Shown here one piece after another: positions 1 through 64,000 of a stretch of 64,000 nucleotides of DNA. A model generated the notes under the pieces. The model was given only the letters and a program-made list of their open reading frames with translations, was not told where the DNA came from and ran no database searches. The position numbers and the translations under genes were made by a program. The stretch comes from an uncultured delta proteobacterium (lineage in GTDB: Bacteria; Desulfobacterota; Desulfobacteria; Desulfobacterales; B30-G6), in assembly GCA_963823335.1 (NCBI GenBank), contig CAWGLD010000001.1, forward strand, positions 160,001-224,000. Direction: 5' to 3'. The number at the start of each line of letters is the position of its first letter. Positions within the stretch are counted from its first letter, which is position 1.

Positions 1-344
1 TTGATGTTCGTGGATAGATCGACTTCAGATGGTCGGTTCGAATATTTGATCTCCCCTGCCTTATTGTATATTCGGATGTTCTCTATTTCGGGAAGCCGTC
101 CGATGTTCATGATGATCTGGTTGATGTCGTCCCTGGAATTGAGCATCATGGCGTAATGTGTTCCTAGCTGGATTGTCGTGGTCAACCGGTCGGTTGTATC
201 GACAATGTTCTGCATGGCTTTTTCTTTCTGATAGGCTGTATTGAAATATGCCCAGATCGAGACAGACAGGATAAAGATCAGACCAACCGTCAGGATGAGT
301 TTGAAAATGAGTCTGTCGCGGATTGTTTTTATCCAGTTGATCAT
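1..344 (-). CDS. N-terminal part of a membrane sensor histidine kinase (runs off the window)
   Basis: Manual translation from ATG at 344: MINWIKTIRDRLIFKLILTVGLIFILSVSIWAYFN...LGTHYAMMLNSRDDINQIIMNIGRLPEIENIRIYNKAGEIKYSN. TM helix followed by a periplasmic sensor region; open to the window edge. Confidence 0.6.
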   Translation of the reverse strand, partial: MINWIKTIRDRLIFKLILTVGLIFILSVSIWAYFNTAYQKEKAMQNIVDTTDRLTTTIQLGTHYAMMLNSRDDINQIIMNIGRLPEIENIRIYNKAGEIKYSNRPSEVDLSTNI

Positions 345-671
345 GAGGGGACTCTCTTTAAGCTTTTTTTCAGGCGACAGCCCGATTTGTTTTATCTCGA
401 AACGTATCCGTTATCGCGAGGTTCAATTTGAGGCCCAGATCTTCGCCCGGTACCCCGAGCGCCATTCCCAGGAGCTGTGGCAGATAGGGTGTTAAGTTTC
501 ATTGCCAGATTGGTATCCGATGTCCGGAATAAAATCGAATGCGTATTAAAACTATTATTTACAAAAATGCACTATCCTGAAATTTTCAAAAGCGCTTAAA
601 GAGACAGGAACTGGTGTTGATTGGGGCTCTAAAGAATTACACACATAGTGGTGGATAAAAATTACAGATAC

Positions 672-845
672 ATGGAGACAAGTCCAACTATCTGATAATT
701 GATAAAAATGTCAGATACCATATGGTCATCGCCAAGGTATCACGGTAGGGCCTATCAATGCAATATTTGGTCTGTTGCGATTATAATCGCACACCGGTAT
801 ATTTTCAACAGTCTGATATCTAACGAATTGTTGGATATTTCCAAC
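672..845. repeat. Paired L+R repeat unit 1 (empty)
   Basis: L motif ATGGAGACAAGTCCAACTATC...GATACC at 672-719; R motif TGCGATTATAATCGCACACCGGTA...CTGATATCTAACGAATTGTTGGA from 776. Confidence 0.75.
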
Positions 846-850
846 CTTTA

Positions 851-1291
851 TTAAGGTTTAATCCGAATTAATCTATGACCAAAAAGACAACGTCTTCTAT
901 CACATAGATCCTCCTGCACAGTAAATTCAAACTTGCTTTTTTCTATTTTCTTTATGGTATACTTTCCTGTATTAGTTTTACACGCAGGACTTTCTAACGG
1001 AATAAAAGTAATATCTTCCCCCTCTAATCTAATTCGGCCTTTATCTATCGGTCTCGTTTCAATTTTTTCGACACTATAGGCGATTCTATAAGTTCCATCA
1101 TTATAAAATTTAATAAATCTAATATACATATCATTGTCTGTGTCTGGCTTCCAAATACCAATTAAATCCTGCAATTGAATATCAGTTTCCGTGCATTGCC
1201 CATCATCAAATGGTAAATTTAAAATTAATATAATTGCCATAAAGAAAACTGAGAATCTTAACTGCATAGCTTCCTCCTTTTTTATTGGCAA
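851..1291 (-). CDS. Hypothetical exported protein
   Basis: 146-aa AT-rich ORF with hydrophobic N-terminus, an LIGIWK motif and paired Cys. True start is probably MQLRF, after an AAGGAGG RBS. Confidence 0.6.
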   Translation of the reverse strand: MPIKKEEAMQLRFSVFFMAIILILNLPFDDGQCTETDIQLQDLIGIWKPDTDNDMYIRFIKFYNDGTYRIAYSVEKIETRPIDKGRIRLEGEDITFIPLESPACKTNTGKYTIKKIEKSKFEFTVQEDLCDRRRCLFGHRLIRIKP

Positions 1292-1595
1292 GATAGATCA
1301 AAATTAGTCTATAACCTTTGCACAAATCATTAAATGAAGAAAATATCCGTTTCTGCAACCGGAGGAATATAGAGGTTCAGCAAGAGAGGGAACTTAGGAA
1401 CAAATCATCTTTTTATGTCGTTTGAATTTTGTTTTGAGCTGAGAGCATCACAGAAAGTTGGAATAAATATCAATACAATGCACTATTAATTGATGTCAAT
1501 ATTATACATGACCCATTAGCTCAAAAGTAATACGTTGAAGGGCATCCATAGGTTGCATTGGCAGTCGTTTTGATCCAGTAGCCACTATGTGATTA

Positions 1596-1842
1596 ATGGA
1601 GAGATGTCCAGTTATCAAGCTCAACCAAATTATTGCCGATACAATCTGGATATATTAAGTCTATCGCATCATTAAACCTGGTGTCAAACTGTAGACCCTA
1701 ATAACGCTGGTTTGTGCCAATAAAAAAGGGGCAATCCATCGCTCGGATTCACCCCTCTAATTTGTGATTATTTTCGCACATCGGTGGTTTTTAAGGTGCC
1801 TGATAACCTTGTTTTTGTTGGAGATAGGGCAGGTTTTTATAA
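1596..1842. repeat. Paired L+R repeat unit 2 (empty)
   Basis: L: ATGGAGAGATGTCCAGTTATCAAGC...AAATTATTGCCGATAC..TGGATAT (1596-1653). R: TGTGATTATTTTCGCACATCGGT..TTTTAAGGTGCCTGATA...GTTGGAGAT..CAGGTTTT (1763-1842). Confidence 0.8.
1721..1756 (-). terminator. Intrinsic terminator downstream of mttB
   Basis: On the minus strand: AGGGGTGAATCCGAGCGATGGATTGCCCC hairpin followed by a T run. Confidence 0.55.
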
Positions 1843-2033
1843 GCAAAAATGATTGCAGATATGCCTAAATCCCTTTAATGTCACAATCGTTTCGAGCCTG
1901 CAGTTTCTATTGCATCACTTCTGTCGTGATTATTATCGACTGTGTCTGAGTTATTGTCCTTGCCATCCTCATCCTTATGCATTGTTTCTTAGCCCGAAAA
2001 CATGCAATAATGGACAGAAGAAAGGACGCATTA

Positions 2034-3521
2034 TTATCCCTCTTTATCTCCGTCATAGATACCCAACTCCTCCTCTGCCTCTACGACGATGGATCGAACT
2101 TTTTTTAGAACATCAGCCGACAGTTGGGGAGGTTCATAGCTTTCCAGGATTTCGATCATCCTCTCATGGGAACGTTGGTATGCATCCTTGCTTCCGGCGG
2201 CTTCCCAGTCTTCCCGCATCCTCCGGTCGATCAATTGAGCCTGCGACTGCGATCGCATGTACTCAAAGGTAGTCTGGTGAGACAGATAATCCTTACCTAT
2301 TCCCATCTCCTTGATGACATCGATGGCAAGAGTAGTGTCGTTCACCGGAACTCCCTTCAATGAATGTAGAATCATCTCGGCAATCTCATGGTCCCACACG
2401 AGTTGAGCCAGGTCGAAAGTGATTCCCATCTCAAGCATTCCCAATCCGTAGATGACATTGGCACCTGCCAATGCGGGAAGAATGCCGGTGATGGTCTTTT
2501 CAAAACCCGCCTGGGCGTCGACCACCTTGCTGTCGCCCTATCCACCGGCCACAAAACATGGCAGGCTGTAGTAACGCGCTAGCCGCGCAACTGCTGCGCT
2601 GATCATGCCAGTTTCCGGTGATCCAACACTGGCCGTGGCCCTGCGCAGATCCAACGGGCATGTGGAACTGCCGTAAACGAACTGAGCTCCTTTGCGGGTC
2701 AATTGCTGCAGAACCAAACTGGACAAAAGTTCACAGTTTTGGATGATCAGTGTTCCGGCCAGGTGAACTGGCCCAGAGCCTGCCGACATTGCCATACCAA
2801 CTACGTTCAGCCCCATGTAACTCGTAGCGGCCTCCATGACGATGTCGCAGTGGTGTAACGGGAGTTTCAAGGGGCTGATGGGGCAAGTCGTAAATGACAG
2901 CAGCGGTCGTTTTTTTAGGCGCTCTCTGCCGCCTACGATGGCAGCGCACATCTCTGTAATTTTTTTGGCCTGGAAGCCGTCCACTGGGCACAGCCAGTGG
3001 TGCTTAGTGGTGTTCGTCAACGATGCTTCGGCATTATGGAGTGCCTGTGATTCCGGTGGTTTGTCGTGTGAACACATAGCCCGTTCATAAGTCTCGATAT
3101 TATCCAGGCTGTCAATGATCCTGGCCGCTTTTTCGATATCCGCCTTCGTGGTTTCCCGGTGTTCTCCGGTATAGGGGTCTACGAACATGATGCCTTCACC
3201 AAAATTGGTAAAGGTTACCCGATTATCTTCCAGCAGCACGTCATCCTCGGGTCTTCGGCCGCAGGCGTAATAGGTGCCGGGGGCGGAATTGATGGCATCT
3301 TCGATTACCCAGTGAGGAAACTTGACGACTTTATTTTTTCGATCGACGTCGCATCCCCCACCGTCAAATCGCTCCAGGGCCACTTCGTTTTCTACGAACA
3401 GTCCGACATCCTTCAGTATTTCCAGGGTTCCAAGATGGATTTCATGAACTTCGTCATCGGTCATGACGTTCAGGCTGAAACCTGAATTACGATTTTTTCC
3501 CGCTTTTAATCTCCGTTTCAT
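2034..3521 (-). CDS. mttB: Trimethylamine:corrinoid methyltransferase with in-frame amber (pyrrolysine) codon at 2540-2538
   Basis: ORFs 2538..3521 and 2034..2525 are one frame: ...LPCFVAGG-TAG-GDSKVVDAQAGFEK...; 495 aa on read-through. MttB-like motifs FTNFGEG, GSPETGMI, GMLEMGITFD; AGGAGG RBS. Confidence 0.92.
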
Positions 3522-3784
3522 AAAATCATAACCTCCTGTTTTTCTGTTATCGTTGGATTTGCCCGATTCCGCATGTGATGTTATCTTGCACTTACTTTTC
3601 TGGTATCAAGACTTTATTAAAAGCTATGTATAAGGAGAGACTATTGCAAAAAGGCCATTGGATGTTTGCTTTGATCTTACCGTATGAGTTAAACATGTCC
3701 AACCGTTTTTGTACACGGCTGTTGGTAAATAATGACGATAATCATCCGTCGGGGGTATCACAACATCTATCAAAGTGGTGATTG

Positions 3785-3842
3785 ATGGAGACAAGTCCAG
3801 TTATCAAACTTGATGAAATTATTGCCGATACCTTTTGGATAT
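3785..3842. repeat. L repeat of unit 3 (upstream of integrase)
   Basis: ATGGAGACAAGTCCAGTTATCAAACTTGATGAAATTATTGCCGATACCTTTTGGATAT; aligns with the copies at 672 and 1596. Confidence 0.85.
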
Positions 3843-3900
3843 CATAGAATAGCCTTGGCACTGGGCCATTGTCAAACATTTTAGCCAAAGGAGGTATGTC

Positions 3901-4738
3901 ATGAAAGTATCAAAAGCAGGAAAAATCTGGCTCGATTATCACCGAATCCATTCCAAAAAAAAATACGGTTAGGGCCCACTCTTTCGTCCTGGATAGTTTC
4001 AGAATCCAATTCGGTGATTACGAACTTGGAGATCTGTCCGTTGATAACATTCTGGATTTCATGAACCAGCTCACCGAAGGGCGTAAACCACAAACAAAAC
4101 GGGGTCGATTCACAAGCCTGTTAGCATTTCTTAATTTTTCCAAAAACAACCTCGATCCTGATTTCACCAATCCCTGCGACTCACCCATGCTGCGAAAACT
4201 GTTCCGGCCTAAGATAAAACCCCAATTTGATATTCTCGAAAAAGAAACCATGGACGAGATCATTTTTCGGACAGTTCATCCCAGAAACCGTTTGATGCTC
4301 GAACTCATGGCTCGGGGTGCCATGCGAATAGGTGAGGTGTTGAAAATTGTACCCAATGATATTTCTGAAAGGAAAATACTGTTAAGAGAGCCGAAAAGTG
4401 GCCGTGAGTGTGAAATGATATTTATTCCCCAAAAGGTGGCTGATCGCCTGAGAGAGTATGTCGAAACTCATAAAATCGGATTACAGGAAAGGATATTTCC
4501 GATTTGTTATGAGGCTGCTCGTTCGATAGTGGCAAAAGCTGGTAAGTTGGTTGGCATCCATCTCAGACCACATGATCTGCGACGCCATGCTGCAACATTT
4601 GCTTCCCGCTCAGGAGTGCCGCTTGAAATTGTGAGCAAGATTATTCTCCGGCATTCAAACTTATCGACCACCCAAATATATTTGGGCAGGATCAGCGATA
4701 CAGAGGCGTTGAAGTGGATTGAAACTATCTACAGCTAA
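3901..4738 (+). CDS. Tyrosine recombinase/integrase, frame shifted at an A9 run (3955-3963)
   Basis: GGAGG RBS and ATG at 3901 give MKVSKAGKIWLDYHRIHSKK; the +1 frame continues NTVRAHSFVL... into ORF 4061..4738. Catalytic R (AMRIGE), K (PKSG), HDLRR, H and Y (RHSNLSTTQIY) are present. Confidence 0.85.
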
Positions 4739-4783
4739 AAGGGGGAAAGGGTGGATTCCGTTGCCCGGAACCACCCTTCAAAC

Positions 4784-4862
4784 TGCGATTATTTTCGCAC
4801 ATCGGTACTTTTTAAGGTACCTGATATCTACCGAATCGTTGGAGATTCCACAGGTTTTATAA
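4784..4862. repeat. R repeat of unit 3 (downstream of integrase)
   Basis: TGCGATTATTTTCGCACATCGGTACTTTTTAAGGTACCTGATATCTACCGAATCGTTGGAGAT..CAGGTTTTATAA; preceded by a hairpin as in unit 2. Confidence 0.85.
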
Positions 4863-4903
4863 CGGATAGAAAACCTGAGGTACATAATAGCAGTTATCTG
4901 CAA

Positions 4904-5068
4904 TACAGTAGCCTGAGGGGGATGGATGCATATTACATAAAGCCGGACGACGACGATTTGAAACAGGCAATGGAAGTCTATACCGCTTGGTTCGATGAAC
5001 AACTGGTGGCTGCGGAACAGGCAAATGAAAAACAGCAAAAAGTGAAAATTCCCCTCCAATCCTCATAA
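4904..5068 (+). pseudogene. Probable C-terminal relic of a second phage-type integrase
   Basis: SSLRGMDAYYIKPDDDDLKQAMEVYTAWFDEQL resembles, from recall, the GH..GM..HY..P....L..AM tail of tyrosine integrases. No N-terminal part. Confidence 0.4.
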
Positions 5069-5472
5069 GCCATCCGCCTGCTAATGCTATCAATATCACA
5101 GGTCCTCGCGTCCTCCATAGTTTGATGTTTTTACATATCTGAAATTGGATTAGCAACTGGATGTTAAGATCATTTCGGGCAAAATATAATCCATACATCG
5201 ATACTTCGATAATGGTTGTTATACGCATGCCGCATCCCAACAAACTTGTAGATGGCGAGTATGGAACCTGTGATATCCCGAGACAACAATCTTGAAATAG
5301 CTAATCTCTTGACCCATCCTTCCAAATCAGGTACTAATTTTATAGTCGCTTAAATCACACCTGCTCTGATACTGAATGACATCATTGAACTTGACCTGAC
5401 CTGAATCTCGACCTGTCCGTATATTTCCAAGACGTATCATCTTCTTCAAACCCTAACCAGAAGGTGATCATC

Positions 5473-8400
5473 ATGCCCAACGAACAAAAAGTCACCAGAA
5501 AACTTAGAGCCATTCTTTCTGCCGATGTCAAAGGTTACAGCATCCTCATGGCGGACGATGAAGTTTCTACAGTCCAGACTTTGAAGGATTACCGGAATAT
5601 CATGTCAAATTATATCGAACAGCATGGTGGCAGGGTTGTGGATGCTGTTGGGGATAACCTGTTGGCGGAGTTTGGCAGTGTGGTGGATGCTGTTCAGTGT
5701 GCTGTTGAAATTCAAAAGAAACTAAACGAAAAGAACAAAGATATACCTGAAAATAAGAGACTTCAGTTCCGTATTGGCGTCAATATTGGTGATGTGATTC
5801 AGGATGGTGACAGAATCTTTGGTGACGGTGTCAACATCGCAGCACGGATAGAGGGGCTTGCAGATGCTGGCGGTGTTTGTATTTCTCGGAATGCCTATGA
5901 TCATATTAGGACCAAATTAGACCTGGGTTATGAGTATCTTGGTGAACACAGTGTAAAGAATATCAGCCAACCCGTCAGGGTTTACAAGGTTCTAATGTGT
6001 TACGTTGATGCTTCTGTGGCAGGAATATAAAGCCAAAATCCGGACGGCTATCAATATAGTCAGTTTTGCCATTTATATCGCCAGTGGGTCGGCCGCGTCG
6101 ATCCGGTCATGCGCCAGGTTCATCGTGCCGGCGAAAAGATGTTTGTGGATTACGCCGGTCAGACCGTTGGTGTCTATGGCCTGGCATCAAAACAAACCCG
6201 CGAAGCTCAAATCTTTATCGCCGTTCTGGGCGCTTCAAACTACACCTATGCCGAAGCTACCTGGACACAAAAATTGCCGGACTGGATCGCTTCCCACTGC
6301 CGGGCCTATGCATATATCGCCGGTGTCCCCGAAGTGACCGTTCCGGATAATTTAAAAAGCGGTGTTAAAGATCCTGTTTTTACGAACCGGACATCAATCC
6401 CACATATCTCGATATGGCCCAACACTATGGGACCGCCGTCATCCCGGCACGGGTTGCCAAACCCAAGGACAAGGCAAAGGTGGAAACCGGCGTGCTGATT
6501 GTCGAGCGATGGATCCTGGCACGGCTTCGCAACCAACAGTTTTTCAGCCTTCAGCAACTCAATGAAGCCATCAGAAACTTATTGTTGGATCTCAACAAAA
6601 AACCGTTTCAAAAATTGCCGGGATGTTGGCAATCGACGTTCTTGGCTGTTGATAAACCGGCACTCAAGTCTTTGCCGCAAACACCCTATGAGTTTGCGGA
6701 ATGGAAAAAAGCCCGGGTAAACGTCGATTACCACATTGAAGTGGATCGACATTATTACAGTGTCCCTTACAAACTGATTAAAAAACAGATTGATGTTCGC
6801 ATCACCAACAGAACCATCGAGTGTATCTATAACAACAAAAGAGTTGCCAGCCATATCCGCGACTACCGGAAAGGATGGCATACCACCGTAAAAGAGCATA
6901 TGCCTAAGTCCCATCAGAATATGGCCGATTGGACACCGGATCGTTTCATTCGCTGGTCTCAAAAAATAGGTTTGCAAACCACCCAGCTGATCATGTCGTG
7001 CTGGGATCCTGCGGACTCTGGTAAATTGATCGGTGAAGAACCGAGGCGTCCGAGAAAGAAATGGTTTTTACCTGTAGCTGTGGTTGCCGCAATCATTGTG
7101 ACATCCATAGTTTGGCATTTTTACCAAAAAGCGACAAAGCCTGATATTGAACCTGCTTCAGTGGGGGAAATGGCTTTCAGCCTACCGGACTAAGCCTTCC
7201 CTTGCCGTTCTTCCCTTTGACAATATGAGCGGTGATCCAGAGCAGGCGTACGTGAGTGATGGCATTACAGAAGCTATAATAATGTCGGTTTCAAAAATCC
7301 GTCACCTATTTGTTATCGCCAGGAACTCCACGTTTGTTTACAAAAACAAGGCCGTGAAAGTCCAGCAAGTAGCACAGGATCTTGGGGTCCAATATGTGCT
7401 TGAAGGCAGTGTCCAGCGTTCAGGCGATAGGTTACGTGTTACAGCCCAGCTTATCGATGCGTTGAATGGCCGCCATATTTGGGCTGAACAATATGATCGA
7501 GACCTGAAAGATCTCTTTGACATGCAAGATGAGATCACTATGGAGATTTTAGAAGCCATGCGGGTCAAACTCATCGAAGGGGAGCAAATATCAAAGGCCA
7601 AACGTCCCCAAAATGTTCAATCTGCTCTGAAGATTTATCAAGCTCAGGCTTACAGCCTTCGATTTACGCCGGAAGCAATGGTCACGGCAAAAAAGATAGC
7701 AGAAGAAGTGGTGGCCGTAGAACCTGAGTACGGGGAAGCTTACTATATCCTATCGACAATTCACATGATGGAGATGTGGTATGGCACGGGTAAGTCACCA
7801 AAGGATTCGCTTTTAAAAGCCACAGAGTATGCAGAGAAAGCTATTTCCCTTGATGATTCTCTTTCCCAGGCCATGGGCATTCTTGGGTATTGCTATGGAT
7901 TAAGCAGACAGTGGGACGAATCTGTTGCCGTAGCAGAGAAAGGCGTCGCAATCGATCCAAATGGAGCCGATGCTCACGCTTGGCTGGGTAATTGTCTGAA
8001 TTTTGCATATCGGTACAAGGACGCCATACCCTTTTTCGATAAAGCCATGAGACTTAATCCTTATCCGCCTCCGTGGTATTATTTTACGCTCGCCGTTTCG
8101 CATATTGGTCTGGGTCGATATGAGGAGGCTATTACCTTGCTGGAAAAGTCCTTATCTGTCTCGCCGAACAACCTTACAGCGTATTTGACTATTATACGAC
8201 CATATCTGTACACGGGCAGAGAGGATGAAGCTCGTGCAGCAGCTCAAAGAGTGTTACAGATCAATCCGAAGTTTTCAGTAGAAGATTGGGTTAGTAAAAT
8301 GCCTTACAAGGAACCGGGATATCCTGAGAAGGTGGCTGAGGCTTTGTACAAGGCGGGTATACCAGAAACACCACCACTCCCTCTACCCGATAAACCCTCA

Positions 8401-9575
8401 ATAGCCGTCCTCGCTTTCGATAACCTGAGCGGTGACCCTGAGCAGGAGTATTTCAGTGATGGCATTACCGAAGAGATCATCTCCGCCCTCTCAAAGACAG
8501 ATCAACTTTTTGTGATTGCTCGTAACTCATCGTTTGTCTACAAGGGCAAGCCGGTCAATGTAAAGCAAGTCGCAAGGGAATTGGGCGTGCACTATGTGCT
8601 CGAAGGCAGTGTCCGAATTTCTGAAGATCGGGTGAGGATTACAGCACAGTTGATCGATGCCATTTCGGGTCATCACCTTTGGGCGGAACGTTATGACCGT
8701 GATTTAAAAGACATCTTTGCCCTGCAAGACGAGATTACCATCAAGATAGTGTCCTCCCTGCAAATAAAGCTTACAGAGGGCGAGCAATCTCGTATGTGGA
8801 TCAAGAGATAATGCAAGAAACCTTGATGTTAAGTTAAAAACGATGGAATTATTGTCTCTTTGGCGAGAAGACACAATAGAAAGTCATATGCTGTATGGCC
8901 AGCTATCACAGGAAGTCATCGATATGGCTCCTAAATATCCGGTCGGCTACCTTACATTAGCTTGGCATCACTGGTGGCTTGCTTTGACACTTGGCAAATC
9001 ACCCCAAGAGAATTTGACAAAAGCCTTTAATCTGGCACAAAAGGTTCTTTCTATGGATGAATCTAATGCCGACGCCCATGCCTTATTAGGAAGTATCTAC
9101 ATGGTTATGAGGCAACATGATAAGGCCATTGCCGCAGGGAAGCGCTCTATAGAGCTTCAACCAAATGGGGCTATGGTACATGGGCTTTTGGGTTTTACAC
9201 TATACTTTGCGGATCAGCCGGATGAAGGCATTGTGTATCTTAACAAGGGGATTCGGCTCAACCCTTTTCCTGCCTCTTGGTACTTTCAACATTTAGGCAG
9301 CTGTTATGCGATTAAAGGGCAGTATGAGAAAGCTCTGACATTGTACAAGCAAGCACTTCTGAGAAGTCCCAGACACTTTCACTATACATTTGAGTTTAGC
9401 TATTACGTATGCTTTATTAGACCGGCAAAAGGAGGCTGACGCAGCTGTCAAAAAAGTCCTGGAACTCTATCCCAGTTTTTCTATTGAGCGTTTTTCCGCA
9501 ACACTGCCGTATAAAAATCAAGACGATCTTAAATTAGTAGTAGGTGCTATGCGTAAGGCTGGTTTGCCGGAGTGA
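5473..9575 (+). pseudogene. Class III adenylate/guanylate cyclase-TolB-like-TPR protein, disrupted
   Basis: Cyclase motifs (AILSADVKGYS, VGDNLLAEF, FRIGVNIGDV, GDGVNIAARIE), a TM helix, then two KPSxAVLxFDNxSGDPEQ + TPR modules. Interrupted by an istA fragment, with frame breaks near 7191, 8810 and 9390. Confidence 0.85.
5998..7004 (+). mobile_element. istA: Internal fragment of IS21-family transposase istA (frameshifted)
   Basis: [40 protein letters not shown] and [15 protein letters not shown] motifs; two or more frameshifts; no termini and no istB. Confidence 0.85.
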
Positions 9576-9928
9576 GCATAACTATTTCAAAATATGATAT
9601 ATCTCCAAAATATGCTGATCCATCCCCTCAATTTCAAATCAGCTTAAACCCGCAGAACAGGAAACATTGTGATATCGTCATCTCAGTGGACTCGCCTGAA
9701 CCTGATATCATATGAAACCTTAACCGCATGGTTCGATGAAGAACTCGAAAATGCAAATGTTGACCTACTCGTTGACCTTTTCACACAAAGTCAATTCTGG
9801 TGTACTATTAAATCTATTGAATATAAGTAGTTATACATACCTGTCTTTATAAACCCTTACAAACAGTATACAAATGAAAAAGGGGCAGCCACCGAAGTAG
9901 CTAACCCCTTCTTTTCATTGAGATCTTA

Positions 9929-10004
9929 TGGTGCCGAGGGACAGAATCGAACTGCCGACACGGGGATTTTCAGTCCCCTGCTCTACCGACTGAGCTACCT
10001 CGGC
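9929..10004 (-). tRNA. tRNA-Phe (GAA)
   Basis: Reverse complement GCCGAGGTAGCTCAGTCGGTAGAGCAGGGGACTGAAAATCCCCGTGTCGGCAGTTCGATTCTGTCCCTCGGCACCA; 76 nt, cloverleaf, CCA end. Confidence 0.97.
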
Positions 10005-10066
10005 AAGACCTCAATTAGACTGGTATAGATATTAAAGGGGCTGGTATTTGTCAAGATATTTCTGAG

Positions 10067-10229
10067 GTGGCTTCAAACCTTCTCTCAAGCTCAATCTCTG
10101 TGCTGAAACGAAGCGTTCAATCCTAAAAATACAAGGTGTATTCACCCCAAGGACACTTCCTGCGGGCGCCGGCGGGTTAAACAGCTCGCCTCGCCTTGAC
10201 CTTAAGCTTGATTGAACGTTTGAAACCAC
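10067..10229. repeat. MITE-like palindromic element (family A)
   Basis: Terminal inverted repeats GTGGCTTCAAAC / GTTTGAAACCAC; internal motifs shared with 15728-15875. Confidence 0.55.
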
Positions 10230-10328
10230 TTTAAGCTTTGTGGCTTTGATTTGCACTGCCCGCCTACACCTAATATGCAGACCATCAGCCGCATGTAAAT
10301 TTCCCTGGGGAAAAAAGTCCCCTTGTCT

Positions 10329-11081
10329 TCATTTCCCCCCCATATCCCCAAAAAGATACTGCATCAGGGTACAGACGGAAAGGGCCGCGGTCTCGGCTTT
10401 CAGTATTCTGGAGCCCAGGCTGACACTTCGATAGCCAAGGGTGACCGCCTTTTCAATTTCGGCCTTCGAGAATCCACCCTCCGGGCCGATGATGGCAAAG
10501 ACACTTTCACATCTATCCGGAACAGGGTCCAACACCTCAGGCAGTGTCCGGGTTTCCTCTTCCCAGAAAATCAATTTCAGATCATCTTCTCTTCCCATCT
10601 CCAGGGCCTCGTCAAAGGATACGATATCAGCCAGCTCGGTCAACAAGCTCCGTTGACACTGCTTCATGGATTCTATGATGATGGACCGCCACCGTTCCAG
10701 ACGCACAGGCAGTTTTGCCTTGGCCGGCACTGGAATGGAACGCTCGGAAAAGAACGGGACCCATCGCGTGATGCCAAGTTCGGTGATCTGCCGGGCCAGC
10801 ATGTCCATTTTTTTGCCTTTCAGCATGGCCTGGGCAAAGGTGATCTTTACCGGGGAATCCATGGTGGTGTGAATTCTTTTGACCGGTGACACCCTCACCT
10901 GGTCAGGTGAGATCGTCTTGATTTGCGCTTCATAATCGTTGCCCCTGCCGTCAAAAACCACCAGTGTGTCACCGTGCTTCATACGCAGGACAGTACGGAT
11001 ATGTCGTGCATCTGAACCGCCGATACTGCCTTCCTGACCAATGCCAGCCTTATCCTGCCAAAAAAAACGTCTCATCTCCAT
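10329..11081 (-). CDS. rsmE: 16S rRNA m3U1498 methyltransferase
   Basis: HIRTVLR, ITELGI, IGPEGGFS and SLGSRILKAETA motifs. Confidence 0.95.
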   Translation of the reverse strand: MEMRRFFWQDKAGIGQEGSIGGSDARHIRTVLRMKHGDTLVVFDGRGNDYEAQIKTISPDQVRVSPVKRIHTTMDSPVKITFAQAMLKGKKMDMLARQITELGITRWVPFFSERSIPVPAKAKLPVRLERWRSIIIESMKQCQRSLLTELADIVSFDEALEMGREDDLKLIFWEEETRTLPEVLDPVPDRCESVFAIIGPEGGFSKAEIEKAVTLGYRSVSLGSRILKAETAALSVCTLMQYLFGDMGGK

Positions 11082-11325
11082 ATTCCGGCAACTTTCTCAT
11101 GCAAGTCTGTTTTTCCATTTACTCAACGGTCGATCCTCTTACGTCAGGATTATTTTCTCTTCTATAACCCGCATGAATACTGCTTTATCACAATTATCTA
11201 AAATATCAAATATATTGACACTATAGATGCCTTATGATACGTTCTTCGGGATAAATTTACCCAAATCCTGCACCATGGGTGACCGTCCGGGCGGCCTATT
11301 TTTCGATCCAAACACGGGGGATGAC

Positions 11326-12873
11326 ATGGTAGATAAAGACGATCTCTTTCAGGAAGAAGACGGCAGCACGCCTCAAGACCATGACAGAGATGAACCTCTT
11401 ACCGACGAAGACGACGATATCATCGACCTTTTAGATACGGTTGAAATGCCTGTGCAAGATATCGAGGAAGACATCATCGAGCTCGAAGATATGGTCGAGG
11501 CGCCTGTCGACGAGATTATAGAGCTTACAGAAGAAACCCAAGGGCCAGTGGCGGACGATGACGTTCTCGATCTGACAGAGGTGGTCACCGACGAGGACGA
11601 ACCGCGAGACGATATTCTGGAACTCACCGAGATCGCCGATACAGATGATACACAGGATGATGGGGTTCTGGATCTCACCCAAAAGACGGCAGGGTTCGAC
11701 CTGGATGATGAGATCATCGATCTGACGGAAGCCACGGCTGATGACAAGGTTTTCGACCTTTTAGATACAGCTGAAATACCGGCCCAGAACATGGCCGAAG
11801 ACATCATCGATCTGGAGAAACCCGCGGCTGATGACGAGGTTTTCGACCTTTTAGATACGGTTGAAATACCGGCCCAGGGCATGACCGAAGACATCATCGA
11901 TCTGGAGGAACCCGCGGCTGATGACGAGGTTTTCGACCTTTTAGATACGGTTGAAATACCGGCCCAGAACATGACCGAAGACATCATCGATCTGGAGGAA
12001 CCCGCGGCTGATGACGAGGTTTTCGACCTTTTAGATACGATTGAAATACCGGCCCAGGGCATGACCGAAGACATCATCGAACCGGCGGACACAACCCAGG
12101 AGTTTGCGTTTGACGCCGATGATAACGATGACATTCTCAGTTCAACAGAAACCCCGGCCGATAGCAAAGTCTTTGACTTTTTGGACACGATTGAAATCCC
12201 CGCCCAGGACACAGCCGAAGACATCATCGAACCGGCGGACACGGTTCAGGAGCTTGACTTTGCTGCCGAAAACGACAGCCTCGGTCTAACAGATGCCGTG
12301 GCCCAGGACGATATTGACGAAGCAGCCTTGGATCCGGATGAACCTGATGAACCCGTGGAGACAGATCAGGAAGAACGCTTTGAAGAAACCATTGCGCTGC
12401 CATCATCCGGATACGAAGAAGACAAGGAGCTGTTGGAACTCATCGATGATATCCAGGCAACCCTCAACGATGAACCCCTATCCGCCCGCGTCGGTGACCA
12501 GGAGAGCACAGCTCCGACGGATGAAGTCATTGATACGGACACTCTTGAAGAAAATGCCGACGCATACACCTTTCTGAATGACGATGATCTCATCGAAGAC
12601 GGGGGCGTACCGGAATCTGAATCTGAATTCGTCGACCACCTTGGTATCGATCTCACCTCGGAGATCGAAAGAAAGGCATTGGAGGAAAACCAGGAAGCGG
12701 TCATGGAAGATGTCAAACCAACCAAAGACATGGAATCAGGCATCGCACCGGGCGCCGTGGAGACAGCCGTCAAACAGGCCCTTACCGAAATGCTGGCGGA
12801 TGAGAACAATCCACTGGCCAAGGCCATTGAAAATGCGGTCAGAAAAGCATTGGGTCAAGGGGAAGATACTTAA
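11326..12873 (+). CDS. Very acidic, repeat-rich disordered protein (PopZ/RomR-like scaffold candidate)
   Basis: Asp/Glu-rich with many DDIIDL/DEVFDL/DDVLDL motifs and a short helical C-terminus; directly upstream of valS. Start chosen at MVDKDD after GGGGG. Confidence 0.75.
   Translation: MVDKDDLFQEEDGSTPQDHDRDEPLTDEDDDIIDLLDTVEMPVQDIEEDIIELEDMVEAPVDEIIELTEETQGPVADDDVLDLTEVVTDEDEPRDDILELTEIADTDDTQDDGVLDLTQKTAGFDLDDEIIDLTEATADDKVFDLLDTAEIPAQNMAEDIIDLEKPAADDEVFDLLDTVEIPAQGMTEDIIDLEEPAADDEVFDLLDTVEIPAQNMTEDIIDLEEPAADDEVFDLLDTIEIPAQGMTEDIIEPADTTQEFAFDADDNDDILSSTETPADSKVFDFLDTIEIPAQDTAEDIIEPADTVQELDFAAENDSLGLTDAVAQDDIDEAALDPDEPDEPVETDQEERFEETIALPSSGYEEDKELLELIDDIQATLNDEPLSARVGDQESTAPTDEVIDTDTLEENADAYTFLNDDDLIEDGGVPESESEFVDHLGIDLTSEIERKALEENQEAVMEDVKPTKDMESGIAPGAVETAVKQALTEMLADENNPLAKAIENAVRKALGQGEDT
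11737..12085 (+). repeat. Intragenic tandem repeat, 90-bp (30-aa) unit, about 4 copies
   Basis: GCTGATGAC(A/G)AGGTTTTCGACCTTTTAGATAC... recurs at 11737, 11827, 11917 and 12007. Confidence 0.95.
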
Positions 12874-13058
12874 CGAAGTTGGATTATCTCCAAGAATCTT
12901 GATCCAGCCGATAGAAACAACAAGCAATGATGTGATCGAGTTCTCTCGCCACAAGCGAAGGACTCTTGTGAACATGCACATTGGGGATTATTACTACCTG
13001 AAAAATGCATGAAATTCAGGTATGAATCCCCTTTTCACTTTTGATGAGGGAGTATTAC

Positions 13059-15719
13059 ATGAGTTCGCGTTTAATCGATAAAGGGTATGAACCCCGGGAA
13101 GTGGAAAAACGCTGGTACAGCTACTGGGAGGAAAATCATCTTTTTGCAGCGGATGAAACCAGCGACAGACAGAGTTATTCCATTGTCATCCCGCCCCCCA
13201 ATGTCACCGGTGTATTGCACATGGGGCATGCATTGAACAATACCATGCAGGATATTCTTTGCCGTTACCGACGACTGAGGGGCGACAATGTTTTGTGGAT
13301 GCCCGGGACAGACCATGCCGGTATCGCCACCCAGAATGTGGTCGAGAAAAAACTGGCTGCCGAAGGGCTGGATCGCCACCAGGTGGGCAGGGAAAAATTC
13401 ATAGAGGCTGTATGGGAATGGCGCAAAGAATATGGCAACGCCATCATCAACCAGCTCAAACGACTGGGTGCATCCTGCGACTGGCAGCGGGAGCGGTTTA
13501 CCATGGACGAAGGCTTGTCCCTCGCCGTGCGCAAGGTATTTGTTCAGCTGTATGAAGAGGGGCTCATTTACCGCGGCGATTACATCATCAACTGGTGTCA
13601 TCGCTGCCACACCGCCTTGAGCGATCTCGAAGTAGAACACGAAGACATCGATGGGCATCTCTACCACTTCCGCTATCCCTATGAAAAGGGAAACGGCTAC
13701 ATCATCATAGCCACCACCCGGCCGGAAACCATGCTGGGGGACACGGCCGTGGCCGTGAATCCTGAGGATGAACGATACCTGAACCTCAAAGACGAAAACG
13801 TGATCCTGCCTCTCATGGAGCGGGTCATTCCGATTATCCGGGATCCCTATGTGGACATGTCCTTTGGAACCGGCGCCCTCAAAATCACACCGGCACACGA
13901 TCCCAACGACTTCGACATCGGTGAAAAACACAATCTGCCAAGCGTCAAGGTTATCGGAGACGACGGCTTCATGACAGCCGACGCCGGCCGTTTCCAGGGT
14001 ATGGACCGTTTCGAATGCCGGGACGCCGTGGTGGAAGCACTCCAGGCAAAAGGCCTGGTAGAAAAAATTGAACCCCATCCGCACAGCGTCGGGCACTGCT
14101 ACCGCTGCAAGACCATTGTCGAACCGAACCTGTCCCGGCAGTGGTTTGTCAAGGCAAAGCCTCTGGCTGAAAAAGCCATCCAGGCCGTGGACACCGGAAG
14201 AACCCGTATTATTCCCGAAACATGGAAGAAAACTTATTACGATTGGATGTACAACATCAAGGACTGGTGTATCTCCAGACAGATCTGGTGGGGCCACCAG
14301 ATTCCTGCCTGGACCTGCGAAGATTGCGAAGAGGTGGTGGTTGCCATGGAGACTCCCGAAACCTGCCCCGCCTGCAGGAGCAAAAAACTGGTCCGGGAAA
14401 CCGATGTCCTGGACACCTGGTTCAGCTCGGCACTCTGGCCCTTCTCCACCATGGGGTGGCCCGAACAGACCCCTCTGTTGAAAACATTTTATCCCACCTC
14501 GGTTCTGATAACGGGTTTCGATATCCTCTTTTTCTGGGTAGCCCGGATGATGATGATGGGAATCCATTTCATGAAGGATATCCCCTTTGCGGATGTGTAT
14601 GTTCATGCGCTGGTTCGGGACGAACAGGGCAAGAAAATGAGCAAATCAAAAGGCAACGTCATCGATCCGCTGAATATCATCGACCAGTACGGTACCGACG
14701 CCTTCAGGTTTACCCTGGCGGCCTTTGCCGCCCAGGGACGCGATGTCAAGATGTCCGAAAAGCGTGTGGAGGGATATCGGCATTTTGTGAACAAACTCTG
14801 GAATGCCGCCCGTTTCTCCCTGATGCACCTGGACGAAAGCCACGCCGACATGCCCGGACAAACCCTTTCCCTCCCGGACAGATGGATCCTTTCCAGACTC
14901 AGCCGGGTAACGGACGCTGTGGCGGAGGCTCTGGATCAGTATCGCTTCAATGATGCGGCCAGCGTGGTTTACCAGTTTGTCTGGCACGAACTCTGTGACT
15001 GGTATCTGGAAACCATCAAGCCCGCGCTCTACGGGAAGAAAGGCGAAGAAAGCAAACGGGCCACCCTCACGGTTCTGTGGCGTGTCTTTCACGACACCCT
15101 GATCCTGCTGCACCCCTTTATGCCCTTTGTAACCGAGGAAATCTGGCACAAGTTTCCAGCAACGGACGCTTCCATCATGAAGGCCGTCTACCCGTCCGAT
15201 GCTGCAGAAAGGGGGGCAATCAAACGCGATCCAGAAGCCGAACATGCCATGGCCGTGGTTACGGACATCATCACCGCAGTTCGAAATATCCGCGGTGAAA
15301 TGAATATCTCACCGTCCCAGTCCCTGGCCATGGTGCTCCAGACCCCGGAAGAGACCACGCGCTCTTTGATCGAGCAGCAACAGGACGTGATTCTCGATCT
15401 TGCCAGACTCCATGCCCTGTCCATTGAATCACCAGGTGACAAACCCAGGGCTTCTGCAACCGCCATCGTGGGCGATGCCACCATTTTTGTCTCCCTCGAA
15501 GGCATTGTCGATTTTGAAAATGAGGAATTGCGTCTGGAAAAAGAGATCGCCAAGCTGGGCAAGGAGTTGTCGGCCATATCCAATAAACTGAACAACGAAA
15601 GCTTTCTGAGCAAGGCTCCCGGGGAGATTGTCGAAAAGGTTCGTGAAAAACACGACACGCTTCAGGAAAAGAGGACCCGTCTGCACTCGAATCTCGAGAG
15701 GATCCGGACATACATCTGA
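13059..15719 (+). CDS. valS: Valine--tRNA ligase
   Basis: PPPNVTGVLHMGH, DWCISRQIWWGH and KMSKS motifs; C-terminal coiled coil. Confidence 0.98.
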   Translation: MSSRLIDKGYEPREVEKRWYSYWEENHLFAADETSDRQSYSIVIPPPNVTGVLHMGHALNNTMQDILCRYRRLRGDNVLWMPGTDHAGIATQNVVEKKLAAEGLDRHQVGREKFIEAVWEWRKEYGNAIINQLKRLGASCDWQRERFTMDEGLSLAVRKVFVQLYEEGLIYRGDYIINWCHRCHTALSDLEVEHEDIDGHLYHFRYPYEKGNGYIIIATTRPETMLGDTAVAVNPEDERYLNLKDENVILPLMERVIPIIRDPYVDMSFGTGALKITPAHDPNDFDIGEKHNLPSVKVIGDDGFMTADAGRFQGMDRFECRDAVVEALQAKGLVEKIEPHPHSVGHCYRCKTIVEPNLSRQWFVKAKPLAEKAIQAVDTGRTRIIPETWKKTYYDWMYNIKDWCISRQIWWGHQIPAWTCEDCEEVVVAMETPETCPACRSKKLVRETDVLDTWFSSALWPFSTMGWPEQTPLLKTFYPTSVLITGFDILFFWVARMMMMGIHFMKDIPFADVYVHALVRDEQGKKMSKSKGNVIDPLNIIDQYGTDAFRFTLAAFAAQGRDVKMSEKRVEGYRHFVNKLWNAARFSLMHLDESHADMPGQTLSLPDRWILSRLSRVTDAVAEALDQYRFNDAASVVYQFVWHELCDWYLETIKPALYGKKGEESKRATLTVLWRVFHDTLILLHPFMPFVTEEIWHKFPATDASIMKAVYPSDAAERGAIKRDPEAEHAMAVVTDIITAVRNIRGEMNISPSQSLAMVLQTPEETTRSLIEQQQDVILDLARLHALSIESPGDKPRASATAIVGDATIFVSLEGIVDFENEELRLEKEIAKLGKELSAISNKLNNESFLSKAPGEIVEKVREKHDTLQEKRTRLHSNLERIRTYI

Positions 15720-15727
15720 GGATAAAG

Positions 15728-15875
15728 CATGAAGCTATCTCAAAAAAGTTTTTTGGCCCAATTTCTGTGTTGGTCCCTTGCTTCAACTCCTCGGAATACT
15801 ACAGTATACCTGCGGGTTGAAGTTCGGGCCCGCCTTGAACTTCAACCAAAACCCTTTTTTTGAGATGGCTTCATG
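15728..15875. repeat. MITE-like palindromic element (family A)
   Basis: Inverted repeats CATGAAGCTATCTCAAAAAAG / TTTTTTGAGATGGCTTCATG; the right end overlaps the nadC ATG. Confidence 0.65.
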
Positions 15876-16703
15876 GAAACACACAGCGTCAAAGCACTGA
15901 TTCAAACGGCCCTGAACGAGGATATCGGTTCCGGCGACATCACCACGGACAATCTGATCGATCCGAAACTGACCGGTAGATGCGTTATCATGGCCAAGGA
16001 GCCGCTGGTGCTGGCGGGGATCGATATCGCCAGACAGGTTTTTCAACACCTCGATACCTGTATGGAGTTTCAGGCCTTGCTGTCGGATGGGGACACGGCA
16101 GATACCGGTCAATCCCTGGCGCATATCCAGGGAAACCTGGCAGCCCTTTTGAAAGGCGAAAGAACCGCCTTGAATTTTTTACAGCGTCTTTCAGGTATCG
16201 CCACCAACGTCGCCGCCCACGTGCGACTGCTCGAAGGATCCCCGGTTCAGCTCGTGGACACGCGCAAGACAACACCTGGATGGCGTGTGCTGGAGAAATA
16301 CGCCGTGCGTGTGGGTGGCGCCCACAACCACAGAATGGGTCTTTATGACGGAGTCCTCATCAAAGACAACCACATTGCAGCCTTCGGTGGTGTCGCCGGA
16401 TCGATATCTCACATCCGCAAGCATGTCTCCCACCTGGTCAAAATCGAAGTGGAAGTCTCTAACCTGGCCGAAGTGGAAGAAGCCCTTCAGGTGGGCGTCG
16501 ATGTTATCATGCTGGACAACATGTCCCTGGAGGAAATCAAGACGGCGGTAGCACTGATTCAACATGCGGCCCTTGTGGAGGTGTCCGGGAACATTACCCA
16601 GACCAACCTGGCTGCCATGGCCGGCACCGGTGTGGACATCATTTCCATCGGCGCCCTGACACATGGGGCACGATCGGTGGACATCAGTATGCGAATCACA
16701 TAA
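15873..16703 (+). CDS. nadC: Quinolinate phosphoribosyltransferase
   Basis: DTRKTTPG, HRMGLYDGVLIKDNH, EVEV and MLDN motifs. Confidence 0.97.
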   Translation: METHSVKALIQTALNEDIGSGDITTDNLIDPKLTGRCVIMAKEPLVLAGIDIARQVFQHLDTCMEFQALLSDGDTADTGQSLAHIQGNLAALLKGERTALNFLQRLSGIATNVAAHVRLLEGSPVQLVDTRKTTPGWRVLEKYAVRVGGAHNHRMGLYDGVLIKDNHIAAFGGVAGSISHIRKHVSHLVKIEVEVSNLAEVEEALQVGVDVIMLDNMSLEEIKTAVALIQHAALVEVSGNITQTNLAAMAGTGVDIISIGALTHGARSVDISMRIT

Positions 16704-16923
16704 AATTTAATGAGATGCTTTTTTTATCAATGGGATAATATCTCTTTATATATCTCATCAAATTTTACCCTTCGGGCAAAGTGATATCACTGCATTCGCG
16801 TCGTTGTGACTGATTCGCAGTAGATAACCTACAGCTTCACCAGCCAGCGCCTTGCGACTGCAGCAATCTCCCATTGTGTGATTATAGTAACTTGAAGGTC
16901 CAACATCGAATGAAAATAAATAT

Positions 16924-16987
16924 TGAAGAACCCCGCGGCACGACATTTTTGAGATGGGTTATAGATAGCGTGCGCTGTTGCGGTTCA
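16924..16987. repeat. REP-like element TGAAGAACC...GCGGTTCA (family C)
   Basis: Same ends as 60839-60888 and 63424-63504. Confidence 0.5.
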
Positions 16988-17124
16988 ATACAGACGCCGG
17001 TTTCTTCCAGTGCCAAATTCAGCATTCGATGTTGGACGTTCGATGTTCATTGGTTTTTATTGGGGATCTCCCCGCCGGGAACCCCTACTTAAAACCTAAA
17101 ACTTAACACCTAAAACCGTTTAAT

Positions 17125-18096
17125 ATGATCCCCTTACGCGACATCAACCCTTCCAGAAGTTTCCCGGTGGTCAACACGGCGCTCATCGGCATCAATGTGG
17201 TCGTGTTTTTCCTCCAGATGTCCCAGGGAAATCAAATGGATCGTTTTATCTACACCTACGGTCTGGTTCCGGCCCGCTACTCCATCTCGCACGTAAGCGC
17301 CTATTTCACACCCTTCCAGCAAGTTTTTTCCTTCATCTCCTTCATGTTTCTTCACGGGGGTTTTGTGCATCTTCTGGGAAACATGTGGTCTCTCTACATC
17401 TTCGGCGACAATGTCGAAGACCGTCTGGGACCGCTTCGATATCTGTTGTTCTATCTCCTGTGCGGTCTCGCTTCGGGCTTGTCCCATTTGCTGCTGAACA
17501 TGAATTCGACAATTCCCACCATCGGCGCCAGTGGCGCCATTGCCGGTGTCATGGGTGCCTATCTTGTCCTCCATCCCCGATCCAGGATCCTGACCCTGAT
17601 TCCCATTCTCATCTTTCCCTGGTTCGTGGAAATCCCTGCCTTTTTCTTTATCGGCTTCTGGTTCGTACTGCAGCTGCTGAATGCGGCCGGCAGCCATGGC
17701 GGGGGTGGGGGTATTGCGTGGTGGGCCCACATCGGTGGGTTCCTGTTCGGTATCGTCTTTTTGAAAATAGCTCTGAAGCTTCCTTCCACGGGCATTTCCC
17801 GAAAAATAAGCCCCATGACGGCCAGAAAGAAAACATCCCGCCTGCAGATCATTCGACCCGTTGGGCCCGCCGACGATCCCAACCTCTACGGGACTCTCGA
17901 AATCTCAGCCCTTGAAGCCCGCCTGGGTTCCAGAAAACTCGTGAATATCCCCTGGGGCTTTCAGAAACGTCTCATCAATGTAACCGTACCACCCGGTATC
18001 ACGGAGAACAAACAGCTTAAACTCAGATCCCTGGGAAAACTGATGCCCCAAGGTGGGCGGGGGGATTTGTTCCTTCGGGTTACCATTAAAGGTTAG
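17125..18096 (+). CDS. Rhomboid intramembrane serine protease with DnaJ-C-like C-terminal domain
   Basis: FLHGGFVHLLGNM, GASGAIAGV and AHIGGF; tail VTVPPG...LKLRSLG...RGDLFLRV. Confidence 0.9.
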   Translation: MIPLRDINPSRSFPVVNTALIGINVVVFFLQMSQGNQMDRFIYTYGLVPARYSISHVSAYFTPFQQVFSFISFMFLHGGFVHLLGNMWSLYIFGDNVEDRLGPLRYLLFYLLCGLASGLSHLLLNMNSTIPTIGASGAIAGVMGAYLVLHPRSRILTLIPILIFPWFVEIPAFFFIGFWFVLQLLNAAGSHGGGGGIAWWAHIGGFLFGIVFLKIALKLPSTGISRKISPMTARKKTSRLQIIRPVGPADDPNLYGTLEISALEARLGSRKLVNIPWGFQKRLINVTVPPGITENKQLKLRSLGKLMPQGGRGDLFLRVTIKG

Positions 18097-18117
18097 GCTA
18101 ACCAACCTAATGAGCCA

Positions 18118-19041
18118 TCAAGAAATGCTTGGCTCTGCCTGCGCCAGCAATGCTGAGACCTTGTCCCGTCCGCCTTCCTTTGAACCATACAAGGCCTTGT
18201 CAGCCCTTTGGATAAAGGTAGCCAGGTCTTCCGGGGGGTTGTAGGCGGTCATGCCGATACTGATGGTAACGGATGCATTCTTTCCGGGCTCAGGGGTAAA
18301 GACAATTTCTTTGATGGCTTTCCGGATTCTTTGCGCAACAGTGAGAGCTTCTTCGCTGTCGGTCTCGGGAAGGATGATGGTAAACTCTTCACCCCCGTAC
18401 CGGTAAGCCGAGTCCATTTTCCGCAGCAGCAGCTTGACCACCTGCCCGAGACGCAACAGCACTTTGTCCCCCTCGAGATGGCCGTAACGGTCGTTGTAGT
18501 CCTTGAAATGATCGATATCCAGAATAAGCATGGTCAGCGGGTGGCTGTAACGTGTGGATCTGTCGACTTCACTCTTGAGCTGGTTGTAGAAATGCCTTGA
18601 GTTATATAGATTGGTAAGACCGTCAGTAATGGACAGCTTCTTCAGTTTCTCGAGCATCTGCAGACGTTCGTTTGTCAGCTTGCGCTCTTTCAGCACCCTT
18701 TTCAATCTGAGGATCAGCTCTTCGAACCGGACCGGTTTGAATACCAGGTCGCTGGCACCTTTGCTAATGGCCTCTTCATAGGAATAGTCGCCGGAGTATC
18801 CCGTCAGTACGATGACATCGATATTGTAATCTTTCTTGATCACATCCGTGAGCTCAAGACCATCCATTCCCGGAAGCATGATATCCGTAATAACGACATC
18901 GACCTGATGTTCTGCAAGCAGCACCAAGGCCTCTTCTGCGCTTTCGGCCGTCAAGGTCCTGAATCCGGACACGGTCACGAATTCCTGCATGGACAGTCGG
19001 ATGCCTTCTTCATCATCAACGATAAGTATGTCCGCTTCCAC
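18118..19041 (-). CDS. Response-regulator diguanylate cyclase (REC-GGDEF)
   Basis: Receiver domain, DGLTNLYN, and RYGGEEF with an RxxD I-site (RKMD). Confidence 0.93.
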   Translation of the reverse strand: MEADILIVDDEEGIRLSMQEFVTVSGFRTLTAESAEEALVLLAEHQVDVVITDIMLPGMDGLELTDVIKKDYNIDVIVLTGYSGDYSYEEAISKGASDLVFKPVRFEELILRLKRVLKERKLTNERLQMLEKLKKLSITDGLTNLYNSRHFYNQLKSEVDRSTRYSHPLTMLILDIDHFKDYNDRYGHLEGDKVLLRLGQVVKLLLRKMDSAYRYGGEEFTIILPETDSEEALTVAQRIRKAIKEIVFTPEPGKNASVTISIGMTAYNPPEDLATFIQRADKALYGSKEGGRDKVSALLAQAEPSIS

Positions 19042-19217
19042 TGTATCGCATTTCCTTTTTGCTGTCGAACCGGTTAATGGAACACCTGGTTGACATGGGT
19101 ACCATAAAATTGATAAGTAGTCTGATTCCGGATGACCCGCTCATTAAACAGGTATAATAACCGGATAGAAATTGACTGTCAACCGGCAATAAGAAAACGT
19201 GTAGCAATTGTTTTGAA

Positions 19218-21014
19218 ATGAAAAACATCAGAAATTTCAGCATTATCGCCCATATCGACCATGGCAAGTCCACACTGTGCGACCGATTTATTCAGTCTAC
19301 GGATATGGTTTCGGACCGGGACTTCAAGGATCAAATCCTGGATACCATGGATATCGAAAGAGAACGGGGAATTACCATCAAAAGCCAGACCGTGTGCCTG
19401 CCTTACACGGCCCTGGACGGCATGACCTATCATCTCAACCTCATCGACACGCCCGGTCATGTGGATTTCACCTATGAAGTCTCCAGGGCGCTGAAATCCT
19501 GTGAGGGCGCTTTGCTGCTGATCGATGCAAGCCAGGGCGTGGAAGCCCAGACCCTGGCAAATCTATATCTTGCAATGGAACACAACCTGGAGATCATCCC
19601 CGTCATCAACAAGATAGATCTGCCGTCCGCCGATATTGACAGGGTCATGGTGCAGATAGAAGAAGACCTGGGTCTTGACCCCGAAACTGCAATCCAGGTT
19701 TCGGCAAAAGAAGGCATCGGTATCGAAGCGTTGCTGGAAAGAATCGTCCAGAAACTGCCGCACCCCACCGGAGATGCCGATGCCCCTTTAAAAGCCCTCA
19801 TCTTTGACTCCCACTACGATCCCTTCAGGGGAACCATCGTTAATTTTCGTATATTCCAAGGAACCATCAGACCGGGAGACCGCATCAAGTTCATGTCCAA
19901 CAATGCGGTCTACAAAGTCGAGGAGGTCGGGGTCTTCCAGATTGTTCGTGTTCCCCGTAAAAAGCTGACCGCCGGTGAGGTGGGCTATATGATTGCCGGC
20001 ATCAAGACAGTCAGCGACACCCGTTGTGGGGACACCATTACCCTGAGAGACAATCCCTGTGATGCAGCCCACTCTGGGTTCAAAGAAACCAAACCGGTCG
20101 TTTTTTCATCCATATACCCGGTGGCCTCGGATGGATATGAGGACCTGGCGACAGCCCTTGAAAAATTGAAGCTCAACGACGCCGCCCTGATCTACGAAAA
20201 AGACGCATCCGTGGCACTTGGTTTCGGGTTCCGGTGCGGTTTTCTGGGTCTGCTTCACCTGGAGGTTGTGCAGGAACGACTGGAACGCGAATATGACCTG
20301 TCCCTGATTTTAACGGCGCCGTCTGTTCGCTATATCATTATCCTGAACGACGGCAGCGAGCTTGTCATCGACAACCCGGCCCTGTACCCGGATCCCACCA
20401 CCATCGAAAAAACCAAAGAGCCGTTTATCCGCGCCTCCATCATGGTGCCGGATAGATACATGGGCGCCGTCATGAAACTCTGTCTTGACCGCCGGGGTAT
20501 CAACAAAAATTACCAGTACCTGACAAACAATCGCCTGGAAATGATATTCGAACTACCCCTGTCGGAAGTGATCTATGATTTTTATGACAAGCTGAAATCC
20601 GTCACCCAGGGGTATGGCTCTTTTGATTACGAAGTCATCGATTACCGCGAGACCAGCATGGTCAAGCTGGACATCCTCATCAACGGCGAACGGGTCGATG
20701 CCCTGTCGCAACTGGTTCACAGAGACCGGGCAGAAGAGCGTGGCCGGCATGCCTGTACCCAGCTTCGGGAGGAAATTCCGCGGCAGATGTTTAAAATAGC
20801 GATTCAAGGCGCCATCGGCGGAAAAATTGTGGCCCGCAAGACCGTCTCCCCCTTTCGCAAAGATGTGACGGCCAAGTGTTATGGCGGAGATATCACGCGG
20901 AAACGAAAACTTTTGGAAAAACAGAGAAAAGGCAAAAAGCGCATGAAAATGGTCGGGAAAGTCATGATTCCCCAGTCCGCCTTTTTGTCGGTGTTAAAGA
21001 CGGATAGCGATTAG
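19218..21014 (+). CDS. lepA: Elongation factor 4
   Basis: IAHIDHGKST, GFRCGFLGLLH and KCYGGDITRKRKLLEKQ. Confidence 0.98.
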   Translation: MKNIRNFSIIAHIDHGKSTLCDRFIQSTDMVSDRDFKDQILDTMDIERERGITIKSQTVCLPYTALDGMTYHLNLIDTPGHVDFTYEVSRALKSCEGALLLIDASQGVEAQTLANLYLAMEHNLEIIPVINKIDLPSADIDRVMVQIEEDLGLDPETAIQVSAKEGIGIEALLERIVQKLPHPTGDADAPLKALIFDSHYDPFRGTIVNFRIFQGTIRPGDRIKFMSNNAVYKVEEVGVFQIVRVPRKKLTAGEVGYMIAGIKTVSDTRCGDTITLRDNPCDAAHSGFKETKPVVFSSIYPVASDGYEDLATALEKLKLNDAALIYEKDASVALGFGFRCGFLGLLHLEVVQERLEREYDLSLILTAPSVRYIIILNDGSELVIDNPALYPDPTTIEKTKEPFIRASIMVPDRYMGAVMKLCLDRRGINKNYQYLTNNRLEMIFELPLSEVIYDFYDKLKSVTQGYGSFDYEVIDYRETSMVKLDILINGERVDALSQLVHRDRAEERGRHACTQLREEIPRQMFKIAIQGAIGGKIVARKTVSPFRKDVTAKCYGGDITRKRKLLEKQRKGKKRMKMVGKVMIPQSAFLSVLKTDSD

Positions 21015-21181
21015 AAGCGGTTTTAGGTTTTAGGTTTTAAGTTTTAGGTAAGCTCCGAGCTATACACCGTGAACAACAATAAATGACGGCCGCAGGCCTG
21101 ATGACGCGCGAAGCGCAAATGACACCCGAAGGGTTAATGACACCGCAGGTAAATGACAGCCAACAACGAATAGGAGAACGC

Positions 21182-22474
21182 ATGGGCAAAACCATTGCCG
21201 AAAAAATTTTTGATTCACACCTGATCGACAACCCGCATGGCGATATCCACATCATCCGCCTCGATGCAGTCTTCTGTCACGAGATTACGACCCCCATGGC
21301 CATCAACGACCTGAGCCAGAGAGGCAAAGACAAGGTCTTTGATCCAGACAAAATCAAAGTGGTCATCGATCATGTTTCCCCGGCCAAGGACTCAAAAACA
21401 GCCCTGCAGGGAAAAATTCTCAGGGACTGGGCACGCCGCCACCAGATTAGCGATTTTTTTGATATCGGTCGTAACGGTGTCTGCCATGCACTTTTTCCGG
21501 AAAAAGGCTTTGTCCGTCCCGGGTTCACCATCACCATGGGAGATTCCCACACCTGTACCCATGGCGCGTTTGGCGCATTTTCACCCGGTGTCGGCACAAC
21601 GGACACGGAAGTCGCTATCCTCAAGGGGATCTGTGCTTTTCATTATCCAAAAACCATCAAAATCGCCATCTCCGGCAAACTGAAAGCAGGCGTCTATGCC
21701 AAAGATGTGATTCTATATATCATCGGAAAGATCGGCGTCAATGGCGCCACGGACAAGGTTATCGAGTTTGCCGGACCGGTTGTGGACGAAATGGATATGG
21801 CCGCCAGAATGACCCTTTGCAACATGGCGGTTGAAGCGGGTGGCACCTGTGGCATCTGTTATCCGGATATGCACACTGTCGATTATCTCTGGCCCCATAT
21901 CCAGACGGATTACGCTTCCAAGAAGACCGCCCTCGAAGCATTTCAACCCCTGGCATCGGATCCGGATGCTGACTATGAGGCCGTCATCGCCATGGATGTC
22001 AGTGAGCTGACCCCCATGGCAACCCATGGAAACCAGCCCGACAGTGTCAAGCCGGTTGAAGAAATGCAGGGCACCGTCGTGGATCAGGTGTATATCGGGT
22101 CCTGCACCAATGGACGCATAGAAGATCTTCAGGCTGCGGCACAAGCCCTGGGAGGCAACAAAATCAGCCCCCGGGTTCGCGCAATTCTCTCCCCTGCAAC
22201 TCCGGAAACGTATCAAAAAGCACTGGATCAGGGGCTCATCAAGACATTTATGGAAGCCGGGTTTTGTGTCACCAATCCTACCTGCGGGGCCTGCCTGGGC
22301 ATGAGTAACGGCGTGTTGGCGGAAGGGGAGGTCTGTGCATCCACCACGAATCGAAATTTCAACGGCAGAATGGGCAAAGGCGGCCAGATACACCTGATGA
22401 GCCCTGCCACCGCCGCTGCCACAGCAGTCGCCGGTCACATCACCAATTCGACACTCTACAGGAAAAACACATAA
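21182..22474 (+). CDS. leuC: 3-isopropylmalate dehydratase large subunit (aconitase family)
   Basis: GDSHTCTHGAFG, GSCTNGR, CGACLG and STTNRNF; start MGKTIAEK after GGAG. Confidence 0.9.
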   Translation: MGKTIAEKIFDSHLIDNPHGDIHIIRLDAVFCHEITTPMAINDLSQRGKDKVFDPDKIKVVIDHVSPAKDSKTALQGKILRDWARRHQISDFFDIGRNGVCHALFPEKGFVRPGFTITMGDSHTCTHGAFGAFSPGVGTTDTEVAILKGICAFHYPKTIKIAISGKLKAGVYAKDVILYIIGKIGVNGATDKVIEFAGPVVDEMDMAARMTLCNMAVEAGGTCGICYPDMHTVDYLWPHIQTDYASKKTALEAFQPLASDPDADYEAVIAMDVSELTPMATHGNQPDSVKPVEEMQGTVVDQVYIGSCTNGRIEDLQAAAQALGGNKISPRVRAILSPATPETYQKALDQGLIKTFMEAGFCVTNPTCGACLGMSNGVLAEGEVCASTTNRNFNGRMGKGGQIHLMSPATAAATAVAGHITNSTLYRKNT

Positions 22475-22998
22475 TGAAATCTTTTAATGGAAAGGTTCTT
22501 TTTCTAGATCGATCAGATATCAACACGGATGAAATCATCCCCGCAAAATATCTAACGGAGATTTCCAAAGAGGCCCTCAAACCCCATCTGCTGGAGGACT
22601 TGAGTCTTGAAGGGTTCGAACCCCAGACAGACCATGCAGACAAAAACGTCATCGTCTCCCGGTCCAATTTTGGCTGTGGCTCCTCCCGGGAGCATGCGCC
22701 CTGGGCCCTGGAAGTTAACGACATCAACCTGGTCATTGCCCAAAGCTTCGCCCGGATTTTCCGGCAGAACATGTACAACAACGGTATGATGGCCCTGGCG
22801 CTTCCTGCAGAAACCATCGACAGACTCTTTTCCGATTTTTCAGCGTCGGAAACCACCCTCGAAACCGACCTCCATCAGCAGGTTTTTATTTTCAGAACCG
22901 CCAACCACGAAGAACGTGTACCCTTCAACCTGTCCGGGTTTGACCGCGAGCTGGTTGAGGCGGGTGGTTGGGTGGAGTATGCGGATAGCAGGTACTAA
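22474..22998 (+). CDS. leuD: 3-isopropylmalate dehydratase small subunit
   Basis: INTDEIIP, NFGCGSSREHA and SFARIF; overlaps the leuC stop. Confidence 0.9.
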   Translation: MKSFNGKVLFLDRSDINTDEIIPAKYLTEISKEALKPHLLEDLSLEGFEPQTDHADKNVIVSRSNFGCGSSREHAPWALEVNDINLVIAQSFARIFRQNMYNNGMMALALPAETIDRLFSDFSASETTLETDLHQQVFIFRTANHEERVPFNLSGFDRELVEAGGWVEYADSRY

Positions 22999-23082
22999 GT
23001 AAGGGTCGGAGGGTTCGAGGGTGATACAAGGGTTGGAGGGTGGCTGACAGCTATTAGCGGACAGCAGCTTAAAGCTTATGGC

Positions 23083-23922
23083 TTATCGCTTCCCGATTAC
23101 CCGATTTTCGATGAATCCGATTTTCTCGATTTCGCATTTTATGACACTGCCCGGTTGGAGCAGGACGGGGGGATCTCTGTAAATACCCACCCCCGAAGGG
23201 GTGCCGGTGGAAATGATATCACCAGGTAATAGCGTAATGTCCCTGGAGATATATTCGATAATAAAGGGGATCTTGAAAATCAAATCACCGGTGTTCCCTT
23301 CCTGCATGCAGATACCGTCCAGATGGGCTGTGATGCGCAGATCTTCCACGTCACCCATCTCGTCACGGGTCACCAGGCAGGGACCCATCGGCGCAAACGT
23401 GTCAAAGGACTTACCCCTGAAGAATTGTCCATCTCCATACTGTGCATCCCGGCCCGACACATCATTCATGACACAGAACCCGGCCACATACGCGTAGGCG
23501 TCTGCGGCCCGGATCCCTTTGCCTTCCCGGCCCATCACGACGGCCAGTTCCACTTCCCAGTCCACTTGACCGGCGCTTGCAGGCAGCAGGATGGGGTCGA
23601 AGGGTCCGTTGAGGGTGTTCATGGCCTTTGAAAAAAGAATCGGTTTTTCAGGGTTCTTGAAGCCCCCTTCCCTGGCGTGTTCGGCATAGTTTTTCCCAAG
23701 ACAGATAATCTTGGACGGCCAGTGCAGCGGACATCCCAGACGCACATCCATCTCGACACCCGGGTCCGTCACCCGGCCGACCTTTGTCAACCAGCCATCC
23801 CGGAAAAAAGGCCATCCAATATCGGGGATATCTGGATAATGTTTCCGTAAATCGACAATACGACCCTCTTTCCAGAGACCGGGACGCTCGCTCCCTTTTT
23901 CACCAAACCGAATGAGACGCAT
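23083..23922 (-). CDS. Fumarylacetoacetate hydrolase family protein
   Basis: KIICLGKNYAEH, DWEVELAVV, NDVSGRD and GDIISTGTPSGVG. Confidence 0.92.
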   Translation of the reverse strand: MRLIRFGEKGSERPGLWKEGRIVDLRKHYPDIPDIGWPFFRDGWLTKVGRVTDPGVEMDVRLGCPLHWPSKIICLGKNYAEHAREGGFKNPEKPILFSKAMNTLNGPFDPILLPASAGQVDWEVELAVVMGREGKGIRAADAYAYVAGFCVMNDVSGRDAQYGDGQFFRGKSFDTFAPMGPCLVTRDEMGDVEDLRITAHLDGICMQEGNTGDLIFKIPFIIEYISRDITLLPGDIISTGTPSGVGIYRDPPVLLQPGSVIKCEIEKIGFIENRVIGKR

Positions 23923-24100
23923 GGGGTTCCTCCCTCTATTTCACTATCTGTTTAGTTTAAGCTGACGAATGGAGCATGTTAAGATTCGTAACAGCTCCAA
24001 ACGCGGTGTGGATGGTTCGGAAGGATAGAGGGGTAGAGGGGTGGAGGGTTGGAGGGTAGCAGACAGTTATCCGCCATAAGCAGTAAATTGCTTTCAGCTA

Positions 24101-24285
24101 CCCTTCAACCCTCAGACCCTGCTCTTTTCTCTCCGACCCTGGTGTTCCCCCTCCAAACCTCCAACCCTTCAACCCTCAGACCCTGCTCTTTTCTCTCCGA
24201 CCCTGGTGTTCCCCCTCCAAACCTCCAACCCTTCAACCCTCAAACCCTGCTCTTTCCCCTCCAACCCTTCACCCCTCAGACCCCG
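24101..24285. repeat. Low-complexity tract with 64-bp tandem duplication
   Basis: CCCTTCAACCCTCA... recurs at 24101, 24165 and 24229; complementary GAGGGT tract at ~24020-24058. Confidence 0.8.
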
Positions 24286-25030
24286 GCTTTTTCTGCCCAT
24301 CCTGATAACGCTTCTCACCATACCAGTTTACCTGACGGATGATACCCCGTATCATACTGACTTCCCTGGCCCTCAGCTGCAAACGGGTAAAAAACCGGCG
24401 CAGGCTGTTGATGAAGTGATCCGGATTGTCGGCATTGATATAGCTGATCCGAACCAGGATTTCCTTGAGCTGCCGGTACATGCCGTCGAGCTCGTGTCGG
24501 TTGGCAAGCCTGGGTGTAAAAACGGTGGGCTGTTCCAGCCGGGACATAAACAGGGTATAGGAAACGATCATGACCGCCTGGGCCAGATTCAGAGATGAAA
24601 AATCAGCCGTGGGAATATTCACCAGCGCGTGGCAAAGCCGGGTGTCCTCATTGGAAAGACCCTTGTCCTCCGGTCCGAACAAGATCGCCACGCGATTTTC
24701 CTGGGAGATGGGTATCAGCTGGCCGGCCAGTCTTTCCGGTGTCTGGATAACCTGCCGATGTTTGCCCAGACGGGCGGTGGTCCCGACCACATAGTGGCAG
24801 GATGCTAGGGCCTCTTCCAAATCATCATATGTCCGACAACGTTCTACGACGTCCGCCGCAGCGTGGGTAGCTAGTTTAAAGGCCCTGGTACGATCGAAAT
24901 TTTCCGGAGCCACCACCGAAAGATGGTGCAGGCCCATATTTCGCATGGCTCTGGCAGCCGATCCGATATTCTCGGGATAGCGGGGTTTCTGAAGAACGAT
25001 GTGGATGTTATCGAGATTGATCGTATCCAT
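24269..25030 (-). CDS. trmJ: TrmJ/LasT family tRNA methyltransferase (SPOUT)
   Basis: ENIGSAARAMRNMG, LFGPEDKGLSN and SLNLAQAV. Confidence 0.85.
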   Translation of the reverse strand: MDTINLDNIHIVLQKPRYPENIGSAARAMRNMGLHHLSVVAPENFDRTRAFKLATHAAADVVERCRTYDDLEEALASCHYVVGTTARLGKHRQVIQTPERLAGQLIPISQENRVAILFGPEDKGLSNEDTRLCHALVNIPTADFSSLNLAQAVMIVSYTLFMSRLEQPTVFTPRLANRHELDGMYRQLKEILVRISYINADNPDHFINSLRRFFTRLQLRAREVSMIRGIIRQVNWYGEKRYQDGQKKPGSEG

Positions 25031-25160
25031 CAGGCTTGCGTATTTAATGAGGTAATCTTTTGTTTAAGGAAAAATACAATCACGAATTTTTATTCTTCTT
25101 TCGTGATTTCGCCTCTTCGTGCTTTCGTGATGAAAAATATGCTTTTTCGGCCATCCGGTT

Positions 25161-25577
25161 TCAGACAACAATCTCGAAACTGTTGAAGAAATAGTTGATT
25201 TCAACCGCAGCTGTTTCGGGCGCATCCGACCCATGCACGACGTTTTTCTCGATGTCGGTGGCAAAATCCCTGCGGATGGTCCCCTCTTCCGCATCCTTAT
25301 AATTGGTGGCACCCATGAGGGTTCGATAGCGTTTGATGACATCTTCACCTTCCAGCACCATAACGAGTGCCGGACCGGAGGACATGAAATCGCACAGACT
25401 GTCAAAAAACGGCCTTTCCTTGTGAACAGCATAGAATCCTTCGGCCTGGGACCTGGTCATGTGCAGCATCTTCATCGCTATGATGTGCATCTCACTATTT
25501 TCGAGTCGTTTAATCACTTCGCCCATCAGCCCGCGGCCGACGGCATCCGGTTTAACAATTGACAATGTTCTTTCCAT
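25161..25577 (-). CDS. ndk: Nucleoside diphosphate kinase
   Basis: [16 protein letters not shown] and NVVHGSD. Confidence 0.98.
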
Positions 25578-25802
25578 CCTGTGCTTCCTTTCTGCTTGGT
25601 TGCTGCTTTATCGTTTATTTATCCGTCTCCCAGCGGATGCATCTACATCCGGACGGCAAGTTCCTATAACCCATAGGCAGATGCAAGGCAATATATTTCC
25701 TTTGGTCTTTCTGTTTGACATTGCAGACCTGTGTATTAATATCTTTGTTTTGTCCATGCAATGCATCATACAAACTCTTAGGACAGGTAAAGGAAAATCA
25801 CT

Positions 25803-26534
25803 ATGGACACCATTGAATTGTCAGTGGAAGAATTCATCGCCGAACAGCATAGAATAAGCAATAAACGCCTGCCGGCCTCTAAACTGAAACAAAGTGCCTC
25901 CATTCCCGTCATTACCGTGTGTCTCGAGCCCGGAAGCGGTGGCCGCCTGATTGCCGAGGAGCTCGCTAAACGGCTGAATTTCACGCTCTTCGACAAGAAC
26001 ATTCTTATTACAATGGCCAATACCGCTGCCGTGGAAAGCAAGTCACTGGACACCATCGAACAGCAAAGACCCTCCGGAATCCAGGATTTTATCACTTCAC
26101 TTATGGACAAGAATTACGTTTACACGGGTGACTACGTTGGCTTTCTTAAGCAACAAGTCGAAATTATCGGTAAACTTGGACGAGGGGTCATTGTCGGACG
26201 GGGAGCCAATTTCATTCTTCCGCCCCAAGACAGATTCAGTATCCGCGTCATTGCCCCCCTGGATACCCGCATCAGAAATGTTTCGTTCAGGAATGGCGTT
26301 TCCCTGACTGAGGCCAGGAAGAGGATCAAAAACCGTGAACAGCGGCGCAAAACATTTATCCGCGAAACATTTCGTGAGGATATTGCAGATATCATGCACT
26401 ACGACTTGATCATCAACACGGCGCGCATGGATCTTGACACGGCCGTGGAATCCGTCATCGGCGCCGTTATCGGCTCTCAAACAAATAGAACCTTCGAAAA
26501 AGAAACTTCCTACATTCTAAAAGGCAAAAGGTAG
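25803..26534 (+). CDS. Cytidylate kinase-like family protein
   Basis: VITVCLEPGSGG, VIVGRGANFIL and YDLIINT. Confidence 0.85.
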   Translation: MDTIELSVEEFIAEQHRISNKRLPASKLKQSASIPVITVCLEPGSGGRLIAEELAKRLNFTLFDKNILITMANTAAVESKSLDTIEQQRPSGIQDFITSLMDKNYVYTGDYVGFLKQQVEIIGKLGRGVIVGRGANFILPPQDRFSIRVIAPLDTRIRNVSFRNGVSLTEARKRIKNREQRRKTFIRETFREDIADIMHYDLIINTARMDLDTAVESVIGAVIGSQTNRTFEKETSYILKGKR

Positions 26535-26538
26535 CACA

Positions 26539-28392
26539 TTGAAACTCTATCGTTTACTGGTTCTTTTTCTGTTCCTTCCCGTTTTGGCATGGGCATCCGA
26601 GGGTTCTTCCGTCACGGTGGTTACGGACTTTACAAGCTCTATTTACGGGTATCTGGGGTTGCTGTTGTTCATCCTGGCCTACACCCTGGTCACCATGGAA
26701 AACAAGCTGGAATTGAGAAAGAGCAAACCGGTTCTTTTTGCGGCGGGTCTGATCTGGATTCTGGTTGCCCTGGCCTATGCCAGTATCGGTGATACCCATA
26801 CGGCTCACAATGCCATAAAGGCCAGTCTGCTGGAGTACGCAGAACTGTTTCTGTTTCTCCTGGTGGCCATGACGTACATCAACGCCCTCGAGGAAAGAAA
26901 TGTCTTTCAATCCCTTCGTGCACACCTGGTCTCCCGAGGCTATTCTTTTAAAACCATCTTCTGGATCACCGGGGCCCTTGCATTCTGTATCTCGCCGGTG
27001 GCCGACAATTTGACAACGGCCTTGCTCATGGGAGCGGTGATCATGGCGGTGGGAGGAACCAACAAAACCTTTATCGCCGTCGCATGCATCAATATCATTG
27101 TGGCGGCCAATGCGGGTGGCGCCTTCTCACCTTTTGGCGACATCACCACCCTCATGGTCTGGCAAAAGGGTAAAATTGAATTTTCACGGTTTCTATTCTT
27201 ATTGCTGCCTTCGCTCGTCAACTGGCTGATTCCGGCATTCTTTATGAGCCTGGCCGTGGAAAAAGCCACACCGGCCGTCACCGATGAAAAAGTCTCCATG
27301 AAAAAAGGTGCGCGCCGCATCATGGGTCTCTTTCTGATGACCATCTTCACGGCGGTCAGTTTTCACAATTTTCTGAATCTGCCACCGGCCACCGGCATGA
27401 TGCTGGGTCTCGGGTATATGGGTATTTTTTCATTCTTCTTGAAGAAAATGGAAGGGGTAGAGGAACGGTTCGACAACATTCTCGGTCAACGATCCCGCGA
27501 AACACTGCACCCGATTTACAAGCTGGTGAAGCAGCGAACCAACCTGACAAGCTATATCAACGAATTTACAGATCCTACATTCATGATCGACAACGACCAT
27601 CTGGTGACGCACTGGAACCCGGCCATGGAAAAGCTGTCCGGTGTCCAGGCAAAGGACGTGATTGGAACAAGCCGCCACTGGTACCCTTTTTATCGAAGAG
27701 AACGGCTGGTAATGGCCGACCTCGTTCTTGAAAATTTTTCCAAGGAAGAGATCGGACGGCACTACCATGGTCATCACAAACCCATTGCCCGCATAAAACA
27801 TGCCTATGAAGCGGCCGCATTTTTCCCCGATCTTGCAGAAAACGGCAAATGGCTGTCAATTGCGGCGGCAGTGGTAAGGGATGACAACGAAGCCGTCATC
27901 GGTGTCGTGGAGACCTTGCGCGACCACACCGAACAAAAGCAAAAGACATCCCATTTTGATATCATGAAACGAATTGCCCGGGCCGAATGGGATACACTGC
28001 TCTTTTTTTACGGTGTGATTCTATGCGTGGGCGGTTTGTCTCAATTCGGTTATCTGGGTCTGGTTTCCGGCTATCTGTATACCGATCTGGGCGCCACCGT
28101 TGCTAACACGCTTGTGGGTCTGATTTCTGCGGTGATCGATAACATCCCGGTGATGCTTGCCGTATTGATGATGGACCCGTCCATGTCGGAAGGGCAATGG
28201 CTGCTGGTCACCCTCACCGCCGGTACCGGCGGTAGCCTGCTCGCCATTGGTTCCGCGGCCGGTGTTGCCTTGATGGGCTCCGCACGGGGAATATACACAT
28301 TTGGGAGCCATCTGAAATGGGCCCCGGCCATTGCCGCCGGGTATGCAGCCAGTATTGCCGCCCATATGCTCATTAACGGCAAACTATTTTAA
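26539..28392 (+). CDS. nhaD: NhaD-type Na+/H+ antiporter with inserted PAS domain
   Basis: KSKPV, ADNLTTAL, ANAGGAFSPFGDITT, DNIPV and GGSLLAIGSAAGVA; soluble PAS-like insert at ~27550-27945. Confidence 0.85.
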   Translation: MKLYRLLVLFLFLPVLAWASEGSSVTVVTDFTSSIYGYLGLLLFILAYTLVTMENKLELRKSKPVLFAAGLIWILVALAYASIGDTHTAHNAIKASLLEYAELFLFLLVAMTYINALEERNVFQSLRAHLVSRGYSFKTIFWITGALAFCISPVADNLTTALLMGAVIMAVGGTNKTFIAVACINIIVAANAGGAFSPFGDITTLMVWQKGKIEFSRFLFLLLPSLVNWLIPAFFMSLAVEKATPAVTDEKVSMKKGARRIMGLFLMTIFTAVSFHNFLNLPPATGMMLGLGYMGIFSFFLKKMEGVEERFDNILGQRSRETLHPIYKLVKQRTNLTSYINEFTDPTFMIDNDHLVTHWNPAMEKLSGVQAKDVIGTSRHWYPFYRRERLVMADLVLENFSKEEIGRHYHGHHKPIARIKHAYEAAAFFPDLAENGKWLSIAAAVVRDDNEAVIGVVETLRDHTEQKQKTSHFDIMKRIARAEWDTLLFFYGVILCVGGLSQFGYLGLVSGYLYTDLGATVANTLVGLISAVIDNIPVMLAVLMMDPSMSEGQWLLVTLTAGTGGSLLAIGSAAGVALMGSARGIYTFGSHLKWAPAIAAGYAASIAAHMLINGKLF

Positions 28393-28449
28393 TCCTTTCA
28401 TTCCGGCTTGACAAAAACCTGCAAACTATTTAATTGATGCTTTCAATAT

Positions 28450-28552
28450 TATACCGCTTGTCATAATAATGTTCCGAAAATAGGATGGCGGCATAAGGGG
28501 TTGTAGCAGAAAAAAGGTCCTCATTCGGAACGTTTTTCTGACACCCCCTATA
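28450..28552 (+). repeat. 103-bp dispersed element (family B), copy 1
   Basis: TATACCGCTTGTCATAATAATGTTCCGA...TCGGAACGTTTTTCTGACACCCCCTATA; near-identical to 41611 and 49679. Confidence 0.92.
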
Positions 28553-28577
28553 TCACCATGATGGATGGGTTTGAAAG

Positions 28578-29069
28578 ATGCCGATATACGAATTTTTTTG
28601 CCAGGACTGCAACACGATTTTCAATTTTTTTTCCCGCACGGTGAATACGACCAAGACACCCAAGTGCCCAAGATGTAAGAATAAACTGTCCAGACAGGTA
28701 TCACAATTCGCCTTCACCGGCAGGGCCAGGGAAGCCGGAGACATGGATGACCTCCCCATCGATGAGAGCAAGATGGAACAGGCCATGGGCATGCTGGCAA
28801 AGGAAGCCGAAGGGTTGGATCAGGAAGATCCCAAGCAGGCTGCAAATCTGATGCGCAAGCTGTCCGACATGACCGGGTTGAAACTCGGACCGGGCATGGA
28901 TGAAGCCTTGCAACGCATGGAAAAAGGTGAGGATCCAGAACAGCTCGAGGCAGAAATGGGCGACCTGCTGGAAAACGAAGATCCCTTTATTCTGCCCGAA
29001 AAAAAGGGTGGACGGACGAAGTCCGGACAAAGAAAGCCCTTTAAAGATGAAACGCTTTATGACTTATAG
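28578..29069 (+). CDS. FmdB-family zinc ribbon protein
   Basis: MPIYEFFCQDC...CPRC. Confidence 0.85.
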   Translation: MPIYEFFCQDCNTIFNFFSRTVNTTKTPKCPRCKNKLSRQVSQFAFTGRAREAGDMDDLPIDESKMEQAMGMLAKEAEGLDQEDPKQAANLMRKLSDMTGLKLGPGMDEALQRMEKGEDPEQLEAEMGDLLENEDPFILPEKKGGRTKSGQRKPFKDETLYDL

Positions 29070-29144
29070 CTTTTAGCCATAAGCGATAAGCTGCTTACTG
29101 CTTACTACTTGCTGCTTACTTCCTACTGCTCAGAGAAAACTACG

Positions 29145-29696
29145 ATGTCATCCAATCCCTTCGATAGAATAACGATATTCCAGGGAGACATCACCACCCT
29201 GGCGGTGGATGCAATTGTCAATGCGGCCAACACCTCCCTACTAGGTGGTGGCGGTGTCGACGGGGCCATACACCGGGCAGCCGGCCCCGGTCTCCTGGCC
29301 GAGTGCCGAACCCTCACCGGATGCCCCGCCGGAGAAGCCCGGCTGACACGGGGCTACAACCTCCCTGCCAGATACGTCATCCATACCGTGGGACCCATTT
29401 ACAGCGGCAGACCATCGGATCCGCATCTCCTGCGGAGTTGTTATGAAAAAAGTTTTCAGCTCGCCCTGGACGCCCGGCTTGAGACCATTGCCTTTCCAGC
29501 CATCAGCTGTGGTGTCTACGGCTACCCCATAGAAGAGGCTGCAACAATCGCCATCGATACCACAATGCAATATATAAATAAAACCGGATCGTTAAGCATG
29601 GTAACATTCGTGCTCTTCTCCCGAAATGACTTCGATCTCTATGCAAAGTTGTTGAAAACCCGATCTGCATCACCCCTCACGAAATGTTCGAGTTGA
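29145..29696 (+). CDS. Macro domain O-acetyl-ADP-ribose deacetylase (YmdB-like)
   Basis: [26 protein letters not shown] and [13 protein letters not shown]. Confidence 0.93.
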
Positions 29697-29840
29697 CCTT
29701 GTTTGCTAAAATGTTCGGGTTACCAAGATGACAAAAACACGTCTGAAAAGCGTGTTTCATGTTGACAAAACCGGATGTGGTGAATAGTTTCTCAACAACC
29801 TTAATTACGGGACATAATTTTTGCAGTTTAGGAGGATATC

Positions 29841-30158
29841 ATGTTTGAAGTTACTGAGGCAGCTACTGAGCAAATTACAGAATATTTCAAAGGCAAGGAA
29901 GCATCCCCTATTCGGATATTTCTGAATGAAGGCGGATGAGGCGGTCCGGGACTTGCAATGGCTCTGGATGAGCCAAAAGACACGGACGAGGTTTACGAAG
30001 TGGACGGCTATAAATACCTGGTCAATAAAGAGTTCATGCAAAAAGCGGCACCCATCAAAGTTGATTTTGCCATGTACGGTTTCAAGCTTGACTCTGCTAT
30101 GGATTTCGGTTCAGGATGCGGCAGTTGCAGCACAGAAGGCAGCTGTTGCTCGACATAA
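29841..30158 (+). CDS. HesB/IscA-like selenoprotein (TGA at 29937-29939)
   Basis: AGGAGG RBS; MFEVTEAATEQITEYFKGKEASPIRIFLNEGG-TGA-GGPGLAMALDEPKDTD..., in frame with ORF 29958..30158. Confidence 0.88.
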
Positions 30159-30172
30159 GGTTTTTTTAAAAG

Positions 30173-30209
30173 AAAAAGGGCAGCACACAGGGTGTTGCCC
30201 TTTTTTTTT
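30173..30209 (+). terminator. Intrinsic terminator, possibly bidirectional
   Basis: AAAAAGGGCAGCAC-ACAGG-GTGTTGCCC followed by T9. Confidence 0.85.
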
Positions 30210-30234
30210 AGCCATAGGGTTTTAAGGAGGCTTC

Positions 30235-30954
30235 ATGTCCGCCATAGAATACGATGTCCACGAAAACATTGCCGTCATTACCATGAAAGCCGGAGAGAAT
30301 CGCTTCAACCCATCTTTTCTTGAAGAATTTCTAAAGGTGCTGGATCGGGTCGAAAAAAAGACCAAGGCCAAAACAGTGGTGGTCACATCAGCCCATGAAA
30401 AAATTTTTTCCAACGGCATCGACCTCGAATGGCTCGTTCCGGTGTTGCAGGAAAACGATGTCGAAACTGCCAAGGCTTTTTTCTACCAGCTGAATTCGCT
30501 TTTCAAACGTCTCGTCACCTATCCCATGCTCACCATTGCATCCATCAACGGGCATGCCTTTGCCGGTGGTGCCATTCTCTGCTGTGCCTTCGACTTTCGA
30601 TTCATGCGCTCAGACAGGGGCTTTTTCTGTTTCCCGGAAGTTGATCTCGGAATCCCCTTTCTCCCGGGCATGAACGCGCTCCTGAAAAAGGCCATCCCCA
30701 TGTATAAGCTCGAAGAAATGGAGTATACCGGAAGCCGTCTCACGGCTTACGACTGCCAGGAGCACCACATCGTCACCAAGGCTTGTCGTCTCAATGCGCT
30801 CATGGACGATGTCATGGAATTTGCGAAAACCCTGAACAAAAACAGGCCCATCGTGAAGGAAATGAAAGGTCGGTTGAACAAAGAGATTGTCCGTATCCTC
30901 GAGGAAGAGGATGTTCCCTATATCGAGTCGGGGCAGTTTAACATCAAGGCTTAA
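30235..30954 (+). CDS. Enoyl-CoA hydratase/isomerase family protein
   Basis: FSNGIDL, INGHAFAGG and PEVDLGIP. Confidence 0.9.
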   Translation: MSAIEYDVHENIAVITMKAGENRFNPSFLEEFLKVLDRVEKKTKAKTVVVTSAHEKIFSNGIDLEWLVPVLQENDVETAKAFFYQLNSLFKRLVTYPMLTIASINGHAFAGGAILCCAFDFRFMRSDRGFFCFPEVDLGIPFLPGMNALLKKAIPMYKLEEMEYTGSRLTAYDCQEHHIVTKACRLNALMDDVMEFAKTLNKNRPIVKEMKGRLNKEIVRILEEEDVPYIESGQFNIKA

Positions 30955-31050
30955 CCGATAGCTTATTAGGCATATAGGCTGTAGGCTGTTAGGGGTTGGT
31001 GAGTATGAGAGTTAAAAACTGCAAACGGTCAGCGGCTAATAGCCTACAGC

Positions 31051-32505
31051 CTATTGGTCTATAGGGGTCCTTTTACGGATCACATAAGATATATTCAGTC
31101 GATCTTTTGAATTCCCGCCGACCTTCAAAGATGCCGGTGTCAGAGTGACCTTGACCGTCATGGTTCCCGATGCCTTCAAATTGTCAAGAGCGACCTTTTC
31201 GGTATACATGGTGGCTATCTGATCTAGAATATTGCTGCCCCCCACCACCGTGATCCGATCCGGTTCCAATGAGACCTCCTCGAGAATCAGGTCTTCTGCC
31301 AGCTTCCCAGACCAGTCCACCTGAAGCGGCAGCTCCTTGACAATCGGAATATCCAGGGTCACATCCACCACCGGCGTATCCACCTTTCGCAAGACAATGC
31401 CGGGAGGAAGCGTGACATTCTCGGCCGTAATCGTGTAAGCGTTGAGGCCGACGACAGCTTTTGCCAGGTCGACCCGAACCTTTACCTGATCCGGTCGAAT
31501 GGATTTGAGCAGGGTGCCTCCCCCGCTCAGATCCAGACTGACACTGTTGAGAGAAGAGGCAATCAGCTCCATTCTTGGGTCCCGATTCATATATTCTATG
31601 GGAACCTCCAGTGTTGCCAGGGTTTCGAGACCTCTGGAAAAACTGAACCACGTCCCAGCCACAAACAGAAAAATTGCCATGGCCGCAAGAACGAGATTCA
31701 GCTTGTCCCTTTCTCTCAGTCCTGTGTAATCACTCGATATCCCTGTATTGGCACGCAATATCTTTTCGAGTTCGATATTGTTGCTGATCTCTTTTACCTG
31801 GTCGCCCTTCACGCTGACAACCTTGCCGCTCTCTTCCGAAACCAGTATAATGAGCGCATCGGTATTTTCGGCAAGACCCAGAGCGGCCCTGTGGCGGGTG
31901 CCATATGAAGACGGCAGATCACTCCTCCGGGAAAGTGGAAGGATCGCCCCCACCTCGACAATTTGATCCCCCTGAATGATGGCAGCCCCGTCATGAACCG
32001 GATTGTCAGGCCAGAAAACGCTCAGGACCATCTCCTTGGACAGGACACCTTTCCATGGAATACCGCTCTGGACGAGCTCCTCGAGAACGTCTTTTCCCGG
32101 AAAAACCAGCAGAGCCCCGATCTGTCGTTTGGCCATTTCATAAACACTGCCCGTAATGATCTGCACCGGCGTCCGTATCATTTTGTGCGAAACGCCCCAT
32201 AAAATTGCACCTATATTCTTGGCCTGGAGAACATTTCGGATTTCGTTTCTGAAAACTATGATGATAATGATGGCTGCAAATGCAATAATGCCCTGCATGG
32301 CCCAGGTCGTGACGATAAGTCCCATGTAAGCGGCCATGCGCTGAAAGATCCACAGGAAACCGATACCCAAAATCACGCGGAAAACATACGTTCCACGGAA
32401 CAGGACGTAAAGACGAAAAAGAAAGTAACTCACTACCAAAATATCGAGGATATCCTGCCAGCGGATATTTGTAAAAAAGGATGCCAGCATGCTCATGACC
32501 ATCAA
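31051..32505 (-). CDS. Diadenylate cyclase CdaA fused to YbbR/CdaR domains
   Basis: Three N-terminal TM helices, HDGA and GTRHRAA motifs, VSEESG, then a TM helix and YbbR-like repeats. Confidence 0.88.
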   Translation of the reverse strand: MMVMSMLASFFTNIRWQDILDILVVSYFLFRLYVLFRGTYVFRVILGIGFLWIFQRMAAYMGLIVTTWAMQGIIAFAAIIIIIVFRNEIRNVLQAKNIGAILWGVSHKMIRTPVQIITGSVYEMAKRQIGALLVFPGKDVLEELVQSGIPWKGVLSKEMVLSVFWPDNPVHDGAAIIQGDQIVEVGAILPLSRRSDLPSSYGTRHRAALGLAENTDALIILVSEESGKVVSVKGDQVKEISNNIELEKILRANTGISSDYTGLRERDKLNLVLAAMAIFLFVAGTWFSFSRGLETLATLEVPIEYMNRDPRMELIASSLNSVSLDLSGGGTLLKSIRPDQVKVRVDLAKAVVGLNAYTITAENVTLPPGIVLRKVDTPVVDVTLDIPIVKELPLQVDWSGKLAEDLILEEVSLEPDRITVVGGSNILDQIATMYTEKVALDNLKASGTMTVKVTLTPASLKVGGNSKDRLNISYVIRKRTPIDQ

Positions 32506-32939
32506 TCCGTAACGCTGAATCTAAGGGTTTTCAATGTTTTCTTTGCCTGGTCCTTTATTTCCAGGCGCCAGAGCCCCTTGTCCGCCTCTCTGAGTTGAAT
32601 GCTGCTGAACGTCGACCATTTGGGTGGTTGCAGTGTAAGCCGTTTGGTCGTCACCAGGTTGTCGCTGCGGTACCAGTTGTGATAAATCACCATCTTTTGG
32701 GGAACATGGTCAAAGGATGTAAAACAGTAAATTTTCCCAATTTCCATGGAAAAGACAACGGCCGCGTTAACCGGCTCAAAGTCTTTAATACTATCGCACA
32801 TCACCGCCTGTTCCATGGACAACCCACGCGAGTCCTTGGCGGCAACATCGCTACCACTCTCCTCAGCCATCAGTCCACCGGAAGTCAAAGATCCGGCCCA
32901 CAAAAGCATGATCACCAGTAAGTATCGTTTACGTATCAA
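32502..32939 (-). CDS. Exported DUF2914-like protein
   Basis: Signal peptide; IYCFT, IYHNWY, WSTFS and GLWRLEI pattern. Confidence 0.65.
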   Translation of the reverse strand: MIRKRYLLVIMLLWAGSLTSGGLMAEESGSDVAAKDSRGLSMEQAVMCDSIKDFEPVNAAVVFSMEIGKIYCFTSFDHVPQKMVIYHNWYRSDNLVTTKRLTLQPPKWSTFSSIQLREADKGLWRLEIKDQAKKTLKTLRFSVTD

Positions 32940-33402
32940 TGTGTTCCTCTATATATGAATGAATACCGTCAATACAATCGCGTATCAGTTTTGCGGTCTC
33001 CGTGTAGATATCCAGACCGCCGCCCACGGGATCCTGCATGTCATACGGTTTCCGGGAGTTATCGAATCGACTCAGTAGATGTGTCTTTCCAGCCCCGAAC
33101 AATTGCATCCTGCGAATGGTTTTTAAATGGTATTGCTCCATGGCCAGAATCAGGTCGGCCTCAGCGACCATGGATCTGTTCAGCCTTCTAGCACGATGGT
33201 CGGAAATGTCAATGCCATAGTACTTCATTACCTGTGTGGCAAAAACTGTGGGCTGGTTCCCATGAAGTGCGTCTGTTCCTGCGGATGAAACCGTGACGAA
33301 TTCCTTGAGTTGTTCCGGCATGAAATAGCGGAGCATCCCCATGGCCATCGGGCTTCGGCAGATATTTCCTGTACAGACAATCAGAATGTGAAATCTTTCC
33401 AA
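32929..33402 (-). CDS. Low-molecular-weight protein tyrosine/arginine phosphatase
   Basis: VCTGNICRSPMA, SAGT and DPVGG. Confidence 0.93.
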   Translation of the reverse strand: MERFHILIVCTGNICRSPMAMGMLRYFMPEQLKEFVTVSSAGTDALHGNQPTVFATQVMKYYGIDISDHRARRLNRSMVAEADLILAMEQYHLKTIRRMQLFGAGKTHLLSRFDNSRKPYDMQDPVGGGLDIYTETAKLIRDCIDGIHSYIEEHIDT

Positions 33403-33624
33403 AGTAATTGCCTCGGCCCTTGATCAAATGTGATAAATGATCGTTCTGATACGGATCTTCATCCAATTTTTGAGATAACTTCTAATAATAGATTTTCTTT
33501 TCGTGGCCGTCAAGGATGCTTATTGACTTATTTTCAATAATATTTCATAATATTTTCTCAACAAAGTCAGCTAACATACCCGTCGAAACTCCCAGCATGC
33601 CCGTAGCCATTGAAGGAGTTCTTT

Positions 33625-34026
33625 ATGGTAGACAGTCAAAATTTTACCGAAAAAAATGACGTTACGCTTCAGCTGTTCAAACGGATTCTGGAAATAACAG
33701 ATGGCGAAAGGCTGGATCTTCTCGAACAATTGAGAAAGGCTCCCGTGCAAGAGCTGAGCCTGGGAGATAGGGACAGCATCCGGCGCATATACGACCAGAC
33801 CATTACCTTTTTCACACAAAATCGTCAGTATAGGGCGCTTTGCAAAAATATCAGCAATGACGGTATCTTCATACAAACCTCGGAAATATTTCGGTTAGGA
33901 CAGTTGGTAACCCTCGACATCCCGTTCAGTGATGGAAAGGAGTCCATAACTGTTCCGGCTGAAATTGTACACGTAAACCCCGACGGGATCGGGTTGCAGT
34001 TCATAAAAAAAGAAACCGAACTATAG
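33625..34026 (+). CDS. PilZ-domain protein
   Basis: RDSIR (RxxxR), NISNDGIFI and GIGLQF. Confidence 0.8.
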   Translation: MVDSQNFTEKNDVTLQLFKRILEITDGERLDLLEQLRKAPVQELSLGDRDSIRRIYDQTITFFTQNRQYRALCKNISNDGIFIQTSEIFRLGQLVTLDIPFSDGKESITVPAEIVHVNPDGIGLQFIKKETEL

Positions 34027-34034
34027 GGCATCTC

Positions 34035-35246
34035 ATGACCACCCGGCCTGGGCCCGATATCACCCCCATTCCCACCACCGAAATACGTCGTCGACTCTCA
34101 CACCTCCAGAAATCATTTCAGCAGAAAGGGATCGATGGCAGCCTGATTGTTCAACGGGTCGACCTTTTATATTTTTCAGGGACAGCGCAGGATGGTGCCT
34201 TGTATGTTCCCTCCCATGGCGAGCCGGTTCTGTTCATCAAACGCTATTTTCCGAGAGCACGCAAAGAATCTCCCCTGCATCAAATTGTCCCTGTCGACGC
34301 ATTCCGGGATCTTCCCGGTTGTCTGCTCAACCATTATGGTTCCCCCCCCAAAACCCTGGGTCTCGAATTTGATGTCATGCCGGTTGCAGAATTTCGATTT
34401 TTTCAGAAAAACTTCCCTGGCACGAAATTTGTGGATGCCTCCACATCGATACTGGGTGTACGTAAAATCAAGTCGTCCTGGGATATTCAGCAGATGGAAC
34501 GTACCGCTGAAATGTCCTCTCTGACCTTTGATTACATGCGCCGTGTACTGAGGCCCGGTCTCTCTGAAATGGCGTTTGCCGGCCTGTTTGAAAACTTCGC
34601 CAGAAGCCAAGGACACGCCGGTGGATTACGCGTACGCAACTACCGTACCGAAGGGTATTCCTGGCATGTATTGAGCGGTAGGAGCGGTGGCATGACCGGG
34701 GTACTGGATTCCCCTGCAAGCGGTGAAGGAAGCTCATATGCCTTTCCGTGTGGCGCAGGAAACAAAAACATCAATGCCGAAGAACCGGTTATGGTCGATT
34801 TTGCATCGGTTTTGAATGGTTTTCATATGGATGAAACCCGGATGTTCGCCATCGGACGGATGCCGGACAATGCCCTGCAGGCCGCCCAGGCCGCCGTCAC
34901 GATCCACCAGGAACTGCTGCACATCATCAAGCCCGGAATGTGTGCCCACGACCTTTTTTCGCAGGCCCTCCATATGGCCGAGTCCCTGGGCTACAAGGAA
35001 AGCTATCTCGGTATTCCCGGACACCAGGTTTCCTTCATCGGGCACGGTATCGGTTATGAACTCATCGAACCACCCATCATCGCCTACGCCAAAGAAGACC
35101 TCCTGCTGCCCGGCATGACCATTGCCCTGGAACCAAAATTTGTTTTTGAAGATGCCTTTTCAGCAGGCATTGAATCTGTTTTTCTGGTAACGGACACAGG
35201 CGCCCGCCTGATCTCACAGACACCGGCGGAGATATTTATAACTTAA
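34035..35246 (+). CDS. Xaa-Pro peptidase (M24) family protein
   Basis: VDF...DETR, GHGIG and ALEPK. Confidence 0.9.
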   Translation: MTTRPGPDITPIPTTEIRRRLSHLQKSFQQKGIDGSLIVQRVDLLYFSGTAQDGALYVPSHGEPVLFIKRYFPRARKESPLHQIVPVDAFRDLPGCLLNHYGSPPKTLGLEFDVMPVAEFRFFQKNFPGTKFVDASTSILGVRKIKSSWDIQQMERTAEMSSLTFDYMRRVLRPGLSEMAFAGLFENFARSQGHAGGLRVRNYRTEGYSWHVLSGRSGGMTGVLDSPASGEGSSYAFPCGAGNKNINAEEPVMVDFASVLNGFHMDETRMFAIGRMPDNALQAAQAAVTIHQELLHIIKPGMCAHDLFSQALHMAESLGYKESYLGIPGHQVSFIGHGIGYELIEPPIIAYAKEDLLLPGMTIALEPKFVFEDAFSAGIESVFLVTDTGARLISQTPAEIFIT

Positions 35247-35461
35247 CGAAAGGGTTCGAGGGTGAGACAAGGGGTGGAGGGTCGGAAGGGTGGAGAATCG
35301 AAGGGTTGGAGGGTTGGAGGGGAAAAAACAAGAGTCTGAGGGTTGAAGATTTAGCAGATAGCTGTCAGCACTCCTCCGACCCTTGTATCACCCCCCGACC
35401 CTTATATCACCCTCCAACCCTTCGATTCTCCAACCCTCCAACCCTTCAAACCTCAGACCCT

Positions 35462-36256
35462 CTATTTCGGTGTCGGCTGCACCCACCTGTTTTTATTCCC
35501 GTCATAAAACCATTTATCCGGGAAACCACTGCGCTTCAGAAAACTCGGTTCTTCGGCCCATGCCATCAAGGCTTCATATGCCTGGTGAATCTTGCGGAAG
35601 GCGTCCTCGTCGCCACCCATGTCGGGATGAACGATTCTGGCCTGACGCCGGTAAGCTGATTTGATAACCTGTTTGAGTTTCTTTGAATGGAGTGCTTCCC
35701 TATCGAGCTTCAGATACACCAGAGACTTACCGCTCCCTTTGACAGCAGGAATTTTCACGATCTCCGGCTGGATCGATTCCCGCGAGAACGCCTGCGGGGT
35801 CGCCTGATTCAGCACATGCCGGGAGGCAAGATACTCCCGATTGGTCCGCTTCATCTCCCCCCACCAGGCATTCCCCAAAACATTGCACAGCTCTGAAAAA
35901 TCCTCCACCGGCTTCCTGTCCAGGGACCTGCTATAAAGAAAACTGTATATTTTTCCTGAACCAAGTGGGAGAACATCCATGATCAACAAGGCCTCCGTAA
36001 AATAAAACGTTGCATAGCGCGCATTGAGGGCTTTCAAGAGACCGGTGCGGATGTTCAGCTGATGCCGCAGTTTTTTTCTGCACGCCACGGAGCAGTATTT
36101 TCGAGTACCTGTGTTTTCCGTGGTACCACACGACAGACATCTGTTCAAATCAGCAGCAGGAAGCTTGTTGCGCCGAGTTTGTAAGGGGTTGCCCATATGT
36201 TCTATATTCCATTTCGACACGTCACTGCTCGTTGGACATGGCGGAATTTCGACCAT
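35462..36256 (-). CDS. J-domain protein with N-terminal zinc finger
   Basis: CLSCG...YCSVAC; IKSAYRRQARIVHPDMGG. Confidence 0.8.
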   Translation of the reverse strand: MVEIPPCPTSSDVSKWNIEHMGNPLQTRRNKLPAADLNRCLSCGTTENTGTRKYCSVACRKKLRHQLNIRTGLLKALNARYATFYFTEALLIMDVLPLGSGKIYSFLYSRSLDRKPVEDFSELCNVLGNAWWGEMKRTNREYLASRHVLNQATPQAFSRESIQPEIVKIPAVKGSGKSLVYLKLDREALHSKKLKQVIKSAYRRQARIVHPDMGGDEDAFRKIHQAYEALMAWAEEPSFLKRSGFPDKWFYDGNKNRWVQPTPK

Positions 36257-36368
36257 GCCCGCTGGTGAGACGTTTCATTTTAAAAAAATAAATTGAAAAA
36301 TGATACCATTTTATTTATATTCCTAATTAATTGCTTGAATCGATCCAAGAATCCGGGAGAATACGCAT

Positions 36369-36854
36369 ATGAAAATTATCGAAACAAATGCATTTCATAC
36401 CTTCTATGCAAATGCAGACGATACGGTGAAAATCATATGTCCGAAATGCAGCCTTTCAAAAATATTCGAAACCAGTGACTACAAAACATCCAACCGGGGT
36501 ATCAAAGCAAAATGTACCTGCGGCAATGTATTTCGTTGCATCATCGAATTCAGGAAATTTTATCGTAAAACCGTGGATCTTGCCGGTGACTATCGCAATG
36601 AAGAATCAGGTGATGCCGGCAGGATGGCTGTCGAAAGCATTTCCCTCAGCGGTATTGATTTTGTCAATTTAACCTCCGGGAATCTTATCATGAAGAACGA
36701 CATCCTGGAGGTTTCCTTTTATCTGGACGACAACAATCAAACATTTATCCAACGTAAGGCAAAAGTTACCGCCTCGGAAAACAATTCCATCAATGCGGTA
36801 TTTATCAAATTTCAACCCTATGACAAGGACCTGGGTTTCTACCTGTTGCCCTGA
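36369..36854 (+). CDS. Zinc-ribbon plus PilZ-like domain protein
   Basis: CPKC...CTCG, FRKFYRK and ISLSG. Confidence 0.7.
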   Translation: MKIIETNAFHTFYANADDTVKIICPKCSLSKIFETSDYKTSNRGIKAKCTCGNVFRCIIEFRKFYRKTVDLAGDYRNEESGDAGRMAVESISLSGIDFVNLTSGNLIMKNDILEVSFYLDDNNQTFIQRKAKVTASENNSINAVFIKFQPYDKDLGFYLLP

Positions 36855-36959
36855 CCCGGGGCTTCCATCAACATCGATGGTCTCCCCTTGACAAAATCCC
36901 ATGGCTCCATGTAACCCGGACAAACCATTCTTTTATAACAGTCAGGAGACATTGGCAGT

Positions 36960-37268
36960 ATGGCACAAGTCCTCAAGAAATACTTTCTGTATGCAATCAT
37001 CGCCGGCTTTTTCTACGCACTGTTAGGGTACCATTTTATTTATACAGGCGGCGAAAATGTCAACATCATGGACTCGGTCAGAGTCCTTAAAAAAGAAAAG
37101 CTCAACCTCCGCTACACCTTCTTCAGCGTTCAGAAAAAGAAACCGGACACCATCATGAAAATCGATGTTCTCCGGGACGCCGGGATCGGTGATATCCTTG
37201 TGGAGTACGACATTATCACGGAAGAAGCAAAAATCGCTCTTGAAAATAAATACCTCTACGAAGAATAG
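36960..37268 (+). CDS. Small membrane-anchored hypothetical protein
   Basis: AGGAG RBS, N-terminal TM helix, 102 aa; immediately upstream of the pilT-like gene. Confidence 0.7.
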   Translation: MAQVLKKYFLYAIIAGFFYALLGYHFIYTGGENVNIMDSVRVLKKEKLNLRYTFFSVQKKKPDTIMKIDVLRDAGIGDILVEYDIITEEAKIALENKYLYEE

Positions 37269-37284
37269 AAACGAGGCATCCATC

Positions 37285-38877
37285 ATGATGAAAGATAGCG
37301 ATCGGAAAGCGGCGGCGCCTAAAGGAAGACAGCGCATAGGGGACTCATTCGTCGACAGCAAGCTCATCACCAAAGAACAACTACGGCAGGCGCTTACAAA
37401 ACAAAACCAGGCAGGTGGACAACTGGGTTCCATTCTCCTCGAACTGGGGTATATCGTTATCGAAGACCTGTTGGCTTTTTTGAGTCGACAGAGCGGTATT
37501 CAGACCGTCAATCTCTTTACTATCGATATCGAGAAATCCGTTCTCGATCTGATACCACGGGAAAAGATCTTCAACGCCAAAATACTGCCGGTATCTGCAG
37601 ACCAGACCACCCTCACCCTGGCCATGGTCAACCCCAACGACTTTGAAATCATCAGCGAACTCGGATTTTCTCTGGGCAAGAAAATAAAACCGGTGATGAT
37701 TCCCTCTTTTATGATGGAAGCGGCCAGAAAAATCCTCTTGACAGGTGCCTCGCGTGGTCTGCAGGGGGAATTGATCCAGAGGATGGTTGAAGATTCCTGG
37801 GAAAAAACGAGCAAGGCGCCGCCCTTTATATCACTGTTGCAATACCTGTCAAAATCCGATGCCAGCGACATGCTCCTGACACCGGGCGCACCCCCCTGCA
37901 TCAAAATCAGCAACGAAGTGAAACGGCTGAATATGGCGCCGCTCACACCGGAGGATTGCGAAGAATATGCCAGGGAGTTTTTGTCCGCTGAAGACTGGGA
38001 GCTCTTTGTGGCCAGCAATGACATAGGTTTTGCCGTCACATATCCGAGTATCGGCCGTTTCAGAGCGAATATTTTCAGGCAGAGGGGGTCCATTGCCATT
38101 GCCATTCGAAACCTACCGGAAACGATCCCTTCATTTTCACAACTCAATCTTCCTGCCTGGCTGAGGGATTTTTGCCTCAAGCCCCAGGGATTGATTCTGA
38201 TTGCCGGACCTGCCGGACACGGCAAGTCAACAACCCTCTGCGCTCTTGTGGACATCATCAATACCAACAGGCGATGCAACATCGTGACCCTTGAAGACCC
38301 GGTGGAATATCTTCACCAGCACAAGATGAGCAACATCAACCAGCGTCAGGTCGGCAGGGATACCCACTCCTTCAGCGAAGGTCTGCGAAATGTATTTCGC
38401 CAGGCACCGGACGTCATCGTCATCGGGGAAATGCGCGACAAGGAAAGCTATGAGATCGCAATAAAAGCTGCTTCCACCGGCCATCTGGTACTGAGCACGA
38501 TCCACGCCAACAGCTCCACTTCCGTCATCGAAACCGTGATTAATTCCTTTGAACCTCACGAACAGAATCTTGTGCGCCAGATGTTGGCCGACTGTCTTCT
38601 GCTCTGTCTGGCCCAGCGTCTGATTCCTCCCAGGAAAGGGGCTCGCCGGGTCCTGGCGCTGGAAAAGCTGATCAACAGTCACCGTATCAAGAAACGTATC
38701 CGGGAAGAAAAAACCCACCATGTCCGCTCACAAATGCAAGCCGGAACCGAAGATTTTGTGTCCCTGGATGTGTCCCTGGCGAATCTTTACAAGAAAAATG
38801 TCATCCGGCTCGAAGACGGCGCCTTATATGCCGAAGACGAGCTCTTCTTCCGGGAATTAACTTCTGGAAAACTATGA
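37285..38877 (+). CDS. PilT/PilU-family ATPase with N-terminal MshEN/T2SSE_N domain
   Basis: RIGDSFV..LIT.EQL.QAL..Q...QLGSILLELG; GPAGHGKST, EDPVE, GEMRD and TGHLVLSTIH. Confidence 0.88.
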   Translation: MMKDSDRKAAAPKGRQRIGDSFVDSKLITKEQLRQALTKQNQAGGQLGSILLELGYIVIEDLLAFLSRQSGIQTVNLFTIDIEKSVLDLIPREKIFNAKILPVSADQTTLTLAMVNPNDFEIISELGFSLGKKIKPVMIPSFMMEAARKILLTGASRGLQGELIQRMVEDSWEKTSKAPPFISLLQYLSKSDASDMLLTPGAPPCIKISNEVKRLNMAPLTPEDCEEYAREFLSAEDWELFVASNDIGFAVTYPSIGRFRANIFRQRGSIAIAIRNLPETIPSFSQLNLPAWLRDFCLKPQGLILIAGPAGHGKSTTLCALVDIINTNRRCNIVTLEDPVEYLHQHKMSNINQRQVGRDTHSFSEGLRNVFRQAPDVIVIGEMRDKESYEIAIKAASTGHLVLSTIHANSSTSVIETVINSFEPHEQNLVRQMLADCLLLCLAQRLIPPRKGARRVLALEKLINSHRIKKRIREEKTHHVRSQMQAGTEDFVSLDVSLANLYKKNVIRLEDGALYAEDELFFRELTSGKL

Positions 38878-39575
38878 ACGATTTGAATTTCACCCAATAC
38901 TTGCAAGCCACAGAAATTATCGACAGTCATCACCCGGACATCAAGGCCTATGCCCGGAAAATAACCGAACATACCCAGAACCACCCCCTTGAGCTTGCTG
39001 TCGCCGTCTATTATGCTGTCAGAGACGATATCCGCTATGACCCCTATTACCCGTTTTTCCTTCCCGAACATTACCGGGCAAGTCGGGTGCTGCAAAACAG
39101 GCGGGGTTACTGTGTCTGCAAGGCATCGCTCCTCTGTGCCCTGGGCCGACACCTCGGTATTCCCTCGCGGCTGGGCTTTGCCACCGTGCGCAACCACCTG
39201 GCGACTCGTGAACTGCTGGACTTCCTCGGCTCTGATCTGTTTGTCTTCCATGGCTACACCGAGTTCTTTCTGAATGACAAATGGGTCAAGGCAACCCCCG
39301 CCTTCAACAAAGAACTCTGCCATCGGCACCATGTAACCCCCCTCGAATTCACTGGTCACGAAGATTCTGTTTTCCAGGCTTATAACCTCGAGGATAAACG
39401 CTTCATGGAATATGTGGACGATCACGGTGTATATGCGGATATCCCCATAAAAACAATCTTGGCTGCCTGGGAAAAAACCTACGGCAGGGAGCGGGTTCAA
39501 GGCTGGATGCGTCTTTTTGAATCCAACGCACATTACAGGAGAAATTTTGACATGGAAACCGTCGTGAGCTATTAG
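38874..39575 (+). CDS. Transglutaminase-like protein
   Basis: GYCVCKASLLCALGR, HGYTE and W..ATPAFN. Confidence 0.85.
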   Translation: MNDLNFTQYLQATEIIDSHHPDIKAYARKITEHTQNHPLELAVAVYYAVRDDIRYDPYYPFFLPEHYRASRVLQNRRGYCVCKASLLCALGRHLGIPSRLGFATVRNHLATRELLDFLGSDLFVFHGYTEFFLNDKWVKATPAFNKELCHRHHVTPLEFTGHEDSVFQAYNLEDKRFMEYVDDHGVYADIPIKTILAAWEKTYGRERVQGWMRLFESNAHYRRNFDMETVVSY

Positions 39576-39602
39576 TATGGACCGGTGGTTTCGGGTCAGG
39601 TA

Positions 39603-40052
39603 TCACAAGAGAGGTTTGACAGGCTTGCACGGTTTGAGCTGGATGGTGGTCAGGCTCTGAATCGTAATTTCATCCAGCCGCTTGAACATGGCCTCGCTGG
39701 CCTCGATCCAGACCCAGCGGGAAAGACAGTCCCCTGCCCGGTTGCACACACCGCAGAGTCTGTCTTCCGTCTCCGCACAGTCGGTGATGACCGTTGTCTT
39801 TTCCAGGGTCCGGACAATATCCCCCACAGTAATATCAACTGGTAATTTTTTCAGCATGTGGCCGCCATAGGGCCCTCTCTGACTCTTGATCAGCCCGGCT
39901 TTTTTCAGTTTTCGAATCAGATGTTCAAGATATTTCAGAGAGATATTCTGACGTTTGGATACATCGCCCAGGGGAACCGGACCATTCTGGGCATTGATCG
40001 CCAGATCAAGAATGAGTCGGGTTCCATACCTACTCTTGGTTGTCAGTCTCAT
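39603..40052 (-). CDS. Rrf2-family transcriptional regulator
   Basis: MRLTTKSRYG, ISLKYLE, SQRGPYGG and a Cys cluster. Confidence 0.93.
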   Translation of the reverse strand: MRLTTKSRYGTRLILDLAINAQNGPVPLGDVSKRQNISLKYLEHLIRKLKKAGLIKSQRGPYGGHMLKKLPVDITVGDIVRTLEKTTVITDCAETEDRLCGVCNRAGDCLSRWVWIEASEAMFKRLDEITIQSLTTIQLKPCKPVKPLL

Positions 40053-41571
40053 TTTTTTCTGTTTCCTGCCCAATTCCAGAGAGATCCATCATCTTGGACA
40101 GGCCCGATTGCGCTTTGGGCAGACAAATCTGGAACCGGGACCCCTTTCGGATCTCGGATTCTACGCTGATGCTGCCACCGTGCTGACGGATTACACGGTT
40201 GGCGATAAACAATCCCAGCCCTGTCCCCTGGGAACCTTTTGAGGTAAAAAAGAGCGTAAACATCTTTTCCCTGGTTTCCTGGTCCATTCCCATGCCGTTG
40301 TCCTTGATGATAAAACAGATGCGCTCGTTGGCTACTTCAAAGGCATCGAATGTTACGATGTGATCCTCCTTGCTGCGATCATAGGTACAGGCATCGATGG
40401 CGTTTTCAACAAAATTGACCAGGGCGGCCTGGAGCCAGGTTGGATCGACATCGATAATGCCCATGGAAGGTGATATGTTCGCCTCCAGTCGCACCCCGTT
40501 TTTGGATGCTATGGCCATGGCATCGCCGACGACTTTTTCGGCCATCTCTGCAATATCGATGGATTGGTAACACAGCTCCCTCGACTTTGCATAATAAAGG
40601 ATCTCCAGCACCATCTTGCGGATTCTTCCGGTCATCTGCTTGACCTGGCCGAATGCCCGCTGTGTCCGTTTCGGGTCGCTTTTTTCCAGACCTGTCTCGA
40701 GCTGGTAGACACCCCCATCCAGAGCCGTGAGCATCCCCTTGACTCCATGGGACATGGATCCGATCATGAGCCCCAGAGACGTCAGATGATCCTGGAGCTG
40801 CCGGATCTGGGTAATGTTGGTGGACATCTCCATGACCTGGGTAATCTCTCCTTTACCATTGCGTATGGGTGCGGTCCAGGTCAGTACGTTGTATTGCTTA
40901 CCCGACTGGGATGTTACAACCTCTTCGGTGGTGTGGGGACGCCCGTCCTCGAAGGTGTCCGCCACGGGACATTCCTGGCAGGGCGAGCTCCTGTGTTTGT
41001 ATACCGAGAAGCAGTGGGAGCCAATTTCGTCTCCAAAATCCTTCTTGAACATCTTGTTGGTGGCCGTGAGGCGAAACTGTCTGTCCTGTACGGAAATGTA
41101 ACAGGGGACCTCATCGAACAGCTGTTGAAACAGATTCTGGGTATGGCGAAAACTTTTCAGTTTTTTCTCATTCGCCTCGAGCCGGCTGTTCAATGAAATC
41201 CAGGACCTGGCCTGATACAACGCCATATCCAGGGCGGTGCTCTTGACCGGTTTTACCAGGTAATGCACCGCGTCATGCTTCAGTTCCGCCATGGCATGAT
41301 CAAATTGTTCCGGTGTCACCATGACGATAATCTGCAGCTTCGGGTGGGCGGTCTTGATCTGCTTTAACAGAGATACCATCTCCATGTCCGGAAGCCCCGG
41401 ATCGGCCAGGATGACTTCCGCATTGATATTATCGAACACTACCATGACATCTTCACAGGTGGAAGCCATATAGGCCTCCATTCGCTTCCGTTCCAGGTAA
41501 ACGCCCAGTGCCTTGGCATGACTGGTATCTTTGTCTATGATAAGTATTTCATCGGGCATGAATGGTTCCAT
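40030..41571 (-). CDS. Hybrid REC-PAS histidine kinase
   Basis: Receiver domain, PAS, SHGVKG H-box, NAIDA, DNGMG and GTGLGL. Confidence 0.9.
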   Translation of the reverse strand: MEPFMPDEILIIDKDTSHAKALGVYLERKRMEAYMASTCEDVMVVFDNINAEVILADPGLPDMEMVSLLKQIKTAHPKLQIIVMVTPEQFDHAMAELKHDAVHYLVKPVKSTALDMALYQARSWISLNSRLEANEKKLKSFRHTQNLFQQLFDEVPCYISVQDRQFRLTATNKMFKKDFGDEIGSHCFSVYKHRSSPCQECPVADTFEDGRPHTTEEVVTSQSGKQYNVLTWTAPIRNGKGEITQVMEMSTNITQIRQLQDHLTSLGLMIGSMSHGVKGMLTALDGGVYQLETGLEKSDPKRTQRAFGQVKQMTGRIRKMVLEILYYAKSRELCYQSIDIAEMAEKVVGDAMAIASKNGVRLEANISPSMGIIDVDPTWLQAALVNFVENAIDACTYDRSKEDHIVTFDAFEVANERICFIIKDNGMGMDQETREKMFTLFFTSKGSQGTGLGLFIANRVIRQHGGSISVESEIRKGSRFQICLPKAQSGLSKMMDLSGIGQETEKNETDNQE

Positions 41572-41610
41572 TCCACTGATGACAGCGGCAGATCAGTCCG
41601 ATCGGTCGCT

Positions 41611-41713
41611 TATAGGGGTTGTCAGAAAAACGTTCCGATTGAGAATCTTTTTTCTGCTACAACCCCTTATGCCGCCATCCTATTTTCGGAACATTATTAT
41701 GATAAGCGGTATA
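41611..41713 (-). repeat. 103-bp dispersed element (family B), copy 2
   Basis: Reverse complement of 28450-28552 with few mismatches. Confidence 0.92.
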
Positions 41714-41716
41714 ACT

Positions 41717-42067
41717 TCATTGAAGTGTCTCTTTCACTATCTTCAGGAGATTCTCACGATCAAAGGGTTTTGACACGAAGGCCACAGCCTTGCCAATAGC
41801 ATGGTCCCCACCGGAAAGACCGCTGATAACGATAACGGGAATATTTTTCAACGATTTTTCCTGGCACATTTTTCGATAAAAGCGTGGTCCCCACTCTTCC
41901 GGCATTTCAAGATCGAGCGTAATCAGATCCGGTGTTTCCTTTCGGGCTATTTCCAGGCCTTCCTTGACATCCTGTGCTGAAAAAGTGCTGTAGCCGTTGT
42001 CCTCAAACAAGGTTTTCAGGTAGTCGATGACATTGGGATCATCGTCTACAATGAGTATTTTTTTCAT
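41717..42067 (-). CDS. Single-domain response regulator
   Basis: ILIVDDD, DLITLDLEMP and KPF. Confidence 0.9.
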   Translation of the reverse strand: MKKILIVDDDPNVIDYLKTLFEDNGYSTFSAQDVKEGLEIARKETPDLITLDLEMPEEWGPRFYRKMCQEKSLKNIPVIVISGLSGGDHAIGKAVAFVSKPFDRENLLKIVKETLQ

Positions 42068-42154
42068 CCATCCCTCTCTTCCTGTGATACATTCCACAAA
42101 AAAATCGTGCTGCAATTTTATGACTCACGACCTTGTCCCCACAAAACATACACC

Positions 42155-43054
42155 CTAACGGTTGATACTGATAACCGGGCATCCCGCTCTGACAATTACC
42201 TGTTCGATATTACTCCCCAGCCGGGTATCCTCCTGGGATGATTTCTGGGTGTGGTGTGCCATGACAATAAGGTCGGCATGCTTTTCCCGTGCATACTTCA
42301 CGATCTCTACATAGGGGATGCCTTCCCAAACCTCGAAATCGTATTCCGCCACATCTTTCATCTCAGGTAAATATCGACCCCGTATCCGCCGCAGGGATTC
42401 CCGAATGTTCGACTCGATTTCATCCTGGGTCATACTTCTCCCCAGATGCATGCTGCCAATATCCAGGGCGTGGAAAATATGAAGTTCGCAGGCCAGGGTC
42501 TTGGCGAGTTTCAGGGCAAACCGAAAAGCAGCATCGGAGGCCTTGGAAAAATCGGTGCCGAAAACCACATTGGACATGCCACCCCAGAAAGAAGCCGCCG
42601 GCCGGTTGACCACCAGCAAGGGACAGGGTGCCACCTTTGCCACGCGTTGCAGCGTAGAACCCACCACGCTCTTTTTATAGACGGAATCCTCGTCATCCCC
42701 GGTGCTGCCGCCCATAACGACCAGGTCCGGAGCTAATTCCCGGGCTGCCCTCAATATCTCCCGATGCGGCAGACCGATGGCCACTTTGATTTCGAAATTA
42801 CGGACTGTCTCAAGCTGTTTTGAATAGTGAATCTTGATCTCCTCCTCCACCCAGGCAATGTACTCGTCGTCAAGTTCGACTTTTTCTTTTGTCTTGATGT
42901 CCAGCACCACCTGGCTGAAACCACGCGTAGGCACTCCCAGCACATGAAAAATACATATCTGTGCATCATAAGACTGGGCCATGTTGAAGGCCACCCGTGC
43001 AGCATGGTCACAGGCCTCTGTAGCGGATGTGGCAAACAGTATTTTCTTAAACAT
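42155..43054 (-). CDS. Tandem universal stress protein
   Basis: Two USP domains (KKILFAT; VFGTDFS...GSNIEQV...CPV). Confidence 0.9.
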   Translation of the reverse strand: MFKKILFATSATEACDHAARVAFNMAQSYDAQICIFHVLGVPTRGFSQVVLDIKTKEKVELDDEYIAWVEEEIKIHYSKQLETVRNFEIKVAIGLPHREILRAARELAPDLVVMGGSTGDDEDSVYKKSVVGSTLQRVAKVAPCPLLVVNRPAASFWGGMSNVVFGTDFSKASDAAFRFALKLAKTLACELHIFHALDIGSMHLGRSMTQDEIESNIRESLRRIRGRYLPEMKDVAEYDFEVWEGIPYVEIVKYAREKHADLIVMAHHTQKSSQEDTRLGSNIEQVIVRAGCPVISINR

Positions 43055-43095
43055 ATGTCACCTCGTTGGCGGGTTGAAAGAGAATATCCAACACC

Positions 43096-44484
43096 CTATT
43101 CTTTTAGTTTTAAATGCTCTGGAATTTCGACCATGCTGATCACCAGGGGTTTGAGGAAAGACCATTTAATGCCGATTTTATATTCCTCTTCTAAATCACG
43201 AATCGCATCCCAGCAGTTGTGACAAGGGGCGATCACCATTTCGGCACCCGTGTGCAGGATCTGATCCCGTTTGGTGATCAGGGCCTTGTTCCGCTGAGGC
43301 CGGAAGAGACCGATACCGTTAAACCCCCCGCCGCCGCCGCAGCAATAATTGTGTTCCCGGTTCGGTGACATCTCCATAAAATAGCCGGGCTCGACAATAT
43401 AGCTCATGATTTCCCGCGTGATATCCTTTAATCCGTTATTGCGAACATAGTTACAGGAATCCTGAAGCGTTACCGGCATTTTGAGGCGTTTGGACGGGTC
43501 GATCTTGAGTTTTCCTTCCCGCAGCGCTTCGGCCAGCCATTCAACATAATGGATCGATTCCACAGGGGGTTTCCCCGTACTTCTGCCGGCCCAGTAGGGT
43601 CCTTCCACAACGGTGGCACGATGGGCATGGCCGCACTCCGTCCCCACCATCCGCTTGGGCTTGAGCCGCTCCATGGCAGCATAGACATGCTCCACCTGCA
43701 TTTTACAGGCTGCCCAGTCACCGGCAAACATGGCCAGGCTGGTCTGCTCCCATCCACTGGTTGGTACGGTCCAATTCTCACCGGCCAGATGAAAAAGTAT
43801 CGCCGCCTCGGCCAGATCCTCAGGATAGTGCTTCACCTCCCTGGCGTTGACCGTGTAGAGGATGTCGGCACCCTCCTTGTCCACCGGCACCTCGAGACCC
43901 GGATAGTCCTCTTCGTATTCCTCCACCATCCATTCGAAGGTTTCCACGAAATCCTGGTCCGTAACATCCATTTGGGCACGGTAAACCCGATGCATACCGG
44001 CTCCGATTTTCATCTCCCAGGGGACAAATCCCTGCTGATAGCACAGACCCCTGAGGTAGCCGAACATAACCCCCATGTCGATACCGTGGGGACAATACAT
44101 GCCGCAACGATTACAGCAGGTGCATTTGGCCCATGCCGTTTCCATGACCATCTGCATGAATTCGTTGTCCACGTTTCCTTTACGCTTGACGATTTCACCC
44201 AGTGTCGATTGAATCTTGTAGGCAGGCACCTGTTTGGGATCCTGGTCGTTGATCAGGTACAGAAAACAACTGTCAGCACACATGCCGCAGTGGGCGCATA
44301 TTTCCAGCCAGGTTTTCATCCTGGACTTCAAGGTGTTCTGAATCGTTTTCCAAAGCAGACTCTGGTCAATATCGAGGGATTTCATCTCCTGATAATATTG
44401 CTTCCCGCCGGTATCCCCCAGAAGGGCTTTGAGTTCTTCTTCGGTTTCTATTGGTTTCTTGTTGCAGAATTTTCCTTCAGGCAT
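43096..44484 (-). CDS. hmcF: Hmc complex Fe-S (HdrD-like) subunit
   Basis: [30 protein letters not shown] and APCHNC; operon position. Confidence 0.88.
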
Positions 44485-44522
44485 GTTGCATCCTTCCTTA
44501 AATTTGCTTATTTCCGGCTGGT

Positions 44523-45200
44523 TTACCAGGCCATACCTTTTCCTTTCATTCCGCCACGCTTGATACCATAATCCATACCCAGTTGCGCCCGTGAAGCAAA
44601 AAACAGAACGATGTGCGATAACTTGGTAAAGGGGGCGGCGATCAGCAGCGCTTCACCGCACAGGATGTGGGTTGTTAACCAGAAAGTGTAGGAACCCAGC
44701 TCGTATCGGGCGACAAGACCGGTCATAAAAGGCGCCACGGCTAAGAGCAGAATGACATAATCATACCACGTGGTAAGAATCCTGACCTCGGGCAGTGCAA
44801 TTCTTCTAAGCGCCAGAAAAACAGCACTGACAATAACCGTCCAGGTGAGAATATCGGCCAGTAACGGATTCAGCGTAATCAGCGAAATACCGATTTTCTC
44901 CTTCAGGAACAGGTTATGCGCCAGCAAGAACAGGGGCACTAGGACGGCCCCGATATGAAAACCGAAAAAAATGACGGTCATAAAGGGTTGCTTGCGCCAG
45001 CCATAGGTGCCAAAAGGTATAAGCCATTTCACAATGGAATTCACGGCACCTTTAAATCCCTGAAACGGGTAGGCTTTGTAAGCCACACGGTCCAGTTGCC
45101 AGCTCAACCCCCGGAAATATAGAACAAACCTGACCAGCATGCCGATCAGAAAAATGCCCAAAGACAACCAGAACATCGGGCCGGTTAGAAAATCGTACAT
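44523..45200 (-). CDS. hmcE: Hmc complex cytochrome b (NarI-like) subunit
   Basis: Multi-TM with FH, H and PFTKLSH; operon position. Confidence 0.85.
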
Positions 45201-45335
45201 TGATGCCTCCATTGACAGCATGGGTTCGAGGGTTCAAGGGTTGGAGGGTTCGAGGGGTATGACCACCGCTCATAGTTTATAGCGAAAAATCAAAACCAAC
45301 GCCACGAACACAACAAACACAATGAGCCCCATAAA

Positions 45336-45479
45336 CTAAAATGTTCGCTTCTTTTCATCCCTGCCGCTCAGAAAAAGCCAGAACAGCAGCAGTCCCACAA
45401 GGACGGCCCCCATCAGCATGTAGGTAATGCTTTTCGAGTGCAGCAGGAAATCATGCAGTGTGTAAAACAATGCGTCCAT
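45336..45479 (-). CDS. hmcD: Small membrane subunit of the Hmc complex (47 aa, absent from ORF track)
   Basis: AGAGG RBS; MDALFYTLHDFLLHSKSITYMLMGAVLVGLLLFWLFLSGRDEKKRTF, between hmcC and hmcE. Confidence 0.8.
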   Translation of the reverse strand: MDALFYTLHDFLLHSKSITYMLMGAVLVGLLLFWLFLSGRDEKKRTF

Positions 45480-45507
45480 GAAACCTCTCATCAACTAAGA
45501 AATACTT

Positions 45508-46677
45508 CTATTTGTGCTGATAGTCCGGATGCTCATAAAAAATAGGCATCCGGGTGGTAACAAATCGATAAACCACAACACCGATGGTAACGACAAACAA
45601 CGAGATGGCGATTTCCATCCAGCTGGGAAAGTAGCGGTCGGCCGGCGGCAGGTGCCAGTTGAATGCCACCACAGAGATGTTCAAGCGATTCAGCACGACT
45701 CCCAGAACTGCCAGGACAGAGGCCCAGCGCACCAGACGCAGATTCCGATCACGCGCTGCAATGGCATATAAAAATGCCGGAAATGCAACAAATCCCAGCA
45801 GTTCCACCAGGAACCACAGCCCCCATCCCGTGGCCAGATAGTGCCAGTTGTTGTCCATGGCAATACCGATGAATTTGACACCCACATAACCCATCATCAC
45901 AAAAGCAGCTGCTTTACCAAAGCCCAGAGCCACGCCTTCGCTTTCTTTCAGATGGGTCTCGTCCATCTTGTGGTGCAGGTGGCGATGCGCCAGGGAGCCT
46001 TCGAATATCACCATGGAAAGCCCGGCAAAAACACTGGAAACAAAAAAGAATACCGGCAGATAGCCCGAATACCACAGAGGGTGAAGCTTGGAGGGTACAA
46101 TCATGTAGAGCGCCCCCAGAGAAGACTGGTGCAGGGTGGAAAGAATTACGCCGAATATGGTCAGTACCAAGGTCAGGCGGACCACCAGGTTCCGAATTTT
46201 TTTCAGACCGAGCCATTCGAGCGCGGCAGGACTGAATTCGATAAAAAGGACGCTGAGGTAGAGAAAAACGCACAAGCCCACTTCGAATAACAGCGATGTG
46301 GTGCCTGGCGAAACAAAAATCGGATATGGCAGGCGCCAGGGTCTACCCACATCATAGTGGAGTGCCATTACCACCAGTGCATACCCCAGAAAAGCGGTCA
46401 AAATGGCGGGGCGAACTGCTGAATGGTAGCGTTTCAATCCGAAGATATAGCATGATGCCGAGGTGACATAACCACCTGCAGCAAGGGCCACACCGCACAA
46501 CAGGTCAAATCCTATCCAGATCCCCCAGGGATTGTTGTCATCGAGGTTTGTGACCGCACCCAGCCCGCCCGTGAACCGCAACACCGTGATGATCAGACCA
46601 CATAATATGATCATGCCGGCTATCACATTGAAAGGCGTAAAAATTGACTTATTCACCTGCGCCGTCTCTTGTGGCAT
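45508..46677 (-). CDS. hmcC: Hmc complex NrfD/HybB-type membrane subunit
   Basis: PWGIWIGFD, DVGRPWR, HQSSLG and YFPSWME. Confidence 0.9.
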   Translation of the reverse strand: MPQETAQVNKSIFTPFNVIAGMIILCGLIITVLRFTGGLGAVTNLDDNNPWGIWIGFDLLCGVALAAGGYVTSASCYIFGLKRYHSAVRPAILTAFLGYALVVMALHYDVGRPWRLPYPIFVSPGTTSLLFEVGLCVFLYLSVLFIEFSPAALEWLGLKKIRNLVVRLTLVLTIFGVILSTLHQSSLGALYMIVPSKLHPLWYSGYLPVFFFVSSVFAGLSMVIFEGSLAHRHLHHKMDETHLKESEGVALGFGKAAAFVMMGYVGVKFIGIAMDNNWHYLATGWGLWFLVELLGFVAFPAFLYAIAARDRNLRLVRWASVLAVLGVVLNRLNISVVAFNWHLPPADRYFPSWMEIAISLFVVTIGVVVYRFVTTRMPIFYEHPDYQHK

Positions 46678-47772
46678 CTATTTTTCCTCCTTCGGTGTCT
46701 CAGAACCCGGGTCTTCGGGCGCTGGTTGTGACTCCGCCGCTTCTTTGGCAGCGTCTTCCAGGGCACGTTTAACTTCCAGGTTGATGGCAGCCTCCTTTTC
46801 CTTGGCCATGCTGTCTTTCATCTTGGCCAGCTTGATCTTCATCTCCTCGTTGGCGTCGGCAACCGTCTGCGCCACCGCATGGATGCGTTCCTCGTCGGCA
46901 ATTTTATCCTTGCGTCTTGAGATGGCGTAGATACCGGTAAGCAACACCGGCCACAATGCCACCACCACAGGAACCGCTGCCAGAGGACCCGCAGTGAAAC
47001 TGGATGCTGTCTGAGTACCAAGATCTTCACGCATATCGATCTGGGAAAAGGGCGTTCCAGATAGGGTCATCCAGCTGGTACCACCCATCTCCTGTTCGCC
47101 ATAAATATGGTCGATATAGGCCTCTGGATATTTTTCAATACGCTGCCGGGCTAGCTTGATAAGTCTTTCGCGTGGTCCAAAGGTCAAAGCCTCTTTCGGG
47201 CATATCTCCACGCACCCGGGAAGCAATCCTTTTTCAATACGCGGGTGGCACATGGTGCATTTGGTCACGCGCGGCGTCAATGGCTCGTTATATTCGTATG
47301 TCGGAATATTGAAGGGACATGCCACCATACAGTATCGGCAACCCACACACAGGGATGCATCGTAAATGACGGCACCGGTCTTGACTTTTCGCAATGCTCT
47401 GACAAAACAGGCTGACGCACAGGCCGGCTCCAGACAGTGATTGCACTGTTTTTTCACATATACAGGCAACCGGCTGTCCTTTTCCCTGAATCGATTGACC
47501 ACTGTATAGGTATCGGATCGTGTCCGGCGGCTTTGGTCCAGAACACTCAGGTCGTCAAAAGGTTGTTCCGGAACCGGAAGTTCATTGACCTTGTTGCAGG
47601 CCTCCTCACACTTCCGGCACCCGATGCATCGGGTTGTGTCGTGCAGAATTCCAAAGCTGTCTGGATAGCCACCAAACTGCTTGTTTGAAGCCGCTTGCGC
47701 ATGACCCGCAGTCGTCACACCAGCACTTGCTGCACCTAACCAGCCAAGAAACTGTCTTCGGGATATCCCCAT
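46678..47772 (-). CDS. hmcB: Hmc complex 4Fe-4S dicluster subunit with Tat signal
   Basis: SRRQFL; CIGCRKCEEAC, CNHCLEPAC, CVGCRYCMVACP and KCTMC; C-terminal TM helix. Confidence 0.9.
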   Translation of the reverse strand: MGISRRQFLGWLGAASAGVTTAGHAQAASNKQFGGYPDSFGILHDTTRCIGCRKCEEACNKVNELPVPEQPFDDLSVLDQSRRTRSDTYTVVNRFREKDSRLPVYVKKQCNHCLEPACASACFVRALRKVKTGAVIYDASLCVGCRYCMVACPFNIPTYEYNEPLTPRVTKCTMCHPRIEKGLLPGCVEICPKEALTFGPRERLIKLARQRIEKYPEAYIDHIYGEQEMGGTSWMTLSGTPFSQIDMREDLGTQTASSFTAGPLAAVPVVVALWPVLLTGIYAISRRKDKIADEERIHAVAQTVADANEEMKIKLAKMKDSMAKEKEAAINLEVKRALEDAAKEAAESQPAPEDPGSETPKEEK

Positions 47773-48009
47773 ATTAGCACCTCAATATGTTATCGCTGAA
47801 ACAAACTTTTTCCTCAGTTGCATTTCCCATATAAGTTGAAAATCGATACTCATCAACAAGCCCCCATTCCATCAACACAAGAAACGCAATGAATCCAATG
47901 AAACCATTGATAGCTTTTTAGGGGTTTAGGCTGTAGGCTGTTAGCTGCCAATTGCTCGCCGCTTTCAGCCACCCACCACCCCTCCAAACCTATCCCCTCC
48001 TACCCTTGT

Positions 48010-49632
48010 TCAATTCGAAGCACTCCGCTTCTTATGACACTTGCCGCAGTCCGTCGCCGCTGGGTCCTTGATCCCCATCTCCTGGTGACATGTGATGCAC
48101 TGACCATGATAGGCCCCCATGAGACCGGGGCGCCCGTCCTGCAAACCCTTGAATGCTTCTCCATGACAGGCAGCGCATTTGGGCGGTTGAAGGGTAGCCG
48201 GGCTGTGATGATGACACCCCATGCACAGGGTTGTTTGCTTATCGTGAAAATAAGCAGCCATACCATTGTCTCCGATCCGCGATTCAATACTTCTGAAGAC
48301 CTGACGATGCGGAAACCGAGCTCCTTCATATTGGTCTTTCAGGACATCGATGACCACTTTTTCCGGTATCTGCTCGTCCGTTGGTTTCACAAAATTACCG
48401 GCCGATGTCTTTACTGCCTCGGCTGCAAGTTCGGTCCTGGCTTCCTTGTTCATGGGCCACGGACCTAAAACCGATCGGTCAAGGCGATGACACTGGCGGC
48501 AGTTCTCTCCTGCAAATGGCTTGTCAGGCATGCCGGCATGGCAACCGGCACAATTTTGGTCTGTCTGAGCCTGCTTGTGACAGCCGATACAGCTCCGGCT
48601 TGACGTACGGGAATGCATGGCCTGTGCAAGCTGCACCTGGCCGCCATCCTGGCCTCCGTTTTCCGTATGGCAGTCGCTGCATTTTTTCAGGGTTTCGTGG
48701 TGACAGGACTGGCAGCTTGCATTTGCCCGCTCATGAACTTGGTGCTTGAATGGAACCGGATCCATCTGCTGGGTCACTTTTTTGGCATCCGTATCCTGAC
48801 CTGTCATCCAGCTCGCCAGGAGCACTGCATCGGGCTGGTTTCGTTTCATACGGGGAACCGAAGCCACTACTTTAATGCCGGCCTGCTCCTCGGCGCCATG
48901 GCAACCGGCACACTCAATGGGTCCGGCTGTTTTCTCTTGACTCGCCAGTGTCTGGTGACAGTTCACGCATGCATCATGCGATGCCAAGCGAATGGAGGAG
49001 GCCTCGTCTGTTTTGTCTTCTTTGTGACAATACCGGCAACTACCCTCTTCGCCCCGGGTGTAGACTGTTTTCTTTGCGGTCTTGTCATACGTGTGATGGC
49101 AGGCACTGCAGTTGACAGTGTCCCCTGCGTCCTCAGGCAGAATGGCATTTGCAGATTCATGGCGATAATGAAGGGATTTGTCAAAAGACAGGGGCTTCCA
49201 GGAACTGCCCATACCGGTCTGGGTCTTGTGACAGGATCGGCAGTCACCCGTTACCGGTCCGGCCTTCTCTCCGCTGGCTTCTGTCTTTACATGACAGGCA
49301 ATACAGTTTTCATGGTATATGACCATGTCCGTCTCGATGGCACCGTTATCGAGACGCATGAATTTGAATACAAACTGCTGATCCTTCTCCAGATGACATG
49401 TGCTGCAGTTCTTTTTGTCCTGAATACGTTTGGTGTGCAGATCGTGAAGGAATTGTACGGCAGGCATTTTTTCACCCCCCGGCATGGCCGGGAGATCTAT
49501 CATCAGAACATCTGGCCGCATGTCATCGAGATCTGTGTCACTGTAAACGCTTGCGATCACGAAAAACACACCCGCCAGAATAGTCACTGGAATGATGCCC
49601 TTTCCCCACCCAAACGATCGTCTTTTCGCCAT
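48010..49632 (-). CDS. hmcA: 16-heme high-molecular-weight cytochrome c
   Basis: 16 CxxCH motifs counted; N-terminal signal/anchor. Confidence 0.93.
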   Translation of the reverse strand: MAKRRSFGWGKGIIPVTILAGVFFVIASVYSDTDLDDMRPDVLMIDLPAMPGGEKMPAVQFLHDLHTKRIQDKKNCSTCHLEKDQQFVFKFMRLDNGAIETDMVIYHENCIACHVKTEASGEKAGPVTGDCRSCHKTQTGMGSSWKPLSFDKSLHYRHESANAILPEDAGDTVNCSACHHTYDKTAKKTVYTRGEEGSCRYCHKEDKTDEASSIRLASHDACVNCHQTLASQEKTAGPIECAGCHGAEEQAGIKVVASVPRMKRNQPDAVLLASWMTGQDTDAKKVTQQMDPVPFKHQVHERANASCQSCHHETLKKCSDCHTENGGQDGGQVQLAQAMHSRTSSRSCIGCHKQAQTDQNCAGCHAGMPDKPFAGENCRQCHRLDRSVLGPWPMNKEARTELAAEAVKTSAGNFVKPTDEQIPEKVVIDVLKDQYEGARFPHRQVFRSIESRIGDNGMAAYFHDKQTTLCMGCHHHSPATLQPPKCAACHGEAFKGLQDGRPGLMGAYHGQCITCHQEMGIKDPAATDCGKCHKKRSASN

Positions 49633-49678
49633 GTTTTCTTCCTCTGGTTAAATTTCGTGATTTCTGTAACCCGATTTA

Positions 49679-49781
49679 TATAGGGGTTGTCAGAAAAACG
49701 TTCCGATTGAGGACCTTTTTTCTGCTACAACCCCTTATGCCGCCATCCTGTTTTCGGAACATTATTATGACAAGCGGTATA
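49679..49781 (-). repeat. 103-bp dispersed element (family B), copy 3
   Basis: Reverse complement of 28450-28552; lies in the hmcA leader. Confidence 0.92.
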
Positions 49782-49843
49782 AAACACGGCAGTGTCGCCG
49801 CAAACGGATTCCGGCAGCGCTTTTCCGGCAAGAATGTTTGTTT

Positions 49844-49893
49844 CCTATCATTATGGTAGGGTTAATTCCTACCAATTCCATAGGGTTTGTCAA
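49844..49893 (-). promoter_or_regulatory. Candidate hmc promoter with two tandem operator palindromes
   Basis: TTGACA (49893-49888); CCTATCATTATGGTAGG (49844-49860) and CCTACCAATTCCATAGG (49868-49884). Confidence 0.5.
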
Positions 49894-49968
49894 GCGTAAA
49901 ATGCATGCCCGTAAAATCGTTCTTAGAACCTTGGCTTTGTTTGGTTTATTGGGTCTGAAGAATAATGA

Positions 49969-51678
49969 TCAAGAAACAGATGCCGTAAGCACCTTGTTCT
50001 GCTGCCCGGTCTTTTTGTTTACCACATGCAGGAGCCCCAACATGACCATCACGATACCGATGATACAGGTACACATGGCGTTGGCGCTGGCAGTCCAGCC
50101 GTCGTTATCGAGCATGATAATTTCGATGGCGGCAAGATGTACCGAGGCGGACACCAGAAAGATGACGGCGCTGATGGTCGTCATGGAGCGCATGAAAAAA
50201 TAGACGAAGTTCTGAAAAAACGCCACCCGCGACAGGGGAAAGATGATCTGGAAAAAGGTCCGCACGGTATCACCGCCGAGACTTATGGAGGCTTCTTCCA
50301 CCGAGGGATCGATGTTACGCATATTCGAAATACTGGAAAGAATCCCCAGGGTAAAGTTGCAGATAACAATATTGATCACCACGATCCAGGGGGTCCCGTA
50401 GAAAAAATAATAGGGCTTGTTGAAGGCCAGAATATACCCCAGCCCCATGACAAGCCCCGGAATTGCGGCCGGCATGACCGACAGGAAATAGATAAACTGC
50501 TTGAAATAGGGTCGCCGGGTTTCCATGACGTAAGAGGCCACCAGGGTGATGAAAGAGCCGGAGATACCAACCACCAGGGATATCCACAGACTGGTCCAGA
50601 TGGCTGAATAGCCACCGATGGAGGGAAATTGATAATGAGACAGGGTCAGGGTCCAGTCGTAGGGCCACACTTTGACAAAGGACCCCATGATGACCGTGAC
50701 AAAAATGACGATGATCGAGAAGGCCACCAAGCTGCAGAAAGCGGTGAATCCGTATTTCTTCAGGGGCCGCGAGGGCGGAATCTCCGGCTTGGCCGCCCCG
50801 CTGATCATGGAAAATGTCTTGCGGGAGATGTAGTAGTTGAGCATGAAAGCCCCCAGGGAGGGAACCAGCAGGATAATACTGATGGTGGCCCCCAGGTCAA
50901 AGCGGTACAGGTTGGTGACCTGGGAATAGATCTCGGTGGCCAGGACCGAATAGTTGCCGCCGATGACGACCGGGTTGCCGAAATCGGTGATGGTCAGGTT
51001 GAAAGTCAGCGCTGCAGAACTCAGGATACCGTATTTGGCGGACGGCAGGGTGATGCGGGTGAACACCTTGAAGGGTGTTGCCCCGAGGCTCTCGGCGGCC
51101 TCGTCAAGCCGGATGTCAACGGCGGACAGGGTCGTGAACAGGATGACAAAGGCATGTGGAAGGCAATACAGCACTTCGGAAATAATGATTCCTGTCGAAC
51201 CATAAATGTTCCAGTCCGTCCCCAGCCAGTGGGCCGTGACAATACCGTTGCGACCGAACAGGTAGATCAATGCCAGGGCCTGCACAATGGAAGGCGCCAC
51301 CAGCGGCATCATGATGATATTTTTAAAAAAAGTTTTACCGGCCATGGTCGTACGGGTCATGGCGTAGGCAAAGAAGAACACGATGACGGTGACGATAATC
51401 GTGGTGGCTGCAGAAACATAAAGGCTGTGCCATAACGTTCTCAACGTATAGGCGTTGCTGAAATATTTTATATAGTTATCCAGCGTAAACGTGGCAAATC
51501 CCACCTCACCTCTCTCGAAAAAACTGAGGGTCAGGATCTTCCATAAAGGAAAGAGCATGAAAAAAAACAGCAGCAGGGCAATAAACAGCGTAACGGCAGG
51601 GACAATCACCTTGTCCACTTCCATCCGCCGTGACGAGATTTCATATTTCTTTTCGATGGCGCTTTGTACTGAATTCAT
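49969..51678 (-). CDS. ABC transporter permease (Fe3+/2-aminoethylphosphonate-type, two domains)
   Basis: Two EAA motifs (EAAESLGA, EASISLGG); DFGNPVVIGG. Confidence 0.88.
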   Translation of the reverse strand: MNSVQSAIEKKYEISSRRMEVDKVIVPAVTLFIALLLFFFMLFPLWKILTLSFFERGEVGFATFTLDNYIKYFSNAYTLRTLWHSLYVSAATTIIVTVIVFFFAYAMTRTTMAGKTFFKNIIMMPLVAPSIVQALALIYLFGRNGIVTAHWLGTDWNIYGSTGIIISEVLYCLPHAFVILFTTLSAVDIRLDEAAESLGATPFKVFTRITLPSAKYGILSSAALTFNLTITDFGNPVVIGGNYSVLATEIYSQVTNLYRFDLGATISIILLVPSLGAFMLNYYISRKTFSMISGAAKPEIPPSRPLKKYGFTAFCSLVAFSIIVIFVTVIMGSFVKVWPYDWTLTLSHYQFPSIGGYSAIWTSLWISLVVGISGSFITLVASYVMETRRPYFKQFIYFLSVMPAAIPGLVMGLGYILAFNKPYYFFYGTPWIVVINIVICNFTLGILSSISNMRNIDPSVEEASISLGGDTVRTFFQIIFPLSRVAFFQNFVYFFMRSMTTISAVIFLVSASVHLAAIEIIMLDNDGWTASANAMCTCIIGIVMVMLGLLHVVNKKTGQQNKVLTASVS

Positions 51679-51732
51679 TTTTTATCCCGGTAGTGTCTTT
51701 CCTGTTCCATCATTGCCATTGTTGCGCCTAGG

Positions 51733-52821
51733 TTAAATCAGTTTCCTGAAAAGCTCCGGATAGGCATTAAACGCATCCGGCGGGAAATACAGCCTGCAGG
51801 TGTCGCCGCTTTTAAGCGGCGCCTGGGCAAACACCTTCTCGGAAATCTCCATATGGATCTCCTCCCCCTCGATGGGAAACGTAATCCGCACGATGGGACC
51901 CAGAAAGGTGACCACATCCACGGTTGCCTCGATGATGTTGGCCGGGTCATAGACCCCTGCCGGCTGATCAGGATCGACGATCTGAATCTGCTCGGGTCGA
52001 ATGGCCAGATAAACCGTATCGCCCTCTACCTGTTTGGGACTGTTGACGGTCAGTGCGTGGGAACCGAACAATGTTTTTCCGTTCTTACGGGTGCAGGTCA
52101 TGAAATTGGAGGTGCCCACGAATTCGGCGATGAAACTGGTTCTGGGGTGCTTGTATACCTCCCGGGGATCACCGATCTGGCGAATCTGTCCGTCACGCAT
52201 GATGACGATGCGGTCCGCCATGGCCAGTGCTTCCTCCTGGTCGTGAGTGACATAGATGAGGGTGATGCCCAGATCCTGCTGCAGTTTCTTGATCACAATA
52301 CGCAGGCGTATCCTAATCTTGGCATCCAGGGCGCTCAGGGGTTCGTCCAGCAGCAGCACATTCGGCTTGATGGCGATGGCACGTCCCAGCCCCACACGCT
52401 GCTGCTGCCCGCCACTGAGCTGGGCCGGGTAGTGGTCCCCCCAGGGACTCAGCCCCACCAGCTTGAGAATTTCATCTACCCGTTCATCGATCAGTTTCTG
52501 GGGCATCTGACGCATTTTCAGGCCGAAAGCAGTGTTCTCCCGTACGGTCATGTTGGGAAACAGGGCGTAGGACTGGAAGACAATGCCAAAATCCCTCTTC
52601 TGGGGGATCACGTCGTTGATTTTGCGGCCATCGTAAAAGATATTACCCGAGGACAACCGTTCGAACCCCGTGATGAGCCGCAGCAGTGTTGTTTTGCCAC
52701 ACCCGCTGGGACCGAGGAAACAGATGAATTCTCCCGGTTCGATTTGCAAATTGACATCGTCCACCGCTATCAGTGAACCAAACGTCTTTCTCACGTTTTC
52801 TAAAACCAGCGTTTTCGACAT
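51733..52821 (-). CDS. ABC transporter ATP-binding protein
   Basis: GPSGCGKT, LSGGQQQR and LLLDEPLSALD; TOBE-like tail. Confidence 0.95.
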   Translation of the reverse strand: MSKTLVLENVRKTFGSLIAVDDVNLQIEPGEFICFLGPSGCGKTTLLRLITGFERLSSGNIFYDGRKINDVIPQKRDFGIVFQSYALFPNMTVRENTAFGLKMRQMPQKLIDERVDEILKLVGLSPWGDHYPAQLSGGQQQRVGLGRAIAIKPNVLLLDEPLSALDAKIRIRLRIVIKKLQQDLGITLIYVTHDQEEALAMADRIVIMRDGQIRQIGDPREVYKHPRTSFIAEFVGTSNFMTCTRKNGKTLFGSHALTVNSPKQVEGDTVYLAIRPEQIQIVDPDQPAGVYDPANIIEATVDVVTFLGPIVRITFPIEGEEIHMEISEKVFAQAPLKSGDTCRLYFPPDAFNAYPELFRKLI

Positions 52822-52973
52822 GGCGACTCCATACAGTGCTTAGCGAGGGTGTATCAAATCCGGCTGCAGGCAGGCAAAAACATTCGGCAAATTACCCGAT
52901 TTAGCTAAAAATAAACAGTGCCATGACCCCCTGTTCATGGGGCCATGGCATAGGTTGGTTTAACGAAAGAAGA

Positions 52974-53999
52974 TTATCTCAGAAACAGATTGGACCATAT
53001 TTCAAGAATCTCGGTACGGTTTTCTGCCTGCCACGGAAAATCCATGGGAGCCAGCTTGATGGTCGCAAGCTGGGGCAGATCTTCGGGACCGGGGATACCT
53101 GGATAGGTCACGCCCAGTTTGAACTTGGCGTAGCGTTCCATGGTGCCCTTGCTGATGGCCCAATCGAGAAATTGCTTGGCGGCAGCCTTGTTCTTGGCTC
53201 CTTTAAGAAGGGCATTGGCTTCCAGTTCGTAGGAATAACCTTCCTCAGGAATAATCATCTCAACGGGAAACCCTTTCTTTTTCAGAGAAGAATAAACAAA
53301 GGCAAAGGAACAACCCACCGCGTACTCACCGGCGGCGGTCAGTTTTCCCGGTTTGGAACCGCTCTTGATATACTGTCCCATGTTCTTGTCCAACTCTTTG
53401 AGGAAATCCCAGGCCTTGTTGTCTTTGATCGGTTTGGTTTTGTAATCCGGGTCCAGGACTTCAAGCAGACTGGCCACCTGTAAAAAACCGGTGCCGGAAC
53501 TGGCCGGGTTGGGCATGATCAGCAGGCCTTTGTATACCGGATTGGTCAGGTCTTTCCAGCTCATGGGCTTGGGGAGATTCTTGTCTTCCATGACTTTGGT
53601 GTTGATAATGAAGGCGGCGCCGTACATGTCGATGGCCACCCAGCTGCCGTCATTCGCCTTGAAACGGTCCGGAATTTTTTCCCACCCTACGGGTTTGTAT
53701 GGCTCCAGCATGCCTTCTTTGACAAAACCGGCCATGTTGGTCACGGCCCAGCCCCAGATGCAGTCCGCCTGGGGATTGTCCTTTTCCGCCAGCATCCTGG
53801 CACCGAGCTCACCGGTGGACAGGCGGATGGCCTGAACATCGATCCCCGGCAGATCCTTTTTTGCAAACTCGAGATAGTCCACCACTTCCTCATTTTCAAG
53901 AGACGTGTAGACAACCACTGTGTCTTTTGCTGCGGCAATACCTGACAACAAAAACATCACGGACAGGAAACAAATTGTGTAAAACCCCATTTTTTTCAT
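52974..53999 (-). CDS. ABC transporter substrate-binding protein (PhnS/AfuA-like)
   Basis: Signal peptide; STGEL.ARMLAEKDNPQAD and MPNPASSGTG. Confidence 0.88.
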   Translation of the reverse strand: MKKMGFYTICFLSVMFLLSGIAAAKDTVVVYTSLENEEVVDYLEFAKKDLPGIDVQAIRLSTGELGARMLAEKDNPQADCIWGWAVTNMAGFVKEGMLEPYKPVGWEKIPDRFKANDGSWVAIDMYGAAFIINTKVMEDKNLPKPMSWKDLTNPVYKGLLIMPNPASSGTGFLQVASLLEVLDPDYKTKPIKDNKAWDFLKELDKNMGQYIKSGSKPGKLTAAGEYAVGCSFAFVYSSLKKKGFPVEMIIPEEGYSYELEANALLKGAKNKAAAKQFLDWAISKGTMERYAKFKLGVTYPGIPGPEDLPQLATIKLAPMDFPWQAENRTEILEIWSNLFLR

Positions 54000-54201
54000 A
54001 GTCTTTCTCCTTTTGTTATTGGTCTCGTTTAAGAAAATGAATCGCGAAAGCGGAAATTAATCAGTATATACGACCATCCCAAGCAGTAACAGTGAGAACT
54101 TAACTTTTTATCAGAATGCAAGCAAAAGTCAACAAATACCTATGAGCCAACTACCACCCGTGAAACGAGTGGCTTGGGTTTCCCCCAAAATGGGGGAAAA
54201 A

Positions 54202-54275
54202 CAAAGGAGACGGCACGTCTCCGTAAGTTCAGGTTCGGAACCGCGTGCCAAGCACGCGGTTTGTAGAACAATCAA
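54202..54275. repeat. 74-bp double-hairpin element (family D), copy 1
   Basis: GGAGACG-GCA-CGTCTCC and AACCGCGTGC-CAA-GCACGCGGTT; one mismatch versus 60901-60974. Confidence 0.9.
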
Positions 54276-55264
54276 CCCCCGATACTCGACATAGGATCAT
54301 GAACCCGAAAAGGGCTGTCCGGGGCAAAATGGTGGGATTCGTGTTTATACTGCACCGCACGAAGGAATACGGCTTTCAACTCATCGTCACTGCAGCCGCT
54401 TCTCAAAGGGCCTCTGATATCCAGCTGTTTATCTGAAAGCAGACAGGGACGAAGCTGTCCATTGGCGGTCAGGCGTAATCGGTTACACGTATGACAGAAA
54501 TGCCGGCTCATGGCTTGAATAAACCCTATCTCACCCCTGGCCCCCTCTATCCGATATCGCTGTGCCGGACCATCCATGCGTTTTCTCGTGACCGGAGCCA
54601 GATCACCCAGCACACTCAGACGTGATTTTATTTCAGGTGTCAGAATGTAATCACTGCTCTTCATCTGGGCGTTTCCAATGGGCATGTATTCGATAAATCG
54701 GATGTGAAACGGATAGGTCATGGAAAGCCGGGCTAAATCGACAAATTCATCGTCGTTATATCCTTTCAGGGCCACGACATTCAGCTTGATGGGATCAAAC
54801 CCGTGTGCATAGGCCTTTTCGATACCTGCCCACACCTGGTCAAAAAGATCATACCCCGTGATATATTTAAATTTCTTGGGGTTTAAGGTGTCCAGACTGA
54901 TATTGATCCGTTTAATGCCGGCGGCCTCTATTTTTTCAATATTCTCACCCAGCATGACGCCGTTGGTGGTGAGAGAAATATCAGACAGCCCGTCAATGGC
55001 AGTCAGCTCCTTTATAAATTCGTAAACACCTGCTCGCATGAGCGGCTCACCACCGGTCAGCCGGACTTTTGAAATGCCTAAGGAAACACCCAGCCGAACA
55101 ATGCGCAGGATTTCTTCGTAGCGCAGAATGTCGGCGTGAGCCAGTTTGGGCACCAGCCCCCCCGGGGCACAGTACAAACAACGCAGGTTGCACCTGTCCG
55201 TAATGGAAATACGCAGGTAATTCAAATGGCGATTGTATTTGTCGACCAGTTCATTCATTTTCAT
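54272..55264 (-). CDS. moaA: GTP 3',8-cyclase
   Basis: YLRISITDRCNLRCLYC, FCHTCNRLRLT...PCL and MSSIGG. Confidence 0.97.
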   Translation of the reverse strand: MKMNELVDKYNRHLNYLRISITDRCNLRCLYCAPGGLVPKLAHADILRYEEILRIVRLGVSLGISKVRLTGGEPLMRAGVYEFIKELTAIDGLSDISLTTNGVMLGENIEKIEAAGIKRINISLDTLNPKKFKYITGYDLFDQVWAGIEKAYAHGFDPIKLNVVALKGYNDDEFVDLARLSMTYPFHIRFIEYMPIGNAQMKSSDYILTPEIKSRLSVLGDLAPVTRKRMDGPAQRYRIEGARGEIGFIQAMSRHFCHTCNRLRLTANGQLRPCLLSDKQLDIRGPLRSGCSDDELKAVFLRAVQYKHESHHFAPDSPFRVHDPMSSIGG

Positions 55265-56780
55265 AACGGGCTATCAAGGCATCCACCAGCCCGGGGATGG
55301 TGTATGTTTCGGCAACCAGGTGAACTTCGAATCCCAGCTCTCTGGCCGTATCCGCCGTGATGGGTCCGATACAGGCAACGGTCACAGGTGCCAGAAGTTG
55401 TTTAAAGATCCCTTCCGGTATGAGCTTCTTAAAATTTCTGACCGTGGAAGAACTGGTAAAGGTTATACAGTCGATGCTTCGATCTTCCAATCGGGCCAGG
55501 AGCGTTGCCGTGTTGTCTTCAGCGATCCGGGTGACATAGACCGGTATCTCATGAACCTCCGCACCCATTTTGGACAGTTCTTCCGGAAGGATGGCTCTGG
55601 CTTCCCGGGCCCGCGGGAGCAGAATTTTTTTGCCCGTGATCTGCTGGTGTTTGAACGCTTCCACCACCGACTCGGCACGGTAGGACTGCGGAAGAATATC
55701 GCAGGTGAGGCCGAAATCCTTGAGCCGCTTTTCAGTTGCAGGTCCGATGCAGGCCGTCTTGATGTGGTGAAGCGCGCGAACATCCTGCCCGAGTTCAAAA
55801 AGGCGCTTGAAAAAAAAGCCCACCCCGTTTACGCTCGTGAATACCAGCCAGTGATAATCCCCCAGACCTTGGATGGCCCGGTCCAGAGGTCCCCAGTCGT
55901 CCGGCGGGGCAATCTGGATGGTGGGGCACTCCAGGCAGTCCGCCCCCGCAGCATTGAGCAGCTGCAACAGATCACTGGCCTGCTCCCTTGCACGGGTCAC
56001 GACAAAACACTTTCCCATGAGAGGCTTGTTCTCGAACCATTGCATGGTTTCCCGCAGTTCCACCACATCACCGACCACGATAATGGCAGGTGCTTTGAGG
56101 CCGGCTGCCTCGACCTTTTTGACAATATTGCCCAGCGTACCGGTCACTGTTTCCTGTCGTGTGGTTGTGCCCCATCGAATGAGGGCAATCAAGGTCTCAG
56201 GCGGCATGCCGTGCCGGGTAAGCTGGTCCACGATGCGGGGCAGGTTCTTGACGCCCATAAAAAAAACGAGGGTCCCGATACCTGTGGCGAGTGCCTGCCA
56301 ATCGATACGAGAGGATGGTTTTTGCGGATCCTCGTGTCCTGTGATAAACGCCAGGGTAGAAGTGTACTTCCTGTGAGTCAGCGGGATGCCGGCATATGCC
56401 GGAGCAGCCACGGCCGAGGTCACACCCGGAACGATGTCAAAGGAAATGCCCGCTTCAACAAGCGCCTCCACCTCTTCACCCCCTCGTCCGAAAATAAACG
56501 GGTCACCCCCCTTGAGACGGGTCACGACCAGGCCTTGCCCGGCCTTTTCCACCAGCAGATGATTGATTTCATGCTGCTTCAGGGTGTGGTCACCCCCCTT
56601 TTTGCCCACATAAATAGATTCAGCGCCCTCCCGGGCATGGGCCAGCAGAGACGAGGAAGCCAGATAATCATACACCAGGACATCGGCCTTTTCGATACAG
56701 GCTTTGCCTTTGAGGGTAAGCAGTCCGGGATCCCCCGGGCCTGCACCCACCAGATAGACATGACCGGTTGTTTTTTTCAT
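55251..56780 (-). CDS. cobA: Uroporphyrinogen-III C-methyltransferase / synthase fusion (CobA-HemD)
   Basis: [12 protein letters not shown] and [30 protein letters not shown] and CIGPIT. Confidence 0.95.
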
Positions 56781-57706
56781 TCGCTTTTGCTTTGTAGTTT
56801 TTCAATGATGGTCATGGCGCCCTGATCCATCAGTTTCTCTGCCAGTTCAGTCCCGATGCTCACCGATGTCACCGCAGGGCCGGCCAACGCTGACCTGAAA
56901 ACCCGGGAACCATCCGGTTCTGCGACCAATCCGCTCAGCTCGAAGCGCCCGTCTTCAATCCTGCCCTGTGCTGCGATGGGAACCTGGCAGCTGCCCCCGA
57001 GCCGGTTCAGAAAAGCCCGTTCGCCCAGGACCACGGTTCGGGTCTCTGTATGATCCAGTTCCTCTACCAGAGCGCCTGTCTCTTTATCCCCCGTTCTTAT
57101 CTCGATGCACAACGCACCCTGCCCGGCAGCCGGCAGCATGACACCGCTGTCCAGATATTCCGTAATCCTGTGTTCCAGACCGAGTCGCCGGATGCCTGCC
57201 GCGGCAAGCACGATGGCGTCCAGATCACCTGTATCGAGTTTTCTCAGCCTGGTATCAAGGTTGCCCCTCAGGGGGTAAATACACACATCAGGTCTGGCAA
57301 ACAATATCTGCGATGCACGGCGTAGACTGCTGGTGCCGATCCGAGCGCCCTGCGGGAGATCCAACAGGCACCCTCTTTTTGATACCAGAACGTCTTGGGG
57401 GTTTTCTCTTCGGGGAATGGCACCGATACTTAAGCCACCGGGCAGTTCTGCCGGCATATCCTTCATGCTGTGCACCGCCAGATCGATCTTGCCCTCGAGC
57501 AGCGCATCCTCGATCTCTTTCACAAAAAGACCCTTGCCCCCCACTTTTGCCAGGGGCACATCCAGTATCTTGTCACCTTTTGTTTTGATGACCATGATTT
57601 GAACGGACAGGGTGGGATGGGTTTTCAGCAGTTCTGATCGAACCCAGTCGGCCTGCCAGAGCGCCAGCTTGCTTCCCCGTGTTCCAATATGGATGTTTCT
57701 GTCCAT
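56777..57706 (-). CDS. hemC: Hydroxymethylbilane synthase
   Basis: GTRGSKLALWQ, GKGLFVKEIE, VHSMKD and GGSCQVPI. Confidence 0.97.
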   Translation of the reverse strand: MDRNIHIGTRGSKLALWQADWVRSELLKTHPTLSVQIMVIKTKGDKILDVPLAKVGGKGLFVKEIEDALLEGKIDLAVHSMKDMPAELPGGLSIGAIPRRENPQDVLVSKRGCLLDLPQGARIGTSSLRRASQILFARPDVCIYPLRGNLDTRLRKLDTGDLDAIVLAAAGIRRLGLEHRITEYLDSGVMLPAAGQGALCIEIRTGDKETGALVEELDHTETRTVVLGERAFLNRLGGSCQVPIAAQGRIEDGRFELSGLVAEPDGSRVFRSALAGPAVTSVSIGTELAEKLMDQGAMTIIEKLQSKSE

Positions 57707-57936
57707 CAATGGCCACAGCTTGCGCAACTTGTGGCCGCACACCCGCCACAGGAAGATGCAGACGCAGACGCACGGGTTGTTTCTCCAGCGCCGCCCTTGC
57801 TGACAAAGCCGCAGGAAGACATGAGACGGGTCACCTTTTTACCGCTGCAGGCAGGGCACTCCGGTTTCTCTGATCCAAAAACCAGTTTTTCAAAACTTTC
57901 CTTACAGGTCTCACAACAGTATTCATATATCGGCAT
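57706..57936 (-). CDS. FmdB-family zinc ribbon protein
   Basis: MPIYEYCCETC...CPAC; Cys-rich tail; TGATG overlap with hemC. Confidence 0.85.
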   Translation of the reverse strand: MPIYEYCCETCKESFEKLVFGSEKPECPACSGKKVTRLMSSCGFVSKGGAGETTRASASASSCGGCAATSCASCGH

Positions 57937-58026
57937 GGGTGCTACTCCAAAAATTTATAAGGTATCGGGTCGTTGGTGTTTGGTGTTTGGTGTTTGGTGT
58001 TCAAAATAATCACCGGGTCATCAAAG

Positions 58027-59403
58027 TCAACTGCCGCTGCCGTCTGCCAACAGGCGCGCCCGTAGCACAGCCAGTTCCGCTTCGGCAGGATAACCCAGGT
58101 CCAGGGCTCTGCTGTATGCTGAAAGCGCTTTTTCGGGCTGGTCCTGACGCAAGTAAACCTTTCCCAGACGGAATTGAAACAAACCATTCTCGGGAGCCAT
58201 CTCGACGGCTTTCTCACAGAACAGGGTCGAGATCTCAGAGTTTTCCGCTTTCTGGTCGTAGAGAGCACCCAGTGCTGACAGGGCACACGCATCTGTGGGA
58301 TTCTTTTTTATGGTCGTTTCGTAATGTGTGACAGCTTCGTCGGTCATGTGCAGCCCCTCACAACACTCACCCAGGTGAAGAAAGGTAATCCAGGATTCCG
58401 GCTGCAGACGGGCCGCCTTTTCCAGATAGGTTTTTGCCGCATCCAGGTCACCTTGATCCAGATACAGTTTCCCGAGCTGAAAAAAGACTTCAAAAACATC
58501 CTCCCCGGTGGCCTCGGCCTCTTGATAACATTTCAACGCGTCTTCCGTCTGGTTCAACATGTTGTGCACATACCCGGCGTTGTAAAGAGCCATGACCTCG
58601 TGCGGATCGAGCATGGTGGCCTCTTTGAAAGCCTCAAGAGCCTCTTCCAGGGCGCCCTCCACACCGTAACAAACACCCAGACTATTGAGGACATTGACAT
58701 TCCCCGGGTCCATTTTCAGTGCTGTTTTCAGCTCCTGGATAGCTCCCGACACATCCCCCTTCTGATACAGCTCGTCCCCGCTGATATTCAGGCTGACGGC
58801 ATCGAACAGAACAGCACTGCTGGCGCCAAAAAAAGACGCATGCGTCAGCGCTTTTCTGGCATTGTCAAAAACATCCGCCTTCCCGAAGTCAGCCGTTGGG
58901 TAAGAAGCCACACCGACGGAAACCGAACCATTGGCAAGCCCATCAACCCTGTCCTGGATATCTTCGGCCAGTTGCAGGGTATCGGTATCGTTCTTTCCGG
59001 GGAAAAAACATCCCAGCGCGTCTGCTGCCATGGCCCCCCAGGTGCCGTTTTCCATCCTGCACACATCATCAACCAACCGACCGATCTCCAGAATGCGCAG
59101 GGAAGTGTCATGACCGTCTACATCTGCGCTGTTCACGACGCCATCCATGCGGATAATCATGCTGCCAACGCACGAGACGTCCTGAATCTGTTCCAGGGCA
59201 TAGCGCAGAAACGCCTGTCCGCAATAAATTTCCGGGAAAGCCTGTCGCATGGCCTCCATGGACCCGTTGCCTGAAAAAGGGGCATCCCCACTATCGGGTG
59301 CTGCGGCAGGGGGATTGAAAAGAAAATGACGGGTTGTCCCGCGTTCAGAAAAGAGAATCGGTTGGGTCTTGCCTGTTCTTGGTGCCATTATTGAATCCTT
59401 CAT
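58027..59403 (-). CDS. Degenerate GGDEF domain plus TPR protein
   Basis: SVSVGVASYP with no GGDEF signature; multiple TPRs (NSLGVCY, YNAG, FQLG). Confidence 0.75.
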   Translation of the reverse strand: MKDSIMAPRTGKTQPILFSERGTTRHFLFNPPAAAPDSGDAPFSGNGSMEAMRQAFPEIYCGQAFLRYALEQIQDVSCVGSMIIRMDGVVNSADVDGHDTSLRILEIGRLVDDVCRMENGTWGAMAADALGCFFPGKNDTDTLQLAEDIQDRVDGLANGSVSVGVASYPTADFGKADVFDNARKALTHASFFGASSAVLFDAVSLNISGDELYQKGDVSGAIQELKTALKMDPGNVNVLNSLGVCYGVEGALEEALEAFKEATMLDPHEVMALYNAGYVHNMLNQTEDALKCYQEAEATGEDVFEVFFQLGKLYLDQGDLDAAKTYLEKAARLQPESWITFLHLGECCEGLHMTDEAVTHYETTIKKNPTDACALSALGALYDQKAENSEISTLFCEKAVEMAPENGLFQFRLGKVYLRQDQPEKALSAYSRALDLGYPAEAELAVLRARLLADGSGS

Positions 59404-59405
59404 TA

Positions 59406-60827
59406 TCACACTTCTTCCATCAGTTGTTGAAAAGCTGCTTTTATGGCATCCGATTCCTTATCCTGGATGGTCCGAACATCCATCATGAAAAAATCGTCTT
59501 CAATTCTGCCGACAACAGCCGGCGTATACGCCCTCATCCATCTGTCGATGCGGTTTGCCGACAAGTTCTGAATCTTGACCCCCACACATCTGCTGGGCAG
59601 CTTCAGCAGTGGCAGAGAACCCCCACCGGCGCGGGAGGTGGCCTGGAAAGATTGCACCTGGAGTCTCTTATTATTCAGATCTTTCAACATTGCCATCAAT
59701 CTTTCGGCTTTCCCTTGAATGATCTGTTCCGGCATGGTGAGCATTCTCAATGTCGGAATCCGATGCAATGCAGCTGCTTCATCACGGTAGAGGCGCAGGG
59801 TGCTCTCGAGAGCGGCCAGGGTCAGTTTGTCGATCCGCAGGGCCCGGGTAATGGGGTTCTGCTTTATCTTGCGGAGCATTTCAGCGGCACCGGCAATCAC
59901 ACCCGCCTGGGGACCGCCAAGGAGCTTGTCTCCGCTGAAGGTCACCACATCCACACCGGTGGATACCGACTCCTGAACGGTGGGCTCCTTCAGGAGTCCA
60001 TGTTTGGACAGATCGATGAATGTCCCGCTGCCCAGATCTTCCATGACCGGCACATGATGCCGTTTTCCAAGGGCCACAAGATCCTTTAAAGAAACGCCGG
60101 CGGTGAAGCCCACCACACTGTAGTTGCTGGTATGGACCTTCAACAGGAGCCCGGTGTTGTCATCGATGGCGTTTTCATAATCCCGCAGATGGGTTCGATT
60201 CGTGGTTCCGACTTCTTTTAAAATGGCGCCGCTTTTTGCCATGACATCCGGAATTCTGAAAGAACCGCCGATCTCCACCAGTTCACCCCGTGAAACAATG
60301 ACCTTTTTACCCTTTGCAATGGTTTCCAGACACAAGAGAACCGCCCCGGCATTGTTGTTGACCACCATGGCAGCCTGGGCCCGGCTTATCTCACAGATGA
60401 GCTCCTCGACACTGCTGTAACGGGACCCCCGCTGCCCGGATGCCAGATCAAATTCCAGATTGGAGTATCCGCTGCCGATTTTCTGTAAATTTTCAAGGGC
60501 CTCATCTGCCAGCAACGAACGACCCAGGTTGGTATGAATGACGACACCGGTAGCGTTGATCACCTGTTTCAGATTCGGCATCATGACCGATGTGACCTGC
60601 TCCTTGATCCGCAGCATGATCTCTGATTCGGAAAGCATTTCTCCAGACAGTTCAGTTTGCGGGTCAAGAATCTTGGCCCGCAGCGATTCAATGGCAGATC
60701 GGGCTGCGTCGACCTGTGTGGACCTGGGAACATCCGCAAAAAATGGATCCGCCTTGAACCATTCAAGAATACGGTCAACACCGGGAAGAGATCGCAGCAG
60801 GGTCTGGTTGTCGGTTGTCTCTTTCAT
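59406..60827 (-). CDS. selA: L-seryl-tRNA(Sec) selenium transferase
   Basis: VINATGVVIHTNLGRS, SRGELVEIGGSFRIPDVM and FSGDKLLGGPQAG. Confidence 0.97.
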   Translation of the reverse strand: MKETTDNQTLLRSLPGVDRILEWFKADPFFADVPRSTQVDAARSAIESLRAKILDPQTELSGEMLSESEIMLRIKEQVTSVMMPNLKQVINATGVVIHTNLGRSLLADEALENLQKIGSGYSNLEFDLASGQRGSRYSSVEELICEISRAQAAMVVNNNAGAVLLCLETIAKGKKVIVSRGELVEIGGSFRIPDVMAKSGAILKEVGTTNRTHLRDYENAIDDNTGLLLKVHTSNYSVVGFTAGVSLKDLVALGKRHHVPVMEDLGSGTFIDLSKHGLLKEPTVQESVSTGVDVVTFSGDKLLGGPQAGVIAGAAEMLRKIKQNPITRALRIDKLTLAALESTLRLYRDEAAALHRIPTLRMLTMPEQIIQGKAERLMAMLKDLNNKRLQVQSFQATSRAGGGSLPLLKLPSRCVGVKIQNLSANRIDRWMRAYTPAVVGRIEDDFFMMDVRTIQDKESDAIKAAFQQLMEEV

Positions 60828-60838
60828 GGGCTCTCTTT

Positions 60839-60888
60839 TGAAGAACCTCACAGCGAGTCACGGGAAATGCGTTCGCTGTTGCGGTTCA
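60839..60888. repeat. REP-like element (family C)
   Basis: TGAAGAACCTCACAGCGA...TCGCTGTTGCGGTTCA hairpin. Confidence 0.55.
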
Positions 60889-60900
60889 GCGCCTAGTGGT

Positions 60901-60974
60901 CAAAGGAGACGGCACGTCTCCGTAAGTTCAGGTTCGGAACCGCGTGCCAAGCACGCGGTTTGTCGAACAATCAA
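60901..60974. repeat. 74-bp double-hairpin element (family D), copy 2
   Basis: Near-identical to 54202-54275. Confidence 0.9.
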
Positions 60975-61156
60975 ATTTTAAATGGCTATCATTATCTTAT
61001 TTTGTTCTAAACTTCAAGATCCCTGTTCAGAAGACAACAGGTTTCGCCTGACAGCCCGGGGAGAATGTGGTAATAGAGAAGTAAATAAGAAGTAAGAAGT
61101 AAGAAGTAAGCTGTAAGCAAGCTTATCGCTTACAGCTCAAAAAAAGGACTCACGCC

Positions 61157-62215
61157 ATGAAGAATATCCTTGTTACCGGCGGTAGCGGTTTTATCGGCGC
61201 CAATTTCATCCGCTATCTTCTTTCTGAAGACGACTACAGTGGCCGCATCGTTAATATGGACCTGCTAACCTATGCAGGGAACCCTGAAAACCTTAGCGGG
61301 ATTGAGAAATCAACACATGGCCGCTATGTATTTGTACATGCCGACATCTGTGATGCCGCGGCCGTAAAAAAGGTATTTGAGACCTACGAAATCGATACCG
61401 TCTGCCATTTTGCGGCCGAATCCCACGTGGATAGATCCATCGTAGCGCCGGATGCCTTTGTGAACACCAATATCCTGGGGACCTTCACCCTTCTTGAAGA
61501 AGCGCGGCGTCACCTGAGCCGCCTCAAGCGATTCCACCACGTGAGTACGGATGAGGTCTACGGATCCCTGGGGAAAGATGGGTTCTTTTCGGAAACAACC
61601 CCCTACGATCCCAGCAGCCCCTACTCTGCATCCAAAGCTGCCTCGGACCACCTGGTGCGTGCTTACCATCGCACATACCAGGTCCCCGTCAGCATTTCAA
61701 ACTGCTCCAACAATTATGGCCCTTATCAGTTCCCGGAAAAATTGATCCCCCTCATGATTCTGAATGCCCTGGCCGGTAAGCCACTGCCTGTCTACGGCAA
61801 GGGAATCAATGTCCGGGACTGGCTCTTTGTACGGGACCACTGCAGTGCTGTCTGGACGATCCTGCAGAACGGCCGGCCCGGGGAAACCTACAATGTCGGC
61901 GGGGAATGCGAAATACCAAACATCGAACTCGTTCAAACCCTTTGTGACATCCTGGACGAGATGGTCCCCCCTGAGCATAACCGACCACGCTCTGATCTGA
62001 TCACCTTCGTGAACGATCGACCCGGACATGATTTTCGCTATGCCATCGATTGCAGCAAATTGAAAAACGAGTTGCATTGGCACCCAATGGCATCCTTCGA
62101 TACAGGTATCCGGCAAACGGTTCAATGGTATCTCGACAACCCTGGCTGGGTCGAGCGTGTGCAGAGCGGTGAATACCGAAAATGGATAGCGGACAACTAT
62201 GGTAAGAGGGCGTGA
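61157..62215 (+). CDS. rfbB: dTDP-glucose 4,6-dehydratase
   Basis: GGSGFIG, AAESHVDRSI, STDEVYG, YSASK and DRPGHDFRY. Confidence 0.97.
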   Translation: MKNILVTGGSGFIGANFIRYLLSEDDYSGRIVNMDLLTYAGNPENLSGIEKSTHGRYVFVHADICDAAAVKKVFETYEIDTVCHFAAESHVDRSIVAPDAFVNTNILGTFTLLEEARRHLSRLKRFHHVSTDEVYGSLGKDGFFSETTPYDPSSPYSASKAASDHLVRAYHRTYQVPVSISNCSNNYGPYQFPEKLIPLMILNALAGKPLPVYGKGINVRDWLFVRDHCSAVWTILQNGRPGETYNVGGECEIPNIELVQTLCDILDEMVPPEHNRPRSDLITFVNDRPGHDFRYAIDCSKLKNELHWHPMASFDTGIRQTVQWYLDNPGWVERVQSGEYRKWIADNYGKRA

Positions 62216-62233
62216 AGCTATAAGCTGTAAGCA

Positions 62234-62420
62234 GCATCCTAGCCCCCCAGCCTTAAAAAGGGTCTGAGGGTTGGAGGGTGATACAAGGGTTCGAGGGTAG
62301 CCAAAAGCTAATGGCTGATGGCAGCATCCTGGCATCCTAGCCCCCAGCCTTAAAAAGGGTCTGAGGGTTGGAGGGTGATACAAGGGTTCGAGGGTAGCCA
62401 AAAGCTAATGGCTGATGGCG
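62234..62420. repeat. Tandem duplication (~98-bp period) of a low-complexity intergenic tract
   Basis: GCATCCTAGCCCCC...GAGGGTAGCCAAAAGCTAATGGCTGATGGC occurs twice. Confidence 0.85.
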
Positions 62421-62667
62421 GCTTCCTAACGCCCCGGCATCCCAGTTCAACCGTCAATAAAAATAAATATCGAATAATGAACAAGGAACAGCAGAATGTT
62501 GAAGGAATGACTTCGATATTCGATATTTCTTGTTCTACATTCTGCGGTTTTAACACAGGTTCCAAAATTAGAAAGACCAAGGTGAAGGGTTGGAAGGTAA
62601 CTCAAAGTAATCATTAAAAGGCACCTAACAGACTACCCCCCTAACCACCTGAAAAGGATCTGAAATA

Positions 62668-63426
62668 ATGAAATACCCCAAAGACTATCTCATCTTTCCC
62701 CTGGATGTCCCCACTGTCCATGAGGCCCGACGCTATGTCTCACTGCTAAAGGATCATGTGGGTATATTCAAGGTCGGTCTGGAGCTCTTTATCAAGACCG
62801 GGCCCGACATTGTGCATGAAATTCGAAAGCGTGCAGCCGAGGCTCGCATCTTTCTGGACCTGAAACTTCACGACATCCCGGAAACCGTTTACCGGGCCAT
62901 GCAGGGCATCGCCTCCCTGGGTGTCACGTATGCCACGGTCCACTGTGGTGAATCCAAAAAAATGCTCGAGGCCGCCGTCAGGGGTGCCGACGGTAGGGTC
63001 CACCTCCTGGGGGTTACCGTGCTGACGAGTGTCGCCGAGGAGGATCTCCGGTCGGCCGGTTACGATGCATCCTTTACCGAGGATGTCACCCGCCTGGTAG
63101 TCAAAAAGGCGGCCATGGCCAGGAGTGCCGGATTTGCAGGCGTGATCTGCTCCGGTCACGAAGCCGGACAGATAAAAGAAACCTGCGGAAAACCCTTTCT
63201 GGCGGTGACGCCGGGCATCAGGCCCGCATGGGATATTCCAGGCGGCGATGATCAGGCGCGTGTCATGACACCTGCCCGGGCCATTCATAACGGATCGGAT
63301 CACCTGGTCATCGGGCGCCCCATCCGGGATAACAAAGACCCGGTCATGGCGGCACGACAGGTTCTTGAGGAAATTGACAAAGCCCTTCAACAAATGGATC
63401 TGAATGGGGTTGGGGTCGCCCATTGA
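62668..63426 (+). CDS. pyrF: Orotidine-5'-phosphate decarboxylase
   Basis: FKVGLEL, DLKLHDIPET, VTPGIRP and VIGRPI. Confidence 0.97.
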   Translation: MKYPKDYLIFPLDVPTVHEARRYVSLLKDHVGIFKVGLELFIKTGPDIVHEIRKRAAEARIFLDLKLHDIPETVYRAMQGIASLGVTYATVHCGESKKMLEAAVRGADGRVHLLGVTVLTSVAEEDLRSAGYDASFTEDVTRLVVKKAAMARSAGFAGVICSGHEAGQIKETCGKPFLAVTPGIRPAWDIPGGDDQARVMTPARAIHNGSDHLVIGRPIRDNKDPVMAARQVLEEIDKALQQMDLNGVGVAH

Positions 63427-63504
63427 AGAACCTCGCAGCAATCTACGAGGAATGTTCTGCCGTACGGCAGAACCTACGGGGAATGCGCTCACTGTCGCGG
63501 TTCA
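63424..63504. repeat. REP-like element (family C)
   Basis: TGAAGAACCTCGCAGC...ACTGTCGCGGTTCA; supplies the pyrF stop codon. Confidence 0.55.
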
Positions 63505-63618
63505 AGGCAGGACAAAAAAACTCCTGTAGACTGCCAGCCCCAGAAGAATGGCGCCTATCAGGAGTATGAGCAGCAGCTGATCGTTGTTGAAATGATACTT
63601 CACGGGAAATAACGCCGG

Positions 63619-64000
63619 CTACTCGGCATCCAGACCGAAGGCCGAATGAAGAACCCGCACGGCGAGTTCGGCGTATTTTTCTTCCACGACGCAGGATATT
63701 CTGATCTCGGATGTACTGATCATAGAGATGTTGATGTTCTCTCTTGCGAGTGTCGTAAACATGATCGATGCCACACCGGAGTGATTTTTCATGCCCACAC
63801 CGATCACCGACACTTTGGCGATGTTTTTATCCCCGAAAACTTTCTCGGCACCGATTTCTTCAGCAACACGTTTCTCGATATCCAGCGCATTGGCATAATC
63901 TCCCATGGGAACGGTAAAGGTCAGGTCGGTCTGACCGCCGGAACGGGTATTTTGAATGATCATATCCACCACGATGCCGGCTTCGGTTATGGGAGAAAAT
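63619..64000 (-). CDS. lysC: Aspartate kinase, C-terminal ACT domains (partial)
   Basis: VDMIIQN, KVSVIGVGMKNHSGVA, ISTSEIRISC and LHSAFGL. Confidence 0.93.
   Translation of the reverse strand, partial: FSPITEAGIVVDMIIQNTRSGGQTDLTFTVPMGDYANALDIEKRVAEEIGAEKVFGDKNIAKVSVIGVGMKNHSGVASIMFTTLARENINISMISTSEIRISCVVEEKYAELAVRVLHSAFGLDAE

Follow-up and report, generated by a model that had tools for sequence, protein, structure and literature searches.

Integrons are the textbook platform by which single genes are gathered into arrays through site-specific recombination, and dif modules represent the main other case, with pdif sites that alternate in orientation. Modules separated by repeated direct att-type sites are also found in CIMEs (tandem accretion) and tycheposon islands, where large elements with arm-binding integrases use attB sites at tRNA genes or gene ends, and IS elements are known to use slippage on A/T runs. 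In Acinetobacter, XerC/XerD-dependent pdif/dif gene modules are reported to move from replicon to replicon, each bounded by short core sites of the Xer type (PMC6449649, PMC13141974, PMC7399989). Here, we compare such systems with a cassette array in a stretch of 64,000 nt from an uncultured delta proteobacterium (GCA_963823335.1, CAWGLD010000001.1:160001-224000), referred to as the window.

A repeat search of the window revealed three copies each of two motifs, L (667-692, 1591-1616, and 3780-3805) and R (776-854, 1763-1841, and 4784-4862; 61–73% identity to the reference copy over 79 nt), with L preceding R in every copy, just as the original prediction had described. The L copies of units 2 and 3 were alike over a longer stretch of 65 nt (83%). 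Also recovered as predicted were a 16-bp palindrome (TGCGATTATAATCGCA, 776-791) and an inverted site (ATCTAAC-GAATT-GTTGGAT, 818-836) in R1, the location of both cargo genes on the minus strand, and the enclosure of the integrase by unit 3, where a PF00589 gene was found between L3 and R3. The first cargo gene had been thought to end 6 bp from R1, but its stop codon (851-853) is located 15 nt past the GTTGGAT of R1 and shares bases with the end of the R1 match; no Pfam family matched this gene. In unit 2 the gene is lost, but the 5' leader of the integrase and a terminator-like hairpin are retained. An Rfam scan of positions 500-5200 (E ≤ 1) assigned the units to no RNA family; its one genuine match was PYLIS_3 in mttB. 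The features are compiled in Table 1.

Table 1. Features of the cassette array in the window (positions counted from its first nucleotide).
Feature	Position	Strand	Remarks
143-bp module adjoining unit 1	486-628		Recurs beside arrays in related genomes
Unit 1, short form	661-853	+	L 661-730, 46-nt middle, R 776-853
Unit 1 L-edge core, GATACATGGA-GACAAG-TCCAACTATC	667-692	+	
Unit 1 R-edge, GTTGGAT	830-836	+	
Cargo 1	851-1291	-	146-aa (or shorter) protein, hydrophobic N-terminus
Unit 2, 110-nt-spacer form	1585-1840	+	L core 1591-1616, GTTGGAG 1817-1823
Cargo 2, mttB (trimethylamine methyltransferase family)	2034-3521	-	In-frame TAG at 2538-2540
PYLIS element within mttB	2441-2540		PYLIS_3 (Rfam scan)
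Full-length recombinase element	3780-4846	+	L3, leader, gene, hairpin, R3; 1.07 kb
L3 edge core, GATTGATGGA-GACAAG-TCCAGTTATC	3780-3805	+	Imperfect inverted repeat 10-6-10
Promoter-like TTGCCG-17-TAGAAT	3822-3850	+	Upstream of recombinase gene; consensus match only
Tyrosine recombinase gene	3901-4738	+	ATG at 3901; 278 aa if one A fewer
A9 run, putative slippage/recoding site	3955-3963	+	Frame changes here
GC-rich hairpin GGGTGG...CCACCC	4749-4776	+	Directly after stop codon; homologous hairpin in unit 2
R3	4784-4862	+	Palindrome TGCGA-ttatttt-TCGCA; edge GTTGGAG (4838-4844)
Promoter-like TTAAAA-16-AATAAT inside R3	4815->4788	-	Consensus match

L and R prove to be arms of a single element, whose short form of about 173 nt corresponds to the recombinase element minus the gene. 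Among 109 distinct units, collected from the window's genome and from retrieved pieces of four relatives, 77 measured exactly 173 nt and 99 measured 172–174 nt, although the copies were only about 70–85% alike, and this constancy argues for selection on the unit and against decay. The middle of the short units is moderately similar to the integrase leader, in an alignment that reaches as far as the ribosome-binding site, and this, like the hairpin in unit 2, marks the gene-less copies as internal deletions of an autonomous copy. The only protein gene ever nested inside a unit is the recombinase. It is extremely unlikely that the units are merely what remains of the ends of integrase genes that decayed independently, or that they result from faulty metagenome assembly. 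All genomes used are metagenome bins, in which mis-joins at repeats are possible, though identical stretches between units are short, and one truncated integrase copy (C9:36267-36758) indeed adjoins an R arm that lacks its L counterpart. However, the same deletion end points in the 77 units of identical length are impossible by independent decay, the unit family was also seen in the separately assembled genomes of 11 of 40 relatives, and the assembly of the window's genome comprises only 11 contigs. Decayed integrase ends with invariant neighbours, the outcome that would have spoken against the original prediction, were thus not what we found, since the neighbours of the units differ between genomes.

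With an autonomous copy, many gene-less internal-deletion copies, and an enzyme gene read through only by a frame change at a homopolymer, the element resembles IS with MITE derivatives of the IS3 and IS630 types. In contrast to these, its enzyme is a tyrosine recombinase and not a DDE transposase, its copies are arrayed and co-oriented instead of scattered, and the unit ends (GATACATGGAGA... and ...GTTGGAGA) revealed neither terminal inverted repeats nor a target-site duplication, sharing only a direct, not inverted, TGGAGA core.

At the L edge, columns 1–10 and 17–26 form inverted repeats around 6 bp (GATACATGGA-GAnAAG-TCCAGTTATC), with pairs 7-20, 8-19, 9-18, and 10-17 complementary in 70–99 of the 109 units, and the exact 12-mer GATACATGGAGA occurred 29 times versus 0.54 expected. 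This 10-6-10 core shows the layout of Xer/dif-type sites (two inverted arms of about 11 bp, 6–8 bp spacer), while the boundary at the R edge reads GTTGGAGA. A folded site, either attC-like or at the RNA level, was rejected, as RNAalifold returned an empty consensus structure on both strands of the aligned units, candidate helices displayed 0–2 double changes per pair among the 109 units, and only the fixed palindrome in R stood out against shuffled sequences (z −3.05, the other z-scores being close to zero). The unit is therefore conserved in sequence and not as a folded hairpin like attC.

As had been proposed together with the original prediction, HMMs built from the three window copies, which themselves scored E values of 1e-13 to 2e-21, were used to scan the 4.37-Mb genome and revealed 64 L and 69 R matches (E ≤ 0.01), a recurrence far beyond chance. 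Fifty L/R matches pair as short units with a spacer of 46–48 nt, a few having 110 nt, and in total the genome harbors about 60 short units, three of them in the window. Nearly all are found in same-orientation arrays of 5–21 units, e.g., C7:199779-235836, C1:85954-117305, and others on C9, C4 and elsewhere; the arrays are located on the chromosome and span up to 36 kb. Consecutive units are separated by 1–3 unrelated genes, which mostly run opposite to the units: 60 inter-unit segments contained 116 ORFs of 80 aa or more, and 93 of these were on the other strand. Read along the coding strand, a unit comes after each gene. The cargo is diverse, with 233 ORFs falling into 202 blastp clusters, and includes pyrrolysine mttB, Ni-SOD, transporters, and hydrolases; Pfam families were assigned to 15 of 20 proteins sampled from the C7 array, 14 of them different, and to 9 of 10 proteins from C1.

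In these respects the locus is similar to integrons, namely in its chromosomal arrays, where unrelated modules, mostly of one gene each, all run one way with a repeated site 3' of each gene, and in the window's tyrosine recombinase being transcribed divergently from the neighbouring cassettes. As in integrons and CALINs, sites far outnumber recombinase genes, and in some array genomes no recombinase was found. A group II intron located at a fixed offset from the unit site recalls group IIC-attC introns (PMC3001079); a 131-aa ORF beside a unit (C1:96397-96792) was rejected as a gene because it overlaps the ribozyme of a group II intron. Unlike in integrons, the recombinase is not IntI, its gene is nested in a copy of the site instead of lying beside attI, and both edges of the site are exchange points. 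Judged on size, sequence, and RNA folding, the units also fall outside attC, since attC sites are imperfect palindromes of 57–141 bp conserved as a folded single strand, whereas the 173-nt units are conserved in sequence and lack a hairpin supported by covariation. The Acinetobacter pdif/dif modules share the dif/lox-like, double-stranded 10-6-10 site with the L edge; here, however, the sites are embedded in a 173-nt unit and all co-oriented within one array, the arrays are chromosomal and of considerable length, and the element carries a dedicated recombinase that scores below the XerC, XerD, and XerA cut-offs. With CIMEs and tycheposons, the locus has islands of modules between directly repeated att-type sites in common, but here the repeat, 173 nt long and self-contained, derives from the recombinase element, and the modules are single genes.

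Since unit orientation is strictly tied to gene orientation, and since conservation lies in sequence and not in structure, the units might also act mainly as cis-regulatory punctuation (outward promoter and/or terminator) that was spread by any means, its link to the recombinase being historical only. Promoter-like hexamers on the coding strand in R (TTGAAA-17-TATAAT, 808->780; TTAAAA-16-AATAAT, 1794->1767 and 4815->4788) would fit such a role, and part of the unit conservation could be regulatory. As a full account we consider this quite improbable, because the promoter matches are to the consensus only, with 20 found versus 10.7 expected in region shuffles, and because it explains neither the Y-recombinase-type 10-6-10 core, nor the recombinase as the sole protein gene nested in units, nor the exchange points exactly at unit edges.

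The latter became apparent from cargo common to different arrays or genomes, which is 94–99.5% identical right up to unit edges and no further, the units next to it being no more than 70–75% alike. A duplicated cassette in C7 (99.5% identity) begins at GATACATGGAGA of one unit and ends right behind GATACATGGAGA of the next, the following units being different. Between genomes, 98.5% identical cargo begins at the L core beside a unit of about 75% similarity, and in two cases cargo of about 95% identity begins right behind GTTGGAGA, with units 70–75% alike; at a third L-core junction, the joined cargo has different neighbours in three genomes. Of 67 ends of high-identity matches, 11 fell within 25 bp of a unit edge compared to 4.7% of random positions; the other 56 were located away from unit edges, many of them inside diverging genes. 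Cargo identity that ends at unit edges next to units so little alike thus shows both edges to be exchange points, and the neighbours of the units differ between genomes. While an integron site has a single crossover point, in its R' box, exchange points here are seen at both the L core and the R edge. Other within-genome duplicates showed mixed or uninformative boundaries. In four same-genus genomes (G001, G004, G005, and G007), synteny covers the left flank of the window array only; it stops at the array edge (window positions c. 293–487), and the units are absent there. With two different edges as boundaries, no single simple cassette definition accounts for both.

R-L fusions or tandem-unit junctions gave 0 matches in the window's genome and all related loci collected, and neither circles nor recombination products were seen directly in the sequences examined. 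Eight further core 12-mers outside L matches provided no clean empty target site; most keep ...GATACC at the right distance and appear to be variant L arms. A junction at C4:168420-168436 was rejected as an empty site, as it preserves a remnant of about 60 bp of the L-start and R-end, and it counts as an L-core exchange point only. The main alternative, which we regard as unlikely, is a selfish mini integrative element of the smallest conceivable kind (recombinase plus attP arms, 1.07 kb) with MITE-like 173-nt copies moved in trans into a short TGGAGA-type core common in variable islands, the inter-unit genes being ordinary island DNA not mobilized by the recombinase. Such an element would agree with the same direct TGGAGA at both unit ends, like attL/attR of an integrated element, with short units as internal-deletion derivatives of a gene-bearing one, with one cargo end joined to different units in different genomes (unit insertion or replacement), and with metagenome recombinase contigs that are often 1.0–1.4 kb, as for a multi-copy repeat. 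It fits poorly, however, with a uniform orientation within arrays opposite to the genes, with units clustered in few arrays instead of being dispersed, with a length kept constant at 70–85% identity, which argues for function over recent bursts, with a duplicated block of unit plus cargo bounded by two L cores, and with the lack of a clean empty site, the unit-poor C4 junction still carrying its remnant.

The recombinase (PF00589, E 8e-18, residues 73–208 of a 225-aa ORF) is an Xer-like protein of about 278 aa that can be read through only after a slip on the nine-A run. Its HxxR, H, and Y nucleophile align to XerA (4a8e, E 3.6e-11, the best solved structure), and its best family is NF040815 XerA with 101.8 bits versus a cut-off of 220; the scores for XerD (40.6 versus 329.6) and XerC (38.6 versus 335) are also below their cut-offs. 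These cut-offs do not identify it as a host XerC/XerD (or XerA, XerS, XerH), and its gene sits inside the repeat itself; two other Xer-like genes were found in the genome (C3:153942-154766 and C5:425551-426267). An N-terminal arm-binding domain as in lambda-type integrases was not detected, PF00589 being the only domain found and simple Xer-type recombinases the best matches. In size and in lacking this domain it is similar to archaeal XerA and to the 'simple' tyrosine recombinases of Smyshlyaev et al. 2021 (PMC8138268). It differs from XerA in its score, and its gene is mobile, present in multiple copies, and framed by arms of its own, unlike a lone chromosome-dimer resolvase. The prediction that it is no integron integrase held, as it reached 33.7 bits with the IntI model TIGR02249 (cut-off 265) and IntI is absent from the whole genome, where the best match to this model scored 88.5 bits.

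For its c. 60 units, the genome possesses just one complete recombinase gene, whose frame is broken at A9, plus the truncated copy. Among 40 related loci, A9 was found in 21, A8 (in frame) in 5, and A10 in 1, while 13 had no run and were in frame; A9 is kept across copies that are 61–97% identical. Such an out-of-frame homopolymer conserved in diverged homologues is a feature of programmed slippage, and the apparent frameshift is, as far as sequence conservation can tell, a recoding site and not damage. The 1.07-kb element forms a discrete block that is 78–93% identical in other genomes with unrelated flanks. Arm HMMs trained solely on the window's genome placed both L and R at the same offsets around the gene in 8 of 63 related loci; in 19 of the 63 they detected one arm or more. 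At more distant loci (55–68% identity), arms of the same layout were recognized by eye in L046/L051 and L057, which these HMMs miss and whose edge sequences differ; evidence that the system extends past the close clade is thus limited to a few loci. A close recombinase was not found in 5 of the 11 unit-carrying relatives (G003, G005, G012, G013, and G014; 74–99% completeness).

What the sequences show, namely the make-up of the element, its arrays, the diverse cargo, exchange points at exact positions, and a conserved A9, leads us to favor a dedicated site-specific cassette-shuffling system with an integron-like outcome and an Xer/lox-like site design (probability roughly 60%). Against it stand the lack of directly seen recombination products, the two different edges, the many shared segments that end elsewhere, the small number of recombinase genes relative to units, possible mis-joins in the bins, and a possible regulatory share in the conservation. 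Both options of the original prediction, gene capture with L/R as att sites or a recombinase element with non-autonomous derivatives, gained support from the lack of IntI, the deletion derivatives, the one-way diverse arrays, and the exchange points at unit edges. In the favored system, the complete form consists of the L arm, promoter and leader, the gene for the 278-aa 'simple' Xer-like recombinase, the hairpin, and the R arm, and the units of about 173 nt, i.e., the element minus gene and hairpin, would be kept by selection as recombination sites. Each unit edge would offer a crossover site with TGGA|GA. On the L side this would be a double-stranded core of the classic 10-6-10 layout (GATACATGGA / GAnAAG / TCCAGTTATC), and on the R side ..TTGTTGGA / GAnAnn / a cargo-side arm. 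The recombinase presumably catalyzes exchanges in trans on any two same-orientation cores, with circular intermediates being probable, and inter-unit gene modules would thereby be excised, inserted, duplicated, or swapped, leading to chromosomal arrays of 5–21 units with unrelated accessory genes in one orientation. Full-length enzyme would arise only upon loss of one A at A9, most likely by transcriptional slippage, with DNA-level ON/OFF switching as an alternative, and either route may keep the recombinase level low.

More tentatively, at somewhat less than even odds, this may be a second, independently evolved bacterial gene-capture platform, a 'nested-recombinase cassette array', in which an Xer-like enzyme kept scarce by A9 acts on the double-stranded core at either edge of a 173-nt unit that descends from the enzyme's own gene, collecting and reshuffling single accessory genes across Desulfobacterales, with its own site-targeting group II introns as in integrons. 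In the literature searched, no description of such arrays was found. If true, a second platform with an unrelated site design, i.e., double-stranded, sequence-conserved 173-nt units from the recombinase gene itself, would mean that the array-building solution evolved more than once, and the compact new recombinase-and-site pair may be of laboratory use. As close homologues of the recombinase are abundant, the top 120 of 4303 matches being at least 67% identical and many of them on contigs of about 1 kb, the system seems to be common in sediment metagenomes, yet unannotated. Desulfobacterales dominate carbon and sulfur cycling in marine sediments, and the host, a sediment sulfate reducer, appears to possess a form of gene shuffling that works like an integron with different parts, which, if true, would help to explain the large accessory gene pools of this order.

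The arms L and R revealed a constant order, L then R, in all three copies in the window, as the original prediction had proposed, and the two genes described between the units, an ORF of 146 aa and mttB, were indeed both located on the minus strand. Likewise, the integrase thought to be enclosed by unit 3 was recovered as a tyrosine recombinase (PF00589) between L3 and R3. The window corresponds to C1:160001-224000 of the genome under study (G000, a bin of 4.37 Mb in 11 contigs, 93.9% complete with 4.6% contamination). A search of G000 using HMMs trained on the three copies in the window (E <= 0.01) resulted in 64 L and 69 R matches, and pairing gave 50 units, with a spacer of 46-48 nt or, in a few of them, 110 nt. 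Together, L and R form a single element, present in about 60 copies in G000. All genomes compared here were metagenome bins, and ORFs were determined mechanically.

For a set of 109 distinct units from G000 and fetched pieces of four same-genus genomes, the length from GATAC... to ...GTTGGAGAnn was exactly 173 nt in 77 cases and 172-174 nt in 99, while identity among them was only about 70-85%. Decay or assembly artefacts as the origin of the units fit poorly. On sequence grounds, the short unit represents the recombinase element minus its gene. Its L and R parts aligned with L3 and R3, its middle showed moderate similarity to the recombinase leader as far as the ribosome-binding site, and unit 2, the 110-nt form, retained the hairpin found downstream of the recombinase stop codon. 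In one unit (C4:176412-177053), 426 bp were inserted between the L and R arms; this insert was 98% identical to C8:25243-25668, so that a different small mobile element has landed in this unit.

Features of the window, the arrays and related loci (C, contigs of G000; G004 and G007, related genomes; L095 and L120, fetched loci)
Feature	Position	Strand	Remark
L copies	window 667-692, 1591-1616, 3780-3805		similarity longer between units 2 and 3
R copies	window 776-854, 1763-1841, 4784-4862
Cargo ORF, 146 aa	window 851-1291	minus	without Pfam family
mttB cargo	window 2034-3521	minus	single in-frame TAG, 2538-2540
PYLIS_3 element	window 2441-2540		Rfam 73.3 bits (gathering score 38)
Recombinase ATG	window 3901
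A9 run	window 3955-3963
Cyclase-type gene	window 5464-6030	plus
IS21-like transposase fragments	window 6109-7193
143-bp module	window 486-628
143-bp module copies	G004:C17:218943, G004:C3:274174, G007:C4:259881, G007:C1:12729
Array	C7:199779-235836		about 21 units
Array	C1:85954-117305		13 units
Array	C9:11196-47418
Array	C4:145177-181432
Array	C4:537754-546789
Array	C1:1509689-1514824
Array	C5:91222-97714
Array	window		three units
Group II intron	C1:96366-98443 (L120:11366-13443)
Group II intron	L095 near 18908, 14007, 10193
Group II intron	C9 near 19330
c-di-GMP-I aptamers	L120:3361-3445, 3822-3906, 9002-9086 (C1:88361-94086)
Tyrosine-recombinase-like ORFs	C7:240566-241057, C1:1516352-1516516, C4:151821-152108

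Only two copies of the recombinase were found in G000 by tblastn, one in the window and one cut short beside an R arm on C9. Its protein, read from just past the A9 run (P0001), matched best the archaeal XerA family (101.8 bits, cut-off 220), followed by the XerD and XerC models (about 40 bits), and the nearest solved structure was P. abyssi XerA (4a8e, E 3.6e-11) with HxxR, H and Tyr aligned. The proposed non-integron nature of the enzyme was borne out, since the integron integrase model gave 33.7 bits against a cut-off of 265. No integron integrase was present in the G000 genome, where the top matches to this model (88 and 74 bits) were two Xer-like genes of 310-327 aa located elsewhere. In the scheme of Smyshlyaev et al. 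(PMC8138268), P0001 would be a recombinase of the 'simple' type, lacking an arm-binding domain.

The ATG of the recombinase gene is one base out of frame with the gene body, the change occurring at the A9 run. Of 40 related loci in which the recombinase N-terminus was included, 21 had A9 and were out of frame, arranged as in the window, and one had A10, also out of frame; five with A8 and 13 without a run (AAAGAAAA) were in frame. A sequencing error was ruled out, as A9 is kept in copies of 61-97% identity from many separate assemblies. A single genome harbored both an A9 and an A8 copy that were 91% alike (loci L046 and L051). Long A runs cause transcriptional slippage, which is the likeliest explanation of the frame change, the alternative being ON/OFF switching at the DNA level.

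Units were clustered rather than scattered, with uniform orientation in each array and 0.5-5 kb between them. Since 93 of 116 ORFs of at least 80 aa in 60 inter-unit segments lay opposite in strand to the unit, each gene or gene pair is followed on the coding strand by R', spacer and L'. The cargo was unrelated, with 233 ORFs falling into 202 blastp clusters. For the C7 array, Pfam families were found in 15 of 20 sampled proteins, 14 of them different (URO-D, SUI1, GDSL lipase, MFS, DnaJ, Ni superoxide dismutase, YceI+rhodanese, acyltransferase-3, Lcl_C, DUF2141, beta-lactamase family (twice), alpha/beta hydrolase, 4HBT, and YdhR), and for the C1 array in nine of ten (group II intron reverse transcriptase, two GNATs, cytochrome c', IS256-type transposase, fn3, PAS-LuxR, SulP-cNMP, and AAT). 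Based on its in-frame TAG directly followed by PYLIS_3, the mttB cassette probably encodes a pyrrolysine-containing trimethylamine methyltransferase.

Right of the recombinase element, the window harbored an adenylate/guanylate-cyclase-type gene, followed by IS21-like transposase fragments. Many copies of this gene with 67-75% identity occurred in relatives, several of them inside arrays (e.g., G001:C11:342109, G005:C11:250770, and G004:C14:2307), and it seems to be common cargo. The 143-bp module adjoining unit 1 recurred at 83-86% identity in relatives and could represent a mobile promoter or leader piece, since two of its copies lie just upstream of the start of a minus-strand gene. Three c-di-GMP-I riboswitch aptamers (75-84 bits) were detected within 6 kb at the C1 array edge. 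Just beyond or inside three arrays, tyrosine-recombinase-like ORFs with open frames of 398, 230, and 118 aa were identified, which may belong to the system as partners or act as integrases of the islands.

At the L edge, two imperfectly inverted 10-bp arms flank a 6-bp spacer, GATACATGGA-GAnAAG-TCCAGTTATC, an arrangement that matches the usual layout of Xer, Cre, and Flp cores. The R edge carries a second copy of the left arm and of the first spacer bases (..TTGTTGGA-GA..), and the cargo-side arm is only partly conserved. The exact 12-mer GATACATGGAGA occurred 29 times in the genome versus 0.54 expected, 21 times at L hits, the other eight being mostly variant L arms within arrays. The unit looks like protein-binding double-stranded DNA rather than a folded strand, because its conserved columns revealed no covariation, RNAalifold gave no structure on either strand, and the sole part that folded better than shuffles was the fixed palindrome TGTGA-N7-TCGCACA in R. 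Promoter-like hexamers were found in R on the coding strand and in L3 ahead of the recombinase gene, these and the terminator calls being consensus matches only; a purely regulatory role of the units fits poorly.

In 13 of the 109 units (e.g., C7:213592-213620), the motif (CTG)AAAACCAAATATC(AG) preceded the L core by 10-35 nt; it moves with the cargo side in a duplication on C7, and in a more distant clade (L046/L051; e.g., L046:5790-5830) it delimits the recombinase element on the left. Adjoining five different units in two genomes, a group II intron (RF02012, 79.5 bits; RVT_N+RVT_1+GIIM ORF of 481 aa) always starts 16 nt past TCTCCAT, read on the coding strand. This constant offset appears to reflect site-specific homing to the L-edge palindrome, and the group IIC-attC introns of integrons are a parallel.

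Comparison of shared cargo pointed to the unit edges. On C7, a 1.1-kb block present twice (99.5% identity) starts at GATACATGGAGA of one unit, spans this unit and a cargo gene (Lcl_C protein), and ends right after GATACATGGAGA of the next, the two 'next' units being strongly different. C9:45518-46495 was 98.5% identical to a stretch of the related genome G005 from the L core onward, while the adjoining units were only about 75% identical; its opposite end lies at a degenerate core-like sequence. At C4:145240 (compared with G007) and C1:1514830 (with G005), cargo of about 95% identity begins right after GTTGGAGA, the adjoining units sharing 70-75%. At C4:168420-168436, the left cargo meets the right cargo at a core, behind which about 60 bp of a unit remain; in G005, a full unit comes after the left cargo, and in G004 the right cargo has another left neighbor. 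Taken together, the strict matches between arrays of G000 and fetched pieces gave 67 evaluable ends, and 11 lay within 25 bp of a unit edge (seven at the L core, four at the R edge) versus 4.7% of random positions; the remaining 56 ended elsewhere, many within diverging genes. Because boundaries of shared cargo fall at both the L core and the R edge, both edges behave as putative crossover sites, which differs from integron attC. No R-L fusion junction or circular product was present in any sequence examined (G000 and fetched loci).

The main rival, a selfish minimal integrative element whose MITE-like copies insert at TGGAGA-type cores, accounts for the direct TGGAGA at both unit ends and for unit replacement beside constant cargo, but leaves the orientation rule, the clustering, and the L-to-L duplication unexplained.

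Database searches resulted in 4303 relatives of the recombinase (E <= 0.001); the best 120 of these were at least 67% identical, many of them on contigs of 1.0-1.4 kb. All 63 related loci belonged to Desulfobacterales-type MAGs, and in seven the window element appeared as a discrete block (78-93% identical) with unrelated flanks. Units, as counted with HMMs trained on G000 sequences, were present in 11 of 40 relatives (6/9 same-genus, 10/14 same-family, and one genome from another family), likewise in one-way arrays. A close recombinase (E <= 1e-40) was detected in 13 of the 40, including six of the 11 unit-bearing genomes, and was not found in unit-bearing G003, G005, G012, G013, and G014 (74-99% complete). 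In four same-genus genomes, synteny with the left flank of the window array extended only up to window 293-487, and no units occurred at this orthologous flank.

The array system resembles integrons in outcome, Xer/dif modules or lox in site design, and IS with MITEs and slippage control in life style, but fails the defining features of each. A full-text literature search, with thin coverage of subscription journals, found no description of such a system. Altogether, the evidence best supports a dedicated site-specific cassette system, which would jointly account for the one-way arrays, for selection acting on unit length, for the duplicated block of unit and cargo, and for the exact boundaries; this reading and that of a selfish element can both be partly true. 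In such a cassette system, the nested recombinase would act on the cores at both unit edges and thereby move gene modules.

Follow-up and report, generated by a model that had tools for sequence, protein, structure and literature searches.

A 64,000-nt stretch of DNA from an uncultured sediment member of the Desulfobacterales, a bacterium of sulfate-reducer type (hereafter, the window) carries a gene of the trimethylamine (TMA) methyltransferase family that is interrupted by an in-frame amber codon and lies among repeats and a recombinase. The locus raises two questions: whether the gene encodes a functional pyrrolysine (Pyl)-containing enzyme and how it came to occupy such a position. The gene, mttB, annotated as a Pyl-type [trimethylamine--corrinoid protein] Co-methyltransferase, occupies 2034–3521 on the minus strand, from an ATG at 3521–3519 to a TAA at 2036–2034, and comprises 495 codons including one UAG. 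A Shine-Dalgarno sequence, AGGAGG, can be read on the same strand at 3532–3537, 10 nt before the ATG. The sole internal stop of the frame is the TAG at 2540–2538 (codon 328, minus strand) in the context FVAGG*GDSKVVDAQAGFEK, which divides the ORF listing into two same-frame halves of 327 aa (2538–3521) and 163 aa (2034–2525). Reading through TAG yields 495 residues. This product covers positions 1–469 of the 469 in the TIGR02369 profile and aligns to residues 3–484 of PDB 7XCL, leaving no second lesion. An earlier sequence-only reading had described a single TAG, two same-frame ORFs, a 495-aa read-through product, and no other damage; direct reading of the frame and the full-length profile and structure coverage confirm each of these points.

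The read-through product scores 687 bits against TIGR02369, the NCBIfam equivalog of the Pyl-type TMA methyltransferase (EC 2.1.1.250; cut-off, 525), over the whole profile and 283 bits against the Pfam MTTB family (PF06253). Its best structure match is MttB of Methanosarcina barkeri (7XCM and 7XCL; E about 1e-113), with which it is alignable over its full length. In the structure–sequence alignment, codon 328 pairs with X334, the Pyl of 7XCL. The same column holds Leu in the non-Pyl MtgB (2QNE, 9YCE), so the amber codon sits in the Pyl column of the methanogen enzyme and non-Pyl members have a standard residue there, as the sequence-only reading had supposed. By this alignment, the window gene is not of the MtgB type: it has TAG where MtgB has a sense codon. 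MtgB of Desulfitobacterium hafniense shares the MttB superfamily fold (236 bits) but is a glycine betaine methyltransferase, acting on a quaternary amine. Gly110, Met249, Pyl334, and Tyr364 are described as active-site residues of M. barkeri MttB, with Gly110 and Tyr364 fully conserved among Pyl-MttBs, in the sections consulted of Li et al. 2023 (PMC9842639; structures 7XCL, 7XCM, and 7XCN). In the alignment to 7XCL, Gly110, Met249, and Tyr364 correspond to G108, M243, and Y358 of the window protein. The two enzymes differ in that Thr111, beside the catalytic Gly, is replaced by Glu in the window MttB; in the bacterial host; in the lack of an adjacent mttC, mttP, or ramA; and in the downstream methyl acceptor, presumably tetrahydrofolate here and not coenzyme M.

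The genome is a draft of 4.37 Mb in 11 contigs, estimated to be 93.9% complete and 4.59% contaminated, with the window mttB on the 2.0-Mb contig C1. Genome-wide, there are 26 MTTB-family matches, six of them full length with TAG in the Pyl column and about 13 without it; these non-Pyl paralogues have A, V, S, C, G, T, M, or L in that column. Five mtbB genes are also present, each with one in-frame TAG. Together, the six Pyl-mttB, five Pyl-mtbB, and about 13 non-Pyl genes form a very large methylamine/quaternary-amine methyltransferase set. The closest paralogue of the window MttB (C7:56452–57921, 75% identity) lies in a methylamine gene cluster (C7:52570–59529) with a URO-D-type methyltransferase, a DAO/GCV_T DMGDH-like flavoprotein, and a non-Pyl MttB. 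One Pyl-mttB paralogue (locus L011) has Ser at the position that alignment by eye pairs with Gly110 of M. barkeri MttB.

Such a paralogue-rich genome invites the alternative that the window gene encodes a Pyl-containing enzyme of the MttB clade with another tertiary or methylated amine as substrate, the six paralogues dividing substrates among themselves. The presence of six Pyl copies in one genome (the others are 34–75% identical to the window copy) plus about 13 non-Pyl genes would fit this division of labor, as would the lack of a dedicated corrinoid partner for the window copy and the Thr111-to-Glu replacement next to the catalytic Gly. We nevertheless regard a different substrate as unlikely: the other five Pyl-MttBs score 553–765 bits, so that all six exceed the TMA-methyltransferase equivalog cut-off; the equivalents of Gly110, Met249, Pyl334, and Tyr364 are conserved in the window protein; and the portions of the literature covered describe no Pyl-MttB acting on a different substrate.

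Conservation of the amber codon was assessed in a scan of one genome per species, which gave 65 related mttB loci, nearly all labelled Desulfobacterales or relatives and including those of the cultured Desulfocicer vacuolatum and Desulforhopalus singaporensis. Every one of the 61 primary orthologues that extend as far as the Pyl column has TAG there, at protein identities of 63–99%. When the 27 residues preceding the TAG codon were used as a query for the next codon, the segment was found 86 times in 62 of the 65 loci. TAG comes next in 72 of these matches; a GCN (Ala) codon follows in 13, all within a second, non-Pyl MttB-family gene just upstream; and the remaining match runs off its contig. 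For 18 of the 65 loci, selected to span the range of identities, dN/dS was 0.026–0.063 before TAG and 0.056–0.121 after it, these values coming only from pairs with unsaturated dS, as several of the 18 pairs were saturated. The low ratios after TAG indicate that this part of mttB is under purifying selection, which argues that the 3′ part is translated. A PYLIS-like structure was sought in the 124 nt from TAG onward, which fold no better than shuffled sequences (z = -0.80; 49 of 200 shuffles as good). A structured recoding signal after UAG was rejected on this z score.

The genome also encodes what is needed to decode UAG as Pyl. The sequence-only reading had pointed to pylT, pylSn/pylSc, and pylBCD as genes to look for, and all are present, every protein scoring above its NCBIfam cut-off (PylSc, 327 bits; PylC, 390; PylD, 251; PylSn, 132; PylB, 455). 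ARAGORN places tRNA-Pyl(CUA) at C2:80111–80184 on the minus strand, followed directly by pylSc, pylC, pylD, and pylSn; its neighbors include a corrinoid protein, another Pyl-mttB, and a Pyl-mtbB. The pylB gene stands apart from this cluster, at C1:1461420–1462460. This region (C1:1461405–1462487) has an aldehyde:ferredoxin oxidoreductase gene on one side and ABC-transporter genes on the other, and a pterin-binding methyltransferase and a class-III aminotransferase are encoded upstream of it. A tRNA-Sec(UCA) is found at C6:16589–16686, so the organism probably uses both selenocysteine (Sec) and Pyl.

UAG is ambiguous in this organism, and not reassigned, because TAG still terminates 655 of 3,050 crude long ORFs (21.5%). 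Across the same 3,050 ORFs, there was no sign of amber-codon avoidance, and the following in-frame stop comes at a median of 15 codons after TAG and 14 after TAA or TGA. With TAG such a common terminator, read-through would compete with termination, and a truncated product of 327 aa is expected alongside the full-length protein. Were this fragment the only product, TAG would be a nonsense mutation and mttB a pseudogene. Frequent use of TAG as a true stop in this genome would allow such a reading, and the copy is isolated from partner genes amid mobile-element debris (the 225-aa recombinase described below and an IS21 fragment at 6414–7193). Yet this codon falls exactly at the Pyl column and is conserved in all 61 orthologues, dN/dS is about 0.06–0.12 after TAG with no second lesion, and the pyl system is complete, making a pseudogene highly improbable.

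The TAG at 2538–2540 is not an assembly error, because contigs from three public runs, one a DNA run (2427–2885) and two RNA-library runs (2237–2646 and 2299–2678), bridge the codon with no differing letter listed; a sense codon in the reads, which would have spoken against the sequence-only reading, is thus countered by independent contigs that carry TAG. Those from the RNA libraries reach both sides of TAG with three to five letter differences from the window, which is not proof of transcription, and the public-run contigs span only parts of the stretch, so that empty bins carry no meaning. A sequencing or assembly error, or a gene on a contaminating contig, has a negligible chance of explaining the TAG: the draft of 11 contigs with its estimated contamination would permit it, but the three independent runs agree, the gene lies on a 2.0-Mb contig, and five other mttB and five mtbB genes of the genome carry the same kind of TAG.

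Pyl-MttB genes typically, though not strictly by definition, adjoin mttC. No mttC, ramA, or second methyltransferase was found beside the window mttB, either in window positions 1–12873 or in the 16 kb before the window, and the only corrinoid-related gene nearby is a corrinoid adenosyltransferase about 6 kb away. The partners must therefore act in trans. Candidates exist elsewhere in the genome, which encodes four pyl-type corrinoid proteins (two over the cut-off) and four RACo/RamA-type activases; the corrinoid protein encoded at C2:80311–80892 is one candidate partner. The expectation that mttC and ramA genes accompany the enzyme consequently holds at the level of the genome and fails at the locus itself. 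DsrA is also encoded (616 bits), with an adjoining DsrB-like gene.

Gene integrity, the Pyl column, the conserved catalytic residues, selection after UAG, and the complete pyl machinery are what this analysis establishes; from them, we infer that UAG is in fact read through, that the enzyme acts on TMA, and which route the methyl group then takes. The window gene very probably encodes a functional Pyl-containing MttB. In the proposed scheme, UAG codon 328 would be decoded by Pyl-tRNA(CUA) charged by the split PylSn/PylSc, with Pyl made by PylBCD, the genes for all of these components lying at other places in this genome. If the enzyme works as M. barkeri MttB does, the Pyl imine would bind TMA as a methylammonium adduct, and the methyl group would pass to Co(I) of a corrinoid protein encoded in trans and then to tetrahydrofolate through a second methyltransferase. 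Oxidation of the methyl group through the Wood-Ljungdahl pathway would deliver electrons to sulfate or sulfite reduction. The sequence-only reading had called the gene a functional Pyl enzyme, a claim supported by the position of TAG, its retention in 61 of 61 orthologues, the low dN/dS beyond it, and the full pyl set. Its further proposal, that a sulfate reducer could demethylate TMA, also finds support, in that the pyl set, corrinoid proteins, RamA-type activases, and DsrA occur together in the genome; the proposal was already published in 2021.

That publication (Kivenson, Paul, and Valentine 2021; PMC8318568), in the parts consulted, describes sulfate-reducing Desulfobacterales with Pyl and Sec machinery together, proposes that methyl groups reach the Wood-Ljungdahl pathway by way of a corrinoid protein and a methyltransferase of the MetH family, and argues explicitly that such Desulfobacterales compete with methanogens for TMA. 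The marine 'Deltaproteobacteria-bbl' treated there resembles the window organism in order, enzyme, Pyl and Sec machinery, and the argument for TMA competition; its Pyl-MttB has Pyl at position 327 of 485, compared with 328 of 495 here. The two differ in setting, as mttB of 'Deltaproteobacteria-bbl' lies within 10 genes of its corrinoid protein (PMC8318568), whereas the window mttB stands alone in a repeat-bounded cassette array. The window organism is further set apart by its six Pyl-mttB and five Pyl-mtbB copies. Insofar as these parts of PMC8318568 go, Pyl-MttB in sulfate-reducing Desulfobacterales and competition for TMA are already in print, and the new element is the cassette context. Another deltaproteobacterium, the Delta1 symbiont of Olavius algarvensis, is reported to be exceptionally rich in proteins with Pyl and Sec in the consulted part of Zhang and Gladyshev 2007 (PMC1976440); likened by description only, it is a different organism from a different habitat. 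The earlier statement that Pyl use is sparse in bacteria does not apply to this order: of 201 Desulfobacterales genomes sampled, 29 (in 18 of 125 genera) have PylS, as do all four other sampled genomes of the window organism's family, and Pyl-mttB orthologues occur in 61 related loci.

The window mttB is embedded in a repeat system. Read along the cassette strand, the order is module B (4862–4784), a divergent recombinase, module A (3843–3768), mttB, a repeat unit (1841–1581), an ORF of 146 aa, and another repeat unit (844–660). The recombinase gene (4061–4738, plus strand) encodes a 225-aa tyrosine recombinase with a XerA/XerC-like catalytic domain (PF00589, 65 bits) and is divergent from mttB. 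Its best PDB match is the XerA-type 4A8E, with the HxLRH and LGH...Y motifs aligned, and it scores 21 bits against the integron-integrase model TIGR02249 (cut-off, 265). The module B copy at 4784–4862 (plus strand; repeat search and nhmmer) closes this recombinase platform. Between the recombinase gene and mttB, the module A copy at 3768–3843 (plus strand; nhmmer) marks the break-point between the conserved platform and a variable first cassette. Downstream of mttB, the unit at 1581–1841 (plus strand; repeat search families D1–D3 and the nhmmer unit profile) consists of module A (1581–1654), an atypical 108-nt spacer, and module B (1762–1841). The second cassette ORF (851–1291, minus strand), taken from the ORF listing, had no family match in the profile search and is followed by a complete unit at 660–844 (plus strand; nhmmer, profile positions 14–198). 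Beside the platform, 5464–7193 contains gene fragments: a 188-aa piece of an adenylate/guanylate cyclase domain and the C-terminal part of an IS21 transposase, the latter matching profile positions 208–294 only.

The repeat extends well beyond the window. Its family-specific unit of ~190 nt comprises module A, a 51-nt spacer, and module B, and nhmmer matched it at 89 places in the genome, 47 of which come close to the full length. The units lie in co-oriented arrays, for example 19 over C7:199771–235840 and 14 over C1:85953–117313. Two arrays start beside tRNA genes, that on C7 at tRNA-Arg (C7:198846) and one on C1 at tRNA-Met (C1:1761167). In 54 of the 61 inter-unit intervals (median, 1.7 kb), the longest ORF runs opposite to the A-to-B direction. 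Within C7:198001–238000, the cargo comprises unrelated accessory genes encoding URO-D, GDSL lipase, MFS, DnaJ-domain, Ni-SOD, YceI/rhodanese, acyltransferase, and beta-lactamase-fold proteins, and IS elements and a group II intron are also found inside the array. Three C7-array cassettes are also found individually in three other same-genus genomes, at 98, 95, and 90% identity. A duplication of an Lcl_C cassette in the C7 array covers both flanking units and does not pin down the crossover point. Rfam models, scanned over 20 kb of the C7 array, picked out a tRNA and a domain of a group II intron but nothing else, and gave no match to the repeat unit. Repeat units are present in 14 of 31 relatives (the window genome counted); within the organism's own family, 12 of 14 other genomes have them. 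Among the 65 related mttB loci, units were found only at L021 (full) and L084 (partial), so that mttB is not generally accompanied by the unit.

Sedentary chromosomal integrons have a divergent tyrosine recombinase beside co-oriented arrays of unrelated single-gene cassettes separated by repeats. The system described here is alike in that a divergent tyrosine recombinase adjoins co-oriented, unrelated single-gene cassettes split by a repeat, in that single cassettes are common to several genomes, and in that the arrays contain insertions of IS elements and of a group II intron. As in integrons, unrelated cassettes are co-oriented (in 54 of 61 intervals) and appear to move singly, given the C7 cassettes found elsewhere and the different first cassette of a second platform described below. 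It departs from integrons in having no IntI, in a repeat that is ~190 nt long and conserved in sequence without an attC-type hairpin, and in a recombinase placed inside a split repeat. No IntI-type integrase in the genome passed the cut-off (best TIGR02249 score, 88.5 bits versus 265). An attC-type hairpin was likewise absent: the consensus fold of 17 units has an energy of -7.2 kcal/mol and 0 compensatory pairs, and single-stranded DNA folding of 40 of the 47 full units gave z scores of -0.65 and -0.84. The terminal motifs of the unit are direct, not inverted. A canonical integron was rejected on these grounds: no IntI over the cut-off, no attC-like fold, and direct terminal motifs. A literature search for an association of pyrrolysine with integrons returned nothing related.

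Tentatively, and at somewhat less than even confidence, we suggest that the Pyl-mttB may be the first cassette of an integron-like, non-canonical capture system, in which a small XerA-like recombinase in a split ~190-nt repeat heads a row of co-oriented single-gene cassettes that all end with this repeat. The same platform (module B, recombinase, module A) is carried by a second genome, G198, at 92.8% identity. Homology between the two stops at window position 3785, and a different first cassette follows in G198. No unit module lies closer than about 1.5 kb to the homologues of the window recombinase in genome G205 (57–60% identity), so the link between recombinase and repeat comes from the window genome and G198. 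As these are two near-orthologous platforms only, the mechanism of capture is one that we infer.

A further comparison bears on the movement of mttB itself. The related-genome locus L021 shares window positions 1763–3611 at 97.2% identity in another chromosomal place, and the homology ends at 1763, the edge of module B. The flanks of L021 match C4:364696–373417 of the window genome at 87–90%. Between the window genome and the L021 genome, dS is 0.063–0.086 for mttB and 0.48–0.97 for five flanking genes. That dS for mttB is so far below that of the flanking genes indicates a recent exchange of the mttB segment between related genomes. At L021:7692–9476, the near-identical mttB precedes a single repeat unit, after which comes a B12-binding corrinoid-type protein, both missing at the syntenic C4 locus of the window genome. 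The window mttB, one of six Pyl-mttB paralogues, thus seems to be a recent arrival, brought in as a mobile cassette.

For the organism, the locus provides one more well-supported case in which sulfate-reducing Desulfobacterales can demethylate TMA by means of a Pyl enzyme; methanogens would then have no exclusive claim on TMA where sediments are rich in sulfate, a conclusion already published. What the locus adds is evidence on spread, from a copy that is detached from its partners, placed in a cassette array, and far closer to its counterpart in a related genome than the chromosome around it is. Such a pattern suggests that genes for Pyl-dependent methyltransferases pass singly among hosts already able to read UAG as pyrrolysine. 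The cassette context is the part worth following up, and a separate study of the array system may be warranted. If the cassette reading is true, a gene readable only with an expanded genetic code would be traded as a ready-made cassette among pyl-sharing Desulfobacterales, and the family would, with dozens of arrays located beside tRNA genes, own a previously undescribed type of cassette array.
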